Source: Oscillospiraceae bacterium (GTDB lineage Bacteria > Bacillota > Clostridia > Oscillospirales > Oscillospiraceae). Taken from it: a DNA stretch of 49,035 bases. A program made the translations under genes and the position numbers. The notes beneath the pieces were generated by a model. It saw only the letters and a program-made list of their open reading frames with translations. It did no database searches and was not told where the DNA came from. Shown piece after piece: positions 1-49,035 of this stretch (positions are counted from its first letter, which is position 1; the number at the start of each line of letters is the position of its first letter). The stretch is taken from assembly GCA_020025615.1 (NCBI GenBank), contig JAHHRT010000001.1, positions 1-49,035 on the forward strand, in the 5' to 3' direction.

Positions 1-117
1 ACCTTTGTAGACGGGACCATCATGGAGTATGGCCGCATCATCGGCACTGTAGATGATGACGGCACCGTCTATGATCGGTACGGCAGCCGCACAGACTACA
101 CCTACGAGGAAGACTAA
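1..117 (+). CDS. 3' end of a hypothetical protein (partial; ...TFVDGTIMEYGRIIGTVDDDGTVYDRYGSRTDYTYEED*)
   Basis: Frame 1 is open from the window edge to TAA at 115-117, with a protein-like Gly/Asp beta-hairpin pattern. Confidence 0.6.
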   Translation, partial: TFVDGTIMEYGRIIGTVDDDGTVYDRYGSRTDYTYEED

Positions 118-363
118 AAGTTTGATAGTATAATTGCAGATCGTATCCTCGGAGATTATTAAAACAGGCTGCTACAGCGAATCGAACGGGAAATAAATGA
201 TCGGATATCTTAAATAAATGCATACTCGATTTATCAAATATATTAAATATAGCAATGAATACAATTGAAAAATTGCTGAAAATATTGCATTTTCTTTATG
301 AAGAATAAAATTCTTAATCGTTCATAGTTTAATATAAGTTTTAAAAATACTTGGAGATGAGTT

Positions 364-1326
364 ATGGATACAAATTACACATTTGATCAGTGGGTCTGGA
401 AATTAGACCAGGGAGATGTGGCTGCCAATAGCCAGTGGGACCAATATTGTGCGCAATATGGAAGCCGCTTTTATGCTATGCTGGATGAAAGCCGTATCAG
501 AATATATTATAATGCAGCCTGCGCAGGCGATCAGAAGGCCCGTTATTGGATGGGTGTTTCCTATGCCAGGACAAATCCTGATGTAGCACAACAATGGCTT
601 CAGCCCTTGTTGGATAAAAATAATATGTCTTCTATCCGTGTTATGCAGATGTGTTATGCCGGCGCTGCAGGATGTACAGGTGATCCTGCGAAATATGAAT
701 ACTGGCTCACGTTGGGAGCAAAACTAGGAGATCTGGGTTCTCAGATTTCACTTGCCGATCATTATTATATTCACGCATTAGAATCAACAACTTTTAATCA
801 GAAGTGGCAGCTGCTTCTGCAGGCAGAAACTTGGTACATTGAGGCAACCAAGCAGAGAAGCCAGAGAGGTGCAATCGGAGTCCTTAAAGTCTGTGATGAA
901 TTCGAAAATGGCATGATGGCACAATTTCGGTTCTCAAATTCAAACCAGAGATTGAACTATGCATTTGTCAAAGAATGTGTGAACAATAGCAATCCGAGCA
1001 CCAATGAAGAAGCGCAGATAAAAGATACATTCCTTGACTGGTTTGACGAAAGAATGTGGGCCTGCGACGTGGCTATGCACTGCCAGTGCGAACAGGATGA
1101 AATGCGAAATATGTATGTTGCCATGGGCGCATTTTATAGGAATTCTCAGTCTTATATGCCTGATCTTTTAAACGTTAAGCGAGGAATTTACTGTTTCTAT
1201 CAGGCAGGACAATATGGTGATTCCTTAGGTTTGCGAAACAGCCGTGAGATGGCAAGGGACTACGGTGTTTGGTTTGATGAAAGTAATCCTGAAGGCTGGA
1301 AAATAAGAGAACGGCTGTTTGACTAA
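364..1326 (+). CDS. Sel1-like (SLR/TPR) repeat protein
   Basis: 320-aa ORF with GGAG RBS; repeated A..GD..A...G..Y and W...A..G patterns (AACAGDQKARYWMGVSY, WLTLGAKLGDLGSQISLADHY, FYQAGQYGD). Confidence 0.65.
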   Translation: MDTNYTFDQWVWKLDQGDVAANSQWDQYCAQYGSRFYAMLDESRIRIYYNAACAGDQKARYWMGVSYARTNPDVAQQWLQPLLDKNNMSSIRVMQMCYAGAAGCTGDPAKYEYWLTLGAKLGDLGSQISLADHYYIHALESTTFNQKWQLLLQAETWYIEATKQRSQRGAIGVLKVCDEFENGMMAQFRFSNSNQRLNYAFVKECVNNSNPSTNEEAQIKDTFLDWFDERMWACDVAMHCQCEQDEMRNMYVAMGAFYRNSQSYMPDLLNVKRGIYCFYQAGQYGDSLGLRNSREMARDYGVWFDESNPEGWKIRERLFD

Positions 1327-1429
1327 GAGACTCATTAAAGGCAATTTGAATATCTCAACTTATATTTCCAATTGTTTTCGTTTGTTTGAAAAACATATAT
1401 TAATAATAGTAAAAAAGGAGAAAAGTTAA

Positions 1430-1885
1430 ATGTGGGCATTACTACCAGAACGAATCTGCGGGCAGCCTGTCAATATTGGCAGCGGTATTTCTCTGAATGA
1501 TTTGGCCAGCCAAATCAATATGTTAGGCAGGCAGAGAAATATTCCTGTCAGCACACAACTGGACCAGGCAAAGCATAACAACGGCGTCACATCACTTTTT
1601 AATGCTCCTGTGCAGTGCCTTGTTGTTTACCACCCGAATCATAGAAGCGACTATTACAACTACTTATTCGTTCAGCAACCAATGAATGGTGGAGTATTTC
1701 TTTCCCAGTATCTCGGTGGAAACAGTTCCAGCTTCAGTAAACAGATTCTGGGAAAAAGTATGGGTGGTATTTTTGGAGGCGTGGTTCAACGCTCTGGAAT
1801 GGCAAGAGAGCAGGAAGAACACGCTTATTACGATGCAATCAATGATTTGGTTGCTCAGGCTTTGTCCAATCTGCTATCGCGTTGA
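1430..1885 (+). CDS. hypothetical protein (151 aa)
   Basis: Strong AAAGGAG RBS upstream of ATG; no family recognised. Confidence 0.75.
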   Translation: MWALLPERICGQPVNIGSGISLNDLASQINMLGRQRNIPVSTQLDQAKHNNGVTSLFNAPVQCLVVYHPNHRSDYYNYLFVQQPMNGGVFLSQYLGGNSSSFSKQILGKSMGGIFGGVVQRSGMAREQEEHAYYDAINDLVAQALSNLLSR

Positions 1886-1924
1886 AACAGAAAGGAACCA
1901 TGCCTTTTACGCAAAGGAGGTGTT

Positions 1925-2050
1925 ATGATGCGTTACGAGAAGCCCGTAATTAAGAAAGTGGAAGCCAATGTTACCGTCCGGAACATGGCTGATGACCAGG
2001 GTGAGTGCCATGGCGGTCACTGCGTCCGCTGTATTCACGCCTATGGTTAA
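1925..2050 (+). CDS. putative RiPP precursor peptide, 41 aa (MMRYEKPVIKKVEANVTVRNMADDQGECHGGHCVRCIHAYG; start may be 1928)
   Basis: Translated by hand. AAAGGAGG RBS at 1913-1920, ATG at 1925/1928, TAA at 2048-2050. YxxPxI leader motif and Cys/His-rich C-terminus. Lies directly upstream of the PqqD and rSAM/SPASM genes. Confidence 0.85.
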   Translation: MMRYEKPVIKKVEANVTVRNMADDQGECHGGHCVRCIHAYG

Positions 2051-2064
2051 TCACAGCACAATCC

Positions 2065-2101
2065 AAAAGGAGTGCCCGGATCTGTTCGGGCATTCCTTTT
2101 T
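2065..2101 (+). terminator. stem-loop/intrinsic terminator after the precursor gene
   Basis: AAAAGGAGTGCCCGGA-tctg-TTCGGGCATTCCTTTTT inverted repeat (with G-U pairs) ending in a T-run. Confidence 0.75.
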
Positions 2102-2280
2102 GCTATAAAAGCTATCCTCTGAAAGGGCGGCCAGCAATCAATCTGCAATTGGAAAACCTTTTATACGTCTTCAGTCGCAGCTGTAATAGCTGCTTATAGG
2201 GCCAGTATAAACCACTTGTTAAGCTGGTGGCCTTGACTTAAGAATTACAAACAATCTATAAGCTGGGAAGTGAAACAAAA

Positions 2281-2574
2281 GTGAAGTTCAGTAAAAATCA
2301 GAATATCATTTTAAGAAAAGTACATGGGTCATTTTTTCTGGTAAATATCAGCGATCATTATGACAGGGACCGATGCATTCTGTTTGAATTAAACCATATT
2401 GGAGCATTTATATGGAACAGCCTGGATGTACCCAAAAGTATAGAGGAGGTATCCATTATCCTCCAGAGGGAACTTGCCGACCCAGTGGAGCTTTCAGTCC
2501 TTGAAAATGATGTGGAACAGTTCGTCTCTGAGTTGCGGAAACTCAGATTTTTGGAGGAAGAAGCCAATGGATGA
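2281..2574 (+). CDS. PqqD-family stand-alone RiPP recognition element (RRE)
   Basis: 97 aa (GTG start) with the PqqD pattern LRKVHGSFFLV...LFELNHIGAFIWNSL...SIEEV...LENDVEQFVSELRKLRFLE; overlaps the rSAM start by 8 nt. Confidence 0.88.
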   Translation: MKFSKNQNIILRKVHGSFFLVNISDHYDRDRCILFELNHIGAFIWNSLDVPKSIEEVSIILQRELADPVELSVLENDVEQFVSELRKLRFLEEEANG

Positions 2575-3670
2575 GATTTTTCTTGAAAATTCAATCAACA
2601 CAGTCCTTGATTTTGCTACAGATAAGCGGCTTGTATGGGAGAAAAATCACAAGCTCTATTCAGTCATTTTTGAAATTACGGCCAGGTGTAATTTTAACTG
2701 TGTCCATTGCTATCTTCATGACCACCATTGCTCTGATCAACTTTCCTTTGAGAGGGTCATTGAGATTATTGATATCCTTTATGAAAAAGAAGTGCTTTTT
2801 ATTACTTTTACAGGGGGAGACATTTTTACAAGGAAGGATTTCGCGCAAATTTACATGTACGCAAAAAGAAAAGGCTTTATCATTGAGCTTTATACAAATG
2901 GTTCTCTGATTAATGATGAATTAATAGACATGTTCAAGCAGTATCCTCCTTTGCTGATTGATATCTCGCTCTATGGCTCCTGCGAGGAAACATATAGAAA
3001 AACAACAGAAGTGTCCGGAGCTTTTGAAAAAGTAATTCATAATATAAGAAAATTGAAAGAAGCTGGAATTCGGGTTTCACTCAAGGCACCTGTTTTGAGC
3101 CTGTACTTCAATGAACTACCTGCAATGAAACAAATTGCAGAAGAGTTTGATCTGCCTTTCCGTACTGGATTTGAAATTTTCACATCCGTTGACAATGATG
3201 ATTCAGTAAAAAGCTACGCCGTTCCATTAAAAGATTCACTACGGTATGAACTGGAGCAGTTTGACAAAAATCCCAGGACCTATGGAGAGGGCTATGATAC
3301 TGAAGTTGTAGATCTTGTAAAATACAGACCACTATTTCGTTGTAAGCTTGGCAGATCAAGCTGTGTGATTGATTACCAGGGAAATATGTGTCCCTGTATG
3401 TCTTTCAGACACGTAGGAAAAAAACTAACCAGAGACAATTTTGATGAAATATGGACCAGTTTCAGACAGTATCCCCGTATGAAAGCAAGTCCTGATTATA
3501 AATGTCTGAGATGTAAGGCCTATGATTTTTGCGATATTTGTCCAGCTATGATGGATTTTGTTTATAAAGATATGGAATATGTGGACGAGCATTTCTGCAA
3601 GAGCGCCTTTGCCCGCTATAACCATTACATTCAGAAGCAATCTATTGAAGAGTCCCTGAAACATATATGA
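2567..3670 (+). CDS. radical SAM/SPASM-domain peptide maturase (367 aa)
   Basis: CNFNCVHC (CX3CX2C), FTGGD and YTNG motifs; SPASM Cys pattern C-KLGRSSCVIDYQ-GNMCPC...CLRCKAYDFCDIC...FC; ATG at 2567 after GGAGG. Confidence 0.93.
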   Translation: MDEIFLENSINTVLDFATDKRLVWEKNHKLYSVIFEITARCNFNCVHCYLHDHHCSDQLSFERVIEIIDILYEKEVLFITFTGGDIFTRKDFAQIYMYAKRKGFIIELYTNGSLINDELIDMFKQYPPLLIDISLYGSCEETYRKTTEVSGAFEKVIHNIRKLKEAGIRVSLKAPVLSLYFNELPAMKQIAEEFDLPFRTGFEIFTSVDNDDSVKSYAVPLKDSLRYELEQFDKNPRTYGEGYDTEVVDLVKYRPLFRCKLGRSSCVIDYQGNMCPCMSFRHVGKKLTRDNFDEIWTSFRQYPRMKASPDYKCLRCKAYDFCDICPAMMDFVYKDMEYVDEHFCKSAFARYNHYIQKQSIEESLKHI

Positions 3671-3773
3671 TAGAAAGGCAATGCCGCAAGAACTGCAGGT
3701 AAGCCTTCGATGCAGGAATACGCACCAATAGTGCTGGATGTAATTGAATAAAAAGCCGGGGAACATCCCAAGA

Positions 3774-3852
3774 AGAAGTGTCCCAAAAAAGTTAGACAAT
3801 ATTTTTAAGGAAATACTGTTCAAGCTGCCGAAAGGGCTTGCCGTCTGTGTAA
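3774..3852 (-). mobile_element. IS3/IS150-family right-end remnant (last transposase codons LHRRQALSAA* plus terminal inverted repeat)
   Basis: Minus strand 3852-3820 reads LHRRQALSAA*, resembling Firmicutes IS3 OrfB C-termini; GAAGTGTCCCAAAAAAGTTAGACA (3775-3798) resembles an IS150/IS861-type IR. Confidence 0.65.
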
Positions 3853-4213
3853 TGATATGCTCCCTCTATGAGAGACAGTGAAATGAAACACTGTCAAACA
3901 CGGAGGGAGCATTATTGTGCCGCAAAAGCAGAAACTATGTTTAGAAGAAAAAGTCAGACTCGTACGGGATTACCTCAAAGGGAAAATCGGTATCCGTGAA
4001 GCAGCTCGGAGAGGAGACGTTTTGCGAGACTCCATAAGGCAATGGGCACGCAACCATGAAACAGATGGAATTGAGGCTTTTTTACCGCATAGGAACCGTG
4101 TATACACTCCAGAGTTAAAGAAAAAGCGGTGGAGGATTATTTGTCCGGTACAGGAGGCCAAAACGATATTTGAAAAAAGTATAGCATTATATCAAAATTT
4201 TTGCAATAAATAA
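3853..4213 (+). pseudogene. IS3-family left end with a degenerate transposase OrfA (HTH)
   Basis: Starts TGATATGCTCCC...GACAG. ORF 3917 EEKVRLVRDYLKGKIGIREAARR...IRQW...NRVYTPELK shifts frame near 4125; the alternate frame AVEDYLSGTGGQNDI*KKY has a premature stop; no OrfB follows. Confidence 0.8.
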
Positions 4214-4215
4214 AG

Positions 4216-4252
4216 AAAAAGTGCTAAGAATACATGATTCTTAGCACTTTTT
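4216..4252 (-). terminator. intrinsic terminator downstream of tRNA-Ala (symmetric, probably bidirectional)
   Basis: AAAAAGTGCTAAGAAT-acatg-ATTCTTAGCACTTTTT perfect inverted repeat. Confidence 0.8.
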
Positions 4253-4328
4253 TGGTGGACTTGAGGAGATTCGAACTCCCGACCCCCACAATGCGAATGT
4301 GGTGCGCTCCCAGCTGCGCTACAAGCCC
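4253..4328 (-). tRNA. tRNA-Ala(CGC)
   Basis: Reverse complement GGGCTTGTAGCGCAGCTGGGAGCGCACCACATTCGCATTGTGGGGGTCGGGAGTTCGAATCTCCTCAAGTCCACCA: 76-nt cloverleaf, anticodon CGC, G3:U70 Ala determinant, encoded CCA. Confidence 0.97.
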
Positions 4329-4343
4329 AAAGATTACTTAAAT

Positions 4344-4372
4344 ATTATACGGCGGTGGTTTTGGAATGTCAA
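4344..4372 (-). promoter_or_regulatory. sigma-A promoter of tRNA-Ala
   Basis: Perfect TTGACA-17 nt-TATAAT on the minus strand. Confidence 0.85.
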
Positions 4373-4376
4373 GGAT

Positions 4377-4409
4377 AAAAAAGCAGTGGGAGCCGGAAGA
4401 CTCCCACTG
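4377..4409 (-). terminator. terminator of the CaCA antiporter gene
   Basis: CAGTGGGAG/CTCCCACTG stem followed by a T-run on the minus strand. Confidence 0.7.
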
Positions 4410-4417
4410 GAGTTTCT

Positions 4418-5380
4418 TTACATAGTGAACTGGATGATGCAGAAAGCGGCGTAGATGCAGAGCAGCAGGATGCCCTGTGCACGGCTCAGCTTCTTGCGGA
4501 AAATAGCGGGCAGGGTCATGATTGCCATGACGGAGAGCATCACGGGGATGTCCAGCACCAGGGATGCATTGTGACCGAAGAGGGTGCTTGCCACGGGGAC
4601 CTCGAAGGGAGCCAGGGTAACGCTGACGCCGGAGACCAGCACCAGGTTAAAGATGTTTGCGCCGATGACATTACCCAGAGACAGAGAACCGTGCCCCTTG
4701 ACAAGGGAGGTGATGGCGGTGACCAGCTCGGGCAGGGAAGTACCCAGAGCCACGAAGGTCAGAGCGATGACGGACTCGGGAACACCCAGAGCCTGGGCGA
4801 TGAGGGTGCCGTTGTTAACCAGCAGATTTGCGCCCACAGCAATGACAGCAGCGCCGCCGATGAGGAGCAGCAGGGCCTTCCACAGAGGCTCATCCTCGGT
4901 TTCTTCGGCATGCTCCTCTGCATTGGGCTCCTTAAAGCCGGCACGAATGGTGAGGTACATATAGACAACGAAGATAGCCAGCATGACGATGCCCAGAGGA
5001 CGGCTGAAATAGCCGGTGGTGTAGGCAGTCAGGCAGTAGATGGCAGCGGAGAGGAAGAAGAAAATGACGGGCATTTTCAGGGCCTTGGCATTGACAGGGC
5101 CGGGCTTTACGGTAATGGTGATCGCGGCAATCAGTGCGGTGTTGCAGATGATGGAGCCGATGGCATTGCCGTAGGCCATAGCACCCTGACCGTTCAGAGC
5201 ACCGGTGGCAGAAACCATAACTTCGGGCAGGGTAGTGCCGATAGAAACCACGGTAGCGCCCACGATGATTTCAGGAATGTGGAAGCGGCGGGCGATGTCT
5301 GTTGCGCCGTCAACGAACCAGTCGCCGCCTTTGATCAGCAGAACCAGACCCACAATGAATAGCAGTACGGGGATAAGCAT
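4418..5380 (-). CDS. calcium/sodium antiporter (CaCA, YrbG-like)
   Basis: Two alpha-repeat motifs GTTLPE...GNAIGS and GTSLPE...GNVIGANIFN; about 10 TM helices. Confidence 0.92.
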   Translation of the reverse strand: MLIPVLLFIVGLVLLIKGGDWFVDGATDIARRFHIPEIIVGATVVSIGTTLPEVMVSATGALNGQGAMAYGNAIGSIICNTALIAAITITVKPGPVNAKALKMPVIFFFLSAAIYCLTAYTTGYFSRPLGIVMLAIFVVYMYLTIRAGFKEPNAEEHAEETEDEPLWKALLLLIGGAAVIAVGANLLVNNGTLIAQALGVPESVIALTFVALGTSLPELVTAITSLVKGHGSLSLGNVIGANIFNLVLVSGVSVTLAPFEVPVASTLFGHNASLVLDIPVMLSVMAIMTLPAIFRKKLSRAQGILLLCIYAAFCIIQFTM

Positions 5381-5504
5381 GGAAAAAATCTCCTTTTCAA
5401 AATAGATTGGCTGTATTGCCTACAAAAAAAGACCCGACAAGCCCAACCGGAAATGTCAAGTCTCAAAAAGGCTACAGGACAGTTCATGCATAGCTGGACA
5501 GATA

Positions 5505-5597
5505 TACATGAGTCTCGCAATTGGCGACAAGCCAGGCATTAAAGCCGTCATGTTGACCTGCCGCGCGCAGAACGCGCTTGCTACTCCCCCATAGTTT
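5505..5597 (-). ncRNA. yybP-ykoY (Mn2+) riboswitch
   Basis: Minus strand GGGGAGTAGC...GTCAACATGAC...GCGAGAC conserved blocks in the antiporter leader; TTGACT-17-TATTCT promoter upstream. Confidence 0.82.
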
Positions 5598-5716
5598 GTT
5601 ATCGTTCTTTTATTGTTCCCCAAGAATATCATGAAAATACTGGAAAGTCAAGATGTTGGGGCAGCTTTTTGACAGGAAATCATTTTGAATTGTGCTAGTA
5701 TGATGGAAAAGGAGGA

Positions 5717-6775
5717 ATGAATATGAAAATGTTTTGGAAGGAGCTGCTGATCTGTGCATTTATGGGTCTGGTGCTTCCCGGTGCGCTTATGGAGGTCTCC
5801 TCCTCATTACTGCCCCCAAAAGGTGAAACAGAGGTGGTGGCAGAAACCACCCAGGAAACCGTCGAGGCATTTGGGGACGAGCTTTTTGTAAGCGGTATCA
5901 AGATTCCGGTGCGCTGGCCTGACGGCAGTGTGGAATCGGTGAATATGGAGGAATACCTGGTGGGTGTAGTGCTGGCGGAGATGCCCGCTTCCTTTGAAAC
6001 CGAGGCATTGAAAGCACAAGCCGTTGCCGCCCGGACCTATGCGGGGAAGATTCATAACGCCGAAGAAAAACATGGGGACGGCAGTGTTTGCACCGACAGC
6101 CAGTGCTGCCAGGCCTATATTTCCCCCACGGAGTACATCCAAAAAGGGGGCTCTCCTCAGGCTGTGGAAAAAGTCAGAGGGGCAGTGCTGGCAACGGCAG
6201 GGGAGGTGCTCTCCTATGATGGAGAGCTGATTGAGGCCACCTATTTTTCGTGCTCCGGCGGCAATACCGAAGATGCAAAAGCCGTGTGGGGAGCGGATTT
6301 TCCCTATCTTCGCGCGGTGGCCAGTCCCGGGGAGGAGGGAGCTGAATACTATCGGGATACCGTGAGCTTCTCGAAGGAAAAGCTGGAACTGGTTCTGGGG
6401 GTGACCTTGGGAGAGAAGCCGGAATCCTGGCTGGGAGAAATTACCAGAACACCGGGAAATGGCGTGAAAACCATAGAGATCGGCGGAAAGAAGTTTCAGG
6501 GGACACAGCTGCGGCAGCTGCTGGGGCTTCGCTCCACCTCCTTTACAGCGACTACGGGAGATCATGGGCTTACCATCGAGACCAGAGGCTACGGTCACCG
6601 GGTAGGCATGAGCCAATATGGAGCCGATGCCATGGCGGTTTCGGGGAAAACCTATGGGGAGATCCTCAGCTACTATTACCAGGGGACAGAGCTTACCCAA
6701 TACATAGACACCACCGTACCGGGCGGGGCTGTGGAAGTGATTGCCACAGAGCCAACGGAGAAAGATGTTGCATAA
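5717..6775 (+). CDS. spoIID: stage II sporulation protein D (lytic transglycosylase)
   Basis: EEYLVGVVLAEMPASFETEALKAQAVAARTY, HGDGSVCTDSQCCQAY, GYGHRVGMSQYGA. Confidence 0.92.
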   Translation: MNMKMFWKELLICAFMGLVLPGALMEVSSSLLPPKGETEVVAETTQETVEAFGDELFVSGIKIPVRWPDGSVESVNMEEYLVGVVLAEMPASFETEALKAQAVAARTYAGKIHNAEEKHGDGSVCTDSQCCQAYISPTEYIQKGGSPQAVEKVRGAVLATAGEVLSYDGELIEATYFSCSGGNTEDAKAVWGADFPYLRAVASPGEEGAEYYRDTVSFSKEKLELVLGVTLGEKPESWLGEITRTPGNGVKTIEIGGKKFQGTQLRQLLGLRSTSFTATTGDHGLTIETRGYGHRVGMSQYGADAMAVSGKTYGEILSYYYQGTELTQYIDTTVPGGAVEVIATEPTEKDVA

Positions 6776-6796
6776 TTCATAAGATAGTGTTATAAT
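6768..6796 (+). promoter_or_regulatory. sigma-A promoter of the nucleoside kinase gene
   Basis: TTGCAT-17-TATAAT. Confidence 0.6.
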
Positions 6797-6837
6797 GACA
6801 TACCAAAACTATACAAATAGCCCAAGGAGGCGATGGT

Positions 6838-8538
6838 ATGTACTTAACGATAAACGGCCGCCCGGTGGATGCGCAGCCGGGTCAGTCCCTGGAAATGCTG
6901 GCAAAACAGCTGGGATTTACCGAGAAGGAACTTTCACGGCGTCCTCTGGCGGCGAAAATCGCCGGCGAGGTTTTCACCCTCAACTATTTGCCGGTTCGCA
7001 AGTCCGATGAGGAAAGGGAAACGCCTCTGATTCGACGGGCTATGGCGGCATCCGGCGGACAAATCCGTCTGCTTCGCTACTCGGATCCCGGCGGTAAGAA
7101 GTGCTATATCCGCACGGCGCAGTTTGTGGTATTTCTGGCAATGCGTCAGCTCTGGCCTGAGAGTACGCCGAAGATCAGCTGTACTCTGGGCTCCAGCGTA
7201 TACATATCTGTGAGCGGTGCGAAGAATTTTTCCGCAGGGGAGCTTAAAGACCAGGTTCTGAAGCTGATTGCCGAAGATATTGTGCTGGCACGTCGGCGGG
7301 TTCCCTTGGAGCAGGCCATTGCCCGGTATCGTGCTTCCGGGCAGGAGGACAAGGCAAGGCTCCTGTCCTGGCGGAATGTAGACTATTTTGACGAGTATTC
7401 CTACGGGGATTTTTCCGACTACTACTATGGAGAAATGATGCCTTCTACCGGGTATCTGACGGTATGGGACATTCTGCCGGCGGATGGCGGCTTTGTGCTG
7501 GTTTATCCCGATGACCGGAATCCGGACCAACTGTCCCAGGTGCCGTCCATGCCCAATTTCTTCAGCGTCTTTACAGAAGGCGAGCGATGGTGCGAGCTTA
7601 TGGAGTGCCAGACGGTGGCGGACCTCAATGAACTGACCACCTCCGGCGGAATCCGGGAACTGATTCGGGTGAATGAGGCACTGCATGAGAAGCGATTCGC
7701 ACAGGTGGCGGATATGGTCTGCCAGCGTGGGGCCAAGGCTGTGATGCTGGCTGGACCCAGCTCCTCGGGCAAGACCACCTCGGCAAACCGTCTGGCGATT
7801 CAGCTGCGGGTCCACGGAAAGAAGCCCATCCTCATGAGCCTGGACAACTACTATATTGACCGGGATAAGATTGCCCCCGGCCCGGACGGCAAGCTGGATT
7901 TGGAGCACATCAACACCCTGGATACGGAGTTGTTCCGCAAGAACATGGGCGCTCTGCTGGCAGGGGAGGAGGTAGCCCTTCCTACCTTCAACTTCATGAC
8001 CGGGCGGCGGGAATGGAGCGGGAAGACACTGCGGCTCTCAGAGGAATCCGTCATCATTGTGGAAGGACTTCACGGCCTGAATCCGCAAATGCAGCCGGAG
8101 GGTGTGGATTCGTCTCTGGTGTTTAAGCTCTACATCAGCCCGCTGCTGCCGCTGAACCTGGATAACCACAATCGAATCCCAACCAGCCTGCTTCGGCTGC
8201 TGCGGCGGATCGTCCGAGACTACGAAACCCGGGGCTCCTCGGTCCAGAACACACTTTCCATGTGGGACTCTGTGCGGCGGGGCGAGGAACGGTGGATCTT
8301 CCCCTATCAGGAGAATGCGGATGTCATCTTCAACAGCTCCACCCTCTATGAGCTGGCAGTGCTCAAAAAGCATATCTACCCGCTGCTGACAGCGGTTCAG
8401 CCGGAGGATGAGTGCTATGATGATGTTCGGGAGATTGTCAAGGTCCTGAACTTCGTCCAGGAGGCAGATGTGGACGACGAAATCCCGCCCACCAGTCTGG
8501 TCCGGGAGTTCATCGGCGGAAATACCTTCTATAAGTAA
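6838..8538 (+). CDS. nucleoside (uridine) kinase family protein with N-terminal TGS/ThrRS-like domains
   Basis: P-loop AGPSSSGKTT, LDNYY, IIVEGLH, RRIVRDYETRG; N-terminal region resembles the ThrRS N1/N2 domains. Confidence 0.85.
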   Translation: MYLTINGRPVDAQPGQSLEMLAKQLGFTEKELSRRPLAAKIAGEVFTLNYLPVRKSDEERETPLIRRAMAASGGQIRLLRYSDPGGKKCYIRTAQFVVFLAMRQLWPESTPKISCTLGSSVYISVSGAKNFSAGELKDQVLKLIAEDIVLARRRVPLEQAIARYRASGQEDKARLLSWRNVDYFDEYSYGDFSDYYYGEMMPSTGYLTVWDILPADGGFVLVYPDDRNPDQLSQVPSMPNFFSVFTEGERWCELMECQTVADLNELTTSGGIRELIRVNEALHEKRFAQVADMVCQRGAKAVMLAGPSSSGKTTSANRLAIQLRVHGKKPILMSLDNYYIDRDKIAPGPDGKLDLEHINTLDTELFRKNMGALLAGEEVALPTFNFMTGRREWSGKTLRLSEESVIIVEGLHGLNPQMQPEGVDSSLVFKLYISPLLPLNLDNHNRIPTSLLRLLRRIVRDYETRGSSVQNTLSMWDSVRRGEERWIFPYQENADVIFNSSTLYELAVLKKHIYPLLTAVQPEDECYDDVREIVKVLNFVQEADVDDEIPPTSLVREFIGGNTFYK

Positions 8539-8543
8539 ATCAA

Positions 8544-8578
8544 AAAGCGGCTCCATCCAGCGTGGATGGGGCCGCTTT
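8544..8578 (+). terminator. intrinsic terminator
   Basis: AAAGCGGCTCCATCCA/TGGATGGGGCCGCTTT stem; a second stem at 8598-8624 serves the convergent gene. Confidence 0.7.
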
Positions 8579-8636
8579 CTGGCTGAGAAGATCAAAAAAA
8601 GAGGTGCCCAGCGGACACCTCTTTACAAGTATCATA

Positions 8637-8939
8637 TTAAAGGGTTACAGGGGGAGCAGGGTAGTGCAGAATCATGGATACCAGAGTGCAGATAATGAAA
8701 GCAAAGAATGCGGTCACCATCCACAGACTGCGCCGATGGGAAAATTCTCCTGTGATATACAGCCAACCCAGGGATAAACCAGAGGCAGCCATGGTTACAA
8801 TACCAAAGATAAACTTGAGGGTATTCATCCCCCGCCAAGAAAAGAGCACAAATAAAATAAATGCGGCAGTAATACCCAGGATGACCCGAGTCATCATGAT
8901 TTCCATATGCCGATAGCGATTACGCTTTGCCACGACCAT
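8637..8939 (-). CDS. hypothetical small membrane protein (3 TM)
   Basis: GGAGGG RBS, three hydrophobic segments, own terminator. Confidence 0.75.
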   Translation of the reverse strand: MVVAKRNRYRHMEIMMTRVILGITAAFILFVLFSWRGMNTLKFIFGIVTMAASGLSLGWLYITGEFSHRRSLWMVTAFFAFIICTLVSMILHYPAPPVTL

Positions 8940-9033
8940 CCCTCCATAAAACTCTCTTGCTTTGTGACATCATATCATATCCTGTCAGAAATTGCAATCG
9001 TTTCCTGGACAAAAGGCAAATTTTTCGGAAATA

Positions 9034-9063
9034 CTTGCGCCACGGGAAAAGCAATGCTATAAT
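9034..9063 (+). promoter_or_regulatory. sigma-A promoter upstream of scpA
   Basis: TTGCGC-17-TATAAT with extended TG. Confidence 0.6.
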
Positions 9064-9226
9064 AACGTGAAATGTTATGATTTCCCCCGGTTGTCCTTTT
9101 TCACCCAAGCCCCTTCTTGACAGTGGGGAAACGATCATGGGATGCTTCTATTCTATGCACGGGGACCTCATAATAAACCGGTTCTGCCCTGGAGCGTTCC
9201 GGAAATTTACAAGCCAAGGAGCCGCT

Positions 9227-10006
9227 ATGGGAGAACCGCAATATCGGCTGGAGGGAATTGTCCACACCCGCAGTGAGGAGATGGAGGACTTTGAAGGCCC
9301 TCTGGATGTTATTTTTTTACTTCTCAGCAAGAATAAAATAGAGATCCAGGATGTTTCCATCACTGCCATCCTGGAACAGTATCTGGCTTATCTGGACGAG
9401 ATGAAGCGGCTGGATATGGAGATTGCCAGTGAATTTATCACCATGGCTTCCCATCTGATGCTCATTAAGACCAAAATGCTCCTGTCTGCTGCGGAGCAGG
9501 AGGAAGCAGAGAACGAACTGGATTTGCTGCGCCAGAGCCTGGTGGAACGCCGCCGGAAGGAAGCCATGGAGCAGATCCGACAGGCCATCACCGTGCTGGA
9601 GCCTCGAAACGACATCGGAAGATGTATTTTCACCAAGGACCCGGAACCACTGAAACGGGCCAAGGGCTATCGCTATCAGCATGATCCCTCGGATCTTCTT
9701 CGGGCACTGGATGCCATTGCCGAGCGTAACAGCAATCGGCTGCCGCCGCCCACTGCCAACTTCAGGGGCATCGTGGGAAAGGAACCCTATCCCGTTACCC
9801 GTAAGTCTGCCGAGGTGCTCCGGCATCTGGTGCTGCGAGGGGTAGAGCGGCTTAAAAATCTGTTCCGGGGAAATCGCAGCCGCAGTGAGGTGGTTGCCAC
9901 CTTCCTGGCCATTCTGGAACTGTGTAAAACCAACCGCGTCACGCTGGAAAATGATATTACCGGCGAAAATCCCAATGTCCGCTTACTGGACAAGGAAGAT
10001 CATTAG
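9227..10006 (+). CDS. scpA: segregation and condensation protein A
   Basis: FEGPLDVIFLLL, EFITMASHLMLIKTKMLL, VVATFLAILEL; start placed at the ATG after AAGGAG. Confidence 0.93.
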   Translation: MGEPQYRLEGIVHTRSEEMEDFEGPLDVIFLLLSKNKIEIQDVSITAILEQYLAYLDEMKRLDMEIASEFITMASHLMLIKTKMLLSAAEQEEAENELDLLRQSLVERRRKEAMEQIRQAITVLEPRNDIGRCIFTKDPEPLKRAKGYRYQHDPSDLLRALDAIAERNSNRLPPPTANFRGIVGKEPYPVTRKSAEVLRHLVLRGVERLKNLFRGNRSRSEVVATFLAILELCKTNRVTLENDITGENPNVRLLDKEDH

Positions 10007-10017
10007 GAGGTGCGCTG

Positions 10018-10608
10018 ATGGAGCCTGAACAGCTGCAGCGGGCCATTGAGGCCATTTTATTTGCCGCCGGAGAGCGGATTGAGATCAGCCGCCTGGCGGC
10101 AGCATTGGAAACCGATCCTTCGGATATTGAGAAAGCCACCGACGCTTTGGCAGATCAGCTGGCATTTGACCGTCGGGGCATCCGAATTCTGAAATTAGAG
10201 CGGGGATACCAGATGGTATCCTCCGGCGAGATGGCGGATTATGTTACAAAAGCGTTGGAGACCCGCAAGCCTCCCAGACTGTCTTCCTCTCAGCTGGAGA
10301 CCTTGACCATCATTGCTTATTATCAGCCGGCGACTAAGGCTATGGTAGAGCAGATTCGCGGAGTGGACAGTGCCTATTCCGTATCTGCGCTGCTGAATAA
10401 GAAGCTCATTGAAGAGGCGGGACGTCTGAACGTGCCTGGACGGCCCATTCAGTACCGAACCACACCAGATTTTCTCAGAACCTTTTCTCTGTCATCTCTG
10501 GATGAACTGCCACCCATTGACAAGATTGCCTTTGGCGAGCCGATTCAGATAGAGGAAACCCAGAAGACAGAGACACCGGCAGAGCCTGCACAGCAGGAGG
10601 CTACGTAA
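10018..10608 (+). CDS. scpB: SMC-Scp complex subunit ScpB
   Basis: IEAILFAAG, LETLTIIAYYQP, IRGVDS, GRPIQYRTTPDFL. Confidence 0.95.
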   Translation: MEPEQLQRAIEAILFAAGERIEISRLAAALETDPSDIEKATDALADQLAFDRRGIRILKLERGYQMVSSGEMADYVTKALETRKPPRLSSSQLETLTIIAYYQPATKAMVEQIRGVDSAYSVSALLNKKLIEEAGRLNVPGRPIQYRTTPDFLRTFSLSSLDELPPIDKIAFGEPIQIEETQKTETPAEPAQQEAT

Positions 10609-11246
10609 TGGGCTGGCTCATTACCCTGGGAATTTTGGTCCTCATTTGGCTGATCCCGGTGGGCCTTAGTATTCGCTATACACAAGAAAAATTCCATGTT
10701 CGGCTGCGGGTGGCGGGAATTTCCTTCCCATTTCCTAAGATAAAAGAAGAGACAGAAGTGCAGCACCCCCAGGAAAAGCAGGTGCAGCCAAAAGCTGACA
10801 CCGCCCCGGCAGAGAAACAAGCCCCCAAGCCCCGGAAACGCAGATTCGGATTTTTCCACAAGAGAAATTTGGGGTGGGAGGATTATAAACCCTTTGTCCG
10901 ATTGGGTCTTGACTTCCTGGGAGATCTGCGGAGAAAGCTTCAGATAGACCGGCTGGATTTCCGCCTGGTTCTTGCAGGGGAGGACCCCTGTGATGTGGCG
11001 GTAAACTACGGCAGAGCCTGGGCCGCAGTGGGCAGTCTCCTGCCTCAGCTGGAACGGCTGCTGGTCATCAAAAAACGCGATGTCCAGGTGGAATGTGATT
11101 TCACAGCAGAGAAAACGAAAATATCCGGTCGGGTGGACCTGCATCTGACCGCGGGCAGGGCCTTGTGCCTGGCAGTGGGCTATGGCCTGCTGCTCCAGAA
11201 AGAATTAACCAATTTGAAGAAAAGAAAAGGCGGTGCTTCGTTATGA
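10608..11246 (+). CDS. DUF2953 / YtfI-like protein
   Basis: N-terminal TM helix, EDPCDVAVNYG motif, position upstream of ytfJ. Confidence 0.7.
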   Translation: MGWLITLGILVLIWLIPVGLSIRYTQEKFHVRLRVAGISFPFPKIKEETEVQHPQEKQVQPKADTAPAEKQAPKPRKRRFGFFHKRNLGWEDYKPFVRLGLDFLGDLRRKLQIDRLDFRLVLAGEDPCDVAVNYGRAWAAVGSLLPQLERLLVIKKRDVQVECDFTAEKTKISGRVDLHLTAGRALCLAVGYGLLLQKELTNLKKRKGGASL

Positions 11247-11629
11247 GCCAGAAACTTCCCAATATGCTGGATAGTACCATTCAGAAGATCCGTGAGATGG
11301 TGGATGTAAACTCTGTCATCGGTGACCCCATCACCACTCCTGACGGCGTGACCATCATTCCTGTGTCCAAGGTCAGCGTGGGCTTTGGCGGCGGCGGATC
11401 TGACTTCGCCTCCAAGACCAGCCAGGAAAACCCCTTCGGCGGCGGTGTGGGCGGCGGTGTCAAAGTGACCCCCATCTGCTTCCTCATTGTGAAGGACGGT
11501 AATGTTCGGATGATGCCTGTGGCACAGCCTGCAAACTCTACCACCGAGCGTCTGGTGGAGATGCTGCCGGACACCCTGGAGCAGATCAATTCCTTTATCG
11601 AGTCCAAAAAGACAGTGAAAGGGGAATAA
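11243..11629 (+). CDS. ytfJ: GerW/YtfJ family sporulation protein
   Basis: MVDVNSVIGDPI...IIPVSKVSVGFGGGG...FGGGVGGGVKVTP. Confidence 0.92.
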   Translation: MSQKLPNMLDSTIQKIREMVDVNSVIGDPITTPDGVTIIPVSKVSVGFGGGGSDFASKTSQENPFGGGVGGGVKVTPICFLIVKDGNVRMMPVAQPANSTTERLVEMLPDTLEQINSFIESKKTVKGE

Positions 11630-11668
11630 TCCCAACCTTTTCCGGGCACCCTATTCCCGGGTGAGGAT

Positions 11669-12856
11669 ATGAAACGACTGATTTTCGGAACGGCGGCTGG
11701 ATTGCTGGCTGCCGTTCTATTTTTAACAATTCCGGCAGAGGCGGCCTCTGCACAGCGTGCCATTGTTCTGGACGAGGTCGGCAAAAAGGTGCTCTATGAG
11801 AAGGACGCAGAAAGCCGAAGCCTCATTGCCAGCACCACCAAGATTATGACCGGGCTGCTGGTTTGTGAAAACTGCAATGTGCTGGCCCCAGTGCGGATTC
11901 CCAAGGAGGCAGTGGGCATCGAAGGCTCCTCTATGTATCTTCGGGAAGGGGAGGTCTTGACCATTCAGGAGCTTCTCTACGGCATGATGCTTTCTTCGGG
12001 AAACGATGCAGCGGTGGCCCTGGCCATTGCCTGCGGCGGAACCGTGGAGAATTTCGCCGAAATGATGAACGCAAAGGCCCGGGAACTGGGAATGACGGAA
12101 AGCCATTTTGAAAATCCCAACGGCCTGGACGGAAAACAACACTATTCCACTGCCCGGGATCTGGGAATTCTGGGGCTGGAAGCAATGAAAAATCCCATCT
12201 TTGCCAAGACGGTCTCTACAAAGACGGTACAGGTGGGCAATCGGTATTTGAAAAATCACAATAAGCTGCTGTGGCGGGTTCCCGGAGCCGACGGTGTCAA
12301 AACCGGGTATACAAGAGCGGCGGGACGGATTCTGGTATCCAGTGCTGCCCGCAATGGCAGACGGGTGGTGGCGGTGACCATCAACGACCCCAACGATTGG
12401 CAGGACCATAGCACGCTCCTGGAAAATGCCTTTGCCCGATACCGGGAAAAGACCTTGATTCGGGAAGGGGAGCGGGTGGGTGCTCTGGAAATTGCCGGGG
12501 GAGAATCCCACCAGGTTCCCATCCTGGCGGCCCGGGATTTTTCCTGGTCGGTGGTGCCGGGAGAGCAGCCTATGGTGATCCTGCCCGGGCCGGGGTTTGC
12601 CTACGCACCGGTGGTCCGGGGCGGCTTTGCCGGGAATGCTTATGTGGTATTGGAGGGCAAAGCCATCGGAACCATCCCGGTGGTTTACGGCAGAACGGTG
12701 GAGATCCACCAGGAGCCGAAAAAGAGTATTTGGGAACGCTTGTTTGGAGGAAAACAGGATGGAGAGACTGCAAAAGATACTGTCTGCCCGGGGGGTAGCC
12801 TCCCGGCGGCAGGCAGAAGAGATGATAAAAGCGGGGAAAGTCCGGTTAAACGGTAA
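11669..12856 (+). CDS. dacB: D-alanyl-D-alanine carboxypeptidase (peptidase S11)
   Basis: ASTTKIMT (SxxK), SGN (SxN) and KTG motifs, signal peptide; ytfJ-dacB-rluB synteny. Confidence 0.88.
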   Translation: MKRLIFGTAAGLLAAVLFLTIPAEAASAQRAIVLDEVGKKVLYEKDAESRSLIASTTKIMTGLLVCENCNVLAPVRIPKEAVGIEGSSMYLREGEVLTIQELLYGMMLSSGNDAAVALAIACGGTVENFAEMMNAKARELGMTESHFENPNGLDGKQHYSTARDLGILGLEAMKNPIFAKTVSTKTVQVGNRYLKNHNKLLWRVPGADGVKTGYTRAAGRILVSSAARNGRRVVAVTINDPNDWQDHSTLLENAFARYREKTLIREGERVGALEIAGGESHQVPILAARDFSWSVVPGEQPMVILPGPGFAYAPVVRGGFAGNAYVVLEGKAIGTIPVVYGRTVEIHQEPKKSIWERLFGGKQDGETAKDTVCPGGSLPAAGRRDDKSGESPVKR

Positions 12857-13457
12857 GGTCGCCGCGCTGGGCGATACAGCAGACCCGGAGGTAGATGAGA
12901 TTCTGGTGGACGGGAAGAAACTCCCGCCCCAGGAAAAATATGTGTACATCCTTCTGAATAAGCCCCGGGGCTATGTGACCACCCTTTCCGACGAAAAGGG
13001 CAGACCCAATGCCGCCCAGCTGGTGGCGGACTGCGGTATCCGGGTATATCCCGTGGGACGGCTGGACATGGACTCTGAGGGCCTGCTCCTGTTTACCAAT
13101 GACGGCGCTTTTGCCAACGCTTTGATGCACCCCAAGGGAGAGGTGGAGAAGACCTATCGGGTGGCAGTGACGGGATACGTTCCCGGGGCCGAAAAGCTCC
13201 TGGCCCGGCCCATCACTCTGGATGGCTATACCATCCGGCCTCCTAAGGTAAAGCTTCTGAAAGCGGAGGGCAGCCGGGCCAGCTTCCTGGTGACCATCCA
13301 CGAGGGCCGCAACCGTCAGGTGCGGCGGATGTGCCAGGCAGCCGGGATGGAAGTGAGAAGACTGCTTCGGATTCAAGAGGGCAGTCTCTCCCTGGGAGAA
13401 CTCCCCAGGGGAACGTGGCGGTATCTCACGGAAAATGAGGTCAATCTGCTGCGGTGA
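12759..13457 (+). CDS. rluB: rRNA pseudouridine synthase (RsuA/RluB family)
   Basis: MERLQKILS..GVASRR S4 domain, VGRLDMDSEGLLL, EGRNRQVRRM; GGAGG RBS. Confidence 0.9.
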   Translation: MERLQKILSARGVASRRQAEEMIKAGKVRLNGKVAALGDTADPEVDEILVDGKKLPPQEKYVYILLNKPRGYVTTLSDEKGRPNAAQLVADCGIRVYPVGRLDMDSEGLLLFTNDGAFANALMHPKGEVEKTYRVAVTGYVPGAEKLLARPITLDGYTIRPPKVKLLKAEGSRASFLVTIHEGRNRQVRRMCQAAGMEVRRLLRIQEGSLSLGELPRGTWRYLTENEVNLLR

Positions 13458-13806
13458 GCGGAGACTCCCCAGGGTAAAACAAACCACAAAATCGACCTGC
13501 CGAATCTTCGGATTTTTGGCAGGCCGATTTTTGGTTTTGACTTGCAAAATGCCGCTGGTTTTGCTAGTATTATTTTGTGCGATTTACAGGCTGTGTAGTT
13601 GGGCACGTCTGTTGCTTAGGCAGCTGCGTTCATTCCGCAAGAGAAATTTGCAGCAAAAGTTTGCGATGAATCAGGCGGGAATCTACCCGGACTTCTGGAG
13701 GGATTTAGGGAGTCATCAGGTATCTACGATGTGAAATTTTCGCAAACCACCGCAGATGACACAGTACGCGATTGCCTGAATATACCGCCTTACAGGGGGA
13801 AAAGCA

Positions 13807-14676
13807 ATGAATCAAGATATTTTAACCGTATTGCAGGAGAAAATGCCGGAGTTCTCCAAGGGACAGCGCCGCATTGCCCAGTATATCTCCGAGACCTATG
13901 ATAAAGCCGCCTTTATGACCGCCCACCGCCTGGGAAAGGCTGTGGGTGTTTCTGAGTCTACGGTGGTTCGTTTTGCAGTGGATTTGGGCTTTGACGGCTA
14001 TCCCAGTATGCAGAAGGCCATGCAGGAAATGGTGCTGAACCGCCTGACCTCGGTGCAGCGCATTGAGGTTGCCAATGACCGCCTGGGTGACCAGGATGTG
14101 GTGTCCATGGTTCTCCATTCCGATATGGAAAAGCTGCGCCAGACCAGCGAAATCCTCAGCCGGGAGGACTTTGATGCTGCGGTAAACACCATTCTGGGAG
14201 CAAAGCGAATCTTCATCCTGGGTGTCCGTTCCGTGGCACCGCTGGCAAATTTTCTGGGGTATTACCTCAACTATATGTTTAACAACGTCCATGTGATTTC
14301 CGATTTCAGTGCCGGAGAGATGTTTGAGAAGATTGTGAGCATCACCTCTGAGGATGTGGTGGTCGCGTTCAGCTTCCCGCGGTATTCCTCTTCCACCACC
14401 AAGGGCGCCAAATACTGCCGCTCTGTGGGCGCTCCGGTGATCGGTGTCACTGACAGCAAGCTTTCGCCCTTGGGCCAGTGCAGTGACCATGTGCTGGTGG
14501 CGAAGAGCGATATGGTGAGCCTGGTGGACAGCCTGGTTGCGCCTCTGAGCATCATCAACGCTCTGATTGTTGCCATTGCAGCCAAGCGGGAAAAGGAGCT
14601 TTCCCAGACCTTTGAGAATCTGGAACGGATTTGGGACGAGTACAATGTTTATGAAAAGCAGGTGGACCCTACATGA
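13807..14676 (+). CDS. MurR/RpiR-family transcriptional regulator
   Basis: FSKGQRRIA, VSESTVVRFA HTH, SIS domain SFPRYS. Confidence 0.92.
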   Translation: MNQDILTVLQEKMPEFSKGQRRIAQYISETYDKAAFMTAHRLGKAVGVSESTVVRFAVDLGFDGYPSMQKAMQEMVLNRLTSVQRIEVANDRLGDQDVVSMVLHSDMEKLRQTSEILSREDFDAAVNTILGAKRIFILGVRSVAPLANFLGYYLNYMFNNVHVISDFSAGEMFEKIVSITSEDVVVAFSFPRYSSSTTKGAKYCRSVGAPVIGVTDSKLSPLGQCSDHVLVAKSDMVSLVDSLVAPLSIINALIVAIAAKREKELSQTFENLERIWDEYNVYEKQVDPT

Positions 14677-15911
14677 ATTATAACGGAATTATCATTGGCG
14701 GCGGACCTGCCGGTATGTTTGCGGCAATTATCGCGGCGCAGCAGGGGCAGAAGGTGCTGCTGCTGGAACAGAACGGACGTCTTGGCAAGAAGCTGCTGAT
14801 TACCGGCAAGGGCCGGTGCAATGTGACCAATGACTGTTCGGATCGGGAGGTTTTGCAGAACGTCCCCAGAAACGGACGGTTTCTCTTCAGTGCCATGGCA
14901 GCACTGCCGCCTCAGAAGGTGAAGGACTTCTTTGAAAGCCGCGGCTGCCCGCTGAAAACCGAGCGGGGAAACCGGGTATTCCCGGTGACGGATCGCTCCC
15001 AGTCCATTCTGGAATGTCTGGAAAAGGCGATGAAGCAGGCCGGGGTTTCTGTGAAAACCGCAAAGGTTCAGAAAATCCTGACCCAGGAGGGGCGGGCCTG
15101 CGGCGTACAGACCCAGGAAGAGACCCTGCATGCGGATTGGGTCATCCTGGCCACCGGCGGCCTTTCCTATCCTGCCACCGGCTCCCGGGGAGACGGCTAC
15201 CGCATGGCAAAGGAACTGGGCCACACCATTATTGAGCCCCAGGGCAGCCTGGTGCCCCTGGAAATCGCCGGAGAAGACTGCCTGGAGATGCAGGGCCTGT
15301 CTCTGCGGAATGTGGGCGTGAAGCTGCTGAATCCCAAGGGAAAAGCCATTTATAAGGATTTCGGCGAGCTGCTCTTTACCCATTTCGGCGTTTCCGGCCC
15401 CACGGTGCTCTCTGCCAGCTGCCACCTGAGCGAGCCGGGCTGCAAGTTGGTCATCGACCTGAAACCGGCTCTGGATGAAGGAAAGCTGGACAGCCGGATT
15501 CTTCGGGATTTGGAAATGTACTGCAACCGCTCCATGGAGAACGCTCTCACGGATCTGCTTCCCAGATCCATGATCCCTGTGATTCTGAAACGGACGGGAA
15601 TCGACCCAGAACTGAAAGCCAACTCCCTGACCAAAAAGCAGCGCCACGACCTGATTTCCCAGCTCAAGGGCTTTACTCTGGAGATTACCGGAAAGCGCCC
15701 GGTGGATGAGGCAATCATCACCTCCGGCGGCGTGAAGGTCTCGGAGGTCAGCCCCAAGACCATGGAGTCAAAGCTGGTGCCGGGGCTTTACTTTGCCGGG
15801 GAAATCCTGGACTGCGACGGCTATACCGGCGGCTTTAATCTGCAAATCGCCTGGGCGACGGCGTTTGCTGCGGCCAATGCGGCTGCGGAACAGCAAAATG
15901 CGCAGTGCTGA
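14673..15911 (+). CDS. HI0933/YtfP-family flavoprotein
   Basis: IIGGGPAG, GKKLLITGKGRCNVTN, ATGGLSYPATGS, TGGFNLQIAW. Confidence 0.92.
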   Translation: MNYNGIIIGGGPAGMFAAIIAAQQGQKVLLLEQNGRLGKKLLITGKGRCNVTNDCSDREVLQNVPRNGRFLFSAMAALPPQKVKDFFESRGCPLKTERGNRVFPVTDRSQSILECLEKAMKQAGVSVKTAKVQKILTQEGRACGVQTQEETLHADWVILATGGLSYPATGSRGDGYRMAKELGHTIIEPQGSLVPLEIAGEDCLEMQGLSLRNVGVKLLNPKGKAIYKDFGELLFTHFGVSGPTVLSASCHLSEPGCKLVIDLKPALDEGKLDSRILRDLEMYCNRSMENALTDLLPRSMIPVILKRTGIDPELKANSLTKKQRHDLISQLKGFTLEITGKRPVDEAIITSGGVKVSEVSPKTMESKLVPGLYFAGEILDCDGYTGGFNLQIAWATAFAAANAAAEQQNAQC

Positions 15912-15964
15912 GGGAGCAATCCTTTTGCGTCAGGAAGGCTTCTCGGTATCTTAAAAAACAAGCA

Positions 15965-15993
15965 TTGACAAATGGACATTCCTGTACTAAAAT
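15965..15993 (+). promoter_or_regulatory. sigma-A promoter of acp
   Basis: TTGACA-17-TAAAAT. Confidence 0.7.
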
Positions 15994-16034
15994 AAGCAAA
16001 AGAATGTACCGTAAATTTTTTGGAGGGACAATCC

Positions 16035-16256
16035 ATGTACGAGAAACTTGTAAATTACGCAGCCAGACAGCTTGAGCTGGACCCTTCTCAGATCACCCCG
16101 GACAGCACCTTTGAGAGCCTGGGTATCGACTCCCTGGACATCGTTGAGATGATCATGGACCTGGAAGGCGAACTGGGCGTTGAGCTGGATATGGAGGATC
16201 AGAAGATCTCTAACTTCCAGGAGCTGGCCGATTTTATCGATACCAAGCTGAACTAA
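16035..16256 (+). CDS. acpP: acyl carrier protein
   Basis: LGIDSLDIVEMIMDLE phosphopantetheine motif; small and acidic. Confidence 0.85.
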   Translation: MYEKLVNYAARQLELDPSQITPDSTFESLGIDSLDIVEMIMDLEGELGVELDMEDQKISNFQELADFIDTKLN

Positions 16257-16300
16257 CTACAATCAAATAGCCCTTGTATAAGCAGACCGGCTTATAACAA

Positions 16301-16569
16301 GGTCGCACTAGTCGGGGAGTTAGCGGTGCTCTGTACCTGCAATCCGCTATAGCAGGGATGAATTCCCACACCCGAGCCTGTTACAATGCCGTCCGGCCTG
16401 CGTAAGCGATGTTGAGAGATCGGTCCGGCGCAACAAGATCCCGTGAACCATGTCAGGTGGGGAACCAAGCAGCATTAAGCGGATCGTCTTGTGTGCCGCC
16501 GGGTTCCCGTTCTTGAGTTGTCTGCGCGGATACCGGGTATTGGGCAGGTTCAAATGTGGGTGTGCGATC
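16301..16569 (+). ncRNA. ffs: large (Alu-containing) bacterial SRP RNA
   Basis: GGGGAGTTAGCGGTG...CAATCCGCT Alu region; domain IV GTGAACCATGTCAGG-TGGGGAACC-AAGCAGC; paired ends; located upstream of dnaX. Confidence 0.92.
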
Positions 16570-16621
16570 TTGTTATGAGCCGGTCTTTTCTATGTTTTGA
16601 CAGCCAGAAAGGAGGGGGCAT

Positions 16622-18238
16622 ATGTCTGCCTATCAAGCGTTATATCGGAAATATCGTCCCCAGACCTTTGACGATGTGGTGGGACAGCTGGCAGTGACCC
16701 AGACCCTCAAGACCCAGTTGGTCACAGGGAAGATGAGCCATGCCTATCTGTTCACCGGGTCCCGGGGCACCGGCAAGACCAGCTGCGCAAAGATTCTTGC
16801 GAAAGCGGTCAACTGCCTGCACCCGGATAACGGAAATCCCTGCAACGTCTGTGAGGCCTGTCGGGCCATCGATTCCGGGTCCTGTATGGATGTGCTGGAA
16901 ATCGATGCCGCTTCCAACAATGGTGTTGACAATGTTCGTGACCTTCGGGACGATGCCATTTATTCGCCCTCTCAGGTCAAAATGCGTGTGTACATCATCG
17001 ATGAGGTGCACATGCTTTCCATCTCTGCATTCAATGCACTGCTGAAGATCATTGAGGAGCCCCCGGAGCATCTGCTCTTTATCCTTGCCACCACGGAGCT
17101 TCACAAGGTCCCGGCAACCATTCTGTCTCGATGCCAGCGGTTCTCCTTCCGGCGAATCAGCCAGGAGGACATTTCCGCCCGGCTGCAATATGTCGCCTAC
17201 CAGGAGAATATCGATCTGGATGACGGCGCTGCCCGGGTGATTGCCCGGCTGGCAGACGGCGGTATGCGAGACGGCCTGAGCCTTCTGGATCAGTGTGCTT
17301 CGGCAACCACCGGAGAGCTCACCGCTGAGCGGGTCTATGCTTGCTTAGGCATTGCAGGTGAGCAGCGGTGCGGAGAGCTGATGGGCTATATTGCGGCCCA
17401 GGATGCGAAAAATGCCCTGACCCTGTTCAATCGGCTCTATGCCGAGGGAAAGGACATGGGTGCCATGCTGGACGAGCTTGCCTGCATGACCCGAGACCTG
17501 CTGGTGATGAAAACAGCGCCTGGGGCCGGTATTACCATGCTGTCCGGCGTTGCATCGGACCAGGAAGTCCTGGATTTGGTGGGGAAGCTCAGCAGCGGGG
17601 AACTGGTTCGGATGATGGGCAGAATCGAAAGAACCCTGGCGGGCTTTACCAGAAGTGCCAGCCGCCGGATGGACGCAGAGCTGTGTATTTTGGATCTCTG
17701 CCGTCCGGAGCTGAGCCTGGATGCACAGTCCCTGAATTCCCGGCTGACCCGCCTGGAAGAGCAGGTGAAAAGCGGCGTGATGGTAACGCCTATGGCAGCG
17801 GCCCCAATTCCGGCAGCCCAGCCGGAGGATGACCGTCCGCCCATGCCTACCGATGAAGATGCGCCCCCGGATTCCGAGGAAGCACCGGAAATGCCGGTGA
17901 ATCAGGCCCCGGTGGGCTTCTGGTCAGAGCTTGTGTCTGCGGTTCGTAAGGAACTGCGGCCTCCGGTTTCCGGGTTCTTCGTGTCCTCGGAAAATGCCCC
18001 GGTGCGGGGATGCCTGCGGGAGAATCGGCTGGACCTCCAATGCAGCAATACATTTACAGCCCAGACCATTGACAAGCCCCAGATTCTGGAGGTGGTGGCC
18101 CGGAAGGCCTCTGCCCAGCTGGGACGGCCCATCAATGTGTTTGTTGTGGACCTTTCCGCAAAGCCTGAGGGCAATGCCCGGATGGAACAGCTGCTGAATT
18201 TCGGCAAGGCCCATTCGGATGTGGTTCATATTAAATAG
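16622..18238 (+). CDS. dnaX: DNA polymerase III subunit gamma/tau
   Basis: YQALYRKYRPQTF, GSRGTGKTS, EIDAASNNGVD, IIDEVHML, SRCQRF. Confidence 0.97.
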   Translation: MSAYQALYRKYRPQTFDDVVGQLAVTQTLKTQLVTGKMSHAYLFTGSRGTGKTSCAKILAKAVNCLHPDNGNPCNVCEACRAIDSGSCMDVLEIDAASNNGVDNVRDLRDDAIYSPSQVKMRVYIIDEVHMLSISAFNALLKIIEEPPEHLLFILATTELHKVPATILSRCQRFSFRRISQEDISARLQYVAYQENIDLDDGAARVIARLADGGMRDGLSLLDQCASATTGELTAERVYACLGIAGEQRCGELMGYIAAQDAKNALTLFNRLYAEGKDMGAMLDELACMTRDLLVMKTAPGAGITMLSGVASDQEVLDLVGKLSSGELVRMMGRIERTLAGFTRSASRRMDAELCILDLCRPELSLDAQSLNSRLTRLEEQVKSGVMVTPMAAAPIPAAQPEDDRPPMPTDEDAPPDSEEAPEMPVNQAPVGFWSELVSAVRKELRPPVSGFFVSSENAPVRGCLRENRLDLQCSNTFTAQTIDKPQILEVVARKASAQLGRPINVFVVDLSAKPEGNARMEQLLNFGKAHSDVVHIK

Positions 18239-18272
18239 CAATCAATAACTTTCAGATAAGGAGAATGTAATT

Positions 18273-18617
18273 ATGGCTAAAGGTGGATTTCGTGGTATGC
18301 CCGGCGGCATGAACCAGATGGCAATGATGAAGCAGGCTCAGAAGATGCAGCAGGAAATGATTCGGATGCAGCAGGAGCAGGAGGCCAAGACCTTCACTGC
18401 CCAGTCCGGCGGCGGCATGGTGAGCGCAACTGTGAACGGTAAGCACGAGCTGGTGGAGATGACCATCAACCCCGAGGCTGTGGACCCCGATGATGTGGAA
18501 ATGCTCCAGGACATGGTCATTGCAGCTGTGAATGAGGCAATGCGCACTGCCGATAACGAGGCAGCTAACAATATGTCCAAGCTCACCGGCGGCCTGAACC
18601 TGGGCGGCCTGTTCTAA
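18273..18617 (+). CDS. ybaB: YbaB/EbfC nucleoid-associated protein
   Basis: MMKQAQKMQ, GGGMVS, DVEMLQDMVIAAVNEA; lies between dnaX and recR. Confidence 0.95.
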   Translation: MAKGGFRGMPGGMNQMAMMKQAQKMQQEMIRMQQEQEAKTFTAQSGGGMVSATVNGKHELVEMTINPEAVDPDDVEMLQDMVIAAVNEAMRTADNEAANNMSKLTGGLNLGGLF

Positions 18618-18626
18618 GGGGAAGCT

Positions 18627-19226
18627 ATGCAGATTTTCCCCACGGCCCTGCAAAACCTGGCGGATCAATTTGCCCGGCTCCCCGGTATCGGCGGAAAGAC
18701 CGCCCAGCGGCTGGCGTTCCATGTATTGGAGCTGCCCCTGGAGGATGCGGAACTGTTCGCTGAGGCAATTATCGAGGCCAAGAAAAGCGTTCATACCTGC
18801 CCCAAGTGCCAGAACCTGACGGATCGGGAGCTGTGCCCCATCTGTGATGATCCCAGCCGGGACCAGGGGCTCATTTGCGTGGTGGCAGAACCCAGAGATG
18901 TGGTGGCAATGGAGCGTTCCCGGGAGTTCCGGGGTGTCTATCATGTGCTCCATGGTGTCATCTCTCCCCTCAGTCATGTAACCCAGGATGATATTCGCAT
19001 CCGGGAGCTGCTTCAGCGTGTGGGTGAGGGAAATGTCCGGGAAGTCATTATGGCGACCAACCCGGATACCGAGGGCGAGGCCACGGCGATGTATATCTCC
19101 CGTCTTCTCCGGCCTATGGAGGTCAAGGTGACCAGACTTGCTTACGGTGTGCCTGTTGGCAGCCAGCTGGAATATGCCGACGAAGTGACCCTTTCCCGGG
19201 CGCTGGAAGGCAGACAGGAAATTTAA
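18627..19226 (+). CDS. recR: recombination protein RecR
   Basis: [14 protein letters not shown]4 zinc finger, [18 protein letters not shown]oprim. Confidence 0.97.
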
Positions 19227-19231
19227 CGATG

Positions 19232-19266
19232 AAAAAACCACTGTACAAACGTACAGTGGTTTTTTG
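19232..19266. terminator. bidirectional terminator between recR and the DMT gene
   Basis: AAAAAACCACTGTAC-aaac-GTACAGTGGTTTTTT. Confidence 0.85.
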
Positions 19267-19281
19267 TAGCAATTTCAGAAT

Positions 19282-20202
19282 TTATGCGGAAATTTCTTCA
19301 TCTGCTGCCGCTGACAGCCGGGGAAAGCGCAGGGGAAGCTGGGACAGAATCACTGCGAAGAACATGAGGGCACAGCCAATCAGCTCCCGCCCATTCATCC
19401 GCTCATGGAGCACCAGCCACCCGCCCAGAGCAGCGAAGACCGATTCAAGACTGAGAAGCAGGGAAGCGGCGGTGGGCTCCACATATTTCTGACCGACAAT
19501 TTGTAAGGCGTAGGCAAACCCCATGGAGAATACGCCGGAGAAAATCAGAGGCAGACGGCAGAACCAGATATCCTGGAAGCAGACGTTCTCTGTCAGCAGG
19601 AAGGGGAGAGACAGTGCTGCAATCACCAGACACTGCACACAGCTGAGCCGCAGACCGTCCAATGCGCCTGCGGTGTGGTCGATCAGCAGAATGTGTACGG
19701 CGAATCCCACGGCTCCAATCATGAGAAAGAGATCTCCGATGTTCACACTGGAAAAACCGATTCCGCTGAGAAGCACCAGGCCGACCAATGCCGGGACCAC
19801 GCTGGTCAGGGCCGCAGCCGTAGGCCGCTTGCCGATGGACAGCCCGATCAGGGGAACCAGAATGATATAGAGCGAAGTGAGAAAGCCTGCCTTTCCGGCA
19901 TCGGTATATACCAGGCCGATCTGCTGGAGACTGGATGCAATGAACAGCACACCGCCGCAGAAAAGGCCGTTTTTAATCAGCAGCGGATTCTTCCATTTCG
20001 CGAGAGAACCGAGCAGCCCCTCCTGCTTTATGTCGAAAATGGTGGCGCAGAGGAACAGAAACAGCACTGCCAGAAGACAGCGGATTGTCTGAAAGGTAAA
20101 GGGACCAAGCCGCTCCATGCCCACACTTTGGGCGATAAAAGAGGAACCCCAGATGATAGTGCATAAAATCAGGCTGGCACAGCCCAGGGATTTTTGTTTC
20201 AT
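19282..20202 (-). CDS. DMT/EamA family transporter
   Basis: IWGSSF, QQIGL.YTDAGKAGFLTSLY, ASLLLSLESVFA; about 10 TM helices. Confidence 0.9.
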   Translation of the reverse strand: MKQKSLGCASLILCTIIWGSSFIAQSVGMERLGPFTFQTIRCLLAVLFLFLCATIFDIKQEGLLGSLAKWKNPLLIKNGLFCGGVLFIASSLQQIGLVYTDAGKAGFLTSLYIILVPLIGLSIGKRPTAAALTSVVPALVGLVLLSGIGFSSVNIGDLFLMIGAVGFAVHILLIDHTAGALDGLRLSCVQCLVIAALSLPFLLTENVCFQDIWFCRLPLIFSGVFSMGFAYALQIVGQKYVEPTAASLLLSLESVFAALGGWLVLHERMNGRELIGCALMFFAVILSQLPLRFPRLSAAADEEISA

Positions 20203-20419
20203 AGTCATCACCTTTGCACAATGTATCATAATTCAACAAAGATTGCAATATTGAGATTTGACGCGGTGCAATTGATTTTTTTCCCTTGCTGTGGTATCAT
20301 ATCGAGTAGTAATGAAGTGCCGGAAACTGCCCCTGATATAGGGACAAAATCCGGGAAAAGGTCCCTCAAACAGGGAAGATACACAATCATTTCCAAATTT
20401 TATCAGGAGGTTTTATCCG

Positions 20420-22225
20420 ATGGAAGAAATCAAGAAAATCCCTCTTCGCAGCGAGTTGAATGTAGAAGATACTTGGGCCACTGAGGATATGTATCCCAGC
20501 GATCAGGCTTGGGAAGAGGAGCTTGCATCCGTTGCAGAGGATCAGAAAGAGCTGGCTGCCTTTGCAGGCCGTCTGACCCAGTCCCCCGAGGTTCTGTTCC
20601 AGTATCTCACTAAGATGGAAAAAACCAATGCAAAGTCTGAGCTGCTGGCAAACTATTGTATGCGCAAGGCTGACGAGGACACCCGCAACGGCACCTACCA
20701 GGCAATGGCTGGTAAGTTTACCGGGGCTATGGTGGCTCTGGAAGCGGCTTGCAGCTTTGAGACCCCGGAGATTATGACCCTTTCCGATGAGGAGATGGAG
20801 GACTTCTACAAGCGCTGCCCGGAGCTGGAGCGGTATCGCCGCTACCTCACCGATCTGCGCCGCCGGAAGGCACATACCCTGTCTGCCGGTGAGGAGAAAA
20901 TCCTGGCAGCTGCCGGTGAGATGGCCCAGGCTCCTGACAATATTTACGGTGCATTTACCTATGCAGACCTTACCTTCCCCGATGCTGTGGACAGCCAGGG
21001 CAGAAAGCATCCTCTGAGCTCCGGCACCTTTGTGAGCCTGGAAGAGAGCGGCGACCGTGCTCTGCGGAAGGATGCCTATGAGAAGTTCTATCATACCTAC
21101 CAGGGCTTCCAGAATACCACTGCTGCTACCCTGAACGCGCAGAATAAGCAGCTCAAGTTCTTTGCCGAGGCCCGCCACTACGACTCCGCTTTTGAAGCTT
21201 CTCTGGACCGGACCAACGTGCCCACCTCCGTGTATCGGAACCTCATCGAGGCAGTTCATCAGAATCTGGATAAGATGCACCGCTATGTCCGGCTGCGCAA
21301 GAAGATGCTGGGCGTAGACGAGCTGCACTTCTACGATATTTACACCCCTCTGCTGAAGGATGTGGACAAGAAGATTCCCTTTGAAGAGGCAAAGCAGACG
21401 GTTTATGATGCTCTGGCTCCCATGGGCGAGGATTACCGCAAGATTCTGAAGGAAGGCTTTGACAACCGCTGGATTGACGTATACCAGAACGTGGGCAAGC
21501 GCGGCGGTGCCTATTCCGCTGGCTGTGCAGTTCATCCCTATGTGCTGCTCAACTACTCCGGCTCTCTGGACAGCCAGTTCACGCTGGCCCATGAGATGGG
21601 CCATGCGCTCCACTCTTACCATTCCAACAAGGCCCAGAACCCCATTGATTCTGACTATGTGATCTTTGTTGCCGAGGTGGCCTCCACCTGCAACGAGGCT
21701 CTGCTCATGGAATACCTTCTGAACAAGACCACCGATAAGAAGGAGCGGATCTACCTCATCAACCACTTCCTGGATCAGTTCAAGGGTACCATCTACCGTC
21801 AGACCATGTTTGCTGAGTTCGAGCTGAACATCGGCGCAATGGCAGCCGAGGGTAAGACCCTCACCGCTGACGTGCTGAATGACGAGTATAAGCGTCTCAA
21901 CGAGCTGTACTACGGCCCGGATATGGTCGTGGACGACGAGATTGCCGTGGAGTGGGCCCGGATTCCTCACTTCTACTATGACTACTATGTGTTCCAGTAC
22001 GCCACCGGCTACTCCGCAGCCATCGCTCTGTCCCGTCGGATCCTGAACGAGGGCGAGAACGCCGTGAAGGACTACATCGGCTTCCTGTCCGGCGGCTGCT
22101 CCAAGAGCCCCATTGACCTGCTGAAGGGTGCAGGCGTGGATATGACCAGTCCCAAGCCCGTGAACGACGCTCTGGCACTGTTCGGCAGCCTGCTGGATGA
22201 GATGGAAGAGCTCATCCGTGAGTGA
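20420..22225 (+). CDS. pepF: oligoendopeptidase F (M3B)
   Basis: TLAHEMGHALH (HExxH), AEVASTCNE, WARIPHFY. Confidence 0.95.
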   Translation: MEEIKKIPLRSELNVEDTWATEDMYPSDQAWEEELASVAEDQKELAAFAGRLTQSPEVLFQYLTKMEKTNAKSELLANYCMRKADEDTRNGTYQAMAGKFTGAMVALEAACSFETPEIMTLSDEEMEDFYKRCPELERYRRYLTDLRRRKAHTLSAGEEKILAAAGEMAQAPDNIYGAFTYADLTFPDAVDSQGRKHPLSSGTFVSLEESGDRALRKDAYEKFYHTYQGFQNTTAATLNAQNKQLKFFAEARHYDSAFEASLDRTNVPTSVYRNLIEAVHQNLDKMHRYVRLRKKMLGVDELHFYDIYTPLLKDVDKKIPFEEAKQTVYDALAPMGEDYRKILKEGFDNRWIDVYQNVGKRGGAYSAGCAVHPYVLLNYSGSLDSQFTLAHEMGHALHSYHSNKAQNPIDSDYVIFVAEVASTCNEALLMEYLLNKTTDKKERIYLINHFLDQFKGTIYRQTMFAEFELNIGAMAAEGKTLTADVLNDEYKRLNELYYGPDMVVDDEIAVEWARIPHFYYDYYVFQYATGYSAAIALSRRILNEGENAVKDYIGFLSGGCSKSPIDLLKGAGVDMTSPKPVNDALALFGSLLDEMEELIRE

Positions 22226-22229
22226 TTCT

Positions 22230-22496
22230 ATGGAAGAACTGTTCCTTCCCACCCTCCACTATTTCGCCATGAACAACATCTTCACCGGCTCCTGTGGGAT
22301 GTTCCGCTTCCGGGCCGCCCCGACAGTGGTCATGGCTACCCCCAAAGAGGTGGACTTTGAGAAAAGCGAAATCACGGCGGAGTGCTGGCACGGCCTCTTC
22401 TGCTACGAGAAAAGCGAGATGGAGGATCGGCGTGTTTTCCCCATGTCCGAGGAGGGCCGGGCCGAGATGCATCAGTGGTTGACGGATCATATTTGA
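22230..22496 (+). CDS. hypothetical protein
   Basis: ORF directly after pepF with host-like codon usage; start could be GTG 22218. Confidence 0.7.
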   Translation: MEELFLPTLHYFAMNNIFTGSCGMFRFRAAPTVVMATPKEVDFEKSEITAECWHGLFCYEKSEMEDRRVFPMSEEGRAEMHQWLTDHI

Positions 22497-22564
22497 GAGA
22501 AATCCCGGAAATACGCCAAAAGTCATTGACAAATCCGTTTTCTGTGGTAAGATATACTCGATAT

Positions 22565-22783
22565 GCAAAGACATTGCGGAAACCAAGCGGAAACGTAGAT
22601 CTGAAGCGAGAAGGGGACGGTGTAAGCCCTTTGGTCGATCTTCTGCAAGCCACTTCCAGCGTCGCCCGGGATGACCGGGACGGGTGCTCCCGTTACAGAG
22701 CGACTAAGATGTCCCTTCGGGGATAATTAGGGTGGTACCGCGGGTGATTTTTCCCCGCCCCTATTTTAGGGGCGGGGTTTTAT
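22565..22783 (+). promoter_or_regulatory. T-box riboswitch (Ala) leader of alaS
   Basis: T-box AGGGTGGTACCGCG at 22729-22742, probable specifier GCC at 22649-22651, terminator CCCCGCCCCT/AGGGGCGGGG-TTTT, TTGACA at 22526. Confidence 0.92.
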
Positions 22784-22830
22784 ATTGCCGCAATGTCAAA
22801 AAAGAAATTTATTTTGGAGGTAGAATCCCA

Positions 22831-25470
<2,640 letters not shown>

Positions 25471-25486
25471 TCTGATAAAAATCTAC

Positions 25487-25520
25487 GGAAAGGGGCACTG
25501 CCGGAGGGCGGCGCCCTTTT
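25487..25520 (+). terminator. terminator after alaS
   Basis: AAAGGGGCACTGCC/GGCGGCGCCCTTTT imperfect stem. Confidence 0.55.
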
Positions 25521-25542
25521 CCTGGCAGATAGGGGAGGTTTT

Positions 25543-27753
25543 ATGCGGTATCTCATGCTCTTTACCCTGGGCTTTGCCGGGGCGTGTACTGCCTGCGCCT
25601 ATCTGCTTTGGACCTTTCCCGCCGGAGCGGTGGCAGCCCTGGCACTGGCCTTCGCTCTATGGCTTCCGGGAAGGACCCATCGGCGCTGTAAGGCTGCATC
25701 CCGGATTCTTCTGGGCGTGGGCATGGGATTTTTATGGTTTTCTCTCTTTGGAGAATCCTATCTAAAACCAGTCGGGCAGCTGGAAGAAAAGACCCACAGT
25801 ACTGCGGTGATCCTTACGGACTACAGCCGGGAGGAGAACCACGGATCCTCCGCAGCCGGAATCCTTCGGTGGGAAGGAAAACCCTATGGGGTTCGGATTT
25901 ATCTCAAAGAGAATCTGAACCTAAAGCCTGGGGATTCGGTTCGGGGGGAATTTTCCTTCCGTGTTACGGCGGCAAAGAGCGGAAAATTCGGTCACTACTA
26001 TGCAGGCAAGGGAATCTTCCTCACAGGCTATCAAAAAGGGGAACTGGTGACCCGTTCGGTTACAAAAAGCCCCTGGTGGACGGCACCGGCACGGATGCGC
26101 CTACAGATTCAGAACAGAATCGATGATCTGTTCCCGGCGGATACAGCGGCCTTTGCAAGAGCCTTGGTGCTGGGAGACAGCGGTGTCCTGGATTATGGGA
26201 CGGCATCCGACCTCAGCGTCAGCGGTATTCGCCATATGGTGGCGGTATCCGGCCTGCATGTGTCCATTCTCTGCGCCCTGCTGGCGCTGTTGATTGGCAG
26301 AAGACGGTGGCTCACCTGTATTCTGGGCTTGCCGCTTCTGGCAATGTTCTGCGCCGTCACTGGGTTTACCCCTTCGGTGACCAGAGCTTCCATTATGATG
26401 GGCCTCATGATGATTGCCGGAGCCATTGACCGGGAATACGATCCCCTCACAGAGCTGTCTGCGGCAGTGCTGGTGATGACGGTTCTGAATCCCATGGTGG
26501 TTACCTCGGTGAGCTTTCAGCTGTCGGCTGCCAGCGTACTGGGCATCCTCCTGTTCTACGGGAAGGTCCGGGCCTGGCTCATGGCACGATTCAGAACGTA
26601 CAAGGGAATCCGCGGAAAGGCTGTGAAATGGTTCTGTACTTCGGCGGCAATCTCCCTTAGCACGCTGGTGTTTGTGACACCGATCAGCGCCTATTATTTT
26701 TGCAGTATCAGCCTCATTGCGCCGCTCACCAACCTGCTCACGGTATGGGCGGTGGTGTATATCTTCTGGGGCATCCTGGGGGTACTGCTTTTGGGCCTGT
26801 TCTTCCGGGCGGGAGCGGGAATCCTTGCCTATGGGGTTTCCTGGCTGATTCGCTATGTGTTGGGAATCGCCGGAATTCTGGCCCGGATTCCTTTGGCGGC
26901 GGTGTATACCCAGAGCCTGCCCGTCGTGATATGGCTGGTATCTGTCTATATTCTGGGAATTTTGTTCCTGGGCGGCAGGCGCAAGCGGCCCCAGTGGCTG
27001 CTTGGTTTAGGAACCCTTGGCCTTGCCATTGCATTGGGAATCTCCTGGCTTCTGCCCCTTCGGGACCACGCCCGCATGACCGTGCTGGACGTGGGACAGG
27101 GACAGTGCATTTTGCTGCAAAGCGGAGGCAGAAGCTTCCTGGTAGACTGCGGCGGAGATTGGGACGAGAAGGCGGCAGACCTGGCGGCCAAAACCCTTCT
27201 CAGCCAGGGCATCCACCGCCTGGACGGCCTGATCCTCACCCATTTCGACCGGGACCATGTGGGCGGTGCACCGGGGCTTCTCCATCGGGTGGATGCCCAG
27301 CGAATCTATCTGCCGGCGGGAGAAGCACTCCCGGCGGACCACCGAATCACGGTGGTGGAGCACAGCGCCAACCTGACCTTCGGAGATGCAAGCATCACCA
27401 TTTACGGCGGAGGCCCTGCCGCCGTGTCCAATGAAAACAGCCTGTGTGTCTTGTTTGACACGGGAGATTATGATATACTGATTACCGGGGACCGAAGCGC
27501 ATACGGCGAGCGGCTGCTCATGCGCACCTATCCGCTCCCCAAGGTGTCCTGCCTGGTTGCAGGGCATCACGGTGCAAAAGACTCCACCTGTCAGGAACTG
27601 CTGAACGCAGTGCAGCCGGACACGGTGATTATATCCGCCGGAAGGGATAATCCCTACGGGCATCCCGCAGGGGAGACCCTCTTCCGGCTGCGCCAATTCG
27701 GGTGCCGGGTCCTGAGAACGGACCGGGACGGCACTATTCTCATCAGGAGGTGA
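25543..27753 (+). CDS. comEC: DNA uptake competence protein ComEC/Rec2
   Basis: GIRHMVAVSGLHV, PSVTRA, SFQLS; beta-lactamase domain LDVGQG, THFDRDH, AGHHG, NPYGHP. Confidence 0.93.
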   Translation: MRYLMLFTLGFAGACTACAYLLWTFPAGAVAALALAFALWLPGRTHRRCKAASRILLGVGMGFLWFSLFGESYLKPVGQLEEKTHSTAVILTDYSREENHGSSAAGILRWEGKPYGVRIYLKENLNLKPGDSVRGEFSFRVTAAKSGKFGHYYAGKGIFLTGYQKGELVTRSVTKSPWWTAPARMRLQIQNRIDDLFPADTAAFARALVLGDSGVLDYGTASDLSVSGIRHMVAVSGLHVSILCALLALLIGRRRWLTCILGLPLLAMFCAVTGFTPSVTRASIMMGLMMIAGAIDREYDPLTELSAAVLVMTVLNPMVVTSVSFQLSAASVLGILLFYGKVRAWLMARFRTYKGIRGKAVKWFCTSAAISLSTLVFVTPISAYYFCSISLIAPLTNLLTVWAVVYIFWGILGVLLLGLFFRAGAGILAYGVSWLIRYVLGIAGILARIPLAAVYTQSLPVVIWLVSVYILGILFLGGRRKRPQWLLGLGTLGLAIALGISWLLPLRDHARMTVLDVGQGQCILLQSGGRSFLVDCGGDWDEKAADLAAKTLLSQGIHRLDGLILTHFDRDHVGGAPGLLHRVDAQRIYLPAGEALPADHRITVVEHSANLTFGDASITIYGGGPAAVSNENSLCVLFDTGDYDILITGDRSAYGERLLMRTYPLPKVSCLVAGHHGAKDSTCQELLNAVQPDTVIISAGRDNPYGHPAGETLFRLRQFGCRVLRTDRDGTILIRR

Positions 27754-27757
27754 GCCT

Positions 27758-28807
27758 ATGGCAAAAAAGACGGCTTCCGCGGCAGGAGGCCTTTTAGAAC
27801 TGAAACAGATGTTAAAGGCCAAAGAGCTGGGGCGGCTGTATATTTTCCATGGAGAAGAAGTCTTCCTGATGAACCACTACCTGGCTCAGGTGAAAAAGCT
27901 GCTGGTGAATCCCCTCACAGAGTCCTTTAACTATCACCGCATGACCAGTGAGACTTTTGACTTGCGGGACTTTGGGGACGCGGTGGAGAACCTGCCTATG
28001 ATGGCGGAGCACACCTACATCCAGGTGGATGATATCGACTTTTTTAAGATGGCGGAGGGCGACCGAAATCGGATGATCGACATCCTCACTGACATCCCGG
28101 AATACTGCACCGTGGTCTTTACCTATGAGACCGTGGAGTGGAAGCCGGACAAGCGGATGAAGAAGCTCTGGGATGCAGTCAGCGAGAACGGCACCATTGT
28201 GGAGTTTGCCAAGCAGGATCAGCGGGATCTGATTGCCTGGGTGGGACGGCATTTTGCCGCCCGGGAGAAGCGGATTTCCACAGACCTCTGCGCCTACCTC
28301 ATCGACATTACCGGGGGCACCATGACAGCCCTTTCCGGGGAGATTGAGAAAATCTCCGCCTATTCTGCGGCAGGGGAAATCTGTCGGGCGGATATTGATG
28401 CTGTCACCGAGCCGGTGCTGGATGCGGTGGTGTTTCAGATGACCGACCTGATGAGCGCCGGAAAATATGCGGAAGCACTGGGAAAGCTCCAGCAGCTTCT
28501 CAAAATGCAGCAGGAGCCGCTGGCAATCCTGGGTGCAGTGGGCGGTCATTTCCGCCGCCTGGGTACGGCCCGGACGCTGCTGGACTGCGGTAAGAGCTCC
28601 CAGGAGCTGCAAAAGCTCTGCGGACTGCCGGATTATCCCGCACGGAAGAATATGGAGGCGGCAAGGCGGTTTTCCCCGAAGTTCTTTGAGAAAGCATCTC
28701 AGCTGATTCTGGAGACCGACTATCAGATGAAGACCTCCTTCGACGACCCGGTGCGGCTGCTGGAAATGCTGATTCTCCAGCTGGCACAGGAGGCAAGCCA
28801 TGGTTAA
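27758..28807 (+). CDS. holA: DNA polymerase III subunit delta
   Basis: LYIFHGEEVFL, ENLPMMAE, EIEKI; comEC-holA synteny. Confidence 0.92.
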   Translation: MAKKTASAAGGLLELKQMLKAKELGRLYIFHGEEVFLMNHYLAQVKKLLVNPLTESFNYHRMTSETFDLRDFGDAVENLPMMAEHTYIQVDDIDFFKMAEGDRNRMIDILTDIPEYCTVVFTYETVEWKPDKRMKKLWDAVSENGTIVEFAKQDQRDLIAWVGRHFAAREKRISTDLCAYLIDITGGTMTALSGEIEKISAYSAAGEICRADIDAVTEPVLDAVVFQMTDLMSAGKYAEALGKLQQLLKMQQEPLAILGAVGGHFRRLGTARTLLDCGKSSQELQKLCGLPDYPARKNMEAARRFSPKFFEKASQLILETDYQMKTSFDDPVRLLEMLILQLAQEASHG

Positions 28808-29399
28808 GATTAAAGAGGCCATCGTGGTGGAGGGCCGATATGATAAAAACACCCTGAGCCAGGTGGTGGATGCCACCATTCTGGAGACCTCTGGGTTTGG
28901 AATTTTCAAGGATAAGCAGCAGATGGATCTGCTGCGCCGGGTGGCAAAGGCCAAGGGCCTCATCGTATTCACCGATGCGGATGGGGCGGGCTTTGTGATT
29001 CGCAATCACATCAAAAGTGCCATTGACGGAAAATATCTGAAACACGCCTACACCCCGGATATTCTGGGCAAGGAGCGGCGCAAGGCTGCACCGGGCCGGG
29101 AAGGAAAACTGGGGGTAGAGGGTATGACCCCGGAAATTATTTTAGATGCCCTGAAAAAGGCCGGGGCCACCATAGAAGGGGAGAGCCAGGAGCCAAAGCA
29201 GGAGATCACCAAGCAGGATCTCATGGCGCTGGGGCTCTCCGGGGGGAAGAACAGCAGCGAAAAGCGGCTGGCTCTGCTGAAAGCATTGCGTCTTCCGGAA
29301 CGGATGACCACCAATGCCATGCTGGGTGCCCTCAATATACTGTACACCCGGGAGGAACTGATTCAGCTCCTCCGCAAGTTGGAGCAAGAAAATGGTTGA
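28800..29399 (+). CDS. rnmV: ribonuclease M5-like Toprim/DUF4093 protein
   Basis: IKEAIVVEGRYD, VFTDADGAGFVIR, LGVEG. Confidence 0.82.
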   Translation: MVKIKEAIVVEGRYDKNTLSQVVDATILETSGFGIFKDKQQMDLLRRVAKAKGLIVFTDADGAGFVIRNHIKSAIDGKYLKHAYTPDILGKERRKAAPGREGKLGVEGMTPEIILDALKKAGATIEGESQEPKQEITKQDLMALGLSGGKNSSEKRLALLKALRLPERMTTNAMLGALNILYTREELIQLLRKLEQENG

Positions 29400-31254
29400 C
29401 ATTTCAGTAAAAAACCTGACAAAATTCTTCGTTATCGGAGAAAATCTCCTGGACGGTCTCTCTTTTGAGATTCAGGAAGGGGAGTGCGTTGCCATCCTGG
29501 GCCGGAACGGCTGCGGCAAAACCACCCTTTTTAAGATTCTCACCGGGGAGATGGACTACGACGACGGAGAAGTCTATATCAATCCCAATAAGAAGCTGGG
29601 CCTGATTTCTCAGATTCCCTATTTCCCGGAGGGATACACCGTGGAGGATGTGCTCCGCTCTGCCTACAGCGACATTACAGCCGTGAAGCGGAAGATGGAG
29701 AAGCTGGAAGCCGCCATGGCGGCAGGCGCCACAGAGCAGCAGCTGCGGGACTACGATGCCCTTTCCAACCGCTTCCAGTCCGGCGGCGGCTACGAAATGG
29801 ACGTGGAGGTAGACAAGATCTGCAACGGCCTTGCCATTACCCCACAGCAGCGGGTCCAGGAGTTTGACAGCCTTTCCGGCGGTGAGAAGACCCGGGTGAA
29901 CCTGGGCCGTCTGCTTCTGGAGAAGACGGATATTCTGCTTCTGGACGAGCCCACCAACCACCTGGACCTTCGGAGTGTGGAGTGGCTGGAAAGCTATATC
30001 AATGCCTTTAAGGGAACGGTGCTGGCGATTTCCCATGACCGTTACTTTATTGACCAGGTGGCAGACCGGGTGATCGAGATCTTCGAGGGCCGGGCGGAGT
30101 TCTACTCCGGCAACTACACCTACTACATGGACGAAAAGCAGGCCCGGTTTGATTTGCAGATGAAGCAGTACCAGCAGGAGCAGGCAAAGCTCAAGCAGCT
30201 GGGCTATACGGTGGAGCGAATGAAGGGCTGGGGTATTAACAACCGCACCCTTTACCGTCGGGCCATGTCCATCCAGCACCGAATGGAGCGCATTGAGAAG
30301 ACCAAGCGGCCCCAGAAGGAAAAAACCATGAAGGCCACCTTCGGAGAAAAAGACTTCTCCGGCGATGTGGTGTTCAAAATTAAAAATATGTCCAAGTCCT
30401 TTGATGACCGGACTCTGTTCTCTGACGTAAACCTCAACGTGGAGGGCGGCGAGCGAATTGCTTTGCTGGGCGACAACGGCACCGGAAAGTCCACCTTTAT
30501 CAAGTGCCTGCTGGGTGAGGAGGACTTTGGAGGCAAGATTCAGTTTGGCCCCACGGTGAAGTGGGGGTATCTGCCTCAGATTATCCACTTTGACCACCCG
30601 GAGCGGAGCCTTTACGACACCATGCTCTACGAAAAGAATTGCTCTCCCCAGGTGGCCCGGGATCGGCTGGGTGCCTTCCTGTTCCAGGGAGAGGACGTGT
30701 TCAAGAGCGTTGGCAACCTCTCCGGCGGTGAGCAGTCCCGGCTGCGGCTGTGTATGCTTATGGATGAGAAAATCAACCTTCTGATCCTGGACGAGCCTAC
30801 CAACCACTTGGATACCGCTTCCCGAGAGTGGGTGGAAGCTGCCATTGAGGAGTTTGAGGGAACCCTGCTGTTTGTCTCCCACGACCGTTACTTCATCGAG
30901 AAGTTTGCCGACCGGGTATGGCTTCTGGAGAATGGCGGGATTCGGGACTTCGCCTGCGGCTATCAGAAGTTCCGCTCCATTTTGGAGCATGAGGCCGCAG
31001 CAAAGCCCCAGGAGGTCCAGGCTCCCAAGCCCAAGAAGGAAAAGCCCCGGGGCGGCACCAAAGACCAGGATAAGCTGGTGCGCAAGCTGGAGCGGGAGAT
31101 TGAAAAGCAGGAGCAGGTCGTGGCGGAATATGATCCCAAAATCGAAGCAGCTGCCGCCGACTATCAGGAGCTCACCCGTCTCCTTGCAGAAAAAGAAGAG
31201 GCTGAAACCCTGCTCATGGAGCTGATGGAGCAGTGGGAGAGCGCCATGAGTTAA
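29392..31254 (+). CDS. ABC-F family ATPase (Uup/YdiF-like) with C-terminal coiled coil
   Basis: Two ABC domains (GRNGCGKTT, LSGGEK, LDEPTNHLD; GDNGTGKST, LSGGEQ), no TM segments. Confidence 0.92.
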   Translation: MVDISVKNLTKFFVIGENLLDGLSFEIQEGECVAILGRNGCGKTTLFKILTGEMDYDDGEVYINPNKKLGLISQIPYFPEGYTVEDVLRSAYSDITAVKRKMEKLEAAMAAGATEQQLRDYDALSNRFQSGGGYEMDVEVDKICNGLAITPQQRVQEFDSLSGGEKTRVNLGRLLLEKTDILLLDEPTNHLDLRSVEWLESYINAFKGTVLAISHDRYFIDQVADRVIEIFEGRAEFYSGNYTYYMDEKQARFDLQMKQYQQEQAKLKQLGYTVERMKGWGINNRTLYRRAMSIQHRMERIEKTKRPQKEKTMKATFGEKDFSGDVVFKIKNMSKSFDDRTLFSDVNLNVEGGERIALLGDNGTGKSTFIKCLLGEEDFGGKIQFGPTVKWGYLPQIIHFDHPERSLYDTMLYEKNCSPQVARDRLGAFLFQGEDVFKSVGNLSGGEQSRLRLCMLMDEKINLLILDEPTNHLDTASREWVEAAIEEFEGTLLFVSHDRYFIEKFADRVWLLENGGIRDFACGYQKFRSILEHEAAAKPQEVQAPKPKKEKPRGGTKDQDKLVRKLEREIEKQEQVVAEYDPKIEAAAADYQELTRLLAEKEEAETLLMELMEQWESAMS

Positions 31255-31269
31255 TCCGGGATTTTAAGG

Positions 31270-31298
31270 TTGACACATTCGACCAAAAGTTCTATAAT
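31270..31298 (+). promoter_or_regulatory. sigma-A promoter of mrp
   Basis: Perfect TTGACA-17-TATAAT. Confidence 0.8.
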
Positions 31299-31331
31299 AC
31301 ACGCAGATAAGTTTGAAGGAGCGAAGAAACC

Positions 31332-32159
31332 ATGAGTTCTTGTAATGGAAATTGTTCCAGCTGCTCTTCTTCCGATTGTTCCGATCGGAAGGCCGAGAGC
31401 CTGCTGGCTACTCTGAACCCCAAATCCACTGTTAAAAAAGTCATTGCCGTTGTCTCCGGCAAGGGCGGTGTCGGCAAGTCCACCGTCACCTCCATGCTGG
31501 CTGTCGCAATGAGCCGGGAAGGCAAGCGTGTCGGCGTTCTGGACGCGGATATTACCGGTCCTTCCGCACCCACTGCCTTCGGTGTCAGCGAGTGCCAGGG
31601 TGCAAACGAGGATGGCCTCTATCCCGCACTCACCGAGACCGGCATCCAGGTGATGTCCATCAACCTGCTTCTGGATAACCCCGACGATCCTGTTGTCTGG
31701 CGCGGCCCCGTGCTTGCCGGCGCTGTGAAGCAGTTCTGGACCGATGTTATCTGGGAGGACGTGGACTATATGTTCGTGGATATGCCTCCCGGAACCGGCG
31801 ATGTCCCTCTCACCGTGTTCCAGAGCCTGCCTGTTGACGGTATTGTCATTGTCACCAGCCCCCAGGACCTGGTGTCCATGATTGTGGCAAAGGCTGTGAA
31901 GATGGCAAACATGATGAAGATTCCCGTGCTGGGCTTCGTGGAGAACTATTCCTATCTCCAGTGCCCGGACTGCGGAAAGAAGATTCAGGTCTTTGGTGAG
32001 AGCCACCTGGACGAGATTGCAGCGCAGTTCAATCTGCCCGTTCTGGCCCGTCTGCCTATCGATCCCAATGTTGCTGCCTGCTATGACAGCGGCAAGATGG
32101 AGACTGTGAACACCGATGCTGTGGCAGGCGTGATTGAAGCGGTTAAGAACGCCCAATAA
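31332..32159 (+). CDS. mrp: Mrp/NBP35 (ApbC) Fe-S cluster carrier ATPase
   Basis: N-terminal Cys cluster, SGKGGVGKST, DADITGPS, VDMPPGTGD, CPDC. Confidence 0.92.
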   Translation: MSSCNGNCSSCSSSDCSDRKAESLLATLNPKSTVKKVIAVVSGKGGVGKSTVTSMLAVAMSREGKRVGVLDADITGPSAPTAFGVSECQGANEDGLYPALTETGIQVMSINLLLDNPDDPVVWRGPVLAGAVKQFWTDVIWEDVDYMFVDMPPGTGDVPLTVFQSLPVDGIVIVTSPQDLVSMIVAKAVKMANMMKIPVLGFVENYSYLQCPDCGKKIQVFGESHLDEIAAQFNLPVLARLPIDPNVAACYDSGKMETVNTDAVAGVIEAVKNAQ

Positions 32160-32470
32160 TAGTTTCAAAAAAGACTGTTAAAAAGTAAGCACATCCCCGT
32201 GGACGGAAAGGAAGATTGTGCGAAGGAAACCCATCAGGGGCGCCTTTCACATTCCATCAACCGACTTTTTCAGAAAAAAGTTCTGAAAAGACGCCCCGGC
32301 GGGGAGAAAAGACTTTTCCGACACGCTGAGACTGCCGCAGTCCATAATGGACTGCGGCAGATTTTATTTTTCCGGAGCAGAAGCCGGGGAAGAGAGTTTA
32401 CCGAAGGGATTGCAGATACCGGGAAGTCCCCATTTGCCACCCCTTGAGAAAACTGTAAAGGAAGGTCATC

Positions 32471-35248
32471 ATGTCCATTTTTCAAATGTTATATAAGTTA
32501 CTGATTGGACCGTTGGAGCTGCTGTTTGAGGTGATTTTCTCGGTGGCAAACGGTTTTGTTCAGAATCCGGGTTTTGCCATTGTTTTCCTGAGCCTTGCCA
32601 TGAACTTCCTGGTGCTGCCCCTTTACAAGCGGGCCGATGCCATGCAGGAGGAGCAGCGGCAGACAGAGGAAAAGCTGCGCCATTGGACCAGCCATATCAA
32701 AAAAACATTCCAGGGCGACGAGCGGTATATGATTATGCAGACCTACTACCGCCAGAACCACTATAAGCCCACGGATGCCCTGAAGGGAACTACTTCTCTG
32801 CTGTTGGAAATTCCGTTCTTTATGGCAGCCTATAATTTCCTGTCCGGTCTGCGGCTGCTGGATGGCATTTCCTTCGGTCCAATCCAAAATTTGGGTGCCC
32901 CGGATGCCATGCTGATGATTGCGGGAGTGGGCATCAACATTCTGCCCATTGCCATGACGGTCATCAATCTGATTTCCGGTGCTATTTACACCAAGGGAAT
33001 GTCCTTGAGAAGTAAAATCCAGCTTTATGGCATGGCCCTGATTTTCCTGGTGCTGCTCTATGATTCCCCCTCGGGCCTGGTGTTCTACTGGACCCTGAAC
33101 AATCTGTTCTCCCTCTGTAAGAACATTTTTATGAAGCTCAAGAACCCCAAAAAGGTTCTGGGTTTCCTGTTTTCTTTTGTTGGCCTCCTGGGCCTGGGAT
33201 ACGTTCTGCTGGTTCATCCCATGGCGAGCCGCCGTGCACAGGTCATGACCATTGGGGCCCTGTTGTGCCTGCAGCTGCCTCTGGCGGCGGTTTTCGCTTC
33301 GGAACACCGCAAGCCCCAGCCGGAGCCTCAAATCACCGGGAAGGACTATGCGGGCTTCTTCCTGGGCGGTATGTTCCTTACGGTGCTTACCGGTCTGCTG
33401 ATTCCGTCCGGGGTGATTAAGACCTCTCCCGAGGAATTTATTCGGGGGGCCACGGCTTCCAACCCGCTGATGTATGTGGGCAGTGCCTTCCTGCTGGCTG
33501 CGGGTACCTTCCTGGTGTGGTTCGGCATTTTTTATCTGCTGGCAAATCCCAGCGGTAAAAAGATTATGGGCCTGGCTGTCTGGATTTTCTCCGGCGTGGC
33601 CCTGGTGGACTATATGTTCTTCGGGACGGATTACGGCAATCTTTCCTTTACCCTCAAATATGATGTATTCCCTGTGTTTTCCGCCAAAGCCCAGCTGCTG
33701 AATCTGCTGGTGATTTTGGCAGCTGCGGCAGTGCTGTTTTTCATTTGGAGGAAAAGAGAGCAGCTGGCCCGGGCGGTCTATTTGACTGCGGGCCTTGCGT
33801 TGGTGGTCATGTCTGTTCACAATCTCTATACCGCCAATTCTGTGCTTTCCCAGATTGTCAGCAGCGGTGCCGCTTGCGACGAGGAGGAACCCAGCCTGCC
33901 CCTCAGCAAAGACGGCGAAAACGTGGTGGTCCTGATGATGGACCGTGCCATCTCCGCATATCTGCCCTACCTGTTCCAGGAGAACCCGGTGCTCCAGGAG
34001 CAGTTTGCGGGATTTACCTATTATCCCAACACAGTTTCTTTCGGCCCCTATACCAATATGGGAATTCCGGCACTCTTCGGCGGCTATGAATACACTCCCG
34101 AGGAGATGAACCGCCGGAATCAGGAGCGGCTGGTGGATAAGCACAATGAAGCCCTCAAAGTCATGCCGGTGCTGTTTGACCAGGCGGGCTATACCGTTAC
34201 CGTCTGCGACCCCAGCTATGCGGGCTACCACTTCGTCCCAGACCTCCATATCTATGATGACTATCCCGATATCCGCACCTTCAATATCGAGCGGCGGTAC
34301 GGCCCTGTGGCCTTTGAGGCCGATGGAAAAGCCAGCTATAATCTGGAACGAAACTTCTTCTGCTACAGCCTCTTCAAAATTGCCCCTGTGACATTGCAGC
34401 CTGTGCTCTACGCCCGGGGCACCTACAATGAAGCAGATGTACTCTTTGCGAATAATGCCGACCCTATGTACACAGGACAAATCCAGGAGGGAATGTCCAA
34501 GGCCTACGGTCTGGATGAGAACTATGCAGCCTTCCATGCCATGCTGGAAAAGCTGCCGGAGCTTACCCAGATTCAGGATTCTGAGGAGAACACCTTCCTG
34601 ATGATGACGAACTCCACCACCCACGACCCGGTGCTGCTGAAGGTGCCGGAATACGAGCCTGCTATGGTTGTGGATAATACGGAGTACGACGCAGCACACA
34701 TGGAGCGTTTTACCTGCAACGGGGTAACCTTGAGAATGGAAAATGCAGAGCAGATGATGCACTACCAGATCAATATGGCTGCCATGATCCAGGTGGGCCA
34801 CTGGCTGGACTATCTTCGGGAAATGGGCGTTTATGACAACACCCGAATCATCATCGCAGCGGACCATGGCTTCCGCCTGGGGCAGCTGGATGCCCTGAAT
34901 ACCCCTGGCCCGGATGGCCTGGATCTTATGTTCTTTAACCCGCTGCTCATGGTGAAGGACTTTAACAGCAATGAGTTTACCACGAGTCAGACCTTCATGA
35001 CCAATGCGGATGTGCCGACATTGGCGATGGATGGACAGATTGCAAACCCGGTGAATCCCTTTACCGGCAAACCTATCAATAGTGAGCCTAAGTTTGCACC
35101 GGAGCTGCATCTCTTCTTGTCCACGGAATCCAACGTTGCAGAGAACAACGGAAAGACCTTCCTGCCTGGCAGATGGATTGGTTTCCACGGAAACCTTTAT
35201 GATGAAAACAACTGGCGCAATATAGAAGATCCCAATGGAAATTCCTGA
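32471..35248 (+). CDS. YidC/Oxa1-like membrane domain fused to an alkaline-phosphatase/sulfatase-superfamily (LtaS/EptA-like) domain, 925 aa
   Basis: N-terminus has FLVLPLY, LLEIPFF and SGLVFYWTLNNLFS (YidC core); multi-TM middle; C-terminus has VVVLMMD, YPNTVSFGPYT, TTHDP and IIIAADHG. Confidence 0.82.
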   Translation: MSIFQMLYKLLIGPLELLFEVIFSVANGFVQNPGFAIVFLSLAMNFLVLPLYKRADAMQEEQRQTEEKLRHWTSHIKKTFQGDERYMIMQTYYRQNHYKPTDALKGTTSLLLEIPFFMAAYNFLSGLRLLDGISFGPIQNLGAPDAMLMIAGVGINILPIAMTVINLISGAIYTKGMSLRSKIQLYGMALIFLVLLYDSPSGLVFYWTLNNLFSLCKNIFMKLKNPKKVLGFLFSFVGLLGLGYVLLVHPMASRRAQVMTIGALLCLQLPLAAVFASEHRKPQPEPQITGKDYAGFFLGGMFLTVLTGLLIPSGVIKTSPEEFIRGATASNPLMYVGSAFLLAAGTFLVWFGIFYLLANPSGKKIMGLAVWIFSGVALVDYMFFGTDYGNLSFTLKYDVFPVFSAKAQLLNLLVILAAAAVLFFIWRKREQLARAVYLTAGLALVVMSVHNLYTANSVLSQIVSSGAACDEEEPSLPLSKDGENVVVLMMDRAISAYLPYLFQENPVLQEQFAGFTYYPNTVSFGPYTNMGIPALFGGYEYTPEEMNRRNQERLVDKHNEALKVMPVLFDQAGYTVTVCDPSYAGYHFVPDLHIYDDYPDIRTFNIERRYGPVAFEADGKASYNLERNFFCYSLFKIAPVTLQPVLYARGTYNEADVLFANNADPMYTGQIQEGMSKAYGLDENYAAFHAMLEKLPELTQIQDSEENTFLMMTNSTTHDPVLLKVPEYEPAMVVDNTEYDAAHMERFTCNGVTLRMENAEQMMHYQINMAAMIQVGHWLDYLREMGVYDNTRIIIAADHGFRLGQLDALNTPGPDGLDLMFFNPLLMVKDFNSNEFTTSQTFMTNADVPTLAMDGQIANPVNPFTGKPINSEPKFAPELHLFLSTESNVAENNGKTFLPGRWIGFHGNLYDENNWRNIEDPNGNS

Positions 35249-35268
35249 GCGACTGACGATGGATGAAA

Positions 35269-35308
35269 AAAGCCGGGGCTGTATCCCAAGAGATACAGCT
35301 CCGGCTTT
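35269..35308 (+). terminator. terminator after the YidC-fusion gene
   Basis: AAAGCCGGGGCTGTATC/GATACAGCTCCGGCTTT stem. Confidence 0.75.
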
Positions 35309-35482
35309 CGTATGATATGCAAGTAGCTGCAAATGCCACGGAAGGCTCTGAACGCGGCTTCTGGACGGATATTTGCGACTTGCTGTAATTTCTTATATGG
35401 ACGAGAAAGACACAGCAGAAGAACTCTGTGAGCGTCTCAGAAAAATGAAGGCTCTGCCTAAGGGCAGAGCCTCTGATCTGTA

Positions 35483-36301
35483 TTAAAGCGTGTGCCCCAG
35501 CAGATACCAGAGCACCAGCACCATACCCACAGCGGGAAGATACCCAATGAGGGAGGTTTCGGAAATACTGATTGCAAAGAATCCAAAATGCTCAATCAGC
35601 AGGAACAGGGCGCACAGAAGCACAGTTGTGAATACCGCCTTCGTGAGCTGCTTGCCGATGGCATTGGAGAAGAAAAACGCATAGATGCCGCCGAAAATGG
35701 GGTTGATGGCTGTAAGTACCAGGCCCAGAAGAACATTCAGAACACCGACCAGCAGCATGGCGATCAGCACGCCCAGAAGAATCATGGGAGCATAGTCCAC
35801 CAGCACATCCGGCAGGAAGGTGTTAAATGCCCAGTTTGCCACCAGGTAAAGTCCCATGGACAGTACGACTGTGACGAAACGGTAGAGAAACCAGTCAAGC
35901 ACATTGCCGCCCTGCGGGATAAAGGTATCCAGAAGATTCACCAGGAACGCCAGAATCAGCAGAGGTAAAATGCGGGCGCAGAGCAGAGGAATCGGAGTCC
36001 CCTGAAAAGGCTGAAAAACCAGCATATCTTCTGTCAGAGTGACACAGGGCAGGGGAGAGAGAAAATCCTCCAGATTCCAGGGGCGGAAGGTGTAGATAGC
36101 AATGGTAGTAATGTAGATAAACAGAATCGCCATTGCGGAAGATACAGAGTGATTGAGACTGGAACGCTTTCCCAGAAACACTCGCCCCAGAACGCCCAAA
36201 ATCAGCAGTCCCAGGATAAACAGGGACAGATAAGGGAGCAGCTCACGCAGTTGGGCCTGAAAGGGAATCTGAGAGATTAGCTCAGTTAGAATCGCATTCA
36301 T
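35483..36301 (-). CDS. hypothetical polytopic membrane protein
   Basis: About 272 aa, multiple hydrophobic helices, GAAAGG RBS. Confidence 0.75.
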   Translation of the reverse strand: MNAILTELISQIPFQAQLRELLPYLSLFILGLLILGVLGRVFLGKRSSLNHSVSSAMAILFIYITTIAIYTFRPWNLEDFLSPLPCVTLTEDMLVFQPFQGTPIPLLCARILPLLILAFLVNLLDTFIPQGGNVLDWFLYRFVTVVLSMGLYLVANWAFNTFLPDVLVDYAPMILLGVLIAMLLVGVLNVLLGLVLTAINPIFGGIYAFFFSNAIGKQLTKAVFTTVLLCALFLLIEHFGFFAISISETSLIGYLPAVGMVLVLWYLLGHTL

Positions 36302-36338
36302 AGAAGTACCTTTCAATGAATCCCCTTTGGGGAAATGG

Positions 36339-36367
36339 AAAAGCCGCCGCCAAAAATGGCGGCGGCT
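36339..36367 (-). terminator. terminator of rplJL
   Basis: AGCCGCCGCCA/TGGCGGCGGCT stem plus T-run on the minus strand. Confidence 0.8.
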
Positions 36368-36391
36368 AGAAAATGCTGTAGTAAGATTAAA

Positions 36392-36766
36392 TTACTTAAT
36401 CTCAGCCTCAGCGCCAGCTTCCTTCAGCTCAGCGACCAGCTTCTCAGCGTCTTCCTTGGAGATAGCTTCCTTCAGGGTCTTGGGGCAGTTGTCAACCAGA
36501 TCCTTAGCGTCCTTCAGGCCCAGGCCGGTAGCAGCACGGACAACCTTGATAACGCCCAGCTTGGAAGCGCCGGCGCTCTTCAGGATAACGTCGAACTCGG
36601 TCTTCTCCTCAGCAGCCTCAGCAGCGCCAGCAGCGGGTGCAGCGACAGCAGCAGCAGCGGCGGAAACGCCGAAAACATCCTCCAGAGTGTGAACCAGCTC
36701 GGACAGCTCCAGAACGGTCAGGCTCTTGACTTCCTCAACGAGAGCAGTGATCTTTTCACTAGCCAT
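36392..36766 (-). CDS. rplL: 50S ribosomal protein L7/L12
   Basis: [32 protein letters not shown]. Confidence 0.98.
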
Positions 36767-36822
36767 GGTAATAATCCTCCTAATAGTTAAAAAGTAAGTG
36801 GGGTTGTGGTTTTACGAACAGA

Positions 36823-37347
36823 TTAGGCTTCTGCTTCTGCAGGAGCGCCGCCGTCCTTCTGCATCCGGATCTGATCCAGGACGAAGGCCAGGCTGGAGAT
36901 AGGAGCCAGGAAGGTACCCAGGACAGATGCAACCAGAGCATTCTTGCTGGGCAGCTCGCCGAAGCCGTTGAGCTCAGCAACGGACAGGACGGAACCCTCA
37001 ACAATACCACCCTTGATGGCGATCTTGCAGGTCTTGTTCTTCTTGGCAAACTCGCAAACGATACGAGCAGGGGCGATGGGGTCGCCGGTGGTGGAAGCCA
37101 TAGCGGTAGTGCCGTGCAGAACCTCACCGAAATCATAACCAGCGTTCTTGCTGGCGAAATTGGTCAGAGTGTTCTTAACAACGGAGTACTCAACACCGGC
37201 CTCACGGAACTGCTTACGCAGCTCGGTATCCTGAGCGACAGTGATGCCCTTGTAGTCAACAAAGACTACGGAAGTAGCGTTCTGGATTTTACCAGTCAGC
37301 TCTTCGACAACTGCCTTCTTGCTCTCAAGAACCTTAGCGTTAGGCAT
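36823..37347 (-). CDS. rplJ: 50S ribosomal protein L10
   Basis: VDYKGITVAQDTELRK, VVKNTL; ATG after GGAGGTG. Confidence 0.96.
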   Translation of the reverse strand: MPNAKVLESKKAVVEELTGKIQNATSVVFVDYKGITVAQDTELRKQFREAGVEYSVVKNTLTNFASKNAGYDFGEVLHGTTAMASTTGDPIAPARIVCEFAKKNKTCKIAIKGGIVEGSVLSVAELNGFGELPSKNALVASVLGTFLAPISSLAFVLDQIRMQKDGGAPAEAEA

Positions 37348-37367
37348 AATTTTCACCTCCGAAAAAT

Positions 37368-37468
37368 AAAAAATGTCTTCCTGCCAGAAGACAGAAAGAC
37401 ACGCAGAAAAATCATATCAGCGCACCTCGGCAGGTCTTAATGTTTAACACAGCCTGCTGTCTTTGGCA
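37368..37468 (-). promoter_or_regulatory. L10 leader (autogenous control RNA)
   Basis: CCAAAGACAGCAGG...CCTGCCGAGG motif followed by a hairpin and T-run; own promoter TTGACA-17-TATTAT at 37505-37477. Confidence 0.82.
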
Positions 37469-37717
37469 ACTCCTAGATAATACCACAGGAAGTCTATTTT
37501 GTCAACCTCTTTTTGCAAAATTTTTCTCGACTTCGAATTTACAATGGCTCAGCTGTCAGAATATACAGCAGGGGAGTTCTATTTGTCTGAAAAAGGGAAT
37601 ATAGAAAGGGCTTTGATATCCGCCAGTGTGATTATAAAAGTTTAGCGAAGCTCTCCTATGTAGTTGACTTAAAGGAATGACACATGATAAAATAGGCAAA
37701 AGGTTGGTGAGAATCTC

Positions 37718-38704
37718 ATGCAGGCAGATAAATTCAGAAAAAAGAAGCAGATCTTTCATATCCTGAACATAATAATTACTTTGAGCATTATCGCTCTTTC
37801 GGGGCTGAGTATTTACATTGCCTACCAGGCAAAGAATGACAAAAGCGGTACGTTGTTCGGCATCCTGAGCTGCGTTTTCGGCGGGATGGCTCTTATTTTA
37901 GGTGCGCTTCTGCCCTCAAAAGAAAAGAATGTATATTTGTCAGACGGTACAAAGAAAACGCTGGTTGCTCTAAACGTCCTTTTAAACAACTCCTGCCCAT
38001 CTTCTTCCATTATGGGGAAAAATCAGCTGTACCGTTCCTGGAACTATACGGGAATGGTAATACTCAGCATATTTATGATTATCTTCAATGTATTCGCTGC
38101 TTGGCTTGCGGTTATTAACGAATATTCCGCCGCACCATGTATCGGCCTGGTTGTTTTCTGGCTGCTTCTGGATGTGGGGGCCGGATTCTGGACATACTAT
38201 GATGCTGTCTGTACCGGCTTTGACGAAGAATGTGGTATATCTCCCATAGAGTGCGGGAAAAAGGCCATCCGCGGCATTGCCAAAAGCACGCTGATTATCT
38301 TTGTGATTTTAGGTTCCGCATCGATTATCTCTTATTTCACAACCGAAGCGCAGCATAAACCTGCGGTAGATATGAGCAAAATCCATAAAGAGATTGACGA
38401 AGCGATGGATCAACTCAATCAGCTGGATGCTGACGACTTTTTCGAGCACGAGGAATATGACAGCGTAAGCAATGCGGTTCTTAGTCTGAAAGGAATCTAC
38501 GGCGATACCAAGTATTACTATATGCTGCGGTATACTGACTCCAATGGGCTTAACATCATTTCATGGACGGATGAATCCGATAAAATTTACGTGGACAGCT
38601 ATGAATGTAATGAGGACGGCAGCGTGGTGAATAGACTATCCTTCGCTTCCAGCACCATTACAAAAGCCGACGTTGAGGGAAAGCAGGACGGAGTTGTAGA
38701 GTAA
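37718..38704 (+). CDS. hypothetical membrane protein (about 5 TM plus acidic soluble C-terminal domain)
   Basis: 328-aa ORF, AT-richer than its neighbours, opposite strand to the flanking r-protein genes. Confidence 0.75.
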   Translation: MQADKFRKKKQIFHILNIIITLSIIALSGLSIYIAYQAKNDKSGTLFGILSCVFGGMALILGALLPSKEKNVYLSDGTKKTLVALNVLLNNSCPSSSIMGKNQLYRSWNYTGMVILSIFMIIFNVFAAWLAVINEYSAAPCIGLVVFWLLLDVGAGFWTYYDAVCTGFDEECGISPIECGKKAIRGIAKSTLIIFVILGSASIISYFTTEAQHKPAVDMSKIHKEIDEAMDQLNQLDADDFFEHEEYDSVSNAVLSLKGIYGDTKYYYMLRYTDSNGLNIISWTDESDKIYVDSYECNEDGSVVNRLSFASSTITKADVEGKQDGVVE

Positions 38705-38820
38705 ATTTCCGAAAGGCGAAAAGGACCTGCTGAAAAAAAGCTCACAAAAAGGCGGATAAGCATCTCTGCAAAGAGTTGATTACCCGCCTTTATTTACGTT
38801 AAACTCTTATGATAGACCCG

Positions 38821-38856
38821 AAAAAATCCCCGAAAGCAATGCTTTCGGGGATTTTG
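38821..38856 (-). terminator. terminator of rplKA
   Basis: AAAATCCCCGAAAGCA/TGCTTTCGGGGATTTT perfect stem. Confidence 0.85.
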
Positions 38857-38868
38857 CAATCATATCAA

Positions 38869-39561
38869 TTACAGATACTTAGCAGTGGAGACCTTGACGC
38901 CGGGGCCCATGGTGGAAGCGACGGTGCAGGACTTGATATACTGGCCCTTAGCAGCTGCGGGCTTAGCCTTAACAACAGCAGAAACCAGAGTATCCATGTT
39001 CTGGGTCAGCTTCTCAGTGCCGAAGGAAACCTTGCCGATGGGGCAGTGGATGATGTTGGTCTTGTCCAGACGGTACTCGACCTTACCAGCCTTAATTTCC
39101 TTGACAGCAGCAGCGACGTTGGGGGTCACGGTGCCAGCCTTGGGGGAGGGCATCAGACCCTTGGGGCCCAGAACCTTACCAAGACGGCCAACAATGCCCA
39201 TCATGTCGGGGGAAGCAACGACGACATCGAAGTCAAACCAGTTTTCCTTGGTGATCTTCTCAACCAGCTCCATGCCGCCGACATAGTCAGCGCCAGCAGC
39301 CTTAGCCTCGTCGAGCTTTGCGTCCTTAGCGAACACCAGGACCTTGCGGGTCTTGCCGGTGCCGTTGGGCAGAACGACAGCGCCGCGGACCTGCTGGTCA
39401 GCGTGACGGGAGTCGACACCCAGCTTGATGTGCAGCTCGACGGTCTCGTCGAACTTAGCGGAAGCGCCCTTCACAACCAGATCCAGGGCTTCGTTGGGAT
39501 CATACTGAACGGAGCGGTCAATCAGCTTGGCGCTCTCCTGGTACTTTTTACCTCTAAACAA
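38869..39561 (-). CDS. rplA: 50S ribosomal protein L1
   Basis: [43 protein letters not shown] start after AGGAGG. Confidence 0.97.
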
Positions 39562-39580
39562 TGTAATTTTCCTCCTTATA

Positions 39581-39606
39581 GTGGTGATGCGGAAAAATCC
39601 TCCCAC
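39581..39606 (-). promoter_or_regulatory. L1-binding leader site before rplA
   Basis: GTGGGAG...ACCAC stem next to the RBS. Confidence 0.6.
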
Positions 39607-39637
39607 ATTTCCGGCAGAACAGCCGGATTAGCAAATA

Positions 39638-40063
39638 TCAATCGACGACAGTGACGCCCATGGAGCGGCAGGTACCAGCGACCTGGCTCTCAGCAGCTTC
39701 CAGAGAAGAGACGTTCAGGTCGGGCATCTTGGTCTTAGCGATCTCGGTGATCTGAGCCTTGGTGATGGTGCCAACCTTGGTCTTGTTGGGGACGCCGGAA
39801 CCCTTCTCCAGACCGATTGCCTTGGTAATCAGCAGGGGGGTAGGAGGAGTCTTGGTGATAAAGGTGAAGCTGCGGTCAGCATAAACAGTGATGACGACAG
39901 GAATCTTGTAGCCCTCCATGTCCTTGGTGCGGGCATTGAACTCCTTAATGAAAGCAGCGATGTTAACGCCGTGCTGACCCAGAGCAGGGCCAACGGGGGG
40001 AGAAGCAGTTGCCTTAGCGGCGTTGATCTGAAGCTTGATAATGCCAGTGACTTTCTGTGCCAT
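39638..40063 (-). CDS. rplK: 50S ribosomal protein L11
   Basis: [35 protein letters not shown]. Confidence 0.98.
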
Positions 40064-40086
40064 ATTAAGCACCTCCTGAATAAAAT

Positions 40087-40137
40087 GTGGTAATTATGCG
40101 CTACGCGCACTTCTTTCGGGGTTTTCACCCCTCCCAC
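40087..40137 (-). promoter_or_regulatory. L1-binding leader site before rplK
   Basis: GTGGGAG...ACCAC stem with internal hairpins. Confidence 0.55.
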
Positions 40138-40167
40138 GGTCTGGCCGGATGAACCGACCCGATGCGT

Positions 40168-40698
40168 TTATTGGGAAATGACCTCGATCTGATCGAGTTC
40201 AAACTCGACAGTGGTCTCTCGACCGAACATGGATACCACCACGTTGACCGAGTTGTTTTCGACCTCGATGCTCTCTACAGTGCCGGTAAAGGAGCTGAGA
40301 GGACCGTCCAGAATCCGAACGGTATCACCGACAGCATAGTTGACGATGATTTCCTTCTTCTCAACGCCCATGGCGTAGACTTCTTCATCGGTAAGGGGAG
40401 TGGGGTCGTTGCTGGAGGACCCGACAAAGCCGGTTACTCCACGGACGTTCCGGATCACATGCCAGGTGTCATCACTGTAAATCATCTTCACCAGCACATA
40501 GCCGGGGAAAACCTTGCGATCATAAGTCTTGCTTGCGCCGGACTCAGTGATCTCGGTAACGGTCTCCAGAGGAATGGAAACTGCCAGGATCTGATCCTGA
40601 AGATGCCGAGACTCAACTGTTTTTTCAATCGTAGCCTTTACAGTGTTTTCATAACCGGAATAGGTATGCACCACATACCATCTTGCAGTTTCTGCCAT
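40168..40698 (-). CDS. nusG: transcription termination/antitermination factor NusG
   Basis: WYVVHTYSGYE, FPGYVLVKM, KOW motif, SMFGRETTVE. Confidence 0.97.
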   Translation of the reverse strand: MAETARWYVVHTYSGYENTVKATIEKTVESRHLQDQILAVSIPLETVTEITESGASKTYDRKVFPGYVLVKMIYSDDTWHVIRNVRGVTGFVGSSSNDPTPLTDEEVYAMGVEKKEIIVNYAVGDTVRILDGPLSSFTGTVESIEVENNSVNVVVSMFGRETTVEFELDQIEVISQ

Positions 40699-40709
40699 AT
40701 CACGTACCC

Positions 40710-40940
40710 TTAGTGGAAGACGCTGATAAGAGCATCAATGCCGACCTGAGCGACAAAGTCGAACAGCCAGATGAAGATGCCAACAACGACGACACAAGCG
40801 ACGACAATGGCGGTGTTCTTCAGCACCTGCTGGGGAGTGGGCCATACGACCTTCTTGAGTTCGCTTTTCAGCTCACGAAGATACTTGCAGACCTTGCCCC
40901 AGGTTCTCTTGAACCAGTTTTGCTTTTTGACTTCTGCCAT
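40710..40940 (-). CDS. secE: preprotein translocase subunit SecE
   Basis: ELKKVVWPT followed by one TM helix; upstream of nusG. Confidence 0.95.
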   Translation of the reverse strand: MAEVKKQNWFKRTWGKVCKYLRELKSELKKVVWPTPQQVLKNTAIVVACVVVVGIFIWLFDFVAQVGIDALISVFH

Positions 40941-40954
40941 GATGGGGCTCCTCC

Positions 40955-41104
40955 TTACTTGGTCTCAGTGTGAACGGTGTGCTTCTTGCAGAATCTGCAA
41001 TACTTCTTCATCTCGAGACGGTCAGGGTCGTTCTTCTTGTTCTTCATGGTGTTGTAGTTTCTCTGCTTGCACTCAGAGCATCTCAAAGTGACTTTAACGC
41101 GCAT
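40955..41104 (-). CDS. rpmG: 50S ribosomal protein L33 (49 aa, Zn-ribbon form)
   Basis: Hand translation [59 protein letters not shown]; absent from the ORF track because it is under 60 aa. Confidence 0.97.
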
Positions 41105-41238
41105 TACGGCACCTCCTTAAATAATTGCCTCCCTGTATCACCCCGGCTATGAAAAATTTATAGGAAGCGGGAACTACAAATGGACCGCTCCGGGGCTGAA
41201 AAAGCGCAGAAAAAAAGCCCTTTTTCACAGGTAAAGTC

Positions 41239-41267
41239 ATTCTATCACAGGGGTGGACAGTTGTCAA
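41239..41267 (-). promoter_or_regulatory. sigma-A promoter of the rpmG-secE-nusG operon
   Basis: TTGACA-17-TAGAAT. Confidence 0.75.
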
Positions 41268-41336
41268 TAAGATTTTCCTTTATTTTTTGCGGGTTTTGTA
41301 GTACAATGGGGAAAACTTCACAGGGAGGGCATCATT

Positions 41337-41750
41337 ATGAGAATCATGGGAATTGATTACGGCGACGCACGCACCGGCGTAGCAATTTCGGACCTGCTTT
41401 GCTCTATTGTCGGGTCTGCCACGGTGGTTCCCAGCCGAAATCGGGACAAGGCCATTGCGGACATCGTTCGTCTGGCAAAGGAAAATGAAGTGGGGCAGAT
41501 TGTGGTCGGCCTGCCTAAGAATATGGATGGTACAGAAGGGGCTCGGGCAGAGCTGTGCCGGGAGTTTGCCAAGTCCTTGGAAGAGGCTGCCGGACTGCCG
41601 GTTGCCATGTGGGACGAGCGCAGAACCACGGTAGAGGCCCACAATATTCTTTCTCAGCACAATTACCACGGTCAGAAGCGGAAGAATACGGTGGATGCAG
41701 TGGCAGCGTCCCTCATCCTGGAGGGATATTTGGCATTTCGCAGCCGCTGA
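41337..41750 (+). CDS. ruvX: RuvX/YqgF family nuclease
   Basis: MGIDYGDARTGVAISD, VVGLPKNMDG, WDERRTT, VDAVAASLILE. Confidence 0.95.
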   Translation: MRIMGIDYGDARTGVAISDLLCSIVGSATVVPSRNRDKAIADIVRLAKENEVGQIVVGLPKNMDGTEGARAELCREFAKSLEEAAGLPVAMWDERRTTVEAHNILSQHNYHGQKRKNTVDAVAASLILEGYLAFRSR

Positions 41751-42128
41751 ACCGAAAATTTTCTGATTTTGTATCCCCGTAAGGGGCTTACAGCGGTTCT
41801 AAAGGTATGATACAATGTGGGCGGTTGAGAGAGCCGACGCCCATCGGCATCTCCTTCTGTCAGATTCTGTCTGAAAAAATAGGACACACCGGGTGCAGTC
41901 CCTTAGCCCGGTGTGTCTTGTTGCATCTATGGGGAAAACAGAGGGCAGGCGTATCCCGGCGGCGGGATACGCCTGTTATAAATTGTAAAATGTGCAGAAA
42001 TCATCCCCCAGGGGGGCTTGCATCGAGGCTTTTCCTGTGGTAATCTCAGAGCGTACAGAGATATCCTTCTCAACGAACATTTGATACCCAGTGGGCGCAT
42101 TGCAAAACGCAGTGCGCCCACTGGCTTT

Positions 42129-42488
42129 TTATTTTTTTCGAAACACTTCACTGACTCCCACGAGGATCAGCACCGCGCCCATGGCCTTCTTTAAGTGGGC
42201 AGGGTTGATGATCTGACTGAGCCAGGAAAAGATCCCTGCGGCCATACAGCCGAAGAACACCGCCGGAAGAATTTGCTTCCAGGGAATCTGCCCCCGGCGG
42301 AGTATACAGGAAAGCAGAGCCGCCGGAAAAAAGAACAGAAGGCTGATGCCGCGCGCGGTGCCTGCATCCATGCCCACGGCCAGGGTGAGCCACAGAATCA
42401 GCAGACTGCCGCCGCCGACTCCTAGCCCGGAGAGTGTTCCCAGAACGGCTCCTGCCAGAGCAGCAATCCAGGGCGAGCCTAAGTCCAA
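42129..42488 (-). CDS. TauE/SafE (TSUP) family half-size membrane protein
   Basis: GTLSGLGVGGGSLLI motif; start uncertain (TTG at 42488). Confidence 0.8.
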   Translation of the reverse strand: MDLGSPWIAALAGAVLGTLSGLGVGGGSLLILWLTLAVGMDAGTARGISLLFFFPAALLSCILRRGQIPWKQILPAVFFGCMAAGIFSWLSQIINPAHLKKAMGAVLILVGVSEVFRKK

Positions 42489-42865
42489 AGCATCCGCACT
42501 CCTCCCCAGAGAATCAGACCCCCCAGAATCCGATGGAGCCACAGGGCTGGAATCTGCTTTCCCAGCTTTGCCGCCAGAATTCCGCCGGCAAGACTTCCTG
42601 CAAGATAGGGAAGGGCCGGTTTCCAGGGCAGTGGGCCCGCTGTCTGCCAGAGGGACACCAGGCAGATGGGCAGCATAATCCGTATGGAGGCAGGGAAAAT
42701 CTGGTCATCGGGAATATCACACAGCCGGCCCAGCATAGGCACCAGCACCATGCCGCCTCCGGCACCGAAAAATCCGTTCACAGCTCCGGCGCAGAGCCCG
42801 GACAGGGACGGACCATATATGGAAGTTTTACGCAAAAAACCATCTCCTGTGGAAAGTTTATCCAC
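42479..42865 (-). CDS. TauE/SafE (TSUP) family half-size membrane protein
   Basis: AGAVNGFFGAGGGMVLVP motif; true start may be TTG near 42835. Confidence 0.8.
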   Translation of the reverse strand: MDKLSTGDGFLRKTSIYGPSLSGLCAGAVNGFFGAGGGMVLVPMLGRLCDIPDDQIFPASIRIMLPICLVSLWQTAGPLPWKPALPYLAGSLAGGILAAKLGKQIPALWLHRILGGLILWGGVRMLWT

Positions 42866-42878
42866 GGGAGATGGTTTT
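42834..42878 (-). terminator. terminator after the cob operon
   Basis: AAAACCATCTCCCGTGGA/TCCACAGGAGATGGTTTTTT stem on the minus strand. Confidence 0.7.
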
Positions 42879-42886
42879 ATACCTAT

Positions 42887-43438
42887 TTAGGGAATGGGAC
42901 GATAGGTCCCGTTTTCGATGGCATAGCCATAGCCGGGGCGGGGCTGCCAGGCATAGCGGCTTTTGCCCTCCTGGGGAAACAGATGGGCCATCACGGCAGC
43001 AATGACGCCGCCATGGGTGATGACCACTGTGTTTTCCTCCTGCTGCAAAAGGGGTTCCAGTGCGTCCAGAACCCGCTTGGTCATGGCGTTTCCGCTCTCA
43101 CCCTCCGGCGGGACGTTGGCGTCGTTGTCTCCGGAAATCCAATCCTGGTAGTCCTGCCGTTCCTTGAGGTCATCATAGCTGTGCATTTCAAAAACGCCAA
43201 AGTCAATCTCACGGAACCTGGAATCCTGGGTGTGGGGAACGTCTCCAAAAAGCAGAGACAGGGTTTCTTCGGTTCGGACCATGCCGCTGGTGAGGAATCG
43301 GGCAGGGGGGAGGTGATAGGAAAGCTCCTTGAGAGCCAGTCTTCCGGCCTCAGACAGGGGCAAATCTGTACTGCCGCAGTAGAGATGCCTGTCGTTTGCC
43401 TCGGTTCTGCCGTGGCGAATCAGATAGACGGCACTCAT
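42887..43438 (-). CDS. cobC: histidine phosphatase, alpha-ribazole phosphatase-like
   Basis: YLIRHGRT, REIDFGVFE, PPEGES, ITHGGVI; last gene of the cob operon. Confidence 0.82.
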   Translation of the reverse strand: MSAVYLIRHGRTEANDRHLYCGSTDLPLSEAGRLALKELSYHLPPARFLTSGMVRTEETLSLLFGDVPHTQDSRFREIDFGVFEMHSYDDLKERQDYQDWISGDNDANVPPEGESGNAMTKRVLDALEPLLQQEENTVVITHGGVIAAVMAHLFPQEGKSRYAWQPRPGYGYAIENGTYRPIP

Positions 43439-43809
43439 TTCAACTTCTGCTCCAATCCGCAGAAGATTCGGGTCACAGAACTTGCTTCCCGGGACAGGTA
43501 CTGACAGAGCTTTCCGGTGAGGTTGCGCCACTGACGCATCTCTGCTTCCAGAGGGACTACGCCGCAGGAAAGGTCCATGCAGATCAGCACACTGTGCCGC
43601 CAGTCTTCCCAATGCTTCTTAAAATACAGAATGGGGTCTACATCCGCACGGATGCAGGCCAGAACAAATTCTTCAATGTGATTGATGCAGGGCTTGGTGA
43701 AGTCGATTTCACAGCCCTGGCAGGTGAATACATCCGTATCCTGAATGGAATGTTTCTCCTTGGCGTAGTCCAGTTTTCCCTGGTATGCGCCGCCAATGAT
43801 TAAGTCCAT
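43435..43809 (-). CDS. short CobU/CobP-like protein (124 aa)
   Basis: LIIGGAYQGK P-loop, DLSCGVVP, R.WR...GKLCQYL...VTRIFCGL. Confidence 0.8.
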   Translation of the reverse strand: MDLIIGGAYQGKLDYAKEKHSIQDTDVFTCQGCEIDFTKPCINHIEEFVLACIRADVDPILYFKKHWEDWRHSVLICMDLSCGVVPLEAEMRQWRNLTGKLCQYLSREASSVTRIFCGLEQKLK

Positions 43810-43819
43810 AGTAATCTCC

Positions 43820-44554
43820 TTAAAGTACAGCCAGCACGGCAACAGCAGCCAGCTCGCCAATGGTGAGGGAATAGCCGGAAATATCTCCGTTCATTCCCTG
43901 TAGGGAACGGTAGCCCTTTCTGAGGGCCAGGGCATGGCCCACGGCACAGCCCACACAGCCAAAGCCCAGTTTTCCGAAGCATACAAAACCCAGAATCAGC
44001 AGCAGGGCCAGCAGGCTCCACAGGAAGACCAGGTTTCCGACGTTCTTCTTCTGACCGGAATACTGGCTGGTGGACATGGTGGGCAGAGTGCTGACTGCAA
44101 TGGCAGAGCAGCACCGACTGATTGCAGGAATCAGAATCAGCACCCAAAGATTCACATCCAGGGATGCACAGAGGGCAAATTGAGAGAGCATCAGCAGAAT
44201 ACAGCCGATGACCGCAAAGGAACCCACATGGGAGTCCTTGAGGATGGCCCGCCGCTTGTCAAGATCCCGGCAGGAGCCCACCGCATCGGTAACATCCATA
44301 AAGCCATCCAGATGGATGAATCCTGTGAGCAAAAAGGGAACGACGGTGAGAACCAGTCCGGTGACCAGAGAATTCAGCCCCAGCCAGCGGCACAGCCATC
44401 CGGCGGCGGCCCAGATAGCACCGATTTCCAGGCCAATCAGGGGGAGAAACAGCAGCATTTTGCTCCGGGCCTTTTCCTCCCACACATGGCAGGGGAAGGG
44501 GATGGAGCAGAACATGGACTGGCACATGGCAAAGGCACAGAAAAAGTTCCTCAT
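43820..44554 (-). CDS. cobS: adenosylcobinamide-GDP ribazoletransferase (cobalamin synthase)
   Basis: TGFIHLDGFMDVTDA, ILKDSHVGSFAV, GMNGDISG. Confidence 0.93.
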   Translation of the reverse strand: MRNFFCAFAMCQSMFCSIPFPCHVWEEKARSKMLLFLPLIGLEIGAIWAAAGWLCRWLGLNSLVTGLVLTVVPFLLTGFIHLDGFMDVTDAVGSCRDLDKRRAILKDSHVGSFAVIGCILLMLSQFALCASLDVNLWVLILIPAISRCCSAIAVSTLPTMSTSQYSGQKKNVGNLVFLWSLLALLLILGFVCFGKLGFGCVGCAVGHALALRKGYRSLQGMNGDISGYSLTIGELAAVAVLAVL

Positions 44555-45096
44555 ACCAGCACATCTCCCTTGTAGACACAGATATTTCCGGCGCAGACCT
44601 CCAGAACGGTGTCGCTGACCTGGGCCAGATTCCGGTCGATATCTGCAAGACACTTGCGGTAGACTTCGGTGACTTCGTCGTACCGGGCGGCATCGGAATA
44701 GATGTAGTCGCTGACAATCACTAAGTTGTTTACAGCCTTTGCAAAAGTCACCAGGTCGTCGGCACAGCGCTGGGCGGCTTTCACGTCCATCTCACAGCTG
44801 GTGGGGTCCGGGAACAGCTCGTTTAGCAGCAGAGCTGTGGCGCTGTCCAGCAGAAAGGTGCCATTGGGATCCACACGGTCCAGGCAGGAGAGAATATTTC
44901 TTCCGCACTCCACGGTTTCGAATCCCAGACCGGCCCGGTCTGCAACGTGATTTTTGATTCGTTCGTGATCTTCCTCGTCACAGGGAATCATAGTGGCGAT
45001 GTAGTAGTGAGGCTTACCCTTAGCCATGGCAACAGCCAAATCCTGCGCCAGGGAGGATTTTCCGTTTTTGGCTCCGCCTGTAATGAAAATAGTCAT
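44551..45096 (-). CDS. cobU: adenosylcobinamide kinase/phosphate guanylyltransferase
   Basis: ITGGAKNGKS, YIATM, RIKNH..DRAG.GFETVE. Confidence 0.9.
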   Translation of the reverse strand: MTIFITGGAKNGKSSLAQDLAVAMAKGKPHYYIATMIPCDEEDHERIKNHVADRAGLGFETVECGRNILSCLDRVDPNGTFLLDSATALLLNELFPDPTSCEMDVKAAQRCADDLVTFAKAVNNLVIVSDYIYSDAARYDEVTEVYRKCLADIDRNLAQVSDTVLEVCAGNICVYKGDVLV

Positions 45097-46184
45097 GAAT
45101 TGTCACGCTCCACGGTGAATTTGTCGCCCTGCCGAATCTCGTCCAGATAGCCGTCGTCAATGCCGGCCTGGTCGAAGGTTGCCATGTCGTTGATAATGGC
45201 GCAGGCGGCATCCAGAATTTGGAAGGCAATGGGACATCCGCTGCCTTCGCCCAGACGCATCCCCAGCAGGAGAATGGGTTCCAGCCCCAGCTCCTCCATG
45301 GCAAGGCGGTAGCCGATTTCAAAAGATGCATGGCTGGGAATCAGATAGGCCTTCACGTTGGGGCAGAGCCGGGCGGCGCAGAGTGCTGCCACCACGGAGA
45401 TAAAGCCGTCAATCACCACGGGACGGTGGGTGGCGGCGGCCCCCAGAAATGCACCGCACATTGCAGCAATGTCAAAGCCGCCCACCTTACTCAGCACATC
45501 CACCACATCGGCAGGATTCGGCTGATTTACAGCGATGGCTTTTTGAATGACTTCCTTTTTTCGCTGGAAGCCCGCATCGGTGATCCCGCCGCCTCTGCCG
45601 GTCACGTCTTCTACAGAGACACCCAGCAGCACGGAGAGAACCGCGGAAGAGGTGGTGGTATTGCCAATCCCCATTTCCCCGATGCCGATGGCATCCGCTT
45701 CGGTCTGCATGGCAAGCTCTGCGCCGGTGAGCAGGGCAGTCATAGCCTGCTCCCGGGTCATTGCGGGGCCGTTTGCGATATTTTGGGTGCCGTAGGCGAT
45801 TTTTTTGTTCAGCACCTTGGGTTCCTGAATGTCGGCGTTGACACCCACATCACAGACAGTGATGCCGCAGCCAAAGTGCTTGGCCAGAGTGGATGCGCCG
45901 GTTTTTGCCCGGGTCAGATTCACAGTCTGCATCAGGGTAACGGACTGGGGGGCGGAGGAAACGCCCTCTTCTACTACGCCGTTGTCGGCTGCGAACACCA
46001 GAAGATGGGGGTGCTCTACCCGATTCAGAGGCTTTCCGGTGATGCCTGCCAGCTGGATGGATAGCTCCTCCAGCCGCCCCAGGCTTCCGGGGGGCTTGGC
46101 AAGCTGTGCCTGCCGCTGTCTTGCCTGGTCCATGGCCTCCCGGTCGGCAGGAGCGATGGACGCAAGCAATGCTTGAAGATTCAT
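45093..46184 (-). CDS. cobT: nicotinate-nucleotide--dimethylbenzimidazole phosphoribosyltransferase
   Basis: KPPGSLGRLE, FAADNGV, GEMGIGNTT, MRLGEGSG. Confidence 0.96.
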   Translation of the reverse strand: MNLQALLASIAPADREAMDQARQRQAQLAKPPGSLGRLEELSIQLAGITGKPLNRVEHPHLLVFAADNGVVEEGVSSAPQSVTLMQTVNLTRAKTGASTLAKHFGCGITVCDVGVNADIQEPKVLNKKIAYGTQNIANGPAMTREQAMTALLTGAELAMQTEADAIGIGEMGIGNTTTSSAVLSVLLGVSVEDVTGRGGGITDAGFQRKKEVIQKAIAVNQPNPADVVDVLSKVGGFDIAAMCGAFLGAAATHRPVVIDGFISVVAALCAARLCPNVKAYLIPSHASFEIGYRLAMEELGLEPILLLGMRLGEGSGCPIAFQILDAACAIINDMATFDQAGIDDGYLDEIRQGDKFTVERDNS

Positions 46185-46454
46185 AACAGATCCTCCAGTA
46201 AAGGATGCTCTTCCATCCAGTCCGAAGCGGGCTTTCGATTGGAAAGCCCAGCGGCCTGGGGAGAGAGCATCTGAATTTGATTTTGCAGCGGTGCCGTGGA
46301 AGCTGCCCCGTCATAAAGGCGAAGCGCCATGGAACCGTTGTTGTGTACATGGAAACGGTTGAAAACGCCCCCACAAGGGGTGCGAAATTTGGCGGCTTTG
46401 CCCCAGAAAAGCATGGGAAAAATCCACCAAATCAATCGATACTCAGATACGGAT

Positions 46455-46483
46455 ATTATAGCACAATTTCCGATGCACTGCAA
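46455..46483 (-). promoter_or_regulatory. sigma-A promoter of the cobT operon
   Basis: TTGCAG-17-TATAAT with extended TG; divergent TTGACA-17-TATCCT at 46494-46522 on the plus strand. Confidence 0.6.
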
Positions 46484-46552
46484 TGGCGATTTCTTGACAA
46501 GGCCCCGGAAATCGAGTATCCTATAGAAAAACAAATGGAAGGGATCTATGGT

Positions 46553-47092
46553 ATGGAAGATCAGTATTTGATAGATTGCGCTGTGGCGGAGGGCTTTGCC
46601 GCTGCCGATGTCATTACCACGGACAAAATCGTATTTGATCCGTCATTTCGCCCCTACTGTGCAGAGAACATCTGCGGGCAGTATGATGCAAATTACACCT
46701 GCCCGACCTATTGCGGAACGCCCGAGGAGATGCGGCAGAGAATTATGGCCCACAAAAAGGCAATTGTGCTGCAAACCATCCATGAAGTTTCGGATTACTC
46801 CGATATGCCGGTGATTAAGCAGGCAAAAAAGACCCACAACCAGATGTCTCTGCGGCTGATGAAAAAGCTGCGGCAGGAGGGCTGTGACGGTTTCCTGGTA
46901 GGTGCCAGCGGATGCAGCCTCTGTTCTCCCTGCAAGATGAAGCTGGGGGAGCCCTGTACATTCCCGGATCAGCGGTATTCCTGCATGTCTGCCTACTGTA
47001 TTTTTGTGCGTAAGCTGGCCCAGAGCTGCGGCATGGAGTACGACTGCGGAGAGGGCCTGCTGGCTTTCTTCGGTATGTATGTTTTTGACTGA
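46553..47092 (+). CDS. DUF2284 family Cys-rich predicted metal-binding protein
   Basis: C..N.CGQY..NYTCP, GCSLCSPC, CTFP...SCMSAYCIFV. Confidence 0.78.
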   Translation: MEDQYLIDCAVAEGFAAADVITTDKIVFDPSFRPYCAENICGQYDANYTCPTYCGTPEEMRQRIMAHKKAIVLQTIHEVSDYSDMPVIKQAKKTHNQMSLRLMKKLRQEGCDGFLVGASGCSLCSPCKMKLGEPCTFPDQRYSCMSAYCIFVRKLAQSCGMEYDCGEGLLAFFGMYVFD

Positions 47093-47249
47093 CGGTTCAC
47101 TGCCCAGGGCATTTTCTGGATGATTTATAGCTATCATTCACAGAAGATTCATAAAAATTTCAAAATATCTGTGCATAAGGGAAATATTTTCTTCGGCACT
47201 TGACAGAAAAATGGCCCGGTGCTAGTATGAATACATCAAACAGAATAAC

Positions 47250-47421
47250 GACAAGCGAAGTTCTTAGGGGAATGGCGCAAGCCTGCCGAAGGAGTAACAC
47301 TCTCAGGCGTCTGGATTTTCAGATGGGGACTAGGAACGGATGTGGCTCTGGAGAATCTCAGAAATGAGTACCGAAGGTGCAAGGCGGATTTCCGCTGAAT
47401 CTCTCAGGTAAAAGGACGGAG
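47250..47421 (+). ncRNA. tandem glycine riboswitch
   Basis: Two aptamers, each with CCGAAGG.G.AA...CTCTCAGG (second: GGAGA...ACCGAAGGTGCAA...CTCTCAGGTAAAAGGAC); promoter TTGACA-17-TAGTAT at 47200-47228. Confidence 0.93.
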
Positions 47422-47507
47422 TGTTTTGGATGTTTTTTGATTTCCATGACTTTTTCTTCTTCGGAGCAGCAATCGCTGCCCCGTTATTTTTTTAGGAGGA
47501 AGAGAAC

Positions 47508-48923
47508 ATGAGCGCACAAATCGAGGGGATTCTGCTCCCCATTGCCCAGAACATCAACAATTATCTCTCCAACTACATCCTGGTAGCTTTGCTGCTGGGC
47601 GTTGGTATTTGGTACTCCTTCCAGACCCGGTTTGTCCAGATCCGGTGCTTTGGAGAGGGTATGAAGAAAACATTCGGCAATCTTTCCCTGAACGGCGGTA
47701 AGCAGAAGCAGGGCATGAGTTCTTTCCAGGCTCTGGCGACTGCCATTGCTGCCCAGGTAGGCACCGGCAATATCGTGGGTGCGGCAGGTGCCATTCTGAC
47801 CGGCGGCCCCGGTGCCATCTTCTGGATGTGGCTCATCGCCTTCTTCGGTATGGCAACCATCTATGCCGAGGCAACCCTGGCCCTGAAGACCAGAGTGGTA
47901 GATGAGGACGGAAATGTTCATGGCGGCCCTGTCTACTACATCCGCACTGCATTCCACGGCGGCCTGGGTAAATTCCTGGCTGGATTCTTTGCCGTGGCAA
48001 TTATTCTGGCCCTGGGCTTTATGGGCTGCATGGTGCAGGCAAACTCCATCGGCTCCACATTTGAGACTGCTTTTGGCATCCCCGGCTGGGTGATAGGCCT
48101 GATTCTGGTGGTCGTGTGTGCCATTATCTTCCTGGGCGGTGTTCATCGCCTGGCATCTGTGGTGGAAAAGCTGGTGCCCATCATGGCTGTGATTTTCCTG
48201 CTGGGCGGCCTGGGTATTCTCGTTGCCCGGTTCCGTTATCTGCCTCAGACCTTCGGCATGATCTTCCGCTATGCCTTCCAGCCCCAGGCCATTATCGGCG
48301 GCGGTCTGGGTTATGCCCTGAAAACCGCAGTCAGCCAGGGTGCAAAGCGGGGCCTGTTCTCCAACGAAGCCGGTATGGGCTCCACTCCTCACGCCCACGC
48401 CCAGGCCAATGTCTCCCATCCCCACGAGCAGGGTGTGGTTGCCATGGTCGGTGTGTTCATCGATACCTTTGTGGTTCTGACCCTCAATGCCCTGGTGATT
48501 ATCGCCACCCTCTACACCCCCGACGGCCCTCTGGCTGCCTGCGGTGCAGCAGCTGCCAGCACCACCATCAACAAGACCAACCTGGCCCAGACTGCTTTCG
48601 GTGTGGTTATGGGTGAAAACCTGGGCGCAGCCTTTGTAGCAATCTGCCTGCTGTTCTTTGCATTCTCCACGGTCCTCAGCTGGAATATGTTTGGCAAAAT
48701 CAATGTGGTCTATCTCTTCGGCAAGAAGGCAGCCCCCATCTACTCTGCCATTGCCCTGGTGTTCATCTTTGCAGGCACCCTGGCTTCCAACGACCTGGTG
48801 TGGGAGCTTACCGATATGTTCAACAACCTGATGGTGATTCCCAACTGCCTGGGACTGTTCGCCCTCACCGCTATGGTGAAGCAGTCCATGAAAGAGGCAC
48901 ACGAGCTCGCCAACCATCGATAA
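47508..48923 (+). CDS. alanine/glycine:cation symporter (AGCS)
   Basis: AAQVGTGNI, GGPGAIFWMW, RGLFSNEAGMGS, VFIDT. Confidence 0.95.
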   Translation: MSAQIEGILLPIAQNINNYLSNYILVALLLGVGIWYSFQTRFVQIRCFGEGMKKTFGNLSLNGGKQKQGMSSFQALATAIAAQVGTGNIVGAAGAILTGGPGAIFWMWLIAFFGMATIYAEATLALKTRVVDEDGNVHGGPVYYIRTAFHGGLGKFLAGFFAVAIILALGFMGCMVQANSIGSTFETAFGIPGWVIGLILVVVCAIIFLGGVHRLASVVEKLVPIMAVIFLLGGLGILVARFRYLPQTFGMIFRYAFQPQAIIGGGLGYALKTAVSQGAKRGLFSNEAGMGSTPHAHAQANVSHPHEQGVVAMVGVFIDTFVVLTLNALVIIATLYTPDGPLAACGAAAASTTINKTNLAQTAFGVVMGENLGAAFVAICLLFFAFSTVLSWNMFGKINVVYLFGKKAAPIYSAIALVFIFAGTLASNDLVWELTDMFNNLMVIPNCLGLFALTAMVKQSMKEAHELANHR

Positions 48924-48924
48924 C

Positions 48925-48960
48925 AAAAATCCGCCTGGTGCAAACCAGGCGGATCATTTT
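48925..48960. terminator. terminator between convergent genes
   Basis: ATCCGCCTGGT/ACCAGGCGGAT stem. Confidence 0.75.
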
Positions 48961-49033
48961 ATTTACAGAGGGCCGACCACTGGCAGTCTCCGCAGATTTC
49001 CTCCCGCTTTCCGGGAAGGAGAATGTTTTCCTG
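48959..49033 (-). CDS. C-terminal end of a gene (...QENILLPGKREEICGDCQWSALCK*), DUF1284-like
   Basis: ICxxCxWxxxC terminal motif; only 24 codons are visible. Confidence 0.5.
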   Translation of the reverse strand, partial: QENILLPGKREEICGDCQWSALCK

Positions 49034-49035
49034 TA

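Follow-up and report, generated by a model that had tools for sequence, protein, structure and literature searches.

The window analysed was the whole stretch of 49,035 nucleotides, and the cassette of interest lies close to its first letter. The original prediction had described a short ORF with a ribosome-binding site, a hairpin, a 97-aa PqqD gene, and an overlapping 367-aa radical SAM (rSAM) gene, and each of these elements was found in its place. The features of this region are listed below, with positions being those of the window.

364 to 1326, + strand: 320-aa protein with no assigned function, upstream of the cassette (ORF; no Pfam or NCBIfam match)
1430 to 1885, + strand: "X160," a 151-aa protein with no assigned function, a frequent companion of the cassette (homology to ~160-aa neighbours elsewhere)
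1913 to 1920, + strand: Shine-Dalgarno sequence of the precursor gene, AAAGGAGG (direct reading)
1928 to 2050 (40 aa) or 1925 to 2050 (41 aa), + strand: precursor gene (ORF, conservation, coding signature, and adjacency to rSAM)
2065 to 2101, + strand: intrinsic-terminator-like hairpin after the precursor gene (fold prediction)
2281 to 2574, + strand: stand-alone PqqD-family RRE, a peptide chaperone of 97 aa with a GTG start (PF05402)
2567 to 3670, + strand: rSAM/SPASM enzyme of 367 aa without a fused RRE (PF04055 and PF13186)
3917 to 4213, + strand: transposase-type HTH fragment of 98 aa at the island edge (PF13518 HTH_28 and PF01527 HTH_Tnp_1)
4253 to 4328, − strand: tRNA-Ala(CGC), boundary of a low-GC island (ARAGORN; Rfam tRNA, 61.9 bits)

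The 41-aa translation of the ORF at 1925 to 2050 (+ strand) is MMRYEKPVIKKVEANVTVRNMADDQGECHGGHCVRCIHAYG. A second ATG, at position 1928, lies 7 nt downstream of the ribosome-binding site; as this spacing is equal to that seen in relatives and the peptide is 40 aa long in all 12 genome relatives, ATG 1928 is probably the true start. The ribosome-binding site is strong, as in most loci; an AAAGGAG(G/A) element was present 6 to 9 nt 5′ of the peptide ATG in most of these 12 relatives. The leader spans approximately residues 1 to 25, with the family pattern M-x-Y-E-K-P-x-V/I-K-K-V/I-E-A-D-V..., and is followed by a Cys/His core, C-H-G-G-H-C-V-R-C-I-H-A-Y-G, of which C-H-G-G-H-C-V-x-C is invariant across the family and includes five potential metal ligands (C27, H28, H31, C32, and C35). 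Alignment of the ORF from 13 loci gave 17, 11, and 38 variable nucleotide columns at codon positions 1, 2, and 3, respectively, and pairwise codon differences of 1210 synonymous versus 557 nonsynonymous; on this codon signature, the small ORF is a genuine protein-coding gene, beyond chance. Identity to 10 aligned relatives was 63 to 88%, with 20 invariant columns, so that the peptide, its leader included, is more conserved than the enzyme (60 to 75%) or the PqqD protein (35 to 45%), a ranking that would be expected of a cofactor or signal more than of an antibiotic. The precursor matched no family in NCBIfam or Pfam, the SCIFF model included, at an E value of ≤0.1, consistent with the earlier view that it does not resemble PqqA, MftA, SCIFF, PapA, or subtilosin. 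The peptide was present in just 12 protein clusters in 5.8 billion, none with a name, compared to at least 354 homologues of the enzyme, suggesting that the peptide gene is nearly always missed by gene callers.

The hairpin behind the short ORF was borne out by folding, having a 16-bp stem that ends in a U run, a ΔG of −26.8 kcal/mol, and a z score of −5.47, with 0 of 200 shuffled sequences being as stable. A search for an RNA element between the peptide and PqqD genes produced nothing credible, the one candidate, ftsZ-DE (26.6 against a cut-off of 72.2), overlying the terminator only.

The 97-aa protein belongs to the PqqD fold family, as had been proposed, with a score of 39 bits against PF05402 (cut-off, 23.4). 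Its matches to PqqD-type models of NCBIfam were all below threshold, those to ScmD (20.1 versus 100) and the GeoRSP PqqD protein being weak. The rSAM gene overlaps the PqqD gene by 8 nt, and its product scored 86.1 bits against PF04055 (cut-off, 29.5) and 23.6 bits against the SPASM domain PF13186 (cut-off, 21.5). The predicted CX3CX2C motif corresponds to C41, C45, and C48, which did not vary among the 12 family members or among the 12 sequences of a wider alignment. The predicted SPASM cysteines were likewise present, with C259, C277, C313, C316, C322, C325, and C344 being invariant even among relatives of 31 to 50% identity and arranged as C259-x12-G272-x4-C277, C313-x2-C316-x5-C322-x2-C325, and C344. 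The seven-cysteine SPASM motif, which holds two auxiliary clusters, is C-x9-15-G-x4-C ... C-x2-C-x5-C-x3-C ... C, from which the enzyme differs in a final spacing of x2 instead of x3. Judged by these residues, the seven-cysteine array appears to be complete, and two auxiliary clusters are predicted. The sequence N-terminal to the first cluster cysteine, C41, is just 40 residues long, in agreement with the expectation that the N terminus is too short for a fused RRE, and the RRE is encoded separately.

A comparison of the enzyme with NCBIfam yielded 77 matches, all far under cut-off. No equivalog cut-off was reached, whether for AlbA (68.8 versus 850), SkfB (51 versus 300), PapB (57.6 versus 340), StsB (64.7 versus 625), or MftC (83.7 versus 265), and a PqqE model was absent from the 25 NCBIfam matches listed. 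The MftC, AhbD, and NirJ models scored this enzyme as highly as the sactisynthase models did. As every equivalog cut-off was missed, homology cannot assign the reaction type; none of 19 more distant enzyme relatives (10 plus 9) reached an NCBIfam cut-off either. The closest solved relative by sequence was the sactisynthase SkfB (E value, 1.6e-17). Fold matches of the AlphaFold model, in which the SPASM region was poorly resolved (pLDDT of <50 for residues 256 to 282), were to SkfB, CteB, anSME, and SuiB (PDB 5v1q), with TM scores of 0.45 to 0.63, and also to PqqE and TigE. More distant relatives P0137, P0144, and P0145 carry approximately 100 extra aa at the N terminus.

The three genes had been proposed to act together, and their linkage was found to extend well beyond the window. 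In all 12 genome loci, the peptide gene adjoined the rSAM gene and a PqqD homologue was present immediately 5′ of the latter. A search seeded with nothing but the peptide detected 37 metagenome loci, 36 of which had the rSAM gene immediately upstream on the same strand; 31 of these 36 also had a PqqD gene, and the remaining 5 end at a contig edge. Overall, inspection of the neighbourhoods, as originally suggested, placed the peptide next to an rSAM gene in 49 of 50 loci, and these 49 fall into 25 lineages when grouped at 95% rSAM identity. The exception was locus L048, where the peptide occurs alone and is changed at two positions that are invariant elsewhere. The order peptide-PqqD-rSAM was restricted to the window (1 of 50 loci), while every relative exhibited the order PqqD-rSAM-peptide. 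Hence, the expectation of a similar peptide near close rSAM homologues held for its presence and its adjacency but not for an upstream position, the peptide being downstream in the relatives.

Carriers of the family were gut and rumen Clostridia, and the family was frequent in metagenomes. The distribution of the cassette was patchy, with no copies in 24 genomes of the same genus or in 398 other genomes sampled from the class. Neither plasmids nor phages gave a tblastn match at an E value of ≤1e-30. In none of the 25 lineages was a gene for a leader peptidase, an exporter, or immunity conserved within 4 to 5 kb, a lack that is unusual for a secreted bacteriocin.

Modelling of the RRE-leader complex, another of the checks originally suggested, placed the leader on the PqqD protein with an ipSAE of 0.72 (0.72, 0.75, and 0.72 in separate runs) versus 0.02 for the best of three controls. 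The docking mark was attained for 58 of the 80 solved complexes and for 2 of the 110 mismatched pairs. Runs agreed in at least 90% of contacts, with a partner pLDDT of 55 to 58, and were performed on our own shallow alignments. RRE-leader complexes have already been solved; hence, this docking may in part reproduce a binding mode already familiar to the model. In the model, residues 1 to 16 of the peptide, including the Y-E-K-P-V-I stretch, lie against PqqD residues 30 to 41 and 77 to 88, the β3/α3 face, and the 28 interface residues include 9 of the 17 PqqD positions that are invariant (P = 0.02 by a hypergeometric test). The PqqD protein is thus predicted by the model to bind its cognate leader along β3/α3, and a β3/α3 groove is where RREs bind according to the RRE-Finder paper (PMC7470986).

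That the precursor, PqqD, and rSAM genes constitute one peptide-maturation unit is strongly supported by the demonstrated linkage of the genes, by purifying selection, and by the identified domains and cysteine motifs, to which the docking adds an in silico contact. As a near-invariant peptide gene, a docking protein, and an rSAM enzyme recur together in gut Clostridia, the product is very probably a modified peptide, itself uncharacterised and of a generally familiar type. The cassette is likely to be a compact RiPP-type maturation unit in which a 40-aa substrate and a stand-alone PqqD RRE serve an rSAM/SPASM enzyme that cross-links a Cys/His core. Its catalysis, kind of cross-link, leader fate, and biological role we infer. 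The N-terminal leader would be captured by the RRE as an extra β-strand, and the RRE would then hand the C-terminal C-H-G-G-H-C-V-R-C core to the RRE-less rSAM/SPASM enzyme for cross-linking by 5′-deoxyadenosyl radical chemistry. In the window, the terminator behind the peptide gene would result in more precursor than enzyme transcript.

The cassette was compared with systems of known type. As in the SkfB/SkfA, AlbA/subtilosin, CteB/thermocellin, PapB/freyrasin, and StsB systems, an rSAM/SPASM enzyme is paired with a short leader-plus-core peptide containing several cysteines. Sactipeptide and ranthipeptide systems also share with it the small cassette and the reading of a leader by a PqqD-like RRE, although the docking here is predicted. 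The RRE is fused to the N terminus of the enzyme in sactipeptide and ranthipeptide maturases, whereas here it is a separate gene and 40 residues precede CX3CX2C; SkfB aligns to our enzyme from SkfB residue 110 onward. Further differences from these systems are that the enzyme scores only 5 to 17% of their equivalog cut-offs, the C-H-G-G-H-C-V-R-C core fits no peptide model, and no transporter or protease is linked.

The PqqA/PqqD/PqqE and MftA/MftB/MftC systems exhibit the same three-part logic of a tiny conserved precursor, a stand-alone PqqD protein, and an RRE-less SPASM rSAM enzyme. Their precursors are very strongly conserved, as is the peptide here, and strong precursor expression signals may be a further likeness. 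The target sites in the PQQ and mycofactocin precursors are Glu/Tyr and Val-Tyr, in contrast to the Cys/His-rich core of this family. These pathways also differ in having further tailoring enzymes, none of which is linked to this cassette, and in being distributed across whole lineages and not sporadically; the MftC score given above fell well short of its equivalog cut-off, and PqqE was not among the matches listed. That PqqE action requires PqqD is shown in PMC9389541.

SCIFF, from Clostridia, is similar in consisting of a widely conserved small Cys-rich peptide beside a SPASM rSAM gene without a dedicated exporter or protease, but it has six cysteines in 45 residues compared to three in our peptide, and its model was not matched. 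The SCIFF maturase is not known to need a separate PqqD protein, whereas the cassette here has an obligatory PqqD neighbour. In architecture, the cassette also resembles computationally defined systems whose product is not known, such as GeoRSP and SynChlorMet (TIGR04302/04303 and TIGR04248/04250), which combine a discrete PqqD protein, an rSAM/SPASM enzyme, and a Cys-rich peptide. The rSAM models of these systems scored far under cut-off, however (ScmE, 63 versus 400; GeoRSP rSAM, 72.7 versus 400), and our cassette is simpler, with a single rSAM gene and no kinase or peptidase.

The architecture is of a known kind, and many orphan rSAM RiPP cassettes have already been catalogued. As far as could be tested, the suggestion that the family itself is uncharacterised stood up, with no peptide model, enzyme equivalog, named cluster, or paper containing the motifs being detected. 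Full-text literature searches with the core and leader strings returned an unrelated kiwifruit paper only, or nothing, and a keyword search returned general rSAM-RiPP papers only. The peptide was not described in the available parts of PMC10288494, PMC7470986, and PMC9389541 or in section 4 of PMC9062424; the supplementary datasets of such papers (PMC10288494 and PMC9062424), reported in those parts to comprise 9,205 rSAMs with discrete RREs and 22 new pathways, may list the family.

The family lies within a broader clade, wholly without a name, of PqqD plus rSAM/SPASM cassettes in Clostridia. Among the 398 other genomes sampled from the class, 14 carried relatives of the enzyme of the 31 to 39% type. 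A PqqD-sized ORF adjoined the rSAM gene in 16 of 16 wider-clade loci, with PF05402 detected in 10 of 10 tested, and a motif scan detected a small ORF with a K-Y-x-K-P-type leader, mostly with a Cys-containing core, in 12 of the 16. At L051/L052, the enzyme is 49% identical and the peptide retains the leader and C-x-G-G-H-C-V but not the third cysteine. Since the small ORFs of this clade have leaders of the same type together with Cys-pair cores, the kind of system is already known. As this leader type is shared across the clade, a single reconstitution would annotate many genes at once, and for this the family offers an exact 40-aa substrate, its chaperone, and just one enzyme.

The clade also bears on the type of cross-link. 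Cys S-to-C thioethers of the sactipeptide or ranthipeptide kind are the most likely modification, with about even odds provided that any modification occurs, a suggestion favoured by the retention of a Cys pair spaced by four as the one core feature common to every variant and by the Cys-pair cores served in the wider clade. A somewhat less probable explanation is that the peptide is the substrate but undergoes another chemistry, such as cross-linking through C-C or C-O bonds (cyclophane formation at His or at the penultimate Phe/Tyr), linkage of Cys to His, or epimerisation, with the cysteines serving only as cluster ligands, as a disulfide, or as metal ligands. SPASM enzymes of this fold perform many reactions, the structural matches including SuiB (Lys-Trp), PqqE (C-C), anSME, and TigE; the equal NCBIfam scores for MftC, AhbD, NirJ, and the sactisynthases and the invariance of both histidines within the Cys pair also point in this direction. 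Full-length similarity, moreover, mispredicts rSAM chemistry according to PMC10288494, which lends this explanation further weight. Against it, a cysteine pair 4 to 8 residues apart was the sole core feature common to the L051/L052 variant and the wider clade, while the aromatic and third-cysteine positions differed, and, of the proteins with solved structures, the one closest in sequence was a sactisynthase.

It is unlikely, though worth consideration, that the same machinery produces not an exported antimicrobial but a cofactor-like, redox-active, or metal-binding peptide acting within the cell or as a signal, with the Cys3/His2-3 core as its functional head and the 160-aa and Sel1-repeat proteins as possible partners. 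The near-invariance of the 40-aa peptide, although the enzymes are only 60 to 75% identical, and the lack of conserved protease, transporter, and immunity genes in the 25 lineages raise the possibility of such a nonantibiotic role, as does the richness of the core in invariant metal ligands. The companion protein is a further point in its favour: the 151-aa protein in the window is 27 to 30% identical to ~160-aa proteins beside the cassette at other loci, which were present in 21 of 50 loci, in three differing gene orders, lying 5′ of PqqD or 3′ of the peptide, and which have an invariant Y-H-P-x-H stretch. These proteins were, however, present in just 9 of 25 lineages, no cofactor-dependent enzyme was linked to the cassette, and export and leader cleavage may be provided in trans. 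Patchy carriage and, in the window, a place on a low-GC island beside a tRNA gene are, furthermore, typical of accessory, competitive traits and not of core cofactors. Neither Pfam nor NCBIfam matched the 151/160-aa proteins, and their Atlas clusters were all annotated as "hypothetical protein." The model of the 151-aa protein was poor (pLDDT of 58.7), with a best Foldseek E value of 0.087 and a best VIA-align Z score of 6.0 (RnlA; rmsd of 3.5 over 90 residues), which is inside the stated noise of that tool. A more specific proposal, that the near-invariant Cys/His-headed product is a metal-binding, redox, or signalling peptide used within or between gut Clostridia, and thus a third cofactor-like system after PQQ and mycofactocin, is more speculative again and distinctly improbable; if true, the cross-link could be of an undescribed type, for example, through the invariant histidines of C-H-G-G-H-C, and the 160-aa and Sel1-repeat proteins would be partners.

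It is highly improbable that the small ORF is not a substrate but an independent zinc-binding or regulatory protein, with the enzyme and PqqD protein acting on, e.g., the 160-aa protein or a metabolite: C-x4-C-x2-C with histidines could hold Zn or an Fe-S cluster unmodified and one orphan copy without an enzyme exists (L048), but the peptide lies beside the rSAM gene in 49 of 50 loci despite a varied order of other genes, members of the PqqD family bind peptides and the leader docks on this one in the model with three controls at ≤0.02, and searches of 16 of the 25 lineages yielded no 160-aa protein.

The 320-aa protein upstream of the cassette occupies the slot held by Sel1-repeat proteins in relatives. 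Its assignment as such a protein was unsupported, with a BLASTP E value of only 0.096 against the Sel1 neighbour of L004 and no Pfam match. A search for repeats flanking the cassette detected short, chance-level matches only. On the other side, the HTH fragment scored 27.6 bits for HTH_28 and 23.4 bits for HTH_Tnp_1, with weak matches to IS481, IS630, and IS3, and the GC content of the island that contains the cassette was 37 to 45% over positions 1 to 4500, compared to 49 to 59% over positions 4501 to 8500.

Positions 1400-3700 of the window were read for the layout described in the original prediction, and the ribosome-binding site, small ORF, hairpin, PqqD gene and overlapping radical SAM (rSAM) gene were all found in place. 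The observation of a cassette of hidden peptide, PqqD and rSAM is thus confirmed. The features of this end of the contig are as follows.

1913-1920, + strand: Shine-Dalgarno sequence AAAGGAGG of the peptide gene, 5′ of the in-frame start codons ATG 1925 and ATG 1928
1925 or 1928 to 2050, + strand: peptide ORF, product MMRYEKPVIKKVEANVTVRNMADDQGECHGGHCVRCIHAYG
2065-2101, 3′ of the peptide ORF: hairpin with a 16-bp stem and a terminal U run (dG −26.8 kcal/mol, z −5.5)
2281-2574, + strand: PqqD-family protein, 97 aa (PF05402, 39 bits versus a cut-off of 23.4)
2567-3670, + strand: radical SAM enzyme, 367 aa (PF04055, 86 bits; SPASM PF13186, 23.6 versus 21.5)
3917-4213, + strand: transposase-type HTH fragment, at the end of a low-GC stretch
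4253-4328, − strand: tRNA-Ala(CGC), at the end of the same stretch

The peptide probably starts at ATG 1928, because the 7-nt spacing of this codon from the Shine-Dalgarno sequence is shared by the relatives, all of which are 40 aa long. The stability of the hairpin was matched by none of 200 shuffles; a spacer of 180 nt separates it from the PqqD gene, which the rSAM gene overlaps by 8 nt. The first cluster cysteine of the rSAM is residue 41 and, therefore, a fused recognition domain would not fit, as had been proposed.

At least 354 homologues of the rSAM were present in a large protein collection, the best 120 being nearly all unnamed metagenome proteins, with two carrying generic names only. 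A scan of species-representative genomes detected 12 loci, from Clostridiales, Oscillospiraceae, Ruminococcus, Faecousia and Acetatifactor genomes and one Olsenella-binned MAG. In all 12 the PqqD gene abuts the rSAM gene, and a 40-aa ORF of the same sequence type is present; the expectation of a conserved peptide near the enzyme therefore held, except that the ORF lies 40 to 117 nt 3′ of the rSAM gene and not 5′. The window is alone among the 50 family loci in having the peptide 5′ of PqqD with its own terminator. Across 13 copies the peptide ORF has a clear coding signature, with variable nucleotide columns distributed 17/11/38 over codon positions 1/2/3, 1210 synonymous versus 557 non-synonymous pairwise codon differences, and 20 of 40 residues invariant, including Y3, P6, C27, H28, G29, G30, H31, C32, V33 and C35. 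Identity was 63 to 88% for the peptide, 60 to 75% for the rSAM (best 120 of at least 354) and 35 to 45% for PqqD, an inverted order of conservation.

The opposite approach, in which metagenomes were scanned with only the peptide as seed, yielded 37 loci. The rSAM was directly 5′ of the peptide on the same strand in 36, and PqqD was also present in 31 of these, the remaining five being interrupted by a contig end. The sole exception, L048, contains a lone peptide copy (1184-1306) with E26K and H31Q at otherwise invariant positions, adjoining a divergently oriented 200-aa ORF and with no rSAM or PqqD within its 2997-nt contig; this could be a copy in decay or one at a second site. The 49 rSAM-bearing loci represent 25 lineages at 95% rSAM identity. 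As the trio co-occurs in both the genome and the peptide-seeded metagenome loci, the three genes form one unit, and the first reading of a peptide-maturation unit is supported. Only 12 clusters of the peptide, none named, were found among 5.8 billion in protein databases; gene callers usually overlook it.

In RiPP pathways, peptide docking is the task of PqqD-family proteins. Prediction of the complex, with the PqqD alignment paired with the peptide alignment, gave an ipSAE of 0.72 (three runs, 0.72, 0.75 and 0.72) whereas the highest-scoring of three controls reached 0.02; the ipSAE mark is attained by 58 of the 80 solved complexes and by 2 of the 110 mismatched pairs. Contacts agreed by at least 90% between runs, with a partner pLDDT of 55 to 58. 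The predicted interface places peptide residues 1 to 16, most tightly 6 to 12 (K-P-V-I-K-K-V), against PqqD residues 30 to 41 and 77 to 88, and 9 of 17 invariant PqqD residues fall within its 28 residues (P = 0.02). Both the model and this enrichment lend support to the predicted, still putative, leader binding by PqqD. The RRE-Finder study describes leaders as sitting between helix 3 and strand 3, forming a fourth strand (PMC7470986); as solved structures already show such a binding mode, the complex score may partly be recall.

The cluster motif (C41/C45/C48) and SPASM array (C259-x12-G272-x4-C277, C313-x2-C316-x5-C322-x2-C325 and C344) anticipated for the rSAM are invariant even in relatives of 31 to 50% identity, so that the enzyme carries every cofactor-binding motif of a SPASM maturase. 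By sequence, the closest solved structure is the sactisynthase SkfB (E = 1.6e-17). The fold of the rSAM model (pLDDT 71) matches SkfB, CteB, anSME, SuiB, PqqE and TigE about equally (TM 0.45 to 0.63); hence, the reaction is not fixed by homology, and solved relatives give little guidance on the chemistry. The preference for a reaction in which the enzyme would install thioether cross-links in the peptide core comes instead from the substrate peptides. In L051 and L052, a distant cassette variant (3429-5105; rSAM 49% and PqqD 36% identical), the peptide keeps the leader and C-x-G-G-H-C-V with two cysteines only, lacking the third, and has a different tail. A cysteine pair 4 to 8 residues apart is, moreover, a common core feature across the wider clade. 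On these grounds thioether formation in this peptide would be a roughly even prospect. Cross-links of other types have a smaller, still substantial, probability, and a peptide receiving no modification is unlikely. The boldest reading, in which the product would serve as a cofactor-like or metal-binding molecule and its invariant C-H-G-G-H-C head might involve novel chemistry, is quite unlikely.

No NCBIfam equivalog cut-off was reached by the rSAM, which scored 101.5 for AhbD (cut-off 500), 83.7 for MftC (265), 68.8 for AlbA (850), 64.7 for StsB (625), 57.6 for PapB (340) and 51 for SkfB (300). Discrete PqqD proteins occur likewise in the PQQ and mycofactocin systems. The architecture itself is already known: one study assembled 9,205 rSAMs with neighbouring discrete RREs (PMC10288494), and the RRE-Finder study reports that some discrete RREs are found alongside rSAM enzymes and group with those of sacti- and ranthipeptides (PMC7470986). 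Full-text and keyword literature searches found no text describing the peptide, although supplementary datasets might list the family. The cassette represents a genuine RiPP-type family that had no name before and whose hidden substrate is now identified. It is apparently uncharacterised, as had been suspected, and belongs to the radical-SAM/RRE peptide-maturation systems, not to a separate kind of system.

An rSAM profile search of 1.84 billion representatives (E ≤ 0.001) gave 43,494 matches. The family proper was condensed into three rows scoring over 440 bits; beneath it came a continuum of 350- to 380-aa enzymes and some of ∼440 aa that are extended at the N terminus. Neither the ten of these relatives tested nor nine genome-borne ones reached an NCBIfam cut-off. 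A profile of the relatives found matches in 14 of another 398 genomes sampled from the class, giving 16 loci (L054-L069), none in a named NCBIfam family. A PqqD-sized ORF adjoins the rSAM in all 16 (PF05402 in 10 of 10 tested), and in 12 a small ORF whose leader is of the K-Y-x-K-P type was picked up by a motif scan, most cores containing cysteines, mostly as diverse pairs. Given this sharing, the family is one well-defined group within a broad clade of PqqD-dependent SPASM cassettes in Clostridia that has no name. Two precursor candidates were present in L055 and L061 and two PqqD genes in L066.

Within 4 to 5 kb, the trio is repeatedly joined by just two real gene families, and no recurrent peptidase, exporter or immunity gene was found in this range. 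A protein of ∼160 aa (window copy, 1430-1885) occurs in 21 of 50 loci, representing 9 of 25 lineages, and takes part in three different gene orders; proteins with Sel1 repeats occur in 19 of the 50. The former shows an invariant V-x-Y-H-P-x-H motif and ends in a long helix, with too few sequences for a good model; it usually accompanies the Sel1-repeat proteins, which are large (L002, 111-3128; L004, 2109-3008; and others), with up to 1005 aa and 14 repeats. In L012 a DUF5685 protein (2859-3713; PF18937, 156 bits) replaces the 160-aa protein directly 5′ of PqqD. L010 alone has a 38-aa ORF (3189-3305) with six cysteines in zinc-ribbon-like spacing between the peptide and 160-aa genes.

Distribution among the genomes searched was very patchy, which is not proof of absence: the cassette was found in none of the 24 genomes from the same genus, in none of 16 other families of the order (completeness, 66 to 100% for both), and in none of 398 further genomes sampled evenly across the class (two unscored). 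No plasmid or phage records carrying the cassette were found. GC content is 37 to 45% around the cassette (1-4500, at the contig's left end) and 49 to 59% beyond (4501-12000), among housekeeping genes (Na/Ca exchanger, SpoIID, ScpA, DacA-type peptidase, DnaX, AlaRS and ComEC). The low-GC stretch looks like a tRNA-adjacent acquired island interrupted by the contig end, and the cassette looks horizontally acquired. In the Olsenella-binned MAG (L011) the cassette lies in higher-GC DNA, and adjoining minus-strand ORFs 3′ of the peptide (5490-6340) have a translation that is tyrosine-recombinase-like by eye; this putative context would fit mobility or mis-binning.
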